From positions 20,460,001 to 20,524,000 of the forward strand of contig OX597818.1 in NCBI GenBank assembly GCA_951406725.2: a stretch of 64,000 bases of DNA, read 5' to 3'. Of the stretch, positions 1 to 64,000 are shown piece by piece. A model generated the notes under the pieces. The model made no database searches. It saw only the letters and a program-made list of their open reading frames with translations, and was not told the DNA's origin. This stretch comes from Octopus vulgaris. Its lineage: Eukaryota. The translations under genes and the position numbers were made by a program. How positions within the stretch are numbered: the stretch's first letter is position 1; the number at the start of each line of letters is the position of its first letter.

Positions 1-6
1 CTGATG

Positions 7-37
<31 letters not shown>

Positions 38-60
38 TGATGATGATGATGATGATGATT

Positions 61-280
61 TCTGTTAAGGGCACAGTCCAACAAATTGTATGTGTATTCG
101 TGGGCGTGCGAAGGAGGAGGTATCGATCATATCGATACCTTATACGTAACTGGTTCTTTCTTCAGTTGACTCGGAAAGAATGAAAGCAAAGTTGACCCCC
201 GAGAGGATTTGAACTTGGAACGTATAGATAAGTAACTAGATATCACAAGGTATTTTATTGGTCACTTTACGGATTCTCTG
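61..280 (-). mobile_element. Degraded tRNA-derived SINE (Nin/Deu-domain-like family)
   Basis: Diverged reverse match to the better copies at 10994 and 12861 (GAAAGAATGAAAGCAAAGTTGACC...ATTTGAACT). Confidence 0.6.
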
Positions 281-1143
281 ACATCCTACATCTGGGACGG
301 TGCTGCCACTATTTATTATGCACCAAAAACACCCCAAAATAAATCCAAATGATGGCCACCCAAATGACTGGCTGTGATGCAATCTAACATTTTTTAACCA
401 TTAGATTACAGACAAGATGTCTCCTTTCTGTTTTTTCCTACCGCTAATACGACGGTCACTGTTTCTCTAAGCATTTTAGTTGCATACCACCACCTACGTC
501 CAGGCTTATTCGTACACTCGACCTAACGAGGGACGCTCTACACAATTACTCAACAAATATTGTACAACCATCACTCAAAAGCGAGCCTAACTTGGTAACA
601 AGTAATATGCTTGCGTTAATTGTTTAAGATGTCAATGTTATCGCGAACAGACATAAACACGGTGTCTACCCACTCAACTTTGGCCCAACGAGCATCCAGG
701 ATGAGACAGTTAGAGGGAGAAGGAGCTGCATCACCACCCAGCTGGTACTCGTTACATCTGAAGCAAACTGGATCAACGTGAAATGAAGTGTCATGACCAA
801 CTATACATCGCGCCACCCAGTTCAGAAACTGAATCTGCGATTTTATGAATATGAGCAGAATCACTCAAATTACTAGAAAAAGCAACCAAATTCCTCTCAA
901 ATTGTACCCAACCATCTCAGCAAATGTCAAGTGATAATGCAGTCTAAATGCATTGTATCAATAACACATTTAAAGGTTATGGCTGGAATAACTTTGATCA
1001 TAATCTGCTCCATCATGACTGACCCAGGGCTAAACAACATAAACAGGCAAAATATCTGTGTGTCTTCCGCTGGTTACTTATACTGCTGTGTCTTGCGAGC
1101 GCCAAGAACTGCACTAACCACTTTACTCAGTTCTCTCTCTCAC

Positions 1144-1275
1144 CCAGAACTGTAAATCCACCTTTTTTTTTCTCCCTCCTGCAAGCGTCGACATACAGAC
1201 ATTCAAACTGAACGTCAATTCTATCACTCCCACCAGTCATGAGCCAGTGAAAATCAAGGGTATATGTTCTTCCCT
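1144..1275 (-). other. Candidate internal exon (132 bp) of an unidentified minus-strand gene
   Basis: Pyrimidine-rich acceptor TTGTTTGTTCTTTTTGTCAG and donor G/GTGAGA. Length is divisible by 3 and it is open in phase 1-1 (GRTYTLDFHWLMTGGSDRIDVQFECLYVDACRREKKKGGFTVL). No homolog recognised. Confidence 0.5.
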
Positions 1276-1967
1276 CTGACAAAAAGAACAACAACAAAAA
1301 ACAAAAAACGAAAAAAAGACAAATGTGATGAAAAAGAAAAACCAACATAAACCAAAACTGTTTATGCGTGGAGCGTGTGATAAAGTCGCTTATATCACCA
1401 ACATAGAGCAACAAGAAAGTGATTGTAGCGGTAGATGAACCGGAAGTGAGTTGGCACGACCTTATAAGCTTATTCCCTAATTGAATAACTTATAAAAATA
1501 AACGATGACATAGGAGATAACAATAACCATGACGAGGATAATGGTGACAACCACCACGACCGTAATAATAATATAGATAATCTTTTATTGTATTTTCACA
1601 TGGGTGCTTGGTAGATGAGGGAACATTTCATAGATAGGTTACAAGAAGTAGGGAAAGTTTACGCAGAAACTGGATGAATGAGAGAAAAACAAGTACATGC
1701 TCGGTAGTGTTTTTCTAGATCCAGCTCTGTCCCACGGTAGTATTTCCAGGACAAGGTGTTTTTGAAAGTTATCAGTAATTTCTGGAAGTTATTTTAGTTC
1801 CCGCCAGTGTCGCCAGATTAAACTCATATAACAGGCTACATATCTTTTCCGGACTGCGCTATACATTTATTTTTCATTTGAGCTACTTACTACATTAAAT
1901 TGTTGATTTTTTTTTTTTTTATGTAAGAATGCATATGAAATTATCGACTAACAAAATTATCACTAAC

Positions 1968-2706
1968 CTAGAGGTAATTCCAGCAAATATTTTCATTTAC
2001 GAGCAAAAGTATTCCGTTTAAGCTACTTTCAACTTTCGCAAACACAATTTTCTACTTCTTGAGAATTTTCTGCCATCTTTTGCGAAAATAATATGAAAAC
2101 CTTGCTTCTTGTGCCGAAAGTCCTCTGAAATGGAGCAGTCACTTAATTCCAGTTGACGACTAGAGTTTCCCCGTGTACGCTGTCGCTCTTTCCCATCATT
2201 GGACCTTTATAGTGTAGAACTTCCATACGTCACATTGCTCGATTTTTTTTTTGTTTTTGTTTATTTTCTCATCGCCTCGTCAGTGACTCCTTGCAACGGG
2301 CCGACTTGATCTTGTCGTACAAGATCTTGGGCCGGAGAAGCCTGAGACGTAGGAAACGGGTACATGCGAACGTGCATCTTGTGCTTATATTATTGTAGAC
2401 TTGTGGTTGTGAATTGGTTGGCTTAGTGGAGCGACTTTTCCTTGTGGGTAATAGAGGTTGAAACGTCCTACAGGGCGTTGCTATTTTTGTTTTTGCTGTT
2501 TCGGGAGAGTTCTTTATTTGCCATTGTGTTCCTCTGTTGCTACTGTGGCTGTTGATTTTGGTTGTAGTACAACTGCTGTAGTTGCTGCCAGTGTAGTATT
2601 TATTTTCCACAAATTGGATAGAATGATGAGGAAATATGATTATTGTGATGGTAATTTATACAATGATGACGCTGACGGTGACTTCGACGACGACGACGAC
2701 GACGAC

Positions 2707-2739
<33 letters not shown>

Positions 2740-2804
2740 AGCATTATCAAATAAGGACGGTAGAAGTTGTAGTGATGGTGGTGGTGGTGGTGGTGGTGGT
2801 GGAG

Positions 2805-2885
<81 letters not shown>

Positions 2886-3256
2886 GTAGAAGAAGCAGCA
2901 GCGGTGCGGTGGTGGTGGTGGTGGTGGTGGCAGTGGTCGTAATGGGGAATGATAGGGCATTTGATGCGAATTAATGTGGTGTTGGATTCGTGTCGAGGAT
3001 TTTGTTGCAGTCGCTTCCGTTTGTTATTGCTAATAACTTATTAAAACAAAAGTGTTAGATGTATTTACCGGCTTTGAATAAAAAGATTGTTGCGTTGTGT
3101 TGACAGTGGTTGTAGCGAGGTAGGAGTGAGGGAGGGGAACGAGTGGAGTGTAGGATGTGTAGTTGGGGTATTTGTGAGAGTAGTGGAAGTGGGGTGAGGG
3201 AGGTTTCTCCCGTCGTCGTAACCGTCGTCATTCACTTGGTTGTGATATTGGTGTTT
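1968..3256 (-). other. Candidate large, probably untranslated exon containing trinucleotide repeats
   Basis: Acceptor TTTCTCCTTTCACTGTCAG just before 3256. Possible donors CG/GTAAAT at 3069 or AG/GTTAGT at 1968. Unique sequence interleaved with (GAC)(GAT)(GGT)(AGT)(AGC) repeats. Confidence 0.3.
2686..2930. repeat. Compound trinucleotide microsatellite (GAC/GAT/GGT/AGT/AGC)
   Basis: Directly visible. Confidence 0.95.
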
Positions 3257-3321
3257 CTGACAGTGAAAGGAGAAACACCGCAGTATAAGATTTCACACCC
3301 AGACACACACTACGCATTGTA

Positions 3322-3368
<47 letters not shown>

Positions 3369-3545
3369 ATTGTATATGTGTATGCGTTTGTGTGCGTGTA
3401 TTATGTGTCCTATTAGCATCTTGGGATTTCTTATACAGAATATAGTTAAATGACTCCTATTTAGGGGACAATGAGCACATTCACTCATGTCTTTATATGC
3501 ACACATTCACATGCATGCACACACATATAAGGACGATGATGAGGA

Positions 3546-4423
<878 letters not shown>

Positions 4424-4545
4424 TATATACATATATATATATATATACATATATATATACATATATATATATACATATATATATATGTGTGTATATATAT
4501 ATACATACATATACATATACATATATATATATATATATATATGTG

Positions 4546-4582
<37 letters not shown>

Positions 4583-4600
4583 TATACATACATATATACA

Positions 4601-4660
<60 letters not shown>

Positions 4661-4664
<4 letters not shown>

Positions 4665-5902
4665 GTCATCCCATTAGTTCTGTCCGAATTTTGAATAAAT
4701 AAAACAAGTGATCAAATGTTATATTTAATTGAAATTTAATCATCAATGTACTTTCCCTGATTATCTATGACTTCCTTCCATCTATTTACAAGCTTTTTAA
4801 TCCCATCAATGTAAAAGTCTTTTGGTTTCAAAGCGAAGAACTCTGAAATGTCACTTTCGGCCTCCTCCTGGCTTGCGAAAGTTATGTCCCCCAAACGATT
4901 CAGTAAACTACGAAATAAATGGTAGTTTGAAGGGGCAAGGTCGGGAGAATGAGGAGGATGAAGAATATTTTCCCAACCAAGCTCTTCGATCTTCTGTGAT
5001 GTGATTTTTTCAGTGTGGGGTCGCGCATTGTCCTGATGAAACATCACTCATTTTCGATTCACTAAAGCGGGTCTATTTTCTTCAAAGACTTGACCATTGA
5101 TTCTTGCATTAGGTGGTAACAATTCAAAGTGAATTACTCCTTTGCAATCCCACCAGATAGAGAGAATAACCTTTTTCCTATGAAGTTCCCTTCTCGGTTG
5201 TGGTTGAACATTTCCCCTGTTTATGACGTTTAACATTTCAATAGAAGATCCATTTTTCGTCACCAGTCACAAGTCTATCCAAAAAGGGTGAAATGAGTTC
5301 ACGAGAATGGAGAGAAGAGCAGATGTCAACTCGGGATTTGCAGTTACTTTCGGACAATTCATGAGGCACCCATTTTCCAAGTTTAGGAACCATTCCAAGT
5401 TGTTGAGAATGACGATGAATAGTTCTATGGTTTGAACTAAGTTCTATTGCCAATTCTTCAACTGATAATGCAGGATTTTCTTCAAGTAATGCCTCAAGGA
5501 GCTTGTCATCAAACTCAACTGGATGTCCTGTTCGATCTTCATCTTCAAGGCTGAAATGTCCACTTCTGAATATTGTAAACCATCTTCTGCAAGTTCTTTT
5601 ATTCAAGCATTCTTTCTCATAAACTGAGTATATGTTTCGAGTCACTTCGGCTGCAGAGTTTCCTTTTTTGTACTCATAAAGCATTATGTGCCTCAAATGC
5701 TCTTTGGATACTTCTATGTTAGAAAGGGTTTTAATCAAAGAAATTTTAATTCTATTATTCTGTAAAATAATATTTAATTAGTTTAAATGTACACAAATAC
5801 ATAAAAATAATTTTAAATCCCATTAGACATTCTAAAATACTATTAAACTTCATTCAATTTTAAAGAAAGGTAAAATCGGACAGAACTTATGGGATGACGT
5901 GA
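4661..5902 (-). mobile_element. Near full-length mariner (DD34D-type) transposon, defective
   Basis: TIRs TCAGGTCATCCCATTAGTTCTGTCCGA / TCGGACAGAACTTATGGGATGACGTGA, flanked by TA, about 1.24 kb. Confidence 0.95.
4736..5738 (-). pseudogene. Mariner transposase pseudogene
   Basis: Motifs WVPHEL, TGDEKW, HQDNARPH and HSPDLAPSNY (third catalytic D changed to N), split over three ORFs by lesions. Confidence 0.93.
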
Positions 5903-5928
5903 TATATGTGTGTGTGTGCGTATGTATG

Positions 5929-5959
<31 letters not shown>

Positions 5960-6174
5960 TGTGCGTGTCTATATAGAGAGAAAGAGAGAGAGAAAGATGT
6001 TGGGGATAATGTCACTAATGCATACAGTTTATACATAATCGTGTGAATAATCGGCACCATGAAACTTTGAGTAAGGATTCAAAAAGCTTCAGTTTATGAT
6101 GATGATACTTCTACTACTATACTACTATTAATGATAATAATAACAATCGTTAAATATGTGTATATATATATGCA

Positions 6175-6215
<41 letters not shown>

Positions 6216-7005
6216 GTTTATATACACACACACATATACATATATATATATATATACACTCACACACATATACATAGAAATGTGTGTGTGCGTGCATGTG
6301 TGCGTGTGTGCATGTGTGTGTGCGTGTATGTGTGTGTATGCAAATCTCAGATACACGCACACACTCACACACTCACACACTCACATACTCAGATTCTTTG
6401 TTGTTTACACAAGCAGTTCTATCCATTCAGACAAAAACAGTAGCGACCTCTAGCTATCAAAACTGACATGCACCTACATAAACAGTAGCATTTGTTTCTA
6501 TAACCGCTAATTAGTTTATTCACTGCAGCCTACACACACACACACGCACACACACACATATACACACACACACACGTACATACACACATACACAAACATA
6601 CATGCGCAGACATATACGCATCTGCATACAATCACACACGTTCATACACGCATAGCATGGTATTTTCATATTCATTCGAACAGGCACAAACACATACACA
6701 TATATAAAAATAAAATTCTTACGATTAAAATTACAAACACACGCACACATACACACACACACACACACTCATACACACACACACATACACACACACACAC
6801 ACACACACTCATACACACACACACACACAGAGGCATACAGGCAAACGATCATGCGTACATATGCAGATACTTTAAGCATTCATATAAAATATGTAATGCA
6901 CACATGGATAAAAACAGATAAATATACGTGTATGTGTGTGTGTGCGTGTGGTATATATACATATATGTGTGTGTGTGTACATATATGTACACATGCATAT
7001 ATAAA

Positions 7006-7093
<88 letters not shown>

Positions 7094-7110
7094 ATATATA
7101 TATATATATC

Positions 7111-8032
7111 CTGACAGACGATACAAAGAAAACAAGGACAGATCATTCGAAGTTTTCTATGCTCAGTCGAGTTCCAGATTATCTTTGCAATTTCGGCTGG
7201 TTATACTCGAGATTGCTCCAATCTGGCCAGCCCCAAGGAAAAAATAAGCTAAGAGCATTACATTCCTTGGAAGAAAGCAGCGAATATATACGAAAACAAG
7301 AACGGAAAAAAAAGAACAGAGAAATGTTACATAAATAAAAATAACAGGACATAACAACAGGTGTCTTTCGACCAAGGACGAATTAAATTAAGCTGGCGTG
7401 TTTGGAAGTAGAGCCTTACGGCAGGGACACAAGATTTAACAGGCACGGAAGAAATATAGATGTTGCGCGGTAGTCAAACCAAGAAAGGTCAGGCCTGGTC
7501 GAACACCAGTCATGTGGCCTTCTTTTCATGCTCACTTTCCCTCTTTCACTTCACAGTGTCTCTTTCATTTTTTCTCGCCCCTCCTTAATTCTTTTATCCC
7601 TCTGCCTCTACCTCTCTCTCTTATCCCTCCACGTGACCGGTGTTCGACCAGGCCTTACCTTTTCTTTCTTTCTTGGTTTGACTACTGTCTGTGCAACATC
7701 TATATTCCTCTCTGTACCTGTTAAATCTTATGTCTCTACTGTAAGGCTTTTCTTCCATACACGCCAGCTTAATTTAATTCGTCCTTGGTCGAAAGACACC
7801 TGTTATTTGTATTTGTGTAACATTTCTCTGGGTTTTTTCCGTCCTTGTTTTCGTATACATTCGCTGCTTTCTTCCACGGAATGTAATGCGATTAGCTTAT
7901 TTTTTCCTTGGGGCTGGTCAGATTGGAACAATCTCGAGTATAACCAGCCGAAATTGAAAAGATAATCTGGAACTTGATTGAGGATAGAAAACTCCGAATG
8001 ATCCGTCTTTGTTTTCCTTGTATCGTCTGTCT
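7111..8032. repeat. Long imperfect inverted repeat (arms about 400 bp, pyrimidine-rich spacer about 110 bp)
   Basis: 7114-7517 is reverse-complementary to about 7629-8030 (CAGACGATACAAAGAAAACAAGGAC... / ...GTCTTTGTTTTCCTTGTATCGTCTG). Confidence 0.9.
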
Positions 8033-8099
8033 GGATATATTGTTGTTCCTTTTTTGTTTTACATAACTGTCTGGATGTTCTGCGCTTTTGTTCCATTTT

Positions 8100-8175
<76 letters not shown>

Positions 8176-8315
8176 TTGTGGTATATTCTGTAAAGAACGT
8201 AGTAGAGTACAGTATAAAGAAAGCTCTTCCGTTTTCAGATTTCACCCTGTGCTATCTACTTGTATTATACGTACTTCCAGGTTTGAGTTTAGATCTCTGT
8301 CGTGTTTGAATAGTT

Positions 8316-8355
<40 letters not shown>

Positions 8356-8496
8356 TATATAGAAGGTTTAGAACTGTTTCATTCAGAGCTCTTGAATGAA
8401 ACAGTTCTAGTCTGTGCTCCTCTAATAATAAATTAATTTTACTCTGCTATGTATAGTACCTTATTTACTGTGGTTAACCCGAATCAACCCGGGACC

Positions 8497-8589
<93 letters not shown>

Positions 8590-8644
8590 GTTTCTTTATT
8601 ATGCACACAGATAGTTAGGTAGAGCTTTTCTTTTGGGGGAAAAA

Positions 8645-8734
<90 letters not shown>

Positions 8735-8766
8735 GTGTGTGTGTCTCTTTATCAATACACGTATAC

Positions 8767-8800
<34 letters not shown>

Positions 8801-8949
8801 ATGTATGTATGTATGTATGCATGTATGTATGTATGTATGTATGTATGCACGTACGTATGTATATGTATATGTATGGGGCGGAAGGTGCATTTGTGCGTGT
8901 ATATGTATGAGTGTACAGAGAGAGGGTGAGAGAGAGATTGATCTTTTAA

Positions 8950-9625
8950 AAGGGAGAAATAGGTCTTAATACTTAATGTAGATTCTAGTTTTTTTATCAG
9001 CTATGAAGCCTACATAGCTTTGGATTTAAGTACCAAAACTTTTTGCGCCAAAGAACTGGACTGGTGCTGGGGCAAAATAAATAAATAAATAATTAAATAA
9101 AACTATACTCTCCTGAGTCACTTAGTAGCTTCACAGCTTATATATGTTTTGTGCCATCCGGTTCTCTATTGTAACGCGGCTGAACGTTGCAAGCGTGGGC
9201 CTTAAGTAAGAACTTATGACTACTCCATCTTGTTTATATAAAATGCCTTGTGGGCAGCGAAAAGGATACTTCTGTAGTACATATCACTAACAGCTTCTTC
9301 TTTCAAGTGGATTCTGTAGCGAATGTCTTTAGTTTAATTTGTTTATATACATTGTCTAATATAATTTCTATTGTTTCTGACACTGGATCGTTTGTAAGCA
9401 AATTTTCCTACATTTAGAGCAGAGATGGTGCGCCTACATCCTTTATATCTTCTAAATTCTTTAGAAATTTCTCATATGACCGTATGTTATAGTTCTGGGG
9501 TGTTTTTACTTTCTTCTTCTTTATTTTTTTAAGGCCATCTACTTGATATGCGATTTTATGTGTAGTTATATTTATTTACGATATTGCACGTCTGAGTCGG
9601 TTAGTTTTGATTATATGTACTTTCA
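8950..9625 (-). pseudogene. Decayed Penelope-like element reverse transcriptase fragment
   Basis: Manual translation across frameshifts gives LRRAIS...TTHKIA, ENLLTNDPVSETIEIILDNVYK, LLVICTTEVSF and YKQDGVVISSYLRPTLA. These match the PLE RT motifs LRPIIS, SLFTNVPVxETI and YxQxDGVAMGSPLGPTLA. Confidence 0.75.
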
Positions 9626-9712
9626 CTACATCCGTGTGTATGTTGTGTATATATATAAGAAATTAAAAAAGGAAAATACGCACACTTACATAGTTTTAAT
9701 ATAATTTTTAAT

Positions 9713-9747
9713 ATATCGACCGGTTTCGCTATCGCTATTCATGATAT
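9713..9747 (-). ncRNA. Minimal type I hammerhead ribozyme motif, A3:U8 variant
   Basis: Reverse strand reads AUAUC-AUGAAUA-GC(GAUA)GC-GAAA-CCGG-UC/GAUAU. Confidence 0.7.
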
Positions 9748-9897
9748 TATGTTTTACTTATTTGAATATATATTTTTTCTTAAGAAGAAATTTGGTCCAT
9801 GTTGTGTGTGATGGAATTCACGAGTGAATTTCATCACACACAACATGGACCAAATTTCTTCTTTAGAAAAAATATATATTCAAATAAGTAAAACATA

Positions 9898-9932
9898 ATA
9901 TCATGAATAGCGATAGCGAAACCGGTCGATAT
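9898..9932 (+). ncRNA. Minimal type I hammerhead ribozyme motif, A3:U8 variant
   Basis: Helix I ATATC/GATAT, core ATGAATA, stem II GC-GATA-GC, GAAA, palindromic ACCGGT, UC cleavage site. Confidence 0.7.
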
Positions 9933-10039
9933 ATTAAAAATTATATTAAAACTATGTAAGCGTGCATATTTTCCTTTTTTAATTTCTTATATACATTATA
10001 ACTCACCACGTGGGGATAATCGAAATTCCTCTTTTCTGT

Positions 10040-10196
<157 letters not shown>

Positions 10197-10208
10197 ATAT
10201 ATATGTAT

Positions 10209-10899
10209 CAGTGGCAACTCCGGCTCTCGGGCTGTTCGGGCTTAGCCCGTGTATAAATTTAGTAAAGTGAACGTGTAGATGCAAGCTAATCAAAATTCCG
10301 CGAACACTGACTTAAAGTATGTAATTGTAGTCAATAACTCGGGCTCCGTTTATTGAGCCTGGTCGCAGTTCAGTTATTTTCGTTCAGAGTCTGGCGGTCG
10401 TCTTAGAGGTCGACATCGTTCACACAGAAGTTACAACCCGAGTTGTTATCAATAACTGAAAAAATTTAATTTTTTCTTGAAACAATAAATTTCTATAGAA
10501 ATTAGAATTTAAATTCCAATCTATAAAAAGTTGCCGTTCTACAATATTCTTAAAGGAACGAAAAATTTTCCCGCAACTCGGGCTAATATGAACGAACCTG
10601 GTTTATGTAAAAGTCTAATTGGTATCTCTTGTCAAGAGTACAGGCGACAGTCAGATCGCTGATGTTTGTTGTGCACTCCACTGTCGTTATTTGATTGCTA
10701 TTCTGCGCGTCTGCGTGTAAAGATCAGTTGTGTTTTGCAGGGTTGCTTTATTTTTACCCTTAACTTAGAAACAGAGGAAGACATAGTGCTAGATATATAA
10801 AATAAGGCATTTGGGGCTAGAAATATTGCAGAAAAACGGGAAATTCTTCGAGCAGGTATGTGTCTTATGTGAAATCTATGATGAGCCCGAGTAACGCTG
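10209..10899. mobile_element. Non-autonomous DNA transposon / MITE-like element
   Basis: Imperfect TIRs CAGTGGCAACTCCGGCTC / GAGCCCGAGTAACGCTG, with the internal motif CTCGGGCT repeated. No clear TSD. Confidence 0.5.
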
Positions 10900-10910
10900 A
10901 TGACCTAGAG

Positions 10911-10985
<75 letters not shown>

Positions 10986-10993
10986 ATTATTAT

Positions 10994-11390
10994 GGTGGCG
11001 AACTGGCAGAATGGGTAGCACGCCGGGCAAAATGCTTAACGTTATTTCGTCGAGTTCAAATTCCGCCCAGGTCGACTTTGCCTTTCATCCTTTCGGGGTC
11101 GATTAAATAAGTACCAGTTACGCACTAGGGTCGATATAATCGACTTAATCCGTTTGTCTGTCCTTGTTTGTCCTCTCTGTGTTTAGCCCCTTGTGAGTAG
11201 TAAAGAAATAGGTATTTCATCCATCCTCATGTTCTGAGTTCGACTTTGCCTTTCATCCTTTTAGTGTCGATAAATTAAGCACCAGCGAAACACTTGGGTC
11301 GATGTAATCGACTAGTCCCTTCCCTTCAAATTTCAAGCTTTGTGCCTATAGTAGAACGGATTGCTGCCCTTGTGGCAAAATTTGAAACTA
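10994..11390 (+). mobile_element. tRNA-derived SINE (Nin/Deu-domain-like) followed by a partial second copy
   Basis: A-box-like TGGCAGAATGG, B-box GAGTTCAAATTCC, core GCCTTTCATCCTTTCGGGGTCGAT..AAGTACCAG. Confidence 0.85.
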
Positions 11391-11416
11391 TTATTATTAT
11401 TATTATTATTATTATT

Positions 11417-11477
<61 letters not shown>

Positions 11478-11493
11478 ACATCATCATCATCAA

Positions 11494-11544
<51 letters not shown>

Positions 11545-12094
11545 TTATTTTTTAAATCTATTTATTTATTTTTGCCTTGCGACAGTTATTCTCGTGTGGA
11601 CAATTTCGTTGCAAAATTTTTGACAGATGTGATGGCTGAACGTGTACGAGCGCGTGCACACTTGTATGCATGTCAAAGTGTGTAACTATATGTGTATGTG
11701 TGTCGTCCGTGTGATTGTGAATGCGAGAAAGAGATTGTGTGTATATAGGTGTGTGAATGTGAATGCCTGTGTTAGCACATGAGCATAAGTTTCTTGTTGT
11801 TTTGTGTATGAGAGTGTATTTCTATGTCGGTGTGTACATATGTTTTTTCATACATTCTTGGCCATGTAAACGTGATTATGACTGCACATGTATGTACAAA
11901 TGCGTGTACATATGCATGTGCATAAACACATACCCACATAGGATCTATGTACGACAAAGCGATAGTGGTAGAGGCATAAAATCAGTATAAACAGCCTTTG
12001 AATGTCGTATCATATCACTGAAAGTCTTGAACAGTAGAGAGGGCTTAAACTCCGTTAGGAACAACTTAGGAACAACTCGTACATGCATACTCAA

Positions 12095-13215
12095 AAGTGA
12101 CAGAAACATTTTCAGAGTGGTGGAAGAACTACAGAACAGTTACTCTGAGAATACAACTGTCTCAATCGACCCAAAGAAGACTAGACTGACCAACCCAAAC
12201 AGAATTTGGAAGAGAGCTACCCATCATACCAGCGAAAAGCAATAGATGGCTACATATCCTGCAAATTGGTAGATAACAGCAGCATCAATAGGAAGAATAA
12301 CCTCTCCTGGACTTAATGATTGATGCATTACATCCAACCTAAAAGGAAATGCCTTCGCTATCCAGGAACAGGAAATGGCTGTTAAATACCTGATAAACAA
12401 GAGAAACAACGATGCCATTAAACCTCCACGTAGGGATAGAAAATGTCACTTATACCATCTAAAAATACTCCAAAATATCTACTAGATATCGCTTACTGGT
12501 GAGATATGATATAGCTGCTAAAACTATTTACAAATTTATCTACAGGAAGGATTGCCCGGACGGGTACATCAAAGGGTGTCTCAACTAGAAATATAAAGAA
12601 TACCGGTGGAACATTCCAATATAAACAGCAATCCGGTGCAAACGGAAGAGACATTATATTTTTCTGTGGAACTGTGAACAAAAGTCAGGCACCGTTGTAG
12701 AGGTCAGCTGTCCAATAGGTATGACGTACCTTCGAAAGTTCAGAAAAAAAAAGAACGTTTATGGTGAATTAATACAGAACTTACAGCCCTAGTATCCTAG
12801 CTATGAATTTTCTTTGTACTTTGAATTATGAATACATTAGGTTATATATCAACGGATATATTTCTCTATTGCCCACAAGGGGCTAAACATAGAGGGGACA
12901 GACAAAGGGATTAAGTCAATTACATAGACCCCAGTGCGTAACTGGTACTTAATTTATCGACCCCGAAAGGATGAAAGGCAAAGTCGACCTCGGCGGAATT
13001 TGAACTCACAATGTAACGGCAGACGAAATGCGGCTACGCATTTCGCCCGGCGTGCTAACGGTTCTGCCAACTCGCCGCCTTATATATCAACAGATATATG
13101 CACAAAAAAATAGAAGGCAAAAGAAACTGACGCGCATCCTCCAAATTCAATCTGTTAGCGGCACAGTGCAAATTTGTAAGACGTTCCAAAGAATCCCTGT
13201 CTGAGATTCTTTAAA
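12095..13215 (+). mobile_element. Decayed RLE-type (R4/NeSL-like) LINE 3' fragment interrupted by a SINE
   Basis: Residual AIQEQEMAVKYL, WNIPI and TVVEVSCP. Same family as 35900-36290. Confidence 0.6.
12861..13080 (-). mobile_element. Full-length tRNA-derived SINE (Nin/Deu-like) with a TSD of about 18 bp
   Basis: Complete head and tail, flanked by TATATATCAACGGATATA (12843-12860) and TATATATCAACAGATATA (13081-13098). Confidence 0.9.
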
Positions 13216-13499
13216 TGAATATATGCACAAATTTCCTAGTGTGCATCTACGAGGACACACGTTTAAGAAGTAATGGTGCACACACGAACCGAGACCGAAA
13301 CACTAAGGAGGCGTTCACACAGAACATACATGCATACACTTACATATATATGCACACACAAACGCAACCACATATTTACAAACACCTCTCAACTCAAAAA
13401 AGTCTTGGCACTTTATCAGCAACTGGCTTAAACTCCGTTAGGAACAACTTAGATAAATCTCAAAGAAAACACTCACACACATGCACACATAATGTCACA

Positions 13500-14053
13500 C
13501 GAAGCAGCATTGAATATGCTCGCGTAAAGTCATATTCAACACATTTCAGTGCATTGGACACGAGAAGAACCTTCCGCTGTGGAGTTCCGAGAGAAAATTA
13601 TTCTCTTAGACGTGTATGAAAACATAGGATGGGCTGTGAATGACGTCACGGGATCTTAAGACGCATGTCCTTCTGTGTTGTTTTCATTTCGTCACCTGCA
13701 AAATCAAAATCCGCCACTCACAGCCCGCTAAGAATGAAATTGAAGTTATATTGAACGCATTGGAATGCACTCGGACGTGAAAAAACCTGCTGCTACTGAG
13801 CTAGTCCTTAAGAAAAAATTCTTCTGTCAGACGTGCAAAAGCACAAGATAGGCTTTGAATTACATCATTTTGATCGTAGGATGTATGCATTTTGGTATCG
13901 TTTTACTCCGTCAGTTACGGACACCTATTCTGCAACTCACAGCCTGATAAATACGGAAATATCCTTATGAAAATGAAATACGGTTTTCTATGCTGATGTG
14001 TGTAAAGCTTGGCCAAGTAAGAAATATTGTCTAACGAAGCAACGTTGAATGAA
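13500..14053. repeat. Old unclassified interspersed repeat (two diverged tandem units), related to 38205-38745
   Basis: Shared AACGAAGCAACGT(T/A)GAATGAA and GTATGAAAACA...GGCTGTGAATGACGTCA-like blocks. Confidence 0.45.
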
Positions 14054-14320
14054 AAACATGGGATAAATAAAACTTGAGATGCAGGTTACAAAACAGTTCT
14101 CCTTAAATATATATGTGTGTATATAGGGAGTGAATGTGTGTAGGTGTGGGAGTGTGTGTGTGGGTGGGGGGTATTTGTGATCAACCTTAATCTAGCGGAT
14201 CTATAATCAGAAATATACAATCCGTGGTCCAACTGTCTTTCTTGTCGCATCAAGGATTATGATGCAGAATGTTTTTGTTTCTTTTATAGGGCGGGGGGAA
14301 GAAAATACGTGGCAGATATA

Positions 14321-14709
14321 CCGTAAATTCTCGAGTATAATCCGCAATTTTTTCCCAAAACTTAAAGGTCAAAATCCCTTGTGCGTACTATATACGAGAT
14401 TAAAAATGAAAAATATTTTCTAAACAATGTCCGAGTCTCATTTTGTGATGTCGGGCGTGAAAATACCTTAAGCTAAGCCTGAAAGCAATGAAGTCATAAA
14501 AAATCATCCATAACTTGCATTAAGCAATTTTTATTAAAATAATAGTATTCAGAACATAGAATAACATATAACAAAAACAATTTGTAAACATATTTACATT
14601 CCCATATAACAGTTGAAAACATCACCATTATTGTATTACGCATGCGCGGAAGTGTTTGTTCGACTAGGTATTGCTGGCTTAAGGGCGGACTATACTCGAA
14701 GATTTACTG
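14321..14709. mobile_element. pogo/Tigger/Tc2-like MITE
   Basis: TIRs CCGTAAATTCTCGAGTATAATCCGC / GCGGACTATACTCGAAGATTTACTG with TA on both sides. Confidence 0.85.
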
Positions 14710-14770
14710 TAGCTGCGAATTTTAGCAAGTCTAGCAACCACGTAAATTTTCCCTAATATACTAGTGGTGT

Positions 14771-15255
14771 GTGTATGTCTGTCGTTTTGATTGGCTAGTT
14801 GCTCAGCATTATTTTGTGAGGCTGGTGCTTGTTGATTATTTTCGTGTTGTCACTTTGATATATATATAAAAGCCAGCTTGAAATATCGAAAAAACCCAGG
14901 CCCTTGGTGATGGCACTGGCTTTCAACTCGGGTCGCGAGAAAATGAATTAAATATAAATAAACTGTATGTATGTATGTATGTATGTATGTATGTATGTAT
15001 GTATGTATGTATGTATGTATGTATGTATGTATGTATGCATGTATGTATGTATGTTTAAATGAAGAGAGAGAGTAAAATAGATAGACGGATAGACAGATAT
15101 ACATACGTATATATATATACATCTAATTAGGTGTGTGTGTATATACATACTTCAATATATTATAAAATCCAGCTTAAAATATCGAAAAAGCAGGCCCTTG
15201 GTGAAAACAATTTTGAATGTTATCAAAGTGTGTGGGCACGACGCTAATATGAACA

Positions 15256-15288
<33 letters not shown>

Positions 15289-16160
15289 CAGTCGTAGAAG
15301 TAGTTGTTGTTGTTCTTTTTAGTGATGATGATGATCAAGAAGTCGGTTAGACTCAAGTTCAACTCTCATTTCAGCAGGCACGTAATCAAAGGCATTCCAC
15401 CATTGGCCATCCCGTCTTTTTTAAAGACATCCCTTGTTAAAGATGTTTGGCCTGTGATTTCAGGGGAGACTTAGTTGCCATTTGTCGTAGGAAGAGGAAC
15501 CGCACAGAGACGCCCCTCACTCATTGTAGCCTTTGACGTTATGGACATGTTTGTGAATGTGTGTGTATGTATTGATATATGTATTTGCATGTGTGTGTGT
15601 ATTGTATGTATGTATGTATGTATGTATGTATGTATGTATGTATGTATGTATGTATGTATGTATGTATGTATGAATCTAAACGTTTGACTAGATCTAAGCG
15701 AATGCATGTGAATTTCCTGCCTGTGTTTGTTGATATAATGTTAAATGAATGAGCATGCGTAACTACCGAGGTATGTACGTGTATGTGCGTCTATCTGTGA
15801 TTGTATATATACGCATACCATACTTTGGAGTGGTAACTCTGTGTGTGTGTGTGTTCTTTTTGGAGTGTATACACGTACAGGTGTGCTTGTGAGGTAATGT
15901 ATGTGTCTCTCTAAGTGTCTGCGTGTTTGTACGAAGCATTTAATGGTGGACAGGATGTACGAGAAAGTTAGGAAGAAAATTTTCATTGGCCACAGTGAAA
16001 CGAGGTCAGAGGGTCAGAGTGCGATTGCTTTGGCGAAGGGCTTTTACCATCCCTCTCTCTCTCTCACACACACACTCTCACTCCTCTCTCTCTCTCTCTC
16101 TCTCTCGGTTACTTTCTCCCTCTTCCTCTCCCCTCACAGATACATACATACAAGCGTGCT

Positions 16161-16221
<61 letters not shown>

Positions 16222-16266
16222 TGCATACACAAACGTACATACATACAAATGAGTGTGTGTATACAT

Positions 16267-16297
<31 letters not shown>

Positions 16298-16349
16298 AAT
16301 ATATATATACGCATTTGTGTGTGTATATATATATATGTGTGTGTGTGTA

Positions 16350-16403
<54 letters not shown>

Positions 16404-16426
16404 TATGCTGCGGTGGATAAAAGAGG

Positions 16427-16485
<59 letters not shown>

Positions 16486-16880
16486 GAGATCCCCATGAAA
16501 AAAAACGTCTTGTGTGTATATGTGTGCATGTATATATATATGTCTATACATGTGTATCGCTGTCTGGGTTGTTTGTAGGTTTGTGACGTGACAAGGGAGA
16601 AAATTGACAACAAAGTATAAAGACATAATTTCAATTTGGGCAAGAGAAAAGAAATGACTTCTAAGTGATATGTCCACAATCATATACGCACGCACGCACA
16701 CACACACACACACACATACGCAACACATTTATGTACTACGTACACACGCATGTGTTTGCGTACATCTCTGTCTGAGTTTGTGTGTGTTTTTGTGTGTCTG
16801 TATGTGTGTGCCTGTGTATGTATATGTATGTATGCATATATGTCTTAGTGCATGTGTATTTGTAACTATATACTCGCACA

Positions 16881-16915
<35 letters not shown>

Positions 16916-17307
16916 GTATATACACACACACCTAATTAGATGTATATATATATATACGTATGTATATCTGTCTATCCGTCTATCTATTTTACTCTCTCTT
17001 CATTTAAACATACATACATACATACATACATACATACATACATACATGCATATATACATACATACATACATACATACATACATACATACATACATACATA
17101 CATACATACATACAGTTTATTTATATTTAATTCATTTTCTCGTGACCCGAGTTGAAAGCCAGTGCCATCACCAAGGGCCTGGGTTTTTTCGATATTTCAA
17201 GCTGGCTTTTATATATATATCAAAGTGACAACACGAAAATAATCAACAAGCACCAGCCTCACAAAATAATGCTGAGCAACTAGCCAATCAAAACGGTAGA
17301 CATACAC
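14771..17307. repeat. Near-identical inverted duplication of about 380 bp (14771-15149 vs 16913-17307) around a 1.76 kb spacer
   Basis: For example CACTTTGATATATATATAAAAGCCAGCTTGAAATATCG and its reverse complement at about 17190-17227. Confidence 0.9.
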
Positions 17308-17435
17308 GGAAGAACGCGTCCGGTTAAATGTATATAGAATAGATGTGTAAAAGAATAAAAACCACTCACCTGAGTGACCGCGCGAAAATAGAATTCAATT
17401 ATGTATGTATGTATGTATATATGTATGTATATATG

Positions 17436-17492
<57 letters not shown>

Positions 17493-17540
17493 CTTATGGT
17501 TATCCACCTAGTGGTTTCCCTAAATATACATATGTATTGA

Positions 17541-17757
17541 AATTCACTCAGCTGTAGAAATGAGTTGCGACGTCACTGGTGCCAAGCTGTATCGACCTTT
17601 GCCTTTCCCTTGGATAACACTGGTGGCGTGGAGAGGGGAGGCTGGTATGCATGGGCGACTGCTGGTCTTCTATAAACAACCTCGCCCGGACTTGTGTCTA
17701 GGAGGGTAACTTTCTAGGTGCAATCCCATGGTCTGTGTCGTGGCCGAAGGGGTCTCC
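17541..17757 (+). mobile_element. 3' part of a third SINE family (Meta-domain-like)
   Basis: TTCACTCAGCTGTAGAAATGAGTTGCGACGTCACTGGTGCCAAGCTG, shared with 43225-43520 and 43875-44045. Confidence 0.75.
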
Positions 17758-17878
17758 GATATATATATATATATATATGGTATAAATAAGATACAGAAAA
17801 TGTGATAGTTTATGCTTTATGCAGCTTATAGGCGTTTTAGCAAATTAACAGCCAAGATTAAGTAACTGCTTGTTAAAA

Positions 17879-17918
<40 letters not shown>

Positions 17919-18082
17919 TGAATGTATAAAGGTATGAGCTACAAGTAGTTTCTAGCTGTGAAGGCACGTATCTAGTCAGGTTTTTATAACACGCCTTGTG
18001 TCTCCAAGCATTCATCAGGCTCATACATACTTACACACACATACACACACACATTCACATACATGTATATGTATGAAAGTAT

Positions 18083-18134
<52 letters not shown>

Positions 18135-18636
18135 ATGAATACAGACATGACCAAGTGGTTAAGAAAGTTTGGTTCTCATTACTGACGGCCCGAGTCCGCT
18201 CCGGCACCTAACTGATTTCATAGTTTCTCTGAACCAAATGTTATGAAACTGGTTCGGAAATCTACCGGATGGAATATACCCGTAGTTCAAATGTCCCGCC
18301 TTATCACATATTGCGCAATGCTCATTCTACTTGAATATTACGTTAAGGGTACGAGTATTTGCGGAATTCTCAGCCACTTACGCAATAATGTAAAGAATAG
18401 TTAGCTTAGTTGATTGGATAGCTGATGTACTCATAATCGAAACGGACATAGATGCTTATTCTTATGTTCACATAGAACACTCGAGTTATCGATGAATGAC
18501 AAACGAATAATGATCAATTATTTTGTTAGAACTAATATTTCTGTCTGTTTGTCTCTCTCACACGCGCATTCCTTTTGTTTTTTCTTTCTTCTTTTCGTTT
18601 TTTTTTTATTCTACTATTCTTTCATTCGCTTTCTTC

Positions 18637-18716
<80 letters not shown>

Positions 18717-18816
18717 CAGTATTCTACTTTTTCATTCATTCATTCACTCACTTTTTATTTATTTATTTATTTAATTAATTATTAATTAATTAATTTATTT
18801 ATTTATTTATTTATTT

Positions 18817-19589
18817 CTAGCTGTCATTTGAAGACAATTCCCAAATCTGTTTGGAGAGTTTGCTGCTGCCTAGTAACAAATGACGATTGGTGGTTAGTGC
18901 TTGATGCTCGTTTCTGAGGTTATCTGAAGGTGATGGAGTTGTAATAACGTTGTTGTTGTTGTTAGCGGTGTTGTTGTTGTTGTTGTTGTTGTGGTGGTGG
19001 TGGTGGTGGTGGTGGTGGTAGTGGTGATGGTGGTGGTAACGGTTGCGTTTTGTTGTAGAGGTAATGCTGTTGTTGGCGATGTTGCTAATATTGCCAGTTG
19101 TTTTAGTTGTTCTATTAGTAATTGTGGTGATAGAGGATACTGGTGATTGCAATTTGCGCTAGAACCAAGGAATCATACCCACGAAGACACATACAGAACA
19201 TGTCTGTGTATAATTTAGAAGGTCAACCTTCATCCCCTAGACTTGCCCACATCTCATTACGTTTAAGTTATTTTTATATATCGATAAATTATCGCTCTGA
19301 TATTTGCATTATTTATAATTTATTGAGTTCTTTGCCAAACTCTTACATAAAGAAATGTTCTCCTAATATTTTCGAAATATTTGTTGTCACCGAAAATATC
19401 ATAACCCGTTTCTAAGTTTGTTAATGTTTGAGTCTGCTGGTTGAGGACTTTGAAGTAGAGTTTATACAGAGAGTTAGTATTTGAGTCTCATTGAATAGTT
19501 GTCTGGTCTCAGAAGATTCCAGCTTTTCATCACAACCATCGGAGCGCGAAGTGCTCTTCACGAACGCAGGTTACTGAGATGGCTGGGAT
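18817..19589 (-). other. Candidate exon region with a His/Asn/Thr-rich open frame at 18817-19158
   Basis: Acceptor-like ...AAAACTGTTTACAG before 19589 and TTCCTTGGTTCTAG before about 19158. The ORF is low complexity and has no ATG. Confidence 0.25.
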
Positions 19590-19879
19590 CTGTAAACAGT
19601 TTTGGGTGGGAACCGGAAAAAGAAGTATGAACACACATTGCGCATGTGCTCACTGAATTCGTAAAACGGAAGGGAAGAATAAAAAGACAATGTGAATGTC
19701 AAAATAAAACGGAAGAGAAGAATAAAAGCGCAATGCCAAACAAGTTATATGGTGGTCTGCATGCCACATCTGACACGATATCACTTGCTGAAAATGTATC
19801 TGTAGCAATACTGGTATTTATAAAGCTAATACCGTTCTCATACTGGCCACTCTATCACCCGATGACGATGACGAAGACG

Positions 19880-19942
<63 letters not shown>

Positions 19943-20881
19943 CGCGCGTGCGTGTGTGTGTGTGCGTGCGTGTATGATTTTACGTACACATTTTCGCTAG
20001 AAACATCAAAAGATAAAACAAGTATGGTTATAATATATGTAACTTAAATTCTTTTCCACGTGTCAGTCATTGGTAATTAAGCTATTCTGATACATTTATA
20101 TATAATCCCTCTAAATTTTGAAATCTCTTCCATCATGCAAAACTTTTACAGGAAACTATATTCTCGTTATATCTGCGAAATATTTATTCCAACCACTAAT
20201 ATCCTTGTAGTTCCCTTCAGATTTCACAATGAATGTTGCTCTGAAGCTTGGACATTCTCAAGTGCATAGACGTTATACGTAGAGACACTATATCCGTATT
20301 ACGACATTATTCCCATGATCCCTTGCTGCCTACAACAAACAGCCGCAACAACACGCCATACCGTCTTCTTATTCACAAAATGGCGCCGAGAAAGTCTCGA
20401 AATATGAATGGACTTAAAGAATGTTATTATTTAAAACTAAATATGAAAAAGATTTAATTAGAACACAGTCATGCCTTGAATGTTATATATTTGGAAGAAA
20501 AAGCTGTTCTGCAGATATATAAACAAATATATTTAGAAAATAAATATTGAATAGCTGAATAGAGTGGACAAGAAATGCAGTGATTGTACTTATACATGTA
20601 CAAGTGTGTAGTTCTTTTATTTTCCGCATTTTGCACCTGCTGTGTATTGACCCTACTTTTTGGTCTAACTTGTGATATAATTATTACTGAAAGGGATATA
20701 GAGTTCAAAGAAATATAAAGCAACAGTAAGCGTGAATACGAAAGAGCAAGACAGAGGTACAGTCGTACAAATGAATATTCGTGCCTGAATTATCATAAAG
20801 TAACTTGTGTGTAGAAAATGTGTTATACAAGTTGTATTTGAAATATGGTTCCTCTTAGACCCAAAAAAAGGGAAAGAAAAT

Positions 20882-21100
20882 AGCGGCTGTGTGGTAAAGC
20901 GTTTGCTTCCCAACCACATGGTTTCGGGTTCGGTCTACTGCGTGGCACCTTGGGCAAGTGTCTTCTACTGTAGCCTCGGTCTAACGAAAGCCTTGTGAGT
21001 GGATTTGGTAGACGGAAACTGAAAGAAGTCCGTCGTATAAATATAAACACTGCGGATTTCCTAACGTAGATCCAGGGAAAATTATATCGTGTGTGTGTGT

Positions 21101-21166
<66 letters not shown>

Positions 21167-21381
21167 GTGTATGTGTATCTTTGTGTCTGTGTTTGTCCCC
21201 CACCCCACCCCACCGCTTGACAATAAGTGTTTACGTCCCCGTAGCTTAGCAGCTCGGGCATAACAGACTAATAGAATAACTACTAAGCTGAAAGAAAAAT
21301 GTCCTAGGTGGTCTATTTGTTCGACTAAAGCCCTTTAAGGCGGTGCCCCGGCATGGTCGCAGTCAAAATGACAGAAATTAG
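20882..21381 (+). mobile_element. tRNA-derived SINE (CORE-like family) with internal (TG)n
   Basis: GGCTGTGTGGTAAAG...GGGTTCGGTC...GGCACCTTGGGCAAGTGTCTTCTACT...GACGGAAACTGAAAGAAG. Confidence 0.85.
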
Positions 21382-21418
21382 TTTATTGCTGAGGGTATTC
21401 AAATCAAATAGATTAGTA

Positions 21419-21790
21419 AACAAGAGCACTCAGAGAGCATAAACCTCCGCCACAGAAACGCCAACGTCCTCTCAACGATTAGCCGGAGATGATTTTTAAA
21501 ATGAGAATATCTGAAATTAACTCGACTGTTCTCACAAACGAGAATACTAAAAATGAACCCGATCTCTCTCAAAAACTAAGTAAAAAAAAAAAATACAATA
21601 AAACAGAAAAATAATCCAGAATCCTTGTACCGGATCGATCCCAAAATCTAATCAGTTCGTGCCAGTTACGAGGCTAAACATCCCTGAAGTTTCATCCGAA
21701 TCCATCCAGCGGTTCTTGAGATATCTTGTCCATGGACAAACAAACAAACACGACTGAAAACAATACCTCCGTAATCTTGCAATTGCTGAT
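21419..21790 (-). mobile_element. Helentron-associated non-autonomous element (HINE/DINE-1-like)
   Basis: Sub-terminal CCTCCG at both ends, (GTTT)n near the 5' end, and 3' hairpin GCTCTCTGAGTGCTCTTGTT on the minus strand. Confidence 0.6.
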
Positions 21791-22895
21791 AGACGCGACA
21801 GTTGATAGACTTTAGCAGCAGTTTATATTTAAACGTGACTATAGTTATCATATTATTTTCAATATCTTCAATAGTTGAGATGAAATGAAGTAGTACGTCA
21901 ACGTTACAAGTCAACTAATCTTTACGACAATAATGCTTTATTTTTGTTTTGTTTGTTTTTGTTTTCAAATATGTCAGTCCAAGACGACAATGTCCGGTCT
22001 ATTATATTTGCAGCCTTACTGACATTTTAACAAGGAATATTCGCCAGTAATCTTTGTGTCTAGATATACATTATGTTGAAGTCTAATCCAACTAGGATAT
22101 CTTGAAAGGAAGGAGCGCACACTCGCTCCCCCTCCCACTCTCTCTCTCTCTCTCTCTCTCACACTTTCTCCTTCTTTCTCTCGCACTTTCTCTCTCTCTC
22201 TGTCTCCGTCTCTCTCTGTCTCTGTCTCTGTCTGCTCACACAGATAATGTAGGATGATACCAAGCTTTTATTAATTATTTTAGCTGCCCATCGAATAATG
22301 TGCAGACACCCTTTCGGCCTTCTTACACAGCTCCCAGATGAACATCCAAGATATGACAAGAGAGAGGGGGAGGGGGAGAGAGGGAGAGAGAGAGAGAGAT
22401 AAGAGCTACACCAGCATTAGACTAGCGCATTACTTATCAATTCCGAAGGTGTGAAAGTCAAAGTTGACACCGGTGGGATTTGAACTCAGAGCAGAGTCAT
22501 CTTGAACAAATATCAAAGTTTGCATTATAATACCAAATATACATCTTATCAGATCAGAAAAGCAAACTGGAATACTCAGAATAACATATGAGTAACCACA
22601 GAATGACACATCAACCATCTTTTCTCATTTTCCGTCAGACCTAAAGTGACCGTACACCACATTCCTTTACCCCGCCCTCGAGAATTATCGAGAGGTGTTT
22701 GAATATGAATATGTCGGATTCATCTCACGTTTTAGGGCTATGTTTTATTTTCCTTGTTCTGCTAGGTTTCCAGCAACTTTTCTCACTAGGTAAACCCAGT
22801 GGACATGCCGAATTAGTCGCTGACGATCGGGACACGTAATAAGTTGTACTAAATTACATGTTATCTGGAGCATTATGAACGACCTTGTATAACAT

Positions 22896-22934
<39 letters not shown>

Positions 22935-22947
22935 GAGACTCGCACTT

Positions 22948-23097
22948 ATATACGACGGGTTTCAGTTTCCCTCCACCAAATTCGCTTACAAGGCATTAGT
23001 CGACCTGAGTCTAATGTAGAAGACACTTGCTCAAGCTGCAGTGGGACTGAAACCGGAACCATATTGTTGGGAAAAAAACTTCCTACCATACAACTAC
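22948..23097 (-). mobile_element. CORE-like SINE 5' fragment
   Basis: Reverse match to the head of the 20882 copy. Confidence 0.7.
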
Positions 23098-23318
23098 GAA
23101 TTATCCTTAAATACCATTTTTTGCTGGCGTCGACCTACAAAAGTTGAAATTGAACCTCAGTTGTGGTGACCCAACCGATGCATGAGTATCAATCAATACA
23201 TTCACAAGCACTGGTCTTCCTTGTTTGGCTCAAATAAATAAGCATGCAAATATTCTTATGTATATATGGATGCGTGTGTGTGTCTGTGTGTCTGTGTCTG
23301 TGTATATGTATCTATCTA

Positions 23319-23359
<41 letters not shown>

Positions 23360-23400
23360 TTATACATATGTAAACTCACATACATACATGCGTACATATT

Positions 23401-24226
23401 CGAGGTTTGATCAATAAGTATCCGGACTGTTGCCATAGTAACGAAGCTAAAGCGCTCAGAGTAAACCCTTCCCAGCTTACAGCAGTGCTTGAAAGTAACG
23501 TGTGATCGTCGCATTGACCGTGACAGAAAAAAAACTTGTCATAGCGATACCTGCTCAGAGGCCTATGCAAAGTTGCAGAAAGTGTATGGAGAGGAATGCA
23601 TGAGCCACAAACAAGTGTATGAGTGGTTCAGATGTTTCCAAGATGGCCGAAAAAATGTCGATAGTGACGAAAGTTCTGGGTGACACGCAGTCAGCATAAC
23701 TGAGCAAAATATCGCAGATGTACGTGCAGTTGTGAGGGATAATCGTTGAATCACCATCTGTGAGTTATCAGAGGATGTGAAGATTAGTTACAGTTCAGTG
23801 CAGTCCATTATCATTGAAGATTTGAGTATGAGATGCGTGTCTGCCAAGTTTGTGCCAAAACTGCTTTCAACTGATCAAAATGACACTCGGCTTTCAGTTG
23901 CATAATATCTCTTTGATTGTGTCGAGAGTGATAACAACTTTTTGAAAACTTTGCGTAGCCCTCTGAACAGGTAGCGCCAAGCTTTTTGTAAAATTTGATG
24001 CAGATTCTCTACTCAACTTTCTCCGTCATGGTCAATGCGACGATCACATATCACACACGTTACTTCCAAGCACTGCTGCTGTATACAGCGGAAGTGAGAT
24101 AGAGCGTAAAAACTTAGTGCGCATACGCAGCAGAGAACAATGTCAATCTGTGCCAAGCGGCTTTACTCTGCGTGCTTTAGCTTCGTTACTATGGCAACAG
24201 TCCGGATACTTATTGATCAGACCAAG
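23401..24226 (+). mobile_element. Mariner deletion derivative with long inverted ends (irritans-like CGAGG terminus)
   Basis: Inverted ends TGATCAATAAGTATCCGGACTGTTGCCATAGTAACGAAGCTAAAGC. Internal HTH relic KVYGEECMSHKQVYEWF...AKFVPKLL. No DDD domain. Confidence 0.9.
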
Positions 24227-25042
24227 TATACATATATATACATGCATACATACACACAAATACAAATACATACACCAAAAAAAAAAGACATTTATGAATC
24301 ATAAATGAGGAATTGGTAATTCCACTACCCAAAAATAAGACTTTCTACTTGATACTCATTACCCTTGGAGAAACAAGGTACATAGCAATTCCCGTGTATC
24401 AAATTATTGCTGAATTGAATTCTTATGGAAAGGGTATAAAACACAAATTCCTACATCAATATCTAAATAAGCTACCCAATGGGTATTTGCGTTTTTACAG
24501 TTTTTAATGAATGAATGATGTGATTTGAGGGAGATAAGACTACTATGGCTACCAGGTAAATCGATTACGCAGAGGTTCCTTCTTTGGCTCATGATATGAA
24601 GGTGATATGGCTGCTGATAATGGCAGATTAGTAGTTTATGCGTAACTCGTGTTAAGTTTCCATACCTAATAATTTTCTAAGCCTCATTTGTTCCTCTCTC
24701 GAATTTCATACATTTCTACAAGGTCCTGATGTCACATCTTGTATTTAGACTTATCGCACTGTAATTTTCCTAAGTGTTGTCTGGATGATTAGACAGGAAA
24801 TGTGCGATAATTCTCCAATGATTTCCAGCTATGTACTTGCCATATCTTTTGAGATGTTTTCAATATTTTTCCTTATCTCATTTTCATTTTATGCTTGGTT
24901 GGAGTTTAATGGACTTTTGGGAAGTTCTCATACACACTTACACACTCACACACTCACACAGAAATCCAACCGGAATTAAACAGCAATGTGTGTAGCCGAT
25001 TTTTTTTCTTAAGAGCTGGATTAATCAACCACCTAAACTTAC

Positions 25043-25277
25043 ATTAACCGTGGAGAAATTAAGCAGTTCGCAAGCTGGTTCTGCTTCAGCGTCCCCTGTG
25101 ACACATATGTAATGACTCGCTGAATTTGAAAGTGAGAAATCACAACTCAGCCAGTGACTCCAGGAGAAAAACAGCCAAGTGTTGCATTTGTAAATGTGCT
25201 TGCAGAACGGAAGCAGGACAGTCAGGTCACCAGCGTGAACATGGTCGAGTAAGGTCCAACGAAATTATAGCACTCTT
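25043..25277 (-). other. Candidate non-coding exon (235 bp)
   Basis: Strong acceptor TTTCTTCTTTTCAG and donor AAT/GTAAGT, with stops in all three frames. Confidence 0.5.
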
Positions 25278-25320
25278 CTGAAAAGAAGAAACTATTGGCA
25301 CATATATATTTAGAATTATC

Positions 25321-25377
<57 letters not shown>

Positions 25378-25677
25378 AATGAAAGACGGAAGATGGAATA
25401 TACGAGAATTTATTAATCACAACAATTGTTTCGTTTCGACACATTTAGTATCGATCCCACATCGGTGGGGCACTCAACAACTGGTTCAAAAGCGTCTGGC
25501 GGTGCAGATGTATCTCGTTGGCTGATAAATAGATGCAACTCGTTAAAATAACAGTTCTGCAATATAACTTCTCGTTTTGTAGAAAGAAAAGCAGCCAGGC
25601 GGAGGAAATATCTTCATTTATATTAGAAGATCAAAAATATAATCACAGATGGAAATAAGAGAGAAACGAACACGCAA

Positions 25678-26068
25678 CTGTTTCGGTCGACTGCTGCCAT
25701 GCTGGAGAACCGCCTTGATGAGCTTTAGTCAAGCAAATCGAGTCCAGAACATTTTTTTAATAAGGCCTAGTATTTATTCTATCGGTTTCTTTTGCCGAAC
25801 CACTAAACTACGGGGACGTAAACACACCAACAACGGTAGTCAAGTAGTGATGGCGGTACAAACGCAGACACAAAGACACACACAAACACATACATACACA
25901 CACATACGACCGTCTTCTTTTAGTTTCCGTCTACCAAGTCCACGCACAGGGCTTTGGTCAGCTCGAGGTTATAGTAGAGGATACTTGCTCAAAGTCTCAT
26001 GCAGTGGGACTGAACCCGGAATCATGTAGTTGGGAAAAAAAGCTTCTTATCACGCAGCTACCCCTGCA
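25678..26068 (-). mobile_element. CORE-like SINE
   Basis: Reverse match to 20882-21381. Confidence 0.8.
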
Positions 26069-26432
26069 TCTATATATATGGTCCGAAGATAGAAAAAAAT
26101 ACGATGTTAAAACAACTAATAGAAATTTTTTCACGACGAGATATTATATAAAACTATTATAAACTAAATACAAATGTTAATGTAGTGAATTTGTGCAATG
26201 TGTATTTTACGATGACTCGACCACTTGCAATTATTGTTCTAGTTTAACTTGCTTCAGTCATTGCACTGTGGTCATGCTTGGACACTAGCTTGAAAGGATT
26301 AGTAGACTAAATACAAATGGACGTGCTCGTTTTTTTAAAAATCTGGTACCTATTCTTTCGATCGTGTTGCCAAAACTGCTAAGTTATGAAGACGTTAACA
26401 AATCAGCACTGGTCATGGAGTGAGTGGTGACA

Positions 26433-26479
<47 letters not shown>

Positions 26480-26719
26480 TGTATGTATGTATGTATGTAT
26501 GTATGTACCACACACTGCCACAACTTACACCACCATACCACACAACACATCACATCACAACACACCACCACGCACACGTCAAGATCACCAGATCTACACG
26601 CACATACAAACTCTCTTATACACACACGCGCGCACCGTCGTTTTGAGATCACCACTACTTTATAATCTCCCCTTCTCCCTATCTCTCCTGTGTGACCCTT
26701 CTGTCCGGCATTCACCATG

Positions 26720-26901
26720 ATAGATCGCTAGCCACTACACATTCTTTATTTTCTCTCTTTGTTTCTTTCTGTGTTCCTTTCTGTGGAAGTGCGTAGGCTC
26801 GAAACGTTAAAGACTTTTTCACTTCCCGAATTTATAGTAATACATCTGTTTGTTGTCTACACCACCTGTCTTCGTCTTTCGTTTTTTTATGAATTCTCCC
26901 T
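26720..26901 (+). mobile_element. Short PLE-terminal-type repeat with hammerhead-like motif (copy 1 of 3)
   Basis: Similar to 31845-31995 and 52817-52997. Motif CTTT-CTGTGGA-A-GTGC(GTAG)GCTC-GAAA-CG-TT-AAAG at 26777-26812. Confidence 0.7.
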
Positions 26902-27642
26902 ATATGTGTGTGTGTGAGTGTGTATGTGTGTGTGTGTATAATGACTCAGTTTAAGGAAAACAGATAATATAATGAATATCCAATCTTTTATTAAACGGTC
27001 ATTTATGTTCTTTTTTTTTCGCCTACGTAACGTTTCCGCATCTTTAAGGGCATTATGATGCTACAATCCATTAAAAACTTCCTCGGGACATTTTGACCGC
27101 TAATTTGATTTCTTCAAAATGGAAAAAATTTCCAACCGAAAATTTTGTTTGTTTGTTTTTTTAATTTATTTGTTTATTCAGCCGCATGGTGCTATCGTTC
27201 TAAAAATAGCTCAAACTAACTTTTTAACCCTACAGATCAAATGAAGGAATCAACTGCCATACATGTAGGTCATATTACTATTCATCACTTTTGAATTCTT
27301 AAGATCAATTTACTGTAATTGATATTTGTAGCGTTGCCGTCCCTAGTTCATTTGATTTTACTATTCATAATACGCCCATGACCACTCCTATAGTTATTGT
27401 TCTTACCACTATTATTTATATCATTATTATTATTATTATTAATTATTAATATAAGTAGGTATTTCTCAATTACTGTTCATATAATCTAATTTAATTTTAC
27501 GGATATCCAATTAACTGGTTAGCAATATTTGCTCAATAATATTTATTATCAGGTATATTAAATTAACTTTAGTTCACATTTCTAACCAACCCTATACTCT
27601 AGTTTTATTTAATATTAATTATTATACACTTATTTGTACCTA

Positions 27643-28085
27643 TTATACATGTTTAGCTTGATGAACACAACTCACTACTCTTTCACGCCTATGGTTAATT
27701 AATATAAGTTTTAATGCGAGAATCTGGTAGATTTCTTCGATACATGTTCACATCTTTTATTCCCTCTGCTGTAAAGTTTTGACAGGTTAACTATTTTCCA
27801 GGTTAGTGTATTGTCCTAATTTTTATCTTTAATTGACCAAATTAGTTTACTTAACCACGTGCTGTTTTCTTATTTCTATCCTTAAATGTCTTTTTGTGAT
27901 TAGCAATCCTTCTTTTTATATACTTTTTTTGTTGTTCCTATATAATAATATACCTGCCCATCTGATGTACCTTACATCTATATAATTGCTTTAGTTTGCA
28001 TTTAGAATCGAGCGGACATCGCCTTTGCTTGGTGCAGTCACACATTTAACTTCTAGGAACACTTTCTATATCTTTAGTTGCCAGC
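27643..28085 (-). pseudogene. Penelope-like (Neptune-type) Cys-rich linker plus GIY-YIG endonuclease relic
   Basis: Manual translation across frameshifts gives CDCTKQRRCPLDSKC, YRCKV, YYYIGTTKK, KRRIANHKKTF, LSKLIW, LTWKIV, KRC, CIEE and INHRRE..SCVH. Confidence 0.8.
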
Positions 28086-28100
28086 CTATTATTATTATTG

Positions 28101-28156
<56 letters not shown>

Positions 28157-28394
28157 ATCTTTCAATTCCGTTTCCATTTCTTGCCGGGTGTTTTCCTGAT
28201 ACCTAGGACAGAGAAAAGTATTGTATACATTGGTAGGCCATTAAAATAAACATATCAGATTGTACATTTACAAATTTATGTGATAGAGAAAAAGTGGAAG
28301 ACCGAAAGAAAAAGGGAAAAATAAACAAATAAACAAGTAAACGAATAAAATAAAGGGCAAAAAGGAAAGAAAATTCATAGTGACAATGCTCTTT

Positions 28395-30232
28395 TCAATA
28401 CGTGTGACGTACCAGTTAAGACAATATTTTGCACTTCCTGCATGGATGGTAAGCCAAGAATCATTCTTAAATAGTTTTCAGTTCCTTTTTTTGATCATTC
28501 CAAGTGTTCCTACAATCACTGGTATTGTAATCATCTTGAGATGCCACATCTTTTCGATTTCGATTAGCAAATCTTATATTTTTCGAGCTTATCAAATTCT
28601 TTTGCCGAGATATTATAGCCACAGGGCATGCTCATGTCAATCAATAAACAGACTTTGTTGTTTTGGACTTTCACAACCCAATGTGCCGATACTGCAGCGT
28701 TGGGATAGAAATAGTGGACCGCCTAATCTCTGGATGTAAGGTTGTAGCACCTGTGGATAGTTCGGTCTCTATATACTGAAAAGTCCCAAAGAATAGTTAC
28801 ATTTTCTCACTCAGTTACAACCTCAGGGTAGTGTTTGCACTATCTGTCAGCAGTTTTGATTTTATAAAGCCGGCACATTATCTAATGTAGATATTGGCCA
28901 ACTGTGTCCTGTCTTGATTTGTACTCTATTTGGGTCTATACTATTTTTCATCACATTGGTTCGATAGTTCTGGTTCAATAAGCTCTGATCTTGGACAGCC
29001 AAGATAAAACCTTCACTCACTGCCTTTTAGCCCTGAGCTCCGTAACTACTGATGGGTGTGCTTCTGGTCTACATCAGTTTGTTTCCTATGCAGAGGTTTT
29101 TGTTCCCACCTATCAGCCAATTGTTCAAACGCATTTTGCTTTGCTATTGATTTAACCTTCTTTGCAATTACAGTTGCTGCACTTCCACCATGCTCTTCAA
29201 CCTGGTTATTATGCATAAACTCACTTGAAAATTTTTTCTCTCCTTCATAACAGAGTGAAGCTTCTTACGTCTTTCATGGCTTTCAATGAGCTTTAACATC
29301 CAGTCGTTAGATGTTTCATGATATTTTGCCAGTCCAACTGTGGTGGTTTTGTAGATTTCAAATTGGATCAAGCCTCGACCTCTTTGAGCTCTGAGTAGGT
29401 AAAGACGATCACTATCTGCCTTTTGGTGGTGCACCTTATTGCAAGTCAGCAGTTTACGGATTTTCCTGTCAATCTTCCCTATTTCGCTCATATTCCGGCT
29501 CAACACATTGAAACTATAAATAACAACCAGAACTGCTTAGGAATTTATAGCTAACACGTTGTTACGTGCATTTAACTCGGATTTTAGGACTGCTCGATCT
29601 CTCCTGTAACACTCCTTCCTGATCTTCTCTTTCATGCTTGCACGCTGAATGCCAGAGCCCTCATTTATTCCGAGGTATTTGTAGGTTTGTTCCTGCTCGA
29701 GTTCTTTTATGATTGTGTCAACACCCACCACCAGTGTATGTGAGGTTTTCAATTTCCCTCTCTGGAAAGTGGCTATGGCACACTTATCAAGACCAAATTC
29801 CATCCCGATGTCATCACTGAATACTTTCAAAGTACGCAGTAGTCCTTCAAGCTCATTAACGTTTTTGCCACAGGGTTTTAAGTCATCCATATAAAATAGA
29901 CGACTTATTTTCTTGTTGCCAACTTTATATCCATACCCTATTCTGTTAGGTTCACTTGTAAGGGGTATTAGGGCTATGTAGTAAATTAAAGGTGTGAGTC
30001 ACCTTGCAAAATACCGCAGTTAATATTAATATCTTTTGTGGTCACTACTCCATTAGAGTGATATAACTGGAGATTCATATTCGACATTGATTTGTTGTGT
30101 TTCAGGAAGTTTGAAATCACAGGAGAAATTTCAAAGATGCCCAGATCATGAATACGGTATGCTGTCGAAGGCCTTTTTATAATCAATCCATGCAGAACTG
30201 AGATTTTATTCTTGCTTCGGTATTTTGACAAA
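28395..30232 (-). mobile_element. Degraded R4/Dong-like RLE LINE (RT and RLE remnants)
   Basis: GILQGDS, LFYMDDLK, DIGMEFGLDKCA, YKYLG, RLYLLRAQRGRGL and ILWDF, with many stops and frameshifts. Confidence 0.9.
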
Positions 30233-30669
30233 GGACTGTAATGTTTGATGTGTGTGTGTGTATGTTCTTTTAGTGAGAGAAAGAAAGAGAGAAAGAAAGA
30301 AAGAGAGACAAAGAGAGAAAGAAGGAGGAGAAAAGGAGAGGGAGAAAGGAAGAGAGAGAGAGAAAGAAAGAGCGAGAAGGAGAGGGAAAATAAACAGATA
30401 AAGAAACTCAGAGATGGTATCTGGTTTTAGTTTCACTTTGAGGACAAACAAAGAGACAGAATCTCTGTGATGTAACATGGCAGAGAGACAGACAGAGAAT
30501 ATAGAGGGGGAGAGAGAATAGAGGAGACATAGAAAGAAAATCATAGAGAGATAGTGTCTGGTTTTAGTTTCAATTTGTGGGAGAACCAGACAGACAGAAT
30601 CTCTCTCTTATATATATATATATAGTAACAACAACAGTAACAACAACAACAACAACAACAATAATAATG

Positions 30670-30729
<60 letters not shown>

Positions 30730-31844
30730 GTGGCAATGACGATGGTAATAATAATCATTTCTAATAAAGGCATAAGGCATCAGATTTTCGGGAGGAGGGA
30801 TGAAAGACAAAGATTATCACGGCAAGATTTGAACTTAGGACTTAAAGAAATACCACAAGACATTTTGTCCAACTCTTTCGCTATCCTGCCAACCAATGGC
30901 AACAACGAACCAGTTAAATCTGTAAATGGTCAATTTAGCTTGCTCGGAGAAGCAGCCAAATCTTCCATATGTTTTAAAAAAAAGAAGGATAACCTGTATA
31001 ATGTAATTTAGGATGTGCGAAAAACCGGCATGGAACGCTTTTGATCAGAGGTCTACCTTAATATATCAGGGCTAACTTCGGGCTAAGCAACAGGAATTGT
31101 AACAACGACGATGGCGGCGGCGGCGGTGGTGGTGGTGGTGGTGGTGGTGGTGGTGGTGGTGGTTGCGGCGGCGGCGGCGGCGGTGGTGGTCTTGACGATG
31201 ATTAATTTCTAACGAAACTAACATTGCTTAACAAAATAACTCCATTTTCAAGGAGTTAGCTACGAATAAACAGATAAATAATTAAAAAAATAAATAAATA
31301 AATAAATAAATGAATAATTCAAAATAGAAAAATGTTTTTCGAAATCTTTTGATGTCTAATCTCAACCAATTAGTTGAAAGTAAAATATATGTCTGAATGA
31401 TTTGTAATTCGACATAGCTTCCGGTATATACATTCGCGTAAAGTTTTTCTGCTCTCCATTACTATCATATGCTAACTTATCTTACTTATCCAACCAGTAA
31501 TAAATTAAGTACACCTCTATATTTTACCCAGTTTGTTTGTTTGCTTGCTTACTTGCTACTTCAGTGACCACCCGATTATCTCCGAAACTACTAAACCTAA
31601 GAAGTTTACTTAATAATTGTGACCAGGTCAAAATAATTTTTTCACAGCTAAATATTATATAAAACTATCATAAACGAAAAACAAATGTTAATATAGTGAA
31701 TTTGTGTATTATGTATTCGATGATGACTCTACCACACTGCAATTATTCAATATATTCTATTTTAACTTGTTTCAGTCATTCTACTGCGACCATGCTGGAG
31801 TACCACCTACAAGGGTTTAGTCGAACAAATACATATGGATATAT

Positions 31845-31995
31845 TTTCTCTCCTTGTTTCTTTCTGTGTTCCTTTCTGTGGAAGAGCGTAAGCTCGAAAC
31901 ATTAAATACTTTTTCACTTCCCGAGCGTTAAACTAATACGTCCGTTTGTTGTCTACACCACCGGTCTTCGTCTTTTTTTTCGTGAATTCTCCCTA
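31845..31995 (+). mobile_element. Short PLE-terminal-type repeat with hammerhead-like motif (copy 2)
   Basis: TTT-CTGTGGA-A-GAGC(GTAA)GCTC-GAAA-CA-TT-AAA at 31872-31907. Confidence 0.7.
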
Positions 31996-32012
31996 TATAT
32001 ATATATATATAT

Positions 32013-32362
32013 ACTTGCTTCAGTCATTGAACTAAGACCATGCTATTTTCAAGGGTATCAGTTAAAAAATCGCCTACAGTACTTATATTTAAATCCGATT
32101 TTTATTCTAGCAGTCTCTTTTGTCGAAATCACTTAGTGGGAATGTAAACAAACCAGCACCGGTTATCAAGGGGGACAAACACAGACAGAAAGGCACGTTG
32201 AGGCACGTACATAAACAAATACCGACTAAAATAACTCACAAAGCTTAGGTCTGCCCGGGGCCATAGTAGAAGGCACTTAACTGACGGACTAAGAAATAAG
32301 ACTGAACCCGGAACCACGTTGTTGCTAAAACGAGCTTCTTAACGACACAGCCATGCAGGCGT
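32013..32362 (-). mobile_element. Degraded CORE-like SINE
   Basis: Reverse match (GACTGAACCCGGAACCACG...CACAGCCATGC). Confidence 0.7.
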
Positions 32363-32472
32363 AGGTATGTGCGTGTATGTATGAGTGTGTGTGTGTATGT
32401 GTGTGTGCGTGTGTGTGTGTGTGTGTCTACGTTGTGTGTGTGTGGGTGTGTGTGTGTGTCTACGTTGTGTGT

Positions 32473-32511
<39 letters not shown>

Positions 32512-32573
32512 TGTGTCTATATGAAGTGTTGACGTGTCTATATCTAGTTAGTGATGGTAGATAGTATATTTAC

Positions 32574-32710
32574 CAATGCGATTATTCTTAGAATCAGCAT
32601 ATCAGCAGAGATAAACAATAAAATATTGGTTATCTCTGCCGACCAGTTTCCATCTAAGATCACTGAAAATGTCGTAACATGCCTGGAAGATATCTTATAT
32701 ATGCTTTCAA
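32574..32710 (-). other. Candidate exon (137 bp)
   Basis: Acceptor ATTTTTCAATTCCAG and donor TTG/GTAAAT, in unique sequence between microsatellites. Confidence 0.35.
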
Positions 32711-33134
32711 CTGGAATTGAAAAATGGTAACTTTAATTTTTATTGTATTTTTCTTTCTTTCTTCTTTTTTGTTTTTGCTTCTTTATTTCATTTCCTTCCA
32801 TTCCTTACATATACATTATATGAATACATATATGCACATATTCACACAGAAATATTTCTGATGTTATATATATATATATATATATATATACAAACACACA
32901 TACATACATACATACATACATACATACATACATACATACATACATACATAAATACATACACATACATAAATGCATGTATGTGTGTATGTATGTGTATAAA
33001 TATATACATGCGTACATATATGCATATACATGTATGTATATGCACACAGACACCTCACATGCACGTACTTACACACACATACACACACACACATATATAT
33101 ATATGTGTGTGTGTGTGTATATATATATATTTAC

Positions 33135-33165
<31 letters not shown>

Positions 33166-33779
33166 TGTATGTATGTATGCATGTATATGACGTTCTTCTT
33201 CAACTTCAAGTCACCATTTTTCTCTGACTTGTGTCAAGGTCGTTCCAGCTGTGACCATCCCGTCCTTTTTGTAAACTGAATTAATTTTACGAACGAGGGG
33301 ACACTTTCACAGTTGTTGGACCCGCTCGGTAAAGCAGCCAGATGCGCTCAAATGATTCACAATCGTCACAGGATAATTTCGATTATGGAGACATACTAAA
33401 GCACAGGATGGCCAAGTTTGGAATGTCTTTGATTCATGCTTTTGCGTTTGTCCGACTGGACTTGACATGGTACTAAACATATCCATCCCTACCACCACCA
33501 CCATCATTGCCACTACCATTAAGACTCGTACCGTTTCTGCAACTATCACCATCATCACTACCAACACCAATACCGCCAACAACATTCTCGTCGATACTGC
33601 TGCCGTCAGTACCAACATTATCACAACCATACCTGCTACTACCATCAGTACTATCAGCACAAGCACCAATACAACTACCAACATCAGCATAAACACTATA
33701 GCTTGAACTAGCACCATCATTACATCATTACTACTGCCATCCTCACTACAACCATCATACCCTTGCAACAGCCTGGCTA

Positions 33780-34700
33780 ATAATTCTTTCTATCATAGGC
33801 ACAATACTTGGAATTTTATAGGGAGGGAGTTAATCAATTATATTCGACTCTAGTGCTGAACTGGTATTTATTTGATCGACCACGAATGGATGAAAGACAA
33901 AGTCAACTTAGACGACACTTGAAATCAGAACGCCAGAACGTAAAGCTGGAAGAAATGTTGCCAAGCATTTTGTCCGGTGTTCTAACGATTCTACCAGCTC
34001 GCCGTTCCTTTGCTCGGTTAATAATTCGTTATGCAGTAGACACAATGCATAAAATATTCTTTTCTACTCTAGGCACAAGGCCTGAAATTTAGGAGCAGGA
34101 GGCCAGTCGATTAGATCTACTCCAGTATGCAACTGGTATTTAATTTATCGATTCCGAAAGGATGAAAGGCAAAGTCGACCTCGGCGGAATTTGAACTCAG
34201 AACGTAACGGCAGACGAAATACGGCTACGCATTTCGCCCGGTGTGTTAACGTTTCTGCTAGCTTGTCGCCTTACAAGGCATGAAATATTGAGGGATTGAC
34301 CCAGTCGATTACAGTCCTCAACTGATATGTATTTCATCGACTCCAAAATGATTAAAGACAAAGTCGAGCTTGGCGGAATTTGAACTCAAAACAACAAAAC
34401 ATAAAAAGGTACGAAATGCCGATAAGCATTTTAGTCCAGTGTGCTAACGATTCTGCCAGCTCACTGCCTTAGTCAAGTTAATAATGATTTCAATTTTTGG
34501 CACAAGGTCAACAATTTCGGGGAAGAAGCTAAGTCAATTAGATCGATTCCAGTACTTAAGTGGCACTTATTTTATCAACCCTGAAAGGATGAAAATCAAA
34601 GTTAACCCCGGCAGTATTTGAACTCAGAACGTAAAGACGGATGAAATACCGCGAGACATTTTATACACTGTGCTAACAAATCTGCCAGCTCGCTGCTTTA
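33780..34700 (-). mobile_element. Head-to-tail cluster of four Nin/Deu-like SINE copies
   Basis: GATGAAAGGCAAAGTCGACCTCGGCGGAATTTGAACTC-like block recurs at about 33890, 34160, 34350 and 34590. Confidence 0.85.
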
Positions 34701-35739
34701 GCCTGGTTAATAAGATAATCAAGCTCTACAGTTTCTACTTTCACTTTCATTACCACTGTTTAATCCTATTGTATTTCCTGTTAACTATTATCTACGCTAC
34801 TTCACAACTAACACCTCTATAATTTACCATACACTGTCATTTACAACACCACCAATAATATTCCTATTACCCACTATACACTGCACTTCCACTAACAACG
34901 TTGCTATTAAATATCACCAGACTGTATTACCACAACAGAAGATAACGAGCGAGCCTCACACCACACAACACCAACACAAACAACACACGCCACTAACACC
35001 ACACAACCATCACCACCACCACCACTAACAACAACAACAACAACAACAACAGCACACGCGTCTACAACACCACCATTGCTACAAACACAGCAACGTCAAC
35101 ATCAACAGCCTCAGAATGGCCGCCCGGCCAGTAAATCTCCCTCAAATTATACCGTAAATAAATGGATCGTGTGTCAAATTCATTGTATTATATAGCGTAT
35201 GTGATTGAGTATGTCATAGGCACGTGCACACGTAATGTAATCACAAGGCAAAACCAGCGAGTGATACAGGAGGTCATCTAAATTACAGGTACAGTTATTC
35301 TGGCCTTCCAATGACCTTCCACAGAATTTCGTCTATCCAAATTTCACTGACAATAACTTGGGTTCAATCCGAGGTTTACGGTAGTAGACACTTGCCAAGG
35401 AGCTGCTGCTCTGTAGAATAGAACACAGCAGCTTGTTATTGGGAAAGGGAATCTTTTAACTACCCAGCTATGCAGCGATATAATCACATTGCACTCCCTT
35501 AAAACTGGAAGGATATATTAAAAATTGTAATCTTAGATACTATATGTTAAATAATACCATGTTATGTATCTGTAACCGTGTGCGTAGTTGTGATTGTGTT
35601 GTGTTTGTGTATGTGTATGAATGGGGATGTGAGACTAAATTTATGAGTAAAAAAACTGTTTATGTCGTATGTGAGTGAATTTGTGCGTAAGTGTATCAGT
35701 ATATATGGATATGGATATGCATGTATATATGCATGTCAT

Positions 35740-36290
35740 TACATAGTTTAATTTCAAGATTTCTTGCCAATAGAGAGAGATAGAGAGAGAGAGATCGTTT
35801 CTAACCTAGATCCAAGGCTCATTCTTTACGAATTTCAACATCAACAGGGTATTTTTGCATGTATGTATATGTGCAGATTTGTATGTTTTTTAATGTATGT
35901 ATTTTCATGCATATAGTTGCATGTCTAGACATGCTCATACATACTTAAATGATAAATTTTGGGAAAGTTTTACAGATTTTTACAGTTCCAATGTTGGCTT
36001 AGATCTGTAGTCTTCGAATCAGCTTCCTCCTTTCTGGTTTTGAGAAGCCTAATTTCTCAAGATAAGTATTTAAGCAGTGTGTTACATACCTTGTGCTCCA
36101 ATAATTACCGGTATCAACTTCAACTTGTAATCTGGATAGAATAGCTGTGGATTCCTCAATAGTTCAGCGTAGGTATTTTCTATTTCTCTGATCATTAGCT
36201 TTATGTTAACATCCGCTGGGCAGCTAATTTCCACAACTGTACAGAGTCTCTCTTCTCTATCCCAAATCCCCATGTGAAGTCTATTGCGTA
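35740..36290 (-). mobile_element. RLE LINE 3' end (endonuclease relic and 3' UTR)
   Basis: IWDREERLCTVVEISCPADVN...IPVIIGA. Confidence 0.75.
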
Positions 36291-36296
36291 TGTATG

Positions 36297-37922
36297 GGGG
36301 TCCGGACAAAATCCCTCTAAGACAAAAGCCCCTCGACCAAAAGCCTCCAGGGAAAAAACCCTTAGGACACAAGCCCCATGGTTATATTTTTCCGTTATTT
36401 TTTCGTTTTTAGAATTTTAAGTTGAAAAAAGTTCTGGGGTATCAACCCCAGAACTTTTTTTTTACTTGTTGCAGTTATTAGACTGCGGCCGGCCATGCTG
36501 GGGCACTATCTTGAAGAATTTTTAGATGGTTGTATGGAACCCAGAATATTTGTTAAAGCTTGATCAGACCACTTCTGTGATATAATTCATTTTTGCTTTT
36601 CTTTTTACTTGCTTCAGTCATTAGACTGCAGCCATGCTGGGGCACCACCTTCGGGAATTTTTAGTCGATTGTATCGACCTCATAGATGATATTCAACCAG
36701 CGCATGAAGTTACGCCTAGAAGGTTTCTCGACATGCTGGAAATAACAGCCAAATCTTACACATTTTTAAATACACCTCACCTGGTTATATTTTTTAGGTG
36801 ATGCTTTAGGTGATATTCGATCAGCACATCGTTAAGCCTAGAAAGTCTCTCCACATGTTAGAAATAACAGCTACATCTTACAATTTTTTTAATAATTTCA
36901 CGTAAACAAAAACGGAAAAAAATTTTTTCAAAATTTCAATTTTTAAATAAACAAAATATATTCAAGCGAAAAATGGTGTCAAAACATCTATATCCCTCAC
37001 AATGGTATGTTCCGTGTGTTCAATTATTTTCCTCGTTTTTAGAATAATTTTGAAGTTTGAAAATGAAAATAAATCAACCTTAACATCAATAACAGAATGA
37101 CCAAACACAAGACTCCTTACTATTCAATATACATATTGTCTGAATTCTAACAAAAGGGAAAGCATTTACTTCCAGAAATGTGTTGAAACATAAAAACGAA
37201 AAGTACGTTTGAATGACTATATATATACACACACAAAATGAAAGTAAATATTACACGTTTTTTTCTTCACAAAAAAACAGAATTTGTCATTTTTATGGAG
37301 AAACACCCATCTTCCTATTTAGGCAAACGATAAGAAGTATGTTTGAATGACTAGCCTTCTGTTAGACCTTCAAAGGCCGGAGAAAATTCAAAAGGTCAAC
37401 TTATCAGCGGTGGTGCCCCAGCATGGCCGCGGCCTTCGGGCTAAAACATTTTAAAGGATTTAAGGATTTTTATTAATCTGTAGGTGCTGAGAGAAGAAAA
37501 AAAGACATTAAACATATACTTTAAAATGCTAATTTTTCTACGACCAAAAATTCTTCAAGCTAGTGCCCCAGCATGGCCACAGTCCAATGACTGAAACAAG
37601 TAAAAAGATTTTTAGGAGATTAAAAAATGAGGGCGTTATAAGAATATTTCAAGAGATTTGGCTGTTATTTCTAGAATGTGGAGATACCTTCTAGGCTTAA
37701 CTTCATGCGCTGATTGAAAATCATAAAAAAAAATTCTGGGATCGTTACATTCGACTAAAAATTCTTCAAGGTTGTACCCCAGCATGGCCGCAGTCTAATA
37801 ACTATAACAAATAAGAGGTGAAAAAAACGAAAAAGTAATTGAAAAATATAACCTTGGGGCCTCTGTCCACTTTCACACTTTAACTACGGGGCTTTTGTCC
37901 GTGAAGCTTTTGTCCTGCACTC
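36297..37922. mobile_element. Foldback / Mutator-like non-autonomous transposon
   Basis: Terminal arrays of GGACAAAAGCCCC-like motifs in opposite orientation, long imperfect inverted arms, and 9-bp flanks GTATGTATG / GAATGTATG. Confidence 0.7.
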
Positions 37923-38204
37923 GAATGTATGTATGTACATGGGTCTTTCTCTTTGTAATGCTTATCCACTCAATGATATTTAATATCCAGGACACAGAGA
38001 AAAGTGCAGTTCATAAAACTAGTTTTCGAACTTTAAAGGCACCAAAACTACGATGAGAGAAGTTCCTTTTCCGTTAAGAGTTTTTAATTCATAAAGGGTG
38101 TTTTTCATATGTCAATCAATCAATCACCTGTGGTTATCTGAATTAATCATACATACATACATACATACATACATACATACATACATACGAAAGCAGAGGT
38201 GCAT

Positions 38205-38745
38205 GAAACAACGTTGAGTGAAGTATAGGTGTGCACAATCATATCTGATATGTTCGTAGACTTTCTGACATGGGAAAACTGTTCACTTCGGAAATAGACG
38301 CTGAAGAAACTTCTTCTCATAAACAAGATATATGAAAACACCTCACTGGACTCTTAAACACGTTATCGGGCCATAAAATGTATGTGTTTCGGCATCATTA
38401 TGCTTCATCAGTCGAGGACACCAAATCAATCGTTCATAGCTCACTAAGAACGGTTGTTCTTAGCTATAAAAACAGCAAATAGTACATTTGCTGATGTGCA
38501 CAAAGCTTGAGAATAGTGGCGAACGAAGCAACGTAGAATGAAGTATGTGTTCTTCAAAGACTGATGAAGTACAATGATGCAGAAATACATGCATCCTACG
38601 GCCTGATGACGTCATTCATAGTCCTATAACGTGTGTTTTCATACATAACGTCTATAAGAAAATTTTCTTCCGAAGTTACTTCCACAGCAAAAAGTCTCTT
38701 CCTACGTCCGAGTGGACACGAATGTGTTAAATATGATTGTACACA
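38205..38745. repeat. Old unclassified repeat with internal inversion, related to 13500-14053
   Basis: 38545-38745 is a diverged reverse complement of 38230-38420. Confidence 0.45.
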
Positions 38746-39004
38746 ACTCCATGTGTGTGTGTGTGTGTACATAGATCCATACATAGAAACACAGAAGCAC
38801 ACATACATATATATAAATATATATGGGCGTATATATTTGCCGACAGTTGTTTGTTTTGATATGAGTATATTGTTAAGGGTATGTATATATGTCTACGCAT
38901 ATACGTATGGGGGTGTGACTACCTGTCTACGTGCATATATACGAGAAGTGAATATCAATATGTGTGTGTATATGTGTGAAAGGTGTAAGTGTGTATACAT
39001 ACAT

Positions 39005-39058
<54 letters not shown>

Positions 39059-39206
39059 ATATATACATACACACACACACACACCTATATATATATATAT
39101 ACATATCAATCCAAACAAGAACATGCAAGAAAAAATAACGCGAGGACGTGGTACAAGTACTGTGTTATTGGACGCTCAGGAAAGGAAAGAAAAGAAAGAG
39201 GATACA

Positions 39207-39300
<94 letters not shown>

Positions 39301-39508
39301 TGGTTATGCTGTTTGTTGTGAAGAATGGTTAATAGTCACAGTTTAACGGCTAAGTGTGTTTGATGGTAATAAAAGGCAATTGAAGTTGTGACTCTCACCG
39401 CTACTAGAACGCCCCCTATTGTAATAGGAAGCGTACAGAATAAAAAGCTTCCACACTTGAAAACTCCCACAAATCTCACTAAAGAGGCACTCACTAGTCA
39501 GTGTCGCA

Positions 39509-39571
<63 letters not shown>

Positions 39572-40034
39572 GTTGTAATATCATTGTCAGTAAGAAAAGT
39601 AGAAGCAATGAATTGGTCTGTTCGCTGAAGCGGTCACAGAGAAAGATTTCCAACCCCTTTAACCGTTTTTGTTGTTCCCCTTCAACTATTTATACACACA
39701 TACATACGCACGTACGATCATACAAACACATACACACACACATGCAATCACAGAAACAAAGATATGTACATACATATACATATGCTCTTAAGTACTCATA
39801 CACATACGCTTACGCAGGTACAGACACGAGAAAACGATTTGAGAGGCCCCTCCCCACAAAAAACGTGAAACACGGATCAATGACGGCGTAAATGGTAAGA
39901 TATGAATAAATAAAGAAGCTCTACTACTCACATTATGTACTCTTTCCTTTCATTTACCTGAGTGGCATATACAAACGTACGGCTTGTATGTATGTATGTC
40001 TGCGTGGAAGTTGCTATGTATGTATGCATGTATA

Positions 40035-40180
40035 GGTGCAAACATGGCTGTGTGTTTCCTAGCAAAATGGTTCTGGATTCAGTCCCAATGCATGGTACCT
40101 AGGCAAGCGTCTTCTACTATAGCCTCTGGCCGACCTAAGTGTTATGAGTGCATTTGGTAGACGGAAACTGAAAGAAGCCC
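40035..40180 (+). mobile_element. CORE-like SINE 5' half
   Basis: GGATTCAGTCCC...GGCAAGCGTCTTCTACTATAGCC...GACGGAAACTGAAAGAAGCCC. Confidence 0.8.
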
Positions 40181-40183
40181 ATG

Positions 40184-40233
<50 letters not shown>

Positions 40234-40878
40234 CTATATATATATATATATATATATCAGCGAGGTGACGTCATTTGAAGGCTAAAACAATACAAAGGCG
40301 TTTTGTGGATTGTGGCCAGCGATGTGTAGCAACATATGCTTGCCTGGTCGGTCACGTGATCGTGTGACGTGATATAGGTTTCAAAAATTAAGCAGAAACA
40401 ACAAAGTGACAAACGGAAAATTCACACACGGGACATAGACATACACTTTCCTTGTCAATTGTCGTCCCAAACATCATTACAGTTTCACACATTTAACGAT
40501 AATTAATTCTGTAATGCAATTATTCTTTTTTTCCAACTTCAAATTGAATTCCAACTGCTCACCAATTTGTCCCAAAGTTCTTATCTCGACGTAAAATTAA
40601 CGAAGAGAAATGTCATTTATCTCACCCCTTGATCTCTGACGTCATCTGACATGCGCCAATCAAGATGGCGTGAGTCACCCAAGCTTTAACTGCTAGAAAT
40701 AGCAACATAAATGCTTTTAAAGCAGATACCAAAGCAGGATGTTCAAGAACCAAATGAAAGACATATTTTCAATCGTGGGATCATCCTGATTCCCAAAAGG
40801 TATAATATATCTACGTAGAGCAAAGGTATACTGAGATACAGAGGTCTCAGACAGATAGACAGGATTCCGCTTTTTTAT

Positions 40879-40949
<71 letters not shown>

Positions 40950-41022
40950 ATATATCTATACTATAAAAATTGGATTTAATCCTAACTCTGATTTTTCCCT
41001 GTAAGTTTGGATTTATTCCCTA

Positions 41023-41083
<61 letters not shown>

Positions 41084-41220
41084 GTTTTTTACTGAGGAAC
41101 GCCAGTTTATGGGGTTACCCTGGGTTTCCTGTCCATAAAGGGTATAACTTTATGGCGTATCGTCAAAGCCCAAGACCTGATAGCCTAAAACCTTTCGCAC
41201 TCTCTCTCTCTTTATATATA

Positions 41221-41297
<77 letters not shown>

Positions 41298-41434
41298 CGG
41301 AGATGTATTTGCATAGCAAGTGACTTGATCTGAGATCGTGTGCTGGAACGAACACAATTGCAGCGTGGAAGGTGTTTATAAGCCATTTAAGAAACACGCG
41401 AAACCGTTAGATTCACTTCAACATATAAATTGAA

Positions 41435-41485
41435 TTTGTCAAAATATTTTCGTCGCTTTGAGACCGCGACCTGTTCACTGACAAA
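41435..41485 (-). ncRNA. Minimal type I hammerhead ribozyme motif, G3:C8 variant
   Basis: Reverse strand reads UUUGUCA-GUGAACA-G-GUCGC(GGUCUCAAA)GCGAC-GAAA-AUAU-UU/UGACAAA. Confidence 0.72.
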
Positions 41486-41505
41486 ACTTCGTGCTGCATC
41501 GAAGT

Positions 41506-41555
41506 TTTGTCAGTGAACGGTCGCGTCCTCAAAGCGACGAAAATATTTTGACAAA
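41506..41555 (+). ncRNA. G3:C8 hammerhead motif lacking A9 (probably damaged copy)
   Basis: TTTGTCA-GTGAACG-GTCGC(GTCCTCAAA)GCGAC-GAAA-ATAT-TT-TGACAAA. Confidence 0.55.
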
Positions 41556-41631
41556 TTAAATTTAAATGTTGAAGTGAATCTAACAGTTTTATGTGTTTCT
41601 TAAATGACTTATAAACACCTTCCACGCTGCA

Positions 41632-41681
<50 letters not shown>

Positions 41682-41800
41682 GATATATGTATATATATGT
41701 AGATATATGTAGATATATGTATATATATGTATATATATATATATGTATATATATATGTATATATATATATATGTATATATATATGTATATATATGTATAT

Positions 41801-42132
41801 ATATTAATAGTTATCGCCATACTAATATGGCAGTCTATAAACATAAGATTAAAGCTGTCGCTGATTAGCTCCAAGAGGCCATCGCCTCTAGCTAGCTATA
41901 TGACACACGAACCTGCGTCCATTACAACCTTCGAACAGGGGTGGTCAGCCGCTTCACCTTGCTAGTCAGACATCTGCAGACATGTTTCAATGCAGCGTTC
42001 GAAGGTTGTAATGAACGCAGGTTCGTCTGTCATATAGCTAGCTAGAGGCGATGGCCTCTTGGAGCTAATCAGCGACAGCTTTAGTCTTATGTTTATAGAC
42101 TGCCATATTAGTATGGCGATAACTATTAATAT
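41801..42132. repeat. Near-perfect inverted repeat (arms about 136 bp, spacer about 60 bp)
   Basis: ATATTAATAGTTATCGCCATACTAATATGGCAG... / ...CTGCCATATTAGTATGGCGATAACTATTAATAT. Confidence 0.9.
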
Positions 42133-42189
42133 CCAGTAACGCTGCCGTAATCTCCTTTAGAGAGACTTAGTAATTTTAATATTTCTATT

Positions 42190-42266
<77 letters not shown>

Positions 42267-42322
42267 CATATGTATATATATATATGTGTGTATATATGTA
42301 CACACACAAGTATATATATACA

Positions 42323-42484
42323 AGAAGAGCTTCCACGCAGTTTCCGTCAACCAAATTCATTTACAAGGCATTTGTCGGCTTGGGACTATAGGAGAAGCTC
42401 CTTGCCTAAGGTGCCGTGCAGCGGGGCTGAACCCGAAATCACGTGGTTACAAAGCGAACTTCTTAACCGCACATCCATGCCTGC
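42323..42484 (-). mobile_element. CORE-like SINE 5' half
   Basis: Reverse match to the family head. Confidence 0.75.
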
Positions 42485-43224
42485 AATTACTTTCTACATC
42501 ACTTGTGCATGCGCGCGTGTGTGTGTGCGTGTGCCTTGTGTGTTTTAGTGGAACATTATACATTGATAATGTCAACACAATGCTGGCTTTCTCTCAACAA
42601 ACTGACGTGTGCATCGAAATTCACAGTGCTCTGCATCATGAGAATATATCTTAATATGCAAAAAACACCTAAGAAAATATTTTCTGATTGTGTTCTCAAG
42701 TTTATATATGTTTATAATACCCCATGTATTTTTATTTGTAGCATCATTATTAATAACTTATTACCATGGGACTTATGTTCGGCAGATTAAACAAACCGAT
42801 GCACTGCTTTACCTCTGCGTATTAGGTAAAGGAGAAGCCGGCCTTGTGCCATAGCTCTACGCTGTTGTTACTGAGAGAAGATATCTGTTTTTGCATGTTA
42901 AGCCATTTTTATGCCTTAGTGTCAGGTTTACATACGGGAACAAAGTCTATTTTGTCTTCCTTTCCGCTGATGAAGATACATAGGCGGTCCGTCTTTGCTT
43001 TCTGCTTCCCTGGTAGAGGCAGTTTAGTTCAGAATCTCATTCAGTCCAAGATTCTTTTAATTGGCTTCAACCTTAGTTTCTCGATCAATTTTTAAAATGT
43101 ATAAAGCTTGAACATGTTTTTGGCAGGTTTATACATTTGTAAAAGTACCATTTTCAATGTTGTGGACTCACGCAAAAATTATTGTGCATCGGCATGCATT
43201 TTGATTTACCTCTTAAAAATATAC

Positions 43225-43520
43225 CATCGTTCAGTGGTTACAGCGTCGGGCTTACAATCGTGACGTTGTCAGTTCGATTCACGGACCAATCTGTGTGTGA
43301 TGTTCTTGAGCAAACACTTTATTTCACGTGGCTACAATTCACTCAGCTGTAGAAATGAGTTGCGACGTCACTGGTGCCAAGCTGTGTCGGCTTTGGCCTT
43401 TCCAATGGACAACATCGGCGGCATAAAGAGACGATGGTGGTATGCATGGGTGACTGCTGATCGTCCACAAACAATCTTGCCCGGACTTGTGCCTCAGAGC
43501 GGAACTTTCTAGGTACAATA
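43225..43520 (+). mobile_element. tRNA-derived SINE (Meta-domain-like); a partial second copy lies at 43875-44045
   Basis: AGTGGTTACAGCG..AGTTCGATTC head followed by GTTCTTGAGCAAACACTTTATTTCAC...CACTCAGCTGTAGAAATGAGT. Confidence 0.8.
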
Positions 43521-43542
43521 TTTACCCTTTTACCCTTATATA

Positions 43543-43590
<48 letters not shown>

Positions 43591-43757
43591 CGTGTTTCCT
43601 TCTAGGGCTTTGTTTACTGAAATTCGTAAGCGCCTATGTAAGAGGATCCCTCAAGGCTAATAACGCAGTATTAGGTGTTCTAACAAAGTATTCATGTTAA
43701 GTTGGATATGAAGATTACCATTTGGTATTAATATTGCTTCTATCGCTAATAAATTAA

Positions 43758-43819
<62 letters not shown>

Positions 43820-44340
43820 TGTGTGTGCGTGTGTGTGTGTGTGTAGGTGTGTGTGCGTGCGTATGCATGTGTGTGCTTACAATCGTGGCGTTGTGAGTTC
43901 GATTCACGGACTAGGCTGTGTGTTATGTTCTTGACCAAGACACTTTATTTGACGTTGCCTCAGTTCACTGAGCTGTAGAAATGAGTTGCGACGTCATTGG
44001 TGCCAAGCTGTATCGGCCTTGACTTTTCCGTTGGACAACATCAGTAGCATCCATTCTAAGTTGGATATCAAAATTACTGTTTGGTATTAATATTACTTCC
44101 GTCTCTAATAGTTGGTGTGTGTGTGTGTGTGTGCGTGTGTGTATATATATGTGTGTGTGTGTGTGTGAGTGTGTTATGTCTAAACACAGATACATGTATG
44201 ATGTGTGTGTAGTATATTCCCGTTAAAGACAACTGAGAAGGCCACAATTTAAGGTAAAGTACGTAGAGTGAAAATTTCGTCTCTGTATTTGGAGCGCAAG
44301 AGTTTTGATTTGAAATCGTGGGTTGACACTGATGTTGTAT

Positions 44341-44555
44341 GTGGCGGATCATTATGTAGAATCGCTAGCACGCCGGACAAAATGCTTTGCAGCAATTCTT
44401 CCGGCTTTATGTTCTGAGGTGAAATTCCACCGAGGTTTACTTTACCGTTCAACCTTTCGGTGTTGATAAAATAAGGAGCAGTTGAGCACTGGGGTCGATG
44501 TAATCGATTAGCTCCCATCCCACCTTAAAATTCAGGCCTCGTGCCAATAGTAAAA
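44341..44555 (+). mobile_element. Nin/Deu-like SINE, diverged
   Basis: GAATCGCTAGCACGCCGG...CACTGGGGTCGATGTAATCGA. Confidence 0.75.
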
Positions 44556-44597
44556 AGGTTACTACAATAAGAAACACAGGCCACTGGTTCTGTTTCA

Positions 44598-44680
<83 letters not shown>

Positions 44681-44681
44681 C

Positions 44682-46438
44682 ATTCAGTAGTTTTATTTTT
44701 ATAGCGTGCTTTCACTTCACTACCGAGCGCAGCTCTGTGTGCCTTGGGTATGTGCTGTGATTTGTTGTGATGCTCTGATGGTTATTGTATGGAAAGTGTT
44801 CTGCGTAGGATGTGTGCAGTGCCTAGTAGTGCAATTTTCTGTATGTTATATGTGTTTGTAAGTCCTGGTGTTTTTGTTATGTATTTGTCTGAATATTTTT
44901 TTATCATGCCTAATGCACCTACTATGATAGGAATTGTTTCTGTTTTCAGATTCCACATTCTAGTTACCTCTATTTCCAGGTCTTTGTATTTTGAGAGTTT
45001 CTCCATTTCTTTTAGAGACACGTTGTCATCAGCCGGTATTGATACATCAATTAGAAAGCATTTTTTTCCTTCATGGTCTCTGACAACTATATCTGGTCTG
45101 TTGGCCTTAATTTCTCTGTCTGTGTGTATCGGCATATCCCAGAGTATGGTTGCTTTCTCGTTTTCTGTGACCTTTTCTGGTGTGTGCCTATACCATCTTT
45201 TTTCTGTTGTTATTCCATAATGTTGGCATAGCTTCCAATGTATGTAGGTTCCAACTCTGTCATGTCTGTGAATATATTCCTTCTTAGCCAGGACTGGGCA
45301 GCTAAAGATAATATGATTTATTGTTTCTTGTCCATCTCCACATATTCTGCAGTTACTTGTAATATTTCTTTTCATTAGATGTTTTTGGTAATTTCTGGTG
45401 GGGAGGCTTTGGTCTTGTGCTGCAATTAAAAATCCCTCTGTTTCTGCTTTGAGTCCTGAGCTTCTCAACCATTGCTGGGATTTTTCTTTGTCTATTTCTT
45501 TTGCGTTTAGTTTAGTCCAGTATTTACCATGAAGGGGCTTTTCTTGCCATCATTTTATCATGGTTCGTTGCTGTTCTATTTTTAGTTTGGATTTCATTTG
45601 TTTTATAGCTTTTGTTGTTTCTTCATCTTCTTCTTCTTCTTCATGTTTATTAGGTGGTATGATTTCTTGTTTGTATTTGTCAGCTTCCTTAAATACTGAG
45701 AACAGTTTTTTGTTTTGCTCGTGTTTTGCCGCTATTTGTATCAGTTTTCCTTCCTTCTGAAGTAGATATTTTTGCAGTCCTACGGTGGTTATTTTATAGT
45801 AGTTTTCCAGCTGTATAAGGCCTCTACCACCATCTATACGTTGTATATATAGCCTTTCTATGTCAGATTTTGGGTGATGCATCCTAGACCCTGTCATTAT
45901 TTTTCTTGTTTTCCTATCTATTTTGGTCAGTTCATTTAGTGTCCAGTTAAGGATATTGTAGCTGTAACTTATAACTGGGACGGCTAAAGTGTTGATACCT
46001 ATTATCTTGTTTTTAGCATTGAGCTCTGTTTTCAGCATTGATCTAACTCGTCTATAATATTCTTTTTTTATTTTCTCTTTTATTTGTGTGTGTTGTGTCT
46101 TATCTAGTTCATGGATTCCTAAGTATTTGTAAGTTTGGCTTTGGTCTAATTCTTTTATTTCATTGGTTTTATTTAGTGTGATGTTGCTACTCTTAACTAG
46201 TTTTCCTCTTTTCATGGTTACTTCGGCGCATTTTTCTAATCCAAATTTCATATCTATTTCTTTGGTAAATCCATGAACTGTCTTTAGTAGTGTTTCCAGC
46301 TGTTTGTCATTTGTAGCGTATAGTTTTAGGTCGTCCATATATAAAAGGTGGCTGATCGTTTTGCCGTAACATTTATATCCGCATCCAGTTCTGTTTAGCA
46401 TATCCGAAAGAGGTGACAGTGCCAAGCAGAAAAGGAGT
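44682..46438 (-). mobile_element. 5'-truncated R4/Dong-clade non-LTR retrotransposon in a (TAA)n array
   Basis: RT YMDD, CCHC finger CRIC..ETINHI..C, RHD, RLE RPDIV..IDVS..K..KY, short 3' UTR then (TAA)n. Confidence 0.95.
44782..46437 (-). pseudogene. R4/Dong RT-ZnF-RLE ORF fragment with a single in-frame stop
   Basis: ORFs 45550-46425 and 44782-45468 share one frame, interrupted only by TGA at 45550-45552 (IK*WQEKPLHG). Confidence 0.92.
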
Positions 46439-46485
46439 TGTTGTTGTTGTTGTTGTTGTTGTTATCATCATCATCATCATCATCA

Positions 46486-46521
<36 letters not shown>

Positions 46522-46533
46522 TCATCATCATCA

Positions 46534-46598
<65 letters not shown>

Positions 46599-46649
46599 GC
46601 TGTTGTTATTGTTGTTGTTGTTGCTGTTGTTATTTTTACTTTTAATTTG

Positions 46650-47070
<421 letters not shown>

Positions 47071-47199
47071 GAGTGAGAGACCTGAGCATTCCATCAAAAT
47101 GACATTGAGTACAAGTATACGAAGTCTAATACTCCCATCATGACTTAACCGTCTGATAAGGGTATACCAGGTAGATGCATCACACCTGAATAATGATAA

Positions 47200-47390
<191 letters not shown>

Positions 47391-47470
47391 GTAATAATAA
47401 TAACAACAACAACAACAACAACATGGAAAAATACCTTAGGAATGAGAACCCAGGTTCGAAAGTTTCCCAA

Positions 47471-47513
47471 GATACCTGATGAAGGCTGGAGAGTATATCA
47501 GCCGAAACGTGTT
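47471..47513 (+). ncRNA. Canonical-core hammerhead motif with apparent deletion at the cleavage site
   Basis: GATAC-CTGATGA-A-GGCTG(GAGAGTATAT)CAGCC-GAAA-C-GTGTT. Confidence 0.6.
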
Positions 47514-47614
47514 AACAACAAACGAGATGAGGACAAATATCCGTCAAATGTAAATAATGTACATAATTATTTTTATTGTTGTCGTTGTTGTTACTGTTGT
47601 TATTATTATTATTA

Positions 47615-47870
47615 ATCAACTCGTTAACTATTTAACCAATTAACTAACCTATTGCTTGATTAATCGTTCGATCCATCAAACTGCTTGGTTTGTTAAAGTC
47701 ATTTCGTCGCCATTCGTAACCTGATCAATAAAATGCTTTCGCTACTCGGCAAATGGAGACGAAAGGACTCTGACGAACCAAATCGATTGGTTGATCGAAT
47801 GATTAATCAAGTAATCGATTAATTAATTGCTTAGATGTTTAATTAGTTAACTAATAATAATAAAAGAGCT
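47615..47870. repeat. Old imperfect inverted repeat / MITE-like
   Basis: ATTGCTTGATTAATCGTTCGATC vs GATCGAATGATTAATCAAGTAAT, and TTTCGTCGCCATT vs AATGGAGACGAAA. Confidence 0.65.
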
Positions 47871-48326
47871 GGAATAGTTATTGATATAATGACGTTCCTG
47901 ATATACAACAAAATCTAATTCAACACATGATTTCACATCAAGATTCTTGAAAACCAAATACAAAATGGAATCTATTATTGTTATTATCATGAGCTGGAAG
48001 AACCGGAGAAAATGCTTCGCGATATTTCTTCCGAGTCTTTGCTTTCAAATTCAACCAACGTTGACTTCGCTTTTCATCAAATCGGAGTCGATGAAATAAG
48101 TACTTGTTCAGCCCTGCATCGATGTGGTTGACTATTCCCATCAGCTAAGAATTGATGGTCTTGCGCGAAAATCAGAAATAAATTTTATTACAATGAACAA
48201 ACAGAATCGTTAGAGCGTCAGAAAAATGATTAGCGATATTTCTTTTGGCTTTACGTTCTGACGTCGACTTTGCATTTCATCCTTCGGGGCTGATCGATGT
48301 ACTTAACTGACTCTCTCCTCAAAAAT

Positions 48327-48460
48327 TGGAATCGAACTCGGAATCTTGAAGTTATTAGTCCGCGCTCTTAACCACTACGCCATATGCCTGTGGCGTAGTG
48401 GTTAAGAGTGCGGGCTACTAACTTCAAGATTCCGAGTTCGGTTCCAGGCAGTGACCTGAA
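48327..48460. mobile_element. Two back-to-back tRNA-like SINE heads forming a hairpin
   Basis: TGGCGTAGTGGTTAAGAGTGCGGGCTACTAACTTCAAGATTCCGAGTTCGGTTCCA (48391-48446) and its inverted copy at 48327-48382. A- and B-box-like sequences present. Confidence 0.75.
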
Positions 48461-48492
48461 TAATAATAATAACAACAACAACAACATTATCA

Positions 48493-49470
48493 TTGCCTTT
48501 GCACAGCTTCTAATGCTGGAGATGTACTGTCGTGTCAGCTGTTCACTACCAGTGAACTAAGGTAACACCTCTTATTTTTCGAGCACCATCCGGAGTATTC
48601 GAGCGGTTCTAAGCAGTGCTGTTTTCTGCAAGTGCGCCACCCTTATTGCAGCCCCTATTTATTCCACGTACTTCTCGAGATTTTTACTCACTGTTCCCAG
48701 GGCTCCGACAATTATTGGTACTACTGTTACCTTTTCCATCGACCACAACTGCTTAACTTCCCAATCTAACCTGTCATATCTCTCAAGTTTTCTTTCTTCC
48801 TTATCGCATACATTGTTGTCGGCTGGGCATGCTATATCTATGATCCAACATAATTTATTTTCTTTCTCAGTTAAGACTATATCTGGCTTCCTATTCTATA
48901 TCTCATGGTCGCACTGAATCATAAAATCCCATAAGATTTTTGCATTTCTATTTTCGACGATGCCTTCAGATTTGTGGTTGAACCAATTTTTTGCTCTGTC
49001 AAATCCATACTTGTTGCAAAGTGTCCAATGGACAAGCCTTGCTATATTGTCGTGGCGTCTCTTATATTCCTTCTGGGCTTAGTGGCGTACATTGGCAGGT
49101 AATTTGCCATACGGTTTCGCCATTTTATCCACAGATTCTGCACTTATCACTTTCTGATGTGTTGTCTATTCTGAATTGTATGTAGTTTGTTCTTAGTGCT
49201 TGCTGTAGGGCAGCACAGATTAGAGCCTCCGTTTCCGGTTTTAAATCACTTTTAGCCATTCACGGCCATCTCTTTTCTCTGTCTGTCTGATCTTCAACAT
49301 CCCTATGAAATTGCCCATGTATTCTTTTCTTTATCCACCTATTTTCAGTTTCATTTCTTTTCAATTACCTGTGTAGTGATTTATCTTTGCAATATTCCAT
49401 CCTACACAGGCCTGACCTTCTAATAATAGCGTGTTTGTGGCATTTTTTACATACCACGCTATGTTGTTTT
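48493..49470 (-). mobile_element. R4/Dong-like LINE 3' fragment (CCHC and RLE)
   Basis: LKPETEALICAA, CRICG, RRHDNIA, ILWDF, NRKPDIV, IDIACP and VPIIVGALG. Confidence 0.9.
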
Positions 49471-49733
49471 CATTATTATTATTATTATGAAATGAGAGGT
49501 GTGAATGGTTTCTACGTATCGAATAAACTATATACATAACCTGACTTCTCCAATCTCCACGACAAATCTTAGATTTATAAATAAACCCTTTAAGCTGATG
49601 TCGGTTAGCTACACAACTTGATTTAAAATTTTATATGCTAAAATCCTTTAGATCCTCTCATGTTGACGTTGCCATTTCTTGAGAAGTTTATCCAGTAAAG
49701 CACAGCCCACGTATATGTGTGTGTGCGCACACA

Positions 49734-49815
<82 letters not shown>

Positions 49816-49965
49816 TTGCTAATGCGTGTATACTTGAAGCATCCACTCATTACTCTATATATATATATATAAGTATATGTATATATTTATATGTACGCGA
49901 GTATGTATATATACTATATATACAGTATGATATATATATTATATATACTATATATATACAGTATA

Positions 49966-50060
<95 letters not shown>

Positions 50061-50130
50061 AGAGAGAGAGAGAGAGAGAGAGAGTAATGAGTGGATGCTT
50101 CAAGTATACAAGCATTAGCAATTCATATTC

Positions 50131-50166
<36 letters not shown>

Positions 50167-50858
50167 CATACATGCATTCATTCATTCGTACATACATGCA
50201 TAGACATGCACATACACACACATACATACATATATATATACATACATACATACAAGCATACATACACACATATATCCTTAAGACCGAAGCAATAACAATA
50301 CAAGATGATATTAACATATTAGATATGTTTTGATTCCCTTGATATTTCGCGTGGAAAGTTTGTTTTCAGCTGCACGCAAATCCTTTAAATCCATTCCGTT
50401 GCGTGGTGGAGATGGTAATCTCTGAAGAGGCTTTCTTTTGATTCCCTACCTTTCTTTCTAATTCTCTCTTTCTCTACTCTTTCTCTCTCACTCTATCTAT
50501 CTATGTCTCTATCTATTTATCTATCTATCTTTCTATCTATCTCTCAAACTCTGTCTTTCTGTCTGTCAATGTATCTATCTTTATATGTCTCCCTACCTGT
50601 CTCCCTACCTGTCTCTCTCTCTCTCTATATATATATCTATATCTATATCTAAATATATATATATATATACCTGTCTGTTTGTCTGTCTACCTTATCTGTC
50701 TATCTGTCTATCTAGCTAGCTATCTTCCTATCTATCCATCCATCCATCTCGCTTTCATTCACTATTGAATATTTTCCTACTTGTTTTTGTATCTCTGTTT
50801 AACGTTGTATCTGATTTATCAAAGAGAAATACACTTCACAGTATACTTTATTTCTGTT

Positions 50859-51016
<158 letters not shown>

Positions 51017-51714
51017 CGCGCGTACGTGCGTGTGTGTGTGTGTGTGTGCGAATGCCCGTAACACACTCATACATACGCCACATATAGAGGTCGCCTGAAC
51101 GAACGCCACGCTTGAAATCTGTAGCAATGCAGCGAATGAATCATCGACATTACGCAAATAAGTAAACCTTATTACGTCTATCGATTGATTAATTAATAAA
51201 ACACACCAACACTGCAAATTAGATAAACTAAAAGTTAATGTAGATATATCGACAGAAAAGTTTATATTATATAATATCCGCTAATTTTATGCATAATTAC
51301 GCAATTAATTTAGCACGTAATCAACAAATTCAGAATTATGCGAATTAGACTTGTGTCTATAAGATATCAATCGCTCCGTGGGCAAAGAATGAGAGTACTT
51401 GTCTGTCGATGAATCCCCAAACAGAGATGAAACTAGTCATGACAAACGTAAAATTTTTCTGAAACATCGAAGGATATTAACTTTTGTTTAGACTTTGCAG
51501 TGAGGTTTATAATTCAAAGTTTGTAGGTATGCCTACGTTAAATTGTTTTAATTTATGATTACATGTGTTAAGAACTCTTTCTGTCGTTTACATTCTTAAT
51601 GTTATGATTGTGTGTGTTTTTGTGTGCGTGTATATATATATATATATGCACGCACACAAAAACGTATACATATATATATATATATATGTTATGATTGTGT
51701 GTGTTTTTGTGTGC

Positions 51715-51756
<42 letters not shown>

Positions 51757-51774
51757 GCACACAAAAACGTATAC

Positions 51775-51868
<94 letters not shown>

Positions 51869-52092
51869 TCAACATACTACTGTCATGGCACTCCCACATT
51901 CTTCTTCTTTTCTTCCTCCTTCTTCTTCTTCCCTACCAAGAATTCACAACGATCTTGAACCCACAAGAGTAAACTAGAGAGACAGAGACAGGCAGAAACA
52001 AGGAAAATGCACTTGTATTTGAACACTATACAAATACTCTTTTAAAAAACTTTTCTTTTAATTTTTCCAAATTTAATTATTTTCCATACTTA

Positions 52093-52128
52093 CAGCTGGA
52101 AAAGTCTCAATGACTGAAACCGGTACTG
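52093..52128 (+). ncRNA. Degenerate minimal hammerhead-like motif
   Basis: CAG-CTGGAAA-AGTC(TCAAT)GACT-GAAA-CCGG-TA-CTG. The core has A6G and a 3:8 mismatch. Confidence 0.4.
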
Positions 52129-52246
52129 AAATGTTTTTTATAAAATTATTTTGGCATTTTCTATCTTGACTTTTTTTCCCATATGTATATATAAGCGCAT
52201 TGTGATCAGCGATGTGCAGCAACATCTGATAGCCTGGTCGATCACG

Positions 52247-52304
<58 letters not shown>

Positions 52305-52752
52305 CATACATACACACACTCACACACACTGGTGATTTTCGGAATGTTTTTTTAATGTGTAATTCGTGTATATTCACCTGATGAACACGGTTTTTTCGCA
52401 TGACGTAATATCTCTATTCATCAATAAAAAAAATCTCCTTGGAAGCAGCTGTAATGAATGAACCACTATGCCTCTGTTGTTATTTATTTATTATTCAACT
52501 TATTCAGAACTTGCTGGACCTGAAGTCTATAAAGCGAATTACAATTGATGAAGTATATGTTCCTAAATACAGCCTTAAAACTCATAATATACTCAGTCGA
52601 GTACACTTAATTGTATATACAGATGGAATAACTGTCTGCATATTGGTATGTAAGTAATTGTTCCTCTGATTTCGTAGTATACACGATTACATTTTTTTTC
52701 TTGTCCTGACCCATGTTTTATCATTTAAGTACTTGATTTACTTGAATCGTGA

Positions 52753-52816
<64 letters not shown>

Positions 52817-52997
52817 GCTCGTTAGCCACCTCACACATTTTTTCTCTCTTTGTTTGTTTCTGTGTTCCTTTCTTTGGAAGAGCGTAGGCTCGAAACGTAA
52901 ACGACATTTTCAATTCCCGAGCGTTATACTAATACATATGTTTGCTTTCTACACCACCTGCCTTCGTCTTTTGCTTTTTTCGTGAATTCTTCCCCTA
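52817..52997 (+). mobile_element. Short PLE-terminal-type repeat with hammerhead-like motif (copy 3, more damaged)
   Basis: CTTT-CTTTGGA-A-GAGC(GTAG)GCTC-GAAA-CG-TA-AACG at 52868-52903. Confidence 0.65.
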
Positions 52998-53001
52998 TAT
53001 G

Positions 53002-53082
<81 letters not shown>

Positions 53083-53807
53083 TCTTATACATACATTATT
53101 AAATAGATTTCATAGCTGTTGAAATCTATTTAATCATTCATAGAAGCATCATCGCAATTTCATACCATCCATTTCATCGCTAGTTTAGTGTAAGGTTGGT
53201 GTTGATGAAATTATGTGATTTCGCTGTGCGTTGTTTGGTTGACTTCTTTGCCAATTGTTGGTTTTAATAAAAACACAAAAATATATTTGGGGAAAAAAAA
53301 GCCAGCCTACTAATGATGCCTTAGCAACGAAATCTTAAACAAACAAGGCTTTTCATCAAGTAATTCATGAGAGCTTCGTCATTATGAAAATTTCTTTCCC
53401 CTTTCATAACATGAATATAATGAGAACGATTGTGAGGTGAGTGTCACATGCTTGGAAGCCATAATTGCGATAGGGATTTGGGAACATCTGAAAGAATACG
53501 TACAAGGGCGCATAGTTAAGGCTCTAAGACCTTCTGTATGCGCCTACACACATGTACACATGATTACATGCATACACATGGTTATATACAGATACGCGTA
53601 CATGTGTACACGCATTTCCATGCATGTAGGTACGCATATATACGCGCACACGTCCATATGCATACATATGCAAACGCATATACGTACATACGCATATCCA
53701 GAAATATACACACACGTCTATACAATTACAGGTCCCCGTGCATGCATACACATACGCGTAAATGCATATCCATACATACATACACACACGCATACGCACA
53801 CATACTT

Positions 53808-53917
<110 letters not shown>

Positions 53918-53934
53918 ATATATATATATATAAA

Positions 53935-54140
53935 GTTAATTCAAACAAGAAAGCACAAAAAAAAACACAACAACGCGAGGACGTGGAAAAAAAAAGTATT
54001 ATTGGACGCTCAGGAAAGAAGGAAAGAAGGATGGTTTAACGTTTCGAGTTGAGCTCTTCGTCGGAAACATGGGAGAAGGAAAGATCCAGAGAAGGGAAGA
54101 CCGAGGGAAAAAAATCGCCAACGGTACACGCGAGGTCGCA
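53935..54140 (-). mobile_element. Short PLE-terminal-type repeat with U4C hammerhead motif; a truncated relative lies at about 39105-39200
   Basis: Minus strand 54034-54068 reads GTTT-CCGACGA-A-GAG(CTCAA)CTC-GAAA-CG-TT-AAAC. Confidence 0.65.
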
Positions 54141-54167
54141 TACATATATTATATTATATTATATTTT

Positions 54168-54667
54168 ATTAAGAGCAGTACAACACGTAAATGCCTCACG
54201 CTATGAAGGATTCTTAAAGTCAAAAGTACCATAATAAATATATAGTGTATCGGCAGCGAGGGAATGCAACTTAGAAATCGCCTCTTAAAAACCGATTCAG
54301 CCGCAAATCATATGATTTCAAAGTTAGTGTACATAATTCATTTTCTAATAGTCACCGCAGGCATAATCAAGTCATAAAAATGAACACAATTCAGCATACC
54401 AGACGAACACTAAATGTATCCAAAACAGCGCATAGAAATGTTGAATTTTGTTCATTTTTATGTGTCTTGATTATGATTGCACTGACGATTAGAAAGTGGA
54501 TTATGTACACGAACTTTGAAATCATATGATTTGCGGCTGAATCGGTTTTTAAGAGGTGACTTCCAAATTGCATTCCCTCGCTGTCAGTACACTGTGTATT
54601 TATTATGGTAGTTTTGACTTTAAGAGTCTCTCACAGCATGAGGCATTTACATGTAGTAATGCCTTAA
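54168..54667. mobile_element. Palindromic element (arms about 230 bp) with a hammerhead-like motif in each arm
   Basis: Arms 54168-54397 and 54438-54667. The plus arm reads GCA-CTGACGA-TTAG-AAAGT..ACTTT-GAAA-TCATATGA-TT-TGC. Confidence 0.7.
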
Positions 54668-54778
54668 ATATAATAAATGTATTTAAAGGGAATAATTATA
54701 AATTTTTCCCTTATATGGTTTTCAAGCTGACTACTTAAAACTTTCTTATATAGATTTTATCCTATATTCAATTTCAAA

Positions 54779-54849
<71 letters not shown>

Positions 54850-54936
54850 TGTGTGCATGTATTATATATAAAATCATTGATTAGAGAACAAACATCAAAT
54901 ATATATATATTGCATATATATTTTTTACCTTCTGTG

Positions 54937-54999
<63 letters not shown>

Positions 55000-55180
55000 T
55001 GAAGACCATGGTATTATTAATATGTGTTGAAATGTGTAGAAGGGTGTTCTCTAATTAATGACTTCTTGTCTCTGTCTCAGTTTCACTTGAGCACTTTTTT
55101 TGCAGTTTTATATATATATACTTTTGTTTCCATAAAACGAAAATTATTTCTTGTTATACATACATATATACATACATATA

Positions 55181-55251
<71 letters not shown>

Positions 55252-55341
55252 ATGTATACATACATACATACATATGTATGTATCTATGTATGTATATGTT
55301 TATACTCACACTATGTATATACGTATATACACATATGTTTG

Positions 55342-55402
<61 letters not shown>

Positions 55403-55934
55403 GTATATGTATGTATGTATACACACATAAACATACGTATGTATGTTTTGTATGTATGTAAATAAGTTATGCATATATGTATAGCCATCTTTGGAATGTG
55501 TTTCGTAAAAGAATAACATAACCCGATGTTATGTTGAAAAATATGCTTGTCTAAATATTAGTTCTTTTGAGTAGAAACAAGGCCTTATGTCTTTTAGGTA
55601 AGGAAATAAATGGGATGTTTTCATTTTCGTGTTTCCTCGAAGGGTGGGACAGCAAAGAAAATGAAGTGATATAAGAGAACTTGTTTCAAGAACTGGAAGC
55701 AGGGTTTTAGGCATGGTTTTTGTTGTGCTTTAACCTCCCACCACCAAAATCACCACCACCACCACCAGGTTAAGTCTCATTTTGCAATGCTTTTCATCAA
55801 AGCATTCCATTCCAGCAAAAGCCCTTGCAGATTTAGACTCTTGTAACGGAAACCTAGCATGGCTGCAGTCTGATTAGTGAAACTGGTCGAAGAATAAAAA
55901 AAATAGCAACACATCACATAGAGTGTATATCTAG

Positions 55935-56148
55935 AAGGTGGCGAAATGCTTAGCGGTATTTCGTCTGTCTTTGCGTTCTGAGTTCAAATTCCGCCGAGAT
56001 CGAGTTTGCCTTTCATCCTTTCGGGGTCGATAAATTAAGTACCAGTTACGCACTGAGGTCGATGTATTCGACTTAATCCGTTTGTCTGTCCTTGTTTGTC
56101 CCCATATGTTTAGTTCCTTTTGGGCAATAAAGAAATAAGAAATAAGAA
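55935..56148 (+). mobile_element. Nin/Deu-like SINE with (AAGAAAT)n tail
   Basis: GAGTTCAAATTCCGCCGAG...GCCTTTCATCCTTTCGGGGTCGATAAATTAAGTACCAG. Confidence 0.9.
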
Positions 56149-56435
56149 TGTATTCTTGACGAATCATTCTGTTATTACTCAGAGTTTCTCGGTAGGAGCC
56201 ATCTTCAACACGCAACAAATGTGCACACACACACACACACACACACAGAAAGATACACACATATATATATATATAAGTGTATGTGTGTGTGTGTTTGTGT
56301 GTCTCTGTGTCTGTGTTGACAGGTAACCTTCAACTTTTCTGTCCAATATGTTTTTAACCCAATATTTTACACGCTATTCTTTATAGCGCATCAACTGCTT
56401 CTGGTTTCACTAATGCAAACAGAAAAATAGATTAT

Positions 56436-56593
56436 GCAGAAGTGGCTGTGTGGTAAGAAGCTTGCTTACCAACCACGTGGTTCCGGGTTCAGTCCCACTG
56501 CGTGGCACCTTTGGCAAGTGTTTCCTCTATAGCTTCGGGCTGACTAAAGCCTTCTGAGTGGATTTGGTAGACGGAAACTGAAAGAAGCCCGTC

Positions 56594-56640
<47 letters not shown>

Positions 56641-56833
56641 TTCATCTGTCCCCCCTACTATCGCTTGACAACCGATATTGGTGAGTTTACGTCCCCGTAA
56701 CCTCGCGGCTCAGCAAAAAAAGACCGATAGAATAAGTACTAGGCTTACAAAGAATAAGTCCTGGGGTCAATTTGTTCAACTAAATGCGGTACTCCAGCAT
56801 AGCCGCAACCAGATGACCGAAACAAATAAAAGA
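56436..56833 (+). mobile_element. Full-length CORE-like SINE
   Basis: GTGGCTGTGTGGTAAGAAG...CGGGTTCAGTCCC...(TG)n...CAGCATAGCCGC...GAAACAAATAAAAG. Confidence 0.9.
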
Positions 56834-56840
56834 GTATATA

Positions 56841-56871
<31 letters not shown>

Positions 56872-56874
56872 ATA

Positions 56875-58093
56875 CACAGAGTGCGATGGGTAAATTGTCG
56901 CCATTTTATACTTTTATTTCGCTTATGCGCATTGTTTGTTATTGATTTTGTTGACTACACAGTATGGTAGGGTCAGTTGGGCACCGTCTGTGTGAAAAAC
57001 AGCACCATGATGCAATTCACTCTGCTACAAATTTTGAAACGATATGCTGCACTGCTTGGCATTCGCGCCAGGAACTCCAATACGAACATTTCAGGGAGTT
57101 TGGGTGTCAAAATGGGGACAATGCATTGGATTCGGCAAGAGTTGGATGAGTCTAATGGTGATTAAGAAAGTACGGCTGCACGAAAAACTCACTTTGATCA
57201 TTCTGATACGAAAAGAGATCCAGGCCATGATTGACAACGATTTCTCCAAGTTAATCAGGTCCATCGCCAGGAATATGGGAGTGACTAAGTTTCTTATCAG
57301 GTAGGTAGTGCATGAAGACATTCGGTATTCCTCATACAAAATGAGAAAGGGCCACTTTTTATCCCAAGAGATCAAGGACAAGAGTTGAAGACAGCGCTAA
57401 GAAGCTTTTGAACAAACTCGAGCATTCCCTCCAACCGAACATGCTTTGCTTTTTCTCAGACGAGAAAAAATTCTACCAGGATCAGATGAACACACAGAAC
57501 GACCGTTGGCTTGCCGTGTCCCCAAAACATGTACCTAGAATGATAAAAAGCAAACCTCCAATCAACATCATGGTATTTGGAGTGATCACTAGTGATGGCG
57601 ACGTTATGCCTCGATTCATCTTCCCACACGGCCTCAAACTCAACACGGAGGCCTACATCAAGTACCTGGAGGAGGTAGTGCTGCCCTGGGTCAAGCGGGT
57701 GGCTAATGGAAGATTCTATGTCTGGCAACATGCCGCACAAGCAAGAGAACTCAGTCATGCCTGTTAGACAATTTCTGCGACTAGATCACACCTAACATCT
57801 GGCCACTAACTCCCCAGATTGCAACTCCCTTGATTATGATGTGTGGGGCGCAGTTGAGCGAGAGACCAACAAAACTCCTTGTAACATCAAAGATCAACTG
57901 AAAGAAAGGATTATGGCAGCATTCACCAACTTAAACAAGGAGAACGTCCAGAAGAACTACAGGAGATTCCGAAGTTGTCTGGAGGTCGTGGTTGAAGCCA
58001 ATGGCGATTTTATTTAATAAATTTATTCCTTTGTATTTCAAGATACTTTTATGTAATTTTGGTAAATATATCTGTTAATGAGTTGTCAGTGTT
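56875..58093 (+). mobile_element. maT/DD37D-like Tc1/mariner transposon relic
   Basis: FFSDEKKF, NTQNDRW, MVFGVITSDG, YVWQ and NSPDCNSLDYDVWG, with frameshifts and stops. Right TIR not seen. Confidence 0.85.
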
Positions 58094-58100
58094 ATATATG

Positions 58101-58155
<55 letters not shown>

Positions 58156-58210
58156 TTATATATATATACATGCATACATACGTTCGGAGGAACGTACATA
58201 CATACAAACG

Positions 58211-58354
<144 letters not shown>

Positions 58355-58380
58355 CATACATACATACATACATACATACA

Positions 58381-58416
<36 letters not shown>

Positions 58417-58821
58417 TAAGTATGACTCCAGATTGAGTGTAAACAAACCATGCAACACACCATCATGTGTATGCAAGACAAAATGGCAGTCGACAAAACA
58501 AACACACACTAATGTATTCGTTTAATCTCTTCTTAAATTTGAACTTTTCCATACACATTTGACAAGATTTAATAATGTGAGTTAATACTCAATCCGAATG
58601 TGAAACCAAATGGTAGCATCAAAACGATCTTAAACGACATCTCTGCATCAATTGTTGTTTGCCAAGATATTCAACTTTAAGTATTTAAATCTCTTTAATC
58701 TATTTTACCGCTGATCTCTTAGATTCGGTTTTCAAAAGCGTATTTACACTAATACATACTTTCAGTTTCCTAACTTGGTATTGAGTATTCTTGCGTTTGA
58801 AGGTGTGCTACTTATGTAATA

Positions 58822-59208
<387 letters not shown>

Positions 59209-59510
59209 ATACAATTATATTCATTAGTTGGTAACTAATCTTCACTATCTTGCTGCTCGGAGTTTAAGGCTGATTTATATACGTTGTGTGTGTGTATGTC
59301 TGTGTGTGTGTGGCTGTCTTTTACTCGGCATGTGCTTCTGTGTACGTGCGTGTGCATGTGCATATATGTGTGTGTGTGTGTGTGGATGGCGGCATGCGTG
59401 CGTGTTTATTTTAATATATGGTCAAGAATATCTCTGTCTCAATATTTGAACAAGACATTGTTAGGAAGTAAAAACAAAAGAAAACATAATATAATTAAAG
59501 TAGTTTTTAA

Positions 59511-60300
59511 GGCAGCGAGCTGGCAGAATCGCTAGCAGGTCAGGCAATGTGCTTAACGACATTTCGTCTGTCTTTACGTTCTGAGTTTAAATTCCGCCGA
59601 GGTCGACTTCGCTTTTCATCATTTTGGGGACGGTAAATTAATTATCAGTTGCGTGCTGGGGTCGGTCTAATTGACTGGCCCCCTCCCCCAAAATTTCAGG
59701 CCTTGTACCTTGAGTAGAAAAGAATCGCTAGCAGGGCAAAATGCTTAATGGCATTTCGTTCGTCTTTGCGTTCTGAGTTCCGCCAAGGTTGACTTTAACT
59801 TTCATCCTTTCGGATGAGTACTGAGTATTGAGGTCGATGTAATCGACTTACCCCCTCCACAAAATTGCTGGCCTAGTGCCAAAATTTGATACCAATATAA
59901 TTATAACAGATTCTGAGATGGGAACAAGGTTACAATTTTGGGGGATATGACTAGTACTTTATTTTAATGATCCTGGAAAATGAAACACAAAGTTGACCTC
60001 GGCGGGATTTGAATCCAAAACATAAAAGTCCAAATAAATGCCGTCGCTTTAATGATTCTATCAAGCAACCATCCTTATTGTTTTTAGCATAAGGCACAAA
60101 ACCACCAATTTGGGGATAGGAGTATAGTTAATTATTTCTACGTCAGTTGCCCTGTTTTTCTCCGTGGCTAAGAACCACACTGTATCTTATCGACCCTGTA
60201 GTGATGAAAGGTAAAGTTAACTTTAACAGGATTTGAACTTAGAACGTAAAGAGCCACAGTAAATACCGCGCTGCAGTTTGCTTGACGGTCCAATTATTCG
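59511..60300. mobile_element. Cluster of Nin/Deu-like SINEs: two on plus (59511-59900), then two degraded copies on minus
   Basis: GGCAGCGAGCTGGCAGAATCG head. Reverse copies carry AAAGTTGACCTCGGCGGGATTTGAA. Confidence 0.8.
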
Positions 60301-61317
60301 CCAATCCAATATAATTAGTTTATAATTATAATAATTATGTTTCACCAATGTAATTTGTTGTTTGAAGGAAGATTTGATCAACTAACCCTCATCCTTGGTT
60401 TACAATCAAGTAAATATGCGAAGAACAGAGAAGAAAGAAAAAAGAGGGGGGGATAAAAAGGGACGATAAAGAGACAAACAGTAAAAAAAAAAAGAAGAAA
60501 AGAAAACAAGAGACATAAAGCAAAGAAGATAGAAAGAAAGAAGAGAGGAGAGTAAAAGACAGAGAGAGAGAGAGAGAGACGGAGAGATGGAGCGAGGGAA
60601 GGAAATGAAGAAAAGTGGAGGAAAGTGAGAGCGGAAGAAAGGGAGTAAGAAGGTCATTGGTGATTGAGAAGTTTGAATGACGGCAGCTATTGGTAGAGGC
60701 GTCGTAACCACAACAAACACACCTTTGTGCGACAAAGCCATATTAATAATAATGTTTCTAATTAACTGGATGGCAGTTGGGAATTCCCCTTGGAGAATTT
60801 CTGGCAAATTCCCCAACCACCACCAGCACCAGCACCGCCACCAACATAAATGATTAAATATAATAAATAAATAAATAAATAAATAAATAAATAGATAGAT
60901 AAAAAAAACAGAACAACATAATATCAGAAGATATATTAAAGACTTCCATTTATTTATCCGAACTATTACTACTGCTGCTGCTGCTACTGGTGTTGCTAAT
61001 ATAACTGCAACTTCTACTGCTGCTACTGCTGCTGCTGCTGCTACTAATACTATCGATGATGATGGTGATGATGATGATGATTTTCTTTTATGTACCGGAT
61101 GAGGAGGATATTACAAATTGTGTGTAGGGGTGGGGTTTATATAAAAAGGGAGTAGGAAAGCAATGAGACGAGAAGTACAAATAGTATAAAAAATATAGGA
61201 ACCTACAAATGATACAGTCGTCCTGATAGAAGAGAAGTTCCAGCTTAAGTCAATCAAAGAACCCCACAGTTCCATGATGACCCTGATCACCAAGGCCACT
61301 ATCCATAGTCCAAGGTA

Positions 61318-61682
61318 TTTAGTTAAGCTTTTCGCTGCCTATGGCGCATGGGCCATCGACAACATTTTTTCCACTGATCTCGACTTTGAGCTGTCCTGAT
61401 GGTCAGAAGAGCAGTTGGCGTTGCAACCTCCATTTTGATTTTGCTGCACCGAAGGCCTTTCTCTCCCAGATCTTGTTCGCTTTGAATTGTCATTGTTACT
61501 TCTGAAACTTTACTTTCGGGGCGTTAGGCCTTTGCAAACCCACTTTTCCCTCTGGGAAAGCATAGCCTCTTTTAGTGTGCTTCTATCCTTTGATCATCAG
61601 AATCGGATGCCCACCGGGAGCTTGAACTCCGCTTACATAACTCTCGGGGTCATTGAGACACAATCCACTCCCCATTGTTCTC
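61318..61682 (-). mobile_element. Internally deleted RTE-derived element (5' UTR-like part joined to an RTE 3' end)
   Basis: 3' end translates to VVDGPCAIGSEKLN*, like RTE C-termini. The 5' part GTCTCAATGACCCCGAGAGTTATG..GCTCCCGGTGGG resembles RTE 5' UTRs. Confidence 0.5.
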
Positions 61683-62185
61683 GAATCTACAAGCGCATAC
61701 TTAGAGTAGATCCATTCACCTTAACTCTTTTAGTTAAAGATACCCACCTTTTGAAAAATTTACTGGAAGAGAGCTTTTCCCTTTCCATCCTCAATTTACT
61801 TCCAGGTAAATTTTGTCTAGGTTTAATTTCTTTGCTGCTCCACCAGGAGAATTTTTATTGTTGCCGTTGTGGCTGTTGTTGATGTTGCTGTTGCTGTTGT
61901 TGTTGTTGTGGTTCTCTCTCAGCCCTGACCAATCAGACCTGTGATGATGAGGTTGTCGGTCAAACGATGATGTGCAACCTACATGCTTCTGCTCCAAATC
62001 ATCTCTGTTCAAGAACCACACTGAACACGCCAGCATGCAATGACGAATCGTATTGGAATGGGTGTTGCATGACTCTTTGTTCGCCCTCTGTTTTTCAGTC
62101 CTATTCTTGTTTACTCGCAGATTCTGGTTGTGCACGTGCTGTGTAGGTTGTGTTAATAGAATTAGAAGAGGATTACGCAGAAAGC

Positions 62186-62282
<97 letters not shown>

Positions 62283-62458
62283 CATTTGTTGTTATTGATG
62301 TTGTTGATGATGATGATCATCATGGGTTTTTTTATTATATTCATGTGTAGACGTTTCCGTGTTTATAAATTTGACAAGAACACAATATTACTTACCAAAC
62401 CTGACGACTCCAGATGTGGTTCAAGTGATCTTTTCTTTCGAGTGCTCTCTCCCTCCCT

Positions 62459-62515
<57 letters not shown>

Positions 62516-62989
62516 CACACTCTCGCACACGCTTTCTCTCTTACACATACACACTCATTCTCAATCCTTCTCTCTCTCACTTTCTCTCAATATCATTATA
62601 CGCGTAATAGCACATATTTCATACGTTTCTTACTTTGTTGTTTGTCTTTTCTCTCTTCTCTCTCTTTTCCACTTATTTCTTCTCTCCTTATTTCTCCTCT
62701 CCTCTTCACTCCCTTCTCCCCGTTTCTGTCTTCTTCGCCTCTTTTGTCCCCTTTAATTTTTTTATTCATTTTCCATCTCAAAGTCACAAAAGAAAGATTC
62801 GTTAATACCAGCACCCCAAAAAGTTGACTATAGGATCTAATTGCTCACTAAAGGTCAACCCAACCAACCAGATCCGAACCCACCGACTCACAAATAAAAT
62901 CTGTAAAAACAACAGATGCTGCGAAACAGGTGTTAGGACGCCCAACACCAAGCAGTTGTAAAGGATAAATAGATAAAGTCTTTCGAGGA

Positions 62990-63720
62990 TCCTCAGCCAG
63001 ACACTGGCCTTTTAATAAACCCCCAAAAGAATGATAACAGTTCCAGTGGAAACAGGCTTTCTAAAGTGGTTGCCCTTTGATGACAGAATCACTGCTGCGA
63101 TACTCCAGGTAGTCCATATAGAAGAACTGGTTACACTGCTGTTGTGCTCCGAGCTTTCACCGAGAAAATGTGTGGTCTAAGAATTGTCCTAATGTACGCA
63201 TACTAGCCAACTGGTTTGTCAACTATATGGACATGTTTATGGGTTTACATTATGTACCTCGTACGTGGAGACTCTTACTACTTCGACAGATGACGGTTCA
63301 ACAAGACACAGACGATGGCCTTCACTCTGTAGCCGCCTATGTACAGAATCAAAGCTGAAGACGTCCAGTAGCATCCACTAGTTGTCCTCGTTGCCTCTTT
63401 CTCTACCACACCAGGACTTGTGAAGTGTTGTGTTAATGTTGGTTGTTTTAGTTTCCTGAACAACCTGCACGATGAATATTATTATAGTGGACATTGCTTG
63501 TGCAGAACTAGTCCCACTCTCTCATCTTTTCAACCTGTATTGGTCCCGTGCAACAAGTAGCATACAAGAGGTCAGTAGTTATCAGGATGCAGGATTTGTA
63601 TGGAGTTACTTTACTTGGCTGAGCTGCTAAAGAACTGAAGGGCCTCACTTGTCCTGGATCCGTTGAGGTGTCCGTTGAGTAATCTTCTAGCGAAGGCAAT
63701 TTCATGGTTTGCTAATGAAC
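62990..63720 (-). mobile_element. Highly degraded LINE-like (possibly RTE) relic
   Basis: Weak resemblance only; no clean motif. Confidence 0.25.
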
Positions 63721-63966
63721 ACATTAGCTGGGACGCCGAGAGATGCTACTACTCAGAATATGACCTTAAACTGTAACTTGTCGTAGGGCCCTGGTTCAGG
63801 AGTTCCAGTATTTTGAGGAGTGCGGAACCCCCTTTTAGCCACTATTGTTCCCTGTTTTTTCTGACCCGAAGTAGTAGTACCTGTCAGGTTCCAGCTATGG
63901 TGGGAGATGAACTTAACGTTCCTCACTGGATATAATAATGTGGCCGATATTACGTCGGAAGCTTAA

Positions 63967-64000
63967 AGCGGCGAGCTGGCAGCATCGTTAGCACGCCGAG
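63967..64000 (+). mobile_element. Head of a Nin/Deu-like SINE cut by the window edge
   Basis: GCGGCGAGCTGGCAGCATCGTTAGCACGCCG. Confidence 0.8.

Follow-up and report, generated by a model that had tools for sequence, protein, structure and literature searches.

Penelope-like elements (PLEs) are known to carry minimal hammerhead ribozymes, which Cervera and De la Pena (2014, PMC4209133) described as type I motifs with a helix I of 4-5 bp, a G10.1-C11.1 pair and a palindromic 15.2-16.2 region, located in a terminal repeat after the GIY-YIG domain of elements that mostly occur as truncated single copies. According to the available part of that paper, these ribozymes cut poorly, even as dimers, the one of Schistosoma mansoni is a U3-A8 variant, and opposite-strand pairs of hammerheads are found 100-700 bp apart. 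The octopus motif analysed here shares the layout, the position in the element, the prevalence of truncated single copies and the opposite-strand pairing. It differs in its core, which is A3:U8 (G3:C8 in sister families), whereas the representatives examined in Fig. S3 of PMC4209133 have C3:G8, U3:A8 (twice) or U3-G8 (once), none of them with a purine at position 3. The octopus stem II comprises 2 bp and no long helix II, as opposed to mostly 4-8 bp in the published elements, and the extra base between A9 and 10.1 is missing; this base and the long helix II are common, not universal, in Fig. S3.

Like the octopus families, the natural core variants surveyed by Perreault et al. (2011, PMC3088659) show 3:8 covariation and 2-bp stems II, which are common there, and in vitro activity of covarying 3:8 pairs is cited; unlike in the octopus, U3:A8 is the only natural covariant in the available text. 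The dimer-cleaving variants of Lünse, Weinberg and Breaker (RNA Biol 14:1499) have in common with the octopus motif the short palindromic stem III and the PLE association (PMC6765202, available part). Dimers of frog retrozyme hammerheads showed no cleavage in 8 out of 9 cases (bioRxiv 10.64898/2026.07.22.740005, available part), and non-LTR retrozymes are described as non-coding tandems of ~170-400 nt with a canonical type I hammerhead (PMC7229834, available part). In the available account of Neptune PLEs (Craig et al., 2021, PMC8557442), an RT is followed by a CX2-5CXXC linker and a GIY-YIG domain, and the insertions show partial tandems, inverted 5' copies, a tail at one end and a bias for microsatellites, all of which recur in the octopus elements. 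The same account leaves the role of hammerheads in Penelope elements open between RNA processing and a mere passenger.

PLE minimal hammerheads, the U3:A8 covariant, 2-bp stems II and opposite-strand pairs are already known. What appears to be new is a PLE minimal hammerhead with a purine-3 core pair that is backed by covariation and whose cleavage is predicted only. A search of the accessible literature for a natural A3:U8 core returned no hammerhead paper, and one for a hammerhead core with A13C found none; the alignment of Lünse et al. may already contain A3:U8 or G3:C8.

The motif and its A3:U8 core

The DNA studied (called the window) is the whole 64-kb stretch of Octopus vulgaris; coordinates are compiled in Table 1. 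Two identical 35-nt motifs (ATATC-ATGAATA-GC-GATA-GC-GAAA-CCGG-TC-GATAT) lie on opposite strands. In the base-by-base numbering, A3, U8 and C17 fall on positions 9903, 9908 and 9927 in the plus copy and on 9742, 9737 and 9718 in the minus copy. In the plus copy, helix I comprises 5 bp, stem II (G10.1-C11.1, C10.2-G11.2) closes a 4-nt loop, G12-A15.1 occupies 9918-9921 and the 15.1-16.1 palindrome ACCGGT (9921-9926) precedes the GUC triplet. The conserved bases U4 G5 A6 N7 N8 A9, G12 A13 A14 A15.1 and U16.1 H17 appear in type I order, with A3 and U8 in place of the literal consensus C3 and G8. The coordinates, helix I, stem II and cleavage triplet given in the original prediction were thereby verified. 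The motif had also been called unusually small: the 2-bp stem II is present but less unusual than supposed, such stems being described in the available part of PMC3088659.

A relaxed motif scan of the whole window detected no sites beyond these two, which, like the genome-wide counts below, speaks against a chance match. Rfam hammerhead models gave no match at E<=5 in window positions 7000-13000 and no hammerhead at gathering score in eight family loci. The predicted fold of the monomer is weak (MFE -2.6 kcal/mol, z +0.73; 152 of 200 shuffled sequences were as good). When two 35-mers were cofolded without flanks, the double hammerhead was the minimum-energy structure (-13.3 kcal/mol), in line with the earlier proposal that ACCGGT is suited to a dimeric helix III; the energy itself is ordinary, with 232 of 500 shuffled homodimers equally stable. 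In cofolds with flanks, a local hairpin captured the 3' strand of helix I and the double hammerhead was no longer the minimum. Numbering, family conservation and covariation support the assignment as a minimal type I hammerhead of a Penelope-like element, with cleavage predicted.

Table 1. Features of the locus and of related loci.
Feature	Position or loci	Strand	Remarks
Old broken RT-like relic, different element	9100..9540	-	neighbour, outside the hammerhead family
Inverted 5'-truncated copy	9649..9821	-	stops at the shorter family end, ~70 nt past C17, in TATATA
Identical hammerhead motif, inverted copy	9713..9747	-	predicted cut after 9718
Inversion junction	9816..9829	.	centred on a hairpin (6 bp, 2-nt loop) native to the family 3' UTR
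5'-truncated Penelope-like element end	9824..10041	+	3' UTR end, hammerhead and, as the tail, ~115 nt from the 5' UTR of the following unit
Minimal type I hammerhead motif, A3:U8 core	9898..9932	+	predicted cut after C9927; numbering, family conservation, covariation
(TA)n-rich microsatellite	10042..10205	.	likely insertion target; (TA)n terminates most family copies
A13C family loci	L299, L300, L312-L314, L316-L321		U3:A8 and ACCGGT retained
Retrozyme-type loci	L079-L097, L219, L222, L225-L227

The A3:U8 family and its element

The arm carrying the motif had 1,587 candidate places in the searched genome (2.8 Gb, 227 contigs), and nearly all of the 40 that were scored were 96-98% identical; the same range was obtained between the right-hand copy at the locus and its best-scoring genome copies. 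Among 27 copies picked by whole-arm similarity, A3 was retained in 27 and U8 in 26. An initial genome-wide motif pattern gave 598 matches against 0 for reversed-pattern controls, and the A3:U8 pattern 1,260 against 7, which bears out A3:U8 as the family state. Matches with A3 and another base at position 8 numbered 188 (29 controls) and those with U8 and another base at position 3 numbered 78 (22 controls). A recurrent A3/A8 match (~20 among the first 100 listed matches of the former of these two patterns) was rejected as an unrelated repeat with neither helix I nor palindrome; a GIY-YIG domain looked for in eight of its loci gave no match. In contigs of two further organisms no variant reached 3% at A3 or U8, and loop 2 varied up to ~15%.

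Locus L033 contains a nearly complete copy, in which RT motifs, a CX4CXXC linker and a GIY-YIG domain (Pfam E=2.3e-4, 21.8 bits, just below the cut-off of 22.6) were recognised. Upstream of 30 of the 86 A3:U8 motifs in the fetched loci, at least 40 aa resembled a GIY-YIG domain, and where an endonuclease was present the motif mostly followed the domain by 230-350 nt. In L291 and L293 the start codon follows position 17 by 147 and 149 nt, respectively, so that the motif marks the boundary between units. The arm is the terminal repeat (pLTR), with the motif between the endonuclease of one unit and the ORF start of the next. This organisation fits a Neptune-like Penelope element; the CX2-5CXXC linker is common to Nematis elements too (PMC8557442, available part). 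In sister elements with U at position 3 (L276-L278), long open frames are flanked by two tandem motifs at a distance of 3.5-4.0 kb. For A3:U8, no complete element was seen that has an unbroken frame between its two repeats, and the candidates L031 and L032 turned out to be segmental duplications of truncated copies. Assignment of the A3:U8 family to the non-LTR retrozymes was rejected, since the motif is attached to an RT/GIY-YIG ORF and the retrozyme-type tandems of 359 nt form a separate family.

Most family copies terminate in (TA)n. Out of 50 copies, 15 end ~70 nt past C17 and 32 end 110-129 nt past it. In the assembled contigs, a kind of data that cannot show RNA ends, there was no position at which many molecules end. 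We consider it likely that the locus holds a doubled-back Neptune-like insertion with, in its terminal repeat, an A3:U8 hammerhead predicted to self-cleave weakly as a dimer.

Covariation of positions 3 and 8

The original prediction held that the two departures from the consensus core compensate each other by restoring a Watson-Crick pair, and the sister families, with U3:A8, U3-G8 or G3:C8 at the corresponding place, agree with it. A pattern that excluded A3 and U8 had 2,170 matches against 1 control; the first 100 matches listed were 90 U3:A8, 9 U3-G8 and 1 G3/A8 (hand count). A pattern with S at both positions, which includes the G3:C8 motifs, had 266 matches against 43 controls, and 10 of 21 G3:C8 motifs had an endonuclease stretch upstream. 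Przybilski and Hammann reportedly found in 2007 that any Watson-Crick 3:8 pair is active in vitro, with a preference for pyrimidine-purine in some ribozymes.

In 21 subfamily representatives the bases at 3 and 8 were paired without exception, in four pair types. The covariation score of 3:8 was 0.844 compared to at most 0.221 for slid partners, in a set that was hand-picked, one per apparent subfamily, and in which relatedness inflates such scores. In helix I, pairing reached 86.7% and each of the 5 pairs had changed on both sides, and G10.1-C11.1 was G-C in all 21. On a tree of the endonucleases three clades were supported, U-type (100/100), A-type (97/94) and mixed G:C/A:U (97/99). The tree covers 49 of 238 motif rows, those with an endonuclease below 90 aa, more than 500 nt between motif and endonuclease or a mismatched 3:8 state being left out.

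Loci were also sampled with the protein, not the motif, as the starting point (40 loci hand-picked from 142 hits, many of them near-copies). Their 28 motifs comprised 22 U3:A8, 4 A3:U8, 1 U3-G8 and 1 cut at position 3 by the truncation junction; a canonical C3:G8 core was found in 0 of 28, which sets these families apart from the Neptune PLEs of PMC8557442 as far as its available part goes. A young U3-G8 wobble subfamily (L235-L240, L276), which counts against the preferred reading, has terminal repeats that are 99% identical and long open frames. L276 immediately follows the terminus of an element from another family, which places two different hammerhead motifs 96 nt apart. Taken together, the 3:8 states suggest that the pairing is kept by selection, although the A13C family and the C3/A8 retrozyme subfamily described below speak against strict selection.

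A paired core may have been retained for another purpose than cutting. In 11 of the 13 copies examined, a young Neptune-like sister family with open frames of 784 aa combines A13C with a weakened helix I while keeping U3:A8 and ACCGGT; A13C is thus fixed, and the core possibly dead, in a family that still spread. Together with insertion ends that lie beyond C17 and not at it, with roles besides cleavage left possible in PMC4209133 and with the spread of PLE clades without canonical hammerheads (PMC8557442; both as far as the available parts go), this family speaks for a hammerhead-derived motif that no longer needs cutting and persists as a signal that folds or dimerises, acting in ACCGGU pairing, protein binding or end formation, with 3:8 pairing structural only. 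We regard this as unlikely, as the core columns U4, G5, A6, A9, G12, A13, A14, A15.1 and U16.1 are invariant in the 21 representatives, partly forced by the search patterns, position 17 always holds C or A in this set, and the 3:8 pair belongs to the active conformation according to the available part of PMC3884650.

Still less probable, to the point that we give it little weight, is a decayed A3:U8 core carried as a neutral passenger of a successful element, with pairing coincidental from few founder events. The independent 3:8 switches are indeed few (5 changes among 4 states on the tree), the single-mismatch copies counted above exist, and one retrozyme subfamily has spread with a C3/A8 mismatch (23 among the first 100 matches listed). 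Against it, all PLE subfamily states in the sample (A:U, G:C, U:A, U-G) are paired, as are 27 of the 28 protein-first motifs, the remaining one being the motif lost to the junction. In the mixed clade, a pattern with both positions free had 227 matches against 0 controls, and the first 100 listed contained 55 A:U and 39 G:C (hand count), i.e. 94 double-change states versus 6 intermediates; a scripted check of 30 loci gave 19, 8 and 3, respectively. Since independent decay would yield more single than double changes, both the A:U and the G:C states appear to have been replicated.

The preferred reading, an A3:U8 hammerhead cleaving weakly as a dimer, can be widened to a Neptune-like radiation that left C3:G8 and, with a dimer-dependent hammerhead of ~35 nt remaining active throughout, cycled among U:A, U-G, A:U and G:C. 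This wider history is offered tentatively; it is conceivable, and the balance tips somewhat against it.

The retrozyme-type tandems (~359 nt) carry a C3:G8 hammerhead with a 4-bp stem II and have ACCGGT in common with the PLE motifs. In further sister families with irregular cores (L302, L310, L325, L326, L329; L303, L323, L330), stem II is enlarged and uneven or the GAAA stretch contains an additional A.

The inverted repeat at the locus

The arms at 9649-9821 and 9824-9996 (173 nt each, separated by a 2-nt spacer) are 97% complementary, with 5 differences, none of them inside the motif. The left arm belongs to the ~70-nt class of family ends and the right arm to the 110-129-nt class. The small hairpin at the junction was found upstream of the arm in family copies as well. 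The locus is an ordinary 5'-truncated Penelope-like insertion, doubled back. As both motif copies belong to this one insertion, they are not independent evidence; their opposite orientation means that they cannot pair, or assist each other in cis, within one transcript. In a read-through transcript, the predicted duplex of 173 bp (~-250 kcal/mol) buries the motif and leaves helix I a probability of essentially zero, so that the copy at this locus is likely inert.

Head-to-head pairs recur in the family (at least 23 pairs among the fetched loci) and are described for PLEs in the available part of PMC4209133, so the near-perfect palindrome is not the peculiarity it was first taken for. That the palindrome is functional here, as a host-co-opted hairpin or ribozyme switch or as the end of the adjacent RT element, is hardly credible: the arms differ at 5 places and the hammerhead copies, both of them intact, at none, but so few differences in 173 nt can spare 35 nt by chance, such pairs typify PLEs, the motif is buried in read-through RNA and the RT relic is unrelated in age and sequence.

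The original prediction had placed the hammerhead next to this relic, read there as a PLE RT. The best other copies of the relic have 67-75% DNA identity over stretches longer than 100 nt, and a protein comparison with the RT of the hammerhead family gave no match. A link to the hammerhead family was rejected on these grounds; the relic is an older, different element. A Pfam search of the relic pieces matched nothing, and the element is RT-like by a resemblance of motifs.

A model for the doubled-back insertion

By extension from the available part of PMC4209133, the upstream motif of a full tandem would pair with the downstream one via ACCGGU, and two active sites would form. Cutting after C17 would release a unit-length RNA, which may become a circle. 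With priming at (TA)n, reverse transcription would start ~70 or 120 nt beyond the cut site; as insertions end 70-120 nt beyond it, the template would be circular or uncut at that site. At the present locus, two cDNAs, each primed at (TA)n on its own side of a single break, may have met or annealed at the small native hairpin, which would have left the palindrome. An origin purely by snap-back self-priming was rejected, since the right arm runs into the family tail and not into the left flank.

Implications

Replicating families in which the tertiary 3:8 position switches as a pair provide sequence evidence for selection on the active fold. If confirmed, the families would amount to a compensatory-mutagenesis series made by nature, with purine-3 cores that have not been published so far; the paired families are ready natural constructs and the A13C family is a natural control. 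Published descriptors are anchored on CUGANGA (PMC4209133, PMC8557442; available parts) and therefore miss the 1,260 A3:U8 and ~2,000 U3:A8 matches in this genome. In each genome, searches of this kind would then overlook ribozymes by the thousand, and cores of this type may be present in some of the elements described as lacking a hammerhead. The common ACCGGU could let different families, and retrozymes, cleave each other as heterodimers.

Additional observations

A splice-donor-like GTAAGT lies ~30 nt past C17 in most family copies (9955-9961 on the plus and 9684-9690 on the minus strand of the window), within the 5' UTR, where other PLEs carry an intron. Contigs of a U3:A8 family in run X12, which is possibly RNA, show six A>G places at L055:1450-1545 and loose poly(T) ends near 1450; this could reflect duplex-RNA editing together with poly(A) addition, or strain differences together with a genomic A-run. 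The window contains a second large inverted repeat, with outer arms at 7104-7311 and 7833-8040 (92%) and inner arms at 7353-7449 and 7711-7807, which is probably another mobile element. Downstream of the microsatellite, a GC-richer block with short repeated CTCGGGC words (10209-10900) is followed by a repeat with an internal 77-nt duplication (10994-11370) and an inverted copy at 12896-13000. The former may be a DNA-transposon remnant, and the latter is SINE-like.

Follow-up and report, generated by a model that had tools for sequence, protein, structure and literature searches.

A window of 64,000 nucleotides from the genome of Octopus vulgaris (2.8 Gb), made up of microsatellite-rich animal DNA, contains a palindromic insertion whose arms carry a hammerhead-like motif with an exchanged core pair. 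C3:G8 is the general hammerhead consensus, and G8 belongs to the residues that hammerheads conserve most; the motif at this locus has G3 and C8. This raises the question of what kind of element carries such a core, and whether the core is a selected variant, possibly still able to cut, or the remainder of a ribozyme that has died. Judged from comparisons among genomic copies and related families, it is a real, selected and family-wide G3:C8 variant of the minimal hammerhead of Penelope-like elements (PLEs), residing in an ordinary PLE insertion.

The insertion and its retroelement family

The insertion, assigned to family A, spans 340 bp inside (TA)n (41297..41636, without a strand of its own) and comprises a 283-bp palindrome and a 57-nt tail, which together represent two inverted pLTR copies and the tail that a Penelope-like (Neptune-like) retroelement leaves on insertion. 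Its (TA)n microsatellite target forms the left flank (41213..41296) and the right flank (about 41637-41800). Sense arm 1, on the minus strand (41354..41500), extends from the element RNA's 5' end, with a presumed start near 41500, to the shorter 3' end point, and the tail (41297..41353, minus strand) lies between two preferred 3' end points, the putative RT start sites. Sense arm 2, on the plus strand (41500..41636), is an inverted second copy, 92% identical, which begins about 8 nt later and lacks the tail. The first 30 codons of the element ORF occupy 41297..41386 on the minus strand, with the ATG at 41386-41384, and the reading frame from this ATG continues into a long ORF in another copy (L302) and matches the N-terminus of the sister families. 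Since the tail end holds the first 30 ORF codons, the hammerhead motif falls in the 5' UTR and is noncoding, with the ATG located 55 nt downstream of the predicted cut.

A genome search returned 3,504 first-look candidates, of which 40 were scored and 30 fetched, and one 27-mer spanning the cut site occurs 3,077 times in the genome as an exact match. The anatomy of 41297-41636 is common to 30 of 30 aligned top copies, which are 91-94% identical to it. TA repeats hold 19 of the 30 top family A copies, while exact target duplications of 12-14 bp flank nine of the 11 family A copies outside (TA)n. Other copies consist of single arms, have different inversion points, or extend upstream into a microsatellite-rich 3' UTR and ORF. 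The preliminary description spoke of a palindromic element; the palindrome is nothing special, being the shape, inverted pLTRs plus a tail, in which Penelope-like elements ordinarily insert.

The nature of this element is indicated by its partner long copies, which encode an RT (YVDD) and, at the C-terminus, a GIY-YIG domain (PF01541, E 1.8e-5) and carry the same motif in their pLTRs. The copy L139 has an open frame of 1025 aa with YVDD and PF01541, and no Pfam RT model matched this ORF. The linker before the endonuclease reads C-X3-C-X2-C in L139 and C-X4-C-X2-C in L146, both fitting the Neptune pattern CX2-5CxxC. A single ORF with RT and C-terminal GIY-YIG, a pLTR, inverted copies, a tail at one end and AT-rich targets were all found, and the hammerhead is located in the pLTR of this RT-endonuclease element, before the ORF. 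Because the partners combine RT with GIY-YIG, and because the tail and the inverted copies fit PLE anatomy as published (PMC11167929, PMC8557442), the sequences identify the element as an endonuclease-positive PLE; by its linker, as described in PMC8557442, it appears Neptune-like. The closest named protein relative is labelled Octopus vulgaris. Pfam gave no match for three fragments of the long copy L075, a PDB sequence search gave no match, and a metagenome scan for related elements yielded two short loci without a pLTR. A MITE or foldback DNA transposon was rejected as the identity of the insertion, being ruled out by the asymmetric tail, the 12-14 bp target-site duplications and the RT-GIY-YIG partner.

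Long family A copies with microsatellite-rich 3' UTRs (L061-L076) are concentrated on contig C16, at about 5-16 and 43-50 Mb, unlike the short copies, which occur genome-wide. Five loci on contig C1 (L195, L196, L207, L209 and L210) have one inversion junction and the start of the right flank in common, which suggests secondary amplification of a single insertion. Within the window, further palindromic or inverted insertions lie in or near TA/TAA repeats (41806-42130, 9649-9996, 3572-4322, 7104-8040, 54162-54675, 48327-48446, 47603-47863 and 14771-17307), some of them with one-sided tails, and are probably inverted ends of other retroelements; type I descriptors found no hammerhead in them. 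The window also holds ORF remnants at 5238-5777, 57345-57767, 29168-29998 and 44782-46461, which we take to resemble mariner/Tc1 transposases and non-LTR RTs.

The exchanged 3:8 pair and selection on the fold

The minus strand at 41435..41485 bears an intact minimal type I hammerhead motif. Its 7-bp helix I pairs 41485-41479 with 41441-41435, and its 5-bp stem II, closed by a 9-nt loop, pairs 41470-41466 with 41456-41452; GAAA follows at 41451-41448, then the palindromic helix III at 41448-41443, with the predicted cut between 41442 and 41441. The core strand (41471..41478, minus strand) reads G3 (41478), U4, G5, A6, A7, C8 (41473) and A9 plus one extra G (41471), and AUAU and UU come after GAAA. 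The layout first proposed for the minus strand from 41485 to 41435 (7-bp helix I, 5-bp stem II, GAAA, AUAU, UU) is thus borne out, and the family consensus contains the same GAAA/UH arrangement. A 10-nt palindrome, also described earlier, is present; as helix III, however, just its central 6 nt, from A15.1 to U16.1, are usable, since the outer pairs would take A13/A14 and U17/U1.1. The second motif, on the plus strand (41506..41555), is damaged in the way first reported: G3 (41513) and C8 (41518) are kept, one base is missing at A9, and loop II differs by two changes. These alterations are absent from the family majority, and the loss of A9 is private decay.

In the 64-kb window, 41435-41485 is the sole match to a generic type I descriptor that allows any Watson-Crick 3:8 pair, and one of two matches to a relaxed descriptor. 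The 51-nt motif is predicted to fold into helix I and stem II with z = -2.5 (two of 200 shuffles as stable), and a 71-nt version with flanks gives z = -0.7. No hammerhead was among the 12 Rfam matches at E<=10 in 41380-41620, a search uncalibrated against a canonical minimal motif, and microsatellite hairpins alone appeared among the 150 matches listed, of 422, for the whole window. Family A has U4 G5 A6 A9, G12 A13 A14, A15.1-U16.1 and H17, together with G10.1-C11.1, the extra base after A9, helix I and stem II. Its core strand departs from CUGANGA (C3:G8) and retains a Watson-Crick 3:8 pair, so that by sequence features the motif classes as a variant of the PLE minimal type I hammerhead, not as a canonical member. 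U17 is found in 3,077 family A arms, against 66 without it. The resulting UUU triplet had been called normally weak; U17 is not exceptional: by our count, 24 of the 56 motifs in Fig. S3 of Cervera and de la Pena (PMC4209133) have it, a likeness between family A and the PLE minimal type I hammerheads. When transcribed through both arms, the insertion folds in prediction into one hairpin of -211.6 kcal/mol; for this reason the copy at 41297-41636 probably cannot work in place.

The exchange of C3/G8 for G3/C8, correctly recognized at the outset as an exact inversion, is fixed in the family and kept under selection. G3:C8 occurs in 54 of 60 arms from the top copies, in 41 of 45 arms chosen by downstream sequence and in 11 of 11 beside long ORFs, all counts covering anchor-matching arms only. 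Sixteen genomic arms are changed at both positions 3 and 8, one of them carrying C3:G8 and none U3:A8, and a subfamily with a canonical core was not found among the genomic arms of family A. Contigs of three other organism labels have no alternative letter at >=5% at core positions. Between the older majority and the young subfamily, none of 42 structured positions differs, compared with 12 of 73 non-structured ones (5/9 in loop II and 7/64 elsewhere), giving a Fisher p of 0.004, or 0.04 without loop II. This disparity, along with covariation across families, leads to the conclusion, drawn from the alignments, that the hammerhead fold is under selection.

The cross-family evidence comes from a search with the N-terminal protein segment, in which 40 of 148 matches were fetched. 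In four related families (B, C, E and F) the motif occupies the same position ahead of the ATG, with proteins across the five families about 55% identical or less and with different flanks. Family B has C3:G8 in 14 of 15 but C9 in 14 of 15, and family F is fully canonical, with C3:G8 in 21 of 25, A9, and C17 in 24 of 25. U3:A8 characterizes family C (24/27), while family E is divided between the unpaired C3-A8 (9/16) and U3:A8 (6/16). U17 is present in families C and E and in young B. All sister motifs keep U4 G5 A6, the extra G of the core, G10.1-C11.1 and GAAA; two stem II pairs are changed on both sides across families in a compensatory manner, and the sequences of helices I and III vary yet stay complementary or palindromic. 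In seven hand-picked representative rows, 41 of 42 cells are paired, with a covariation score of 0.54 that none of 500 shuffles reached and slid controls of <=0.14, the control ignoring relatedness. The covariation at 3:8 is not strict, given C3-A8 in family E and the absence of A9 in family B. Damaged-looking cores of these two kinds have therefore spread well in the clade, family E reaching about 1,900 first-look candidates despite its mostly unpaired 3:8.

FastTree, applied to the long protein alignment, joins family A to B plus C/E as their sister (support 1.0), and an N-terminal-only tree gives its position a support of 0.09; family F appears only in the latter, grouping with B. As C3:G8 is the general consensus, G3:C8 was probably derived on the long branch leading to family A.

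Several observations on the sister families stand beside this. The cores of family E loci L321-L345 are polymorphic for C3-A8 and U3:A8, possibly a surviving intermediate of a pair exchange. L146, L150 and L151 represent a very young family B, in which many ORFs, about 1,310 aa long and containing a long Asn/Ser-rich insert, are nearly intact and segments are 99% identical. Other minimal hammerheads occur nearby, at about 8344 (plus strand) in L151 and in L143, L155 and L283, one of which has U3:A8 and CATG as helix III, two have cores with U4 changed to C, and others are canonical.

Template and ends of the copies

The ends of the arms indicate how the copies might be made. Among 30 unselected arms, 16 have the full tail and 12 terminate at the short end point. 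Within arm pairs, 32 deviations are shared and 187 are confined to a single arm, in 3,829 positions, and the shared deviations imply that both arms derive from one template. It follows that agreement between the arms does not date the swap, as had been supposed when it was said to predate the inversion; the swap is older than the insertion, and it is the family data that establish this.

At the 5' side, 51 short arms extend as far as the inferred start, and 33 of them begin with an extra G where long copies have C or T (loci L001-060, L109-138 and L159-248, with L031-060 picked by a pattern starting at the inferred start). The base before this G varies (T15, C9, A7, G2), and up to nine of the 33, those preceded by C, may derive from the opposite arm. 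In L1, an extra G is described as a mark of capped templates (PMC11702581). Since the majority of short arms begin with an extra G, as expected for capped RNA, the template of family A copies looks capped and uncut. A spliced first exon as the source of the extra G is disfavoured, because the preceding base varies. The sequence just before the inferred start (L075 at about 6262-6283 and the L139 pLTR) fits a branch point plus YAG splice acceptor, and also an initiator, the acceptor-like YAG being CAG in the old and TAG in the young subfamily. Drosophila Penelope has an intron at the corresponding place, according to PMC2377424. Contigs of four presumed-RNA runs contained no splice joint at the acceptor-like site, a result that is not evidence on expression.

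If cut RNA were copied, junctions would pile up at the cut, and no such pile-up was found. Copy 5' ends at the predicted cut number about 29 (13/30 x 66), against 32 (9/30 x 105) at a control site 19 nt downstream of the cut, and about 23 (6/30 x 115) lie one base after the cut; these are small samples with unmatched denominators, in which some cut-site rows are homology-driven rearrangements.

A route consistent with these ends would begin with two nicks, made by the RT-endonuclease 12-14 bp apart, one in each strand of an AT-rich target. From each of them reverse transcription would then be primed at either of two positions inside the capped transcript, about 147 and 204 nt from its start, and both cDNAs would pass through the uncut hammerhead to the RNA 5' end before being joined, producing a palindrome and a tail. 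The genomic copies support internally primed insertion into both strands with capped, uncut RNA as the template, and so carry over to another clade what was observed in vitro with a lizard Poseidon element. That element, PAc of Anolis (PMC11167929), resembles family A, as predicted here from sequence, in having two internal RT start sites that bound a tail, nicking and extension of both strands, AT-rich targets, an uncut RNA template and a protein-assisted hammerhead. In the account given there, PAc has C3:G8 by nature, an ORF that begins within the hammerhead and a tail of 30-40 nt, whereas family A has the natural swap, an ATG 55 nt after the cut, a 57-nt tail and a Neptune-type linker.

Possible functions of the motif and known relatives

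The moderately probable reading, and the one preferred here, is that of a PLE inverted end-repeat insertion whose 5' UTR carries a selected, natural G3:C8 hammerhead; this is likely a slowly acting ribozyme, for which cutting would require dimerization and the help of protein. Chemically, G3:C8 would keep the Watson-Crick pair that positions the 2'-OH of residue 8, and the 6-bp palindromic helix III would form only between two RNAs. In the predicted fold G3 pairs with U17, an extension of helix I that gains 1.3 kcal/mol, where G3-C17 would gain 3.5; U17 would thus limit a G3-N17 mispair that C17 would strengthen, and may have allowed G3. The G3-C17 pair mirrors the C3-G17 trap considered in PMC3884650. 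Against the reading, the 6-bp duplex of helix III on its own is marginal at -0.2 kcal/mol, whereas a 10-bp version, which would use up bases of the core, reaches -3.8. Engineered C3G/G8C is described as partly restoring hammerhead cleavage (PMC8495972), and in the Anolis PLE hammerhead the same engineered pair was partly active, cleavage occurring only with protein present (PMC11167929). Low activity may be favoured, since cutting would separate the cap from the ATG and block translation.

The main rival, less likely, holds that the fold is selected but no longer cuts, serving as an RT binding site or as a control element of the 5' UTR, with G3:C8 a tolerated leftover. The absence of an excess of copies starting at the predicted cut and the span of most short copies across the motif up to the cap-like G agree with it, as do the sister families with C3-A8 or C9. 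So do the reports that PLE hammerheads are dispensable for insertion in vitro, mutants of the Anolis hammerhead having left it unaffected (PMC11167929), and that Naiads thrive without canonical hammerheads (PMC8557442). However, U4, G5, A6, G12, A13, A14, A15.1 and U16.1 are unchanged across five families with such divergent proteins, a Watson-Crick 3:8 is the majority state in four of the five, and family F retains the entire canonical core with C17, all of which count against a purely structural role.

A neutral relic, in which ribozyme function was lost along the long branch leading to family A and G and C arose by two chance transversions, is improbable. A random pair is Watson-Crick one quarter of the time, and the route to G3:C8 requires an unpaired intermediate, a state that family E shows can spread; yet structured positions are spared between subfamilies, helix I, stem II and helix III are still perfect, and the core is uniform in the contigs of the three other organism labels. 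Most improbable is that the palindromic unit itself functions as a two-arm ribozyme dimer, or is a foldback transposon with a chance motif, as the thousands of short, near-perfect inverted repeats in TA repeats might suggest: the arms lie on opposite strands, leaving one sense motif per transcript, buried in the hairpin, so that the dimer is rejected, and a retroelement is indicated by the occurrence of single arms, by inversion points that vary, by the asymmetry of the tail, by duplications of 12-14 bp and by long copies that encode RT.

Returning to the slow, dimer-dependent ribozyme, a broader extension can be offered tentatively and is rather doubtful. The clade may have sampled C3:G8, U3:A8, G3:C8 and C3-A8 to throttle the ribozyme, G3:C8 being an active core that needs a base other than C at position 17, and an RT dimer, priming both target strands, might join two RNAs and so switch on the dimeric ribozyme. 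If this is true, G3:C8 families would constitute a class missed by CUGANGA-based searches.

The work of Lunse et al. 2017 is, by its title, reportedly a catalogue of PLE hammerhead variants, which may already contain G3:C8, and it lies outside the literature surveyed here. Within the accessible text of that literature (including PMC4209133, PMC3088659 and PMC6765202), a natural G3:C8 was not found, only the engineered mutant. The nearest relatives, the PLE minimal type I hammerheads (PMC4209133), share with family A the position in a pLTR before the ORF, the extra nucleotide between 9 and 10.1, G10.1-C11.1, a palindromic helix III needing a dimer, and mostly solo or inverted copies. By our own count, the 56 motifs of Cervera and de la Pena 2014 (Fig. 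S3, PMC4209133) comprise 53 with C3, three with U3 and none with G3; the natural covariation described there is U3-A8, and Perreault et al. 2011 (PMC3088659) likewise give U3:A8 as the only natural compensatory 3:8 change in the portion available, both differing from the G3:C8 of family A. Neptune and Nematis EN+ PLEs (PMC8557442) are alike in the C-terminal GIY-YIG, the CX2-5CxxC linker, (TA)n targets, inverted 5'-truncated tailed copies and the pLTR hammerhead, family A being likened to them by features, not by a tree. Since its core is not CUGANGA, family A would be missed by the CUGANGA descriptor quoted in that source. Metazoan non-LTR retrozymes, as presented in bioRxiv 10.64898/2026.07.22.740005, are likewise short noncoding PLE-derived repeats with a type I hammerhead, but form head-to-tail arrays, while family A copies of this kind are pLTR pieces, solo or inverted, that are scattered and include the start of an ORF. 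A non-LTR retrozyme was also tried as an identity and rejected, no head-to-tail array of a short unit being present in 48 mapped loci.

Standard descriptors evidently undercount hammerheads. A natural G3:C8 family of thousands of copies, accompanied by four orthologous families with other 3:8 states, provides a ready-made allelic series that could test how far the identity of the base at position 8 matters and whether the ribozyme is necessary to Penelope-like elements. The impact is bounded, as both the ribozyme, of which this is a variant, and its setting are known, and as cleavage is a prediction.

Elsewhere in the window, the core GTGAACA recurs on the plus strand at 25235-25275, followed by an extra base, by a stem II that has decayed and by GAAA; a TA repeat lies about 55 nt further on. 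Its sequence is unrelated to family A and to every fetched locus, and it may represent a different G3:C8 family in a worn state.
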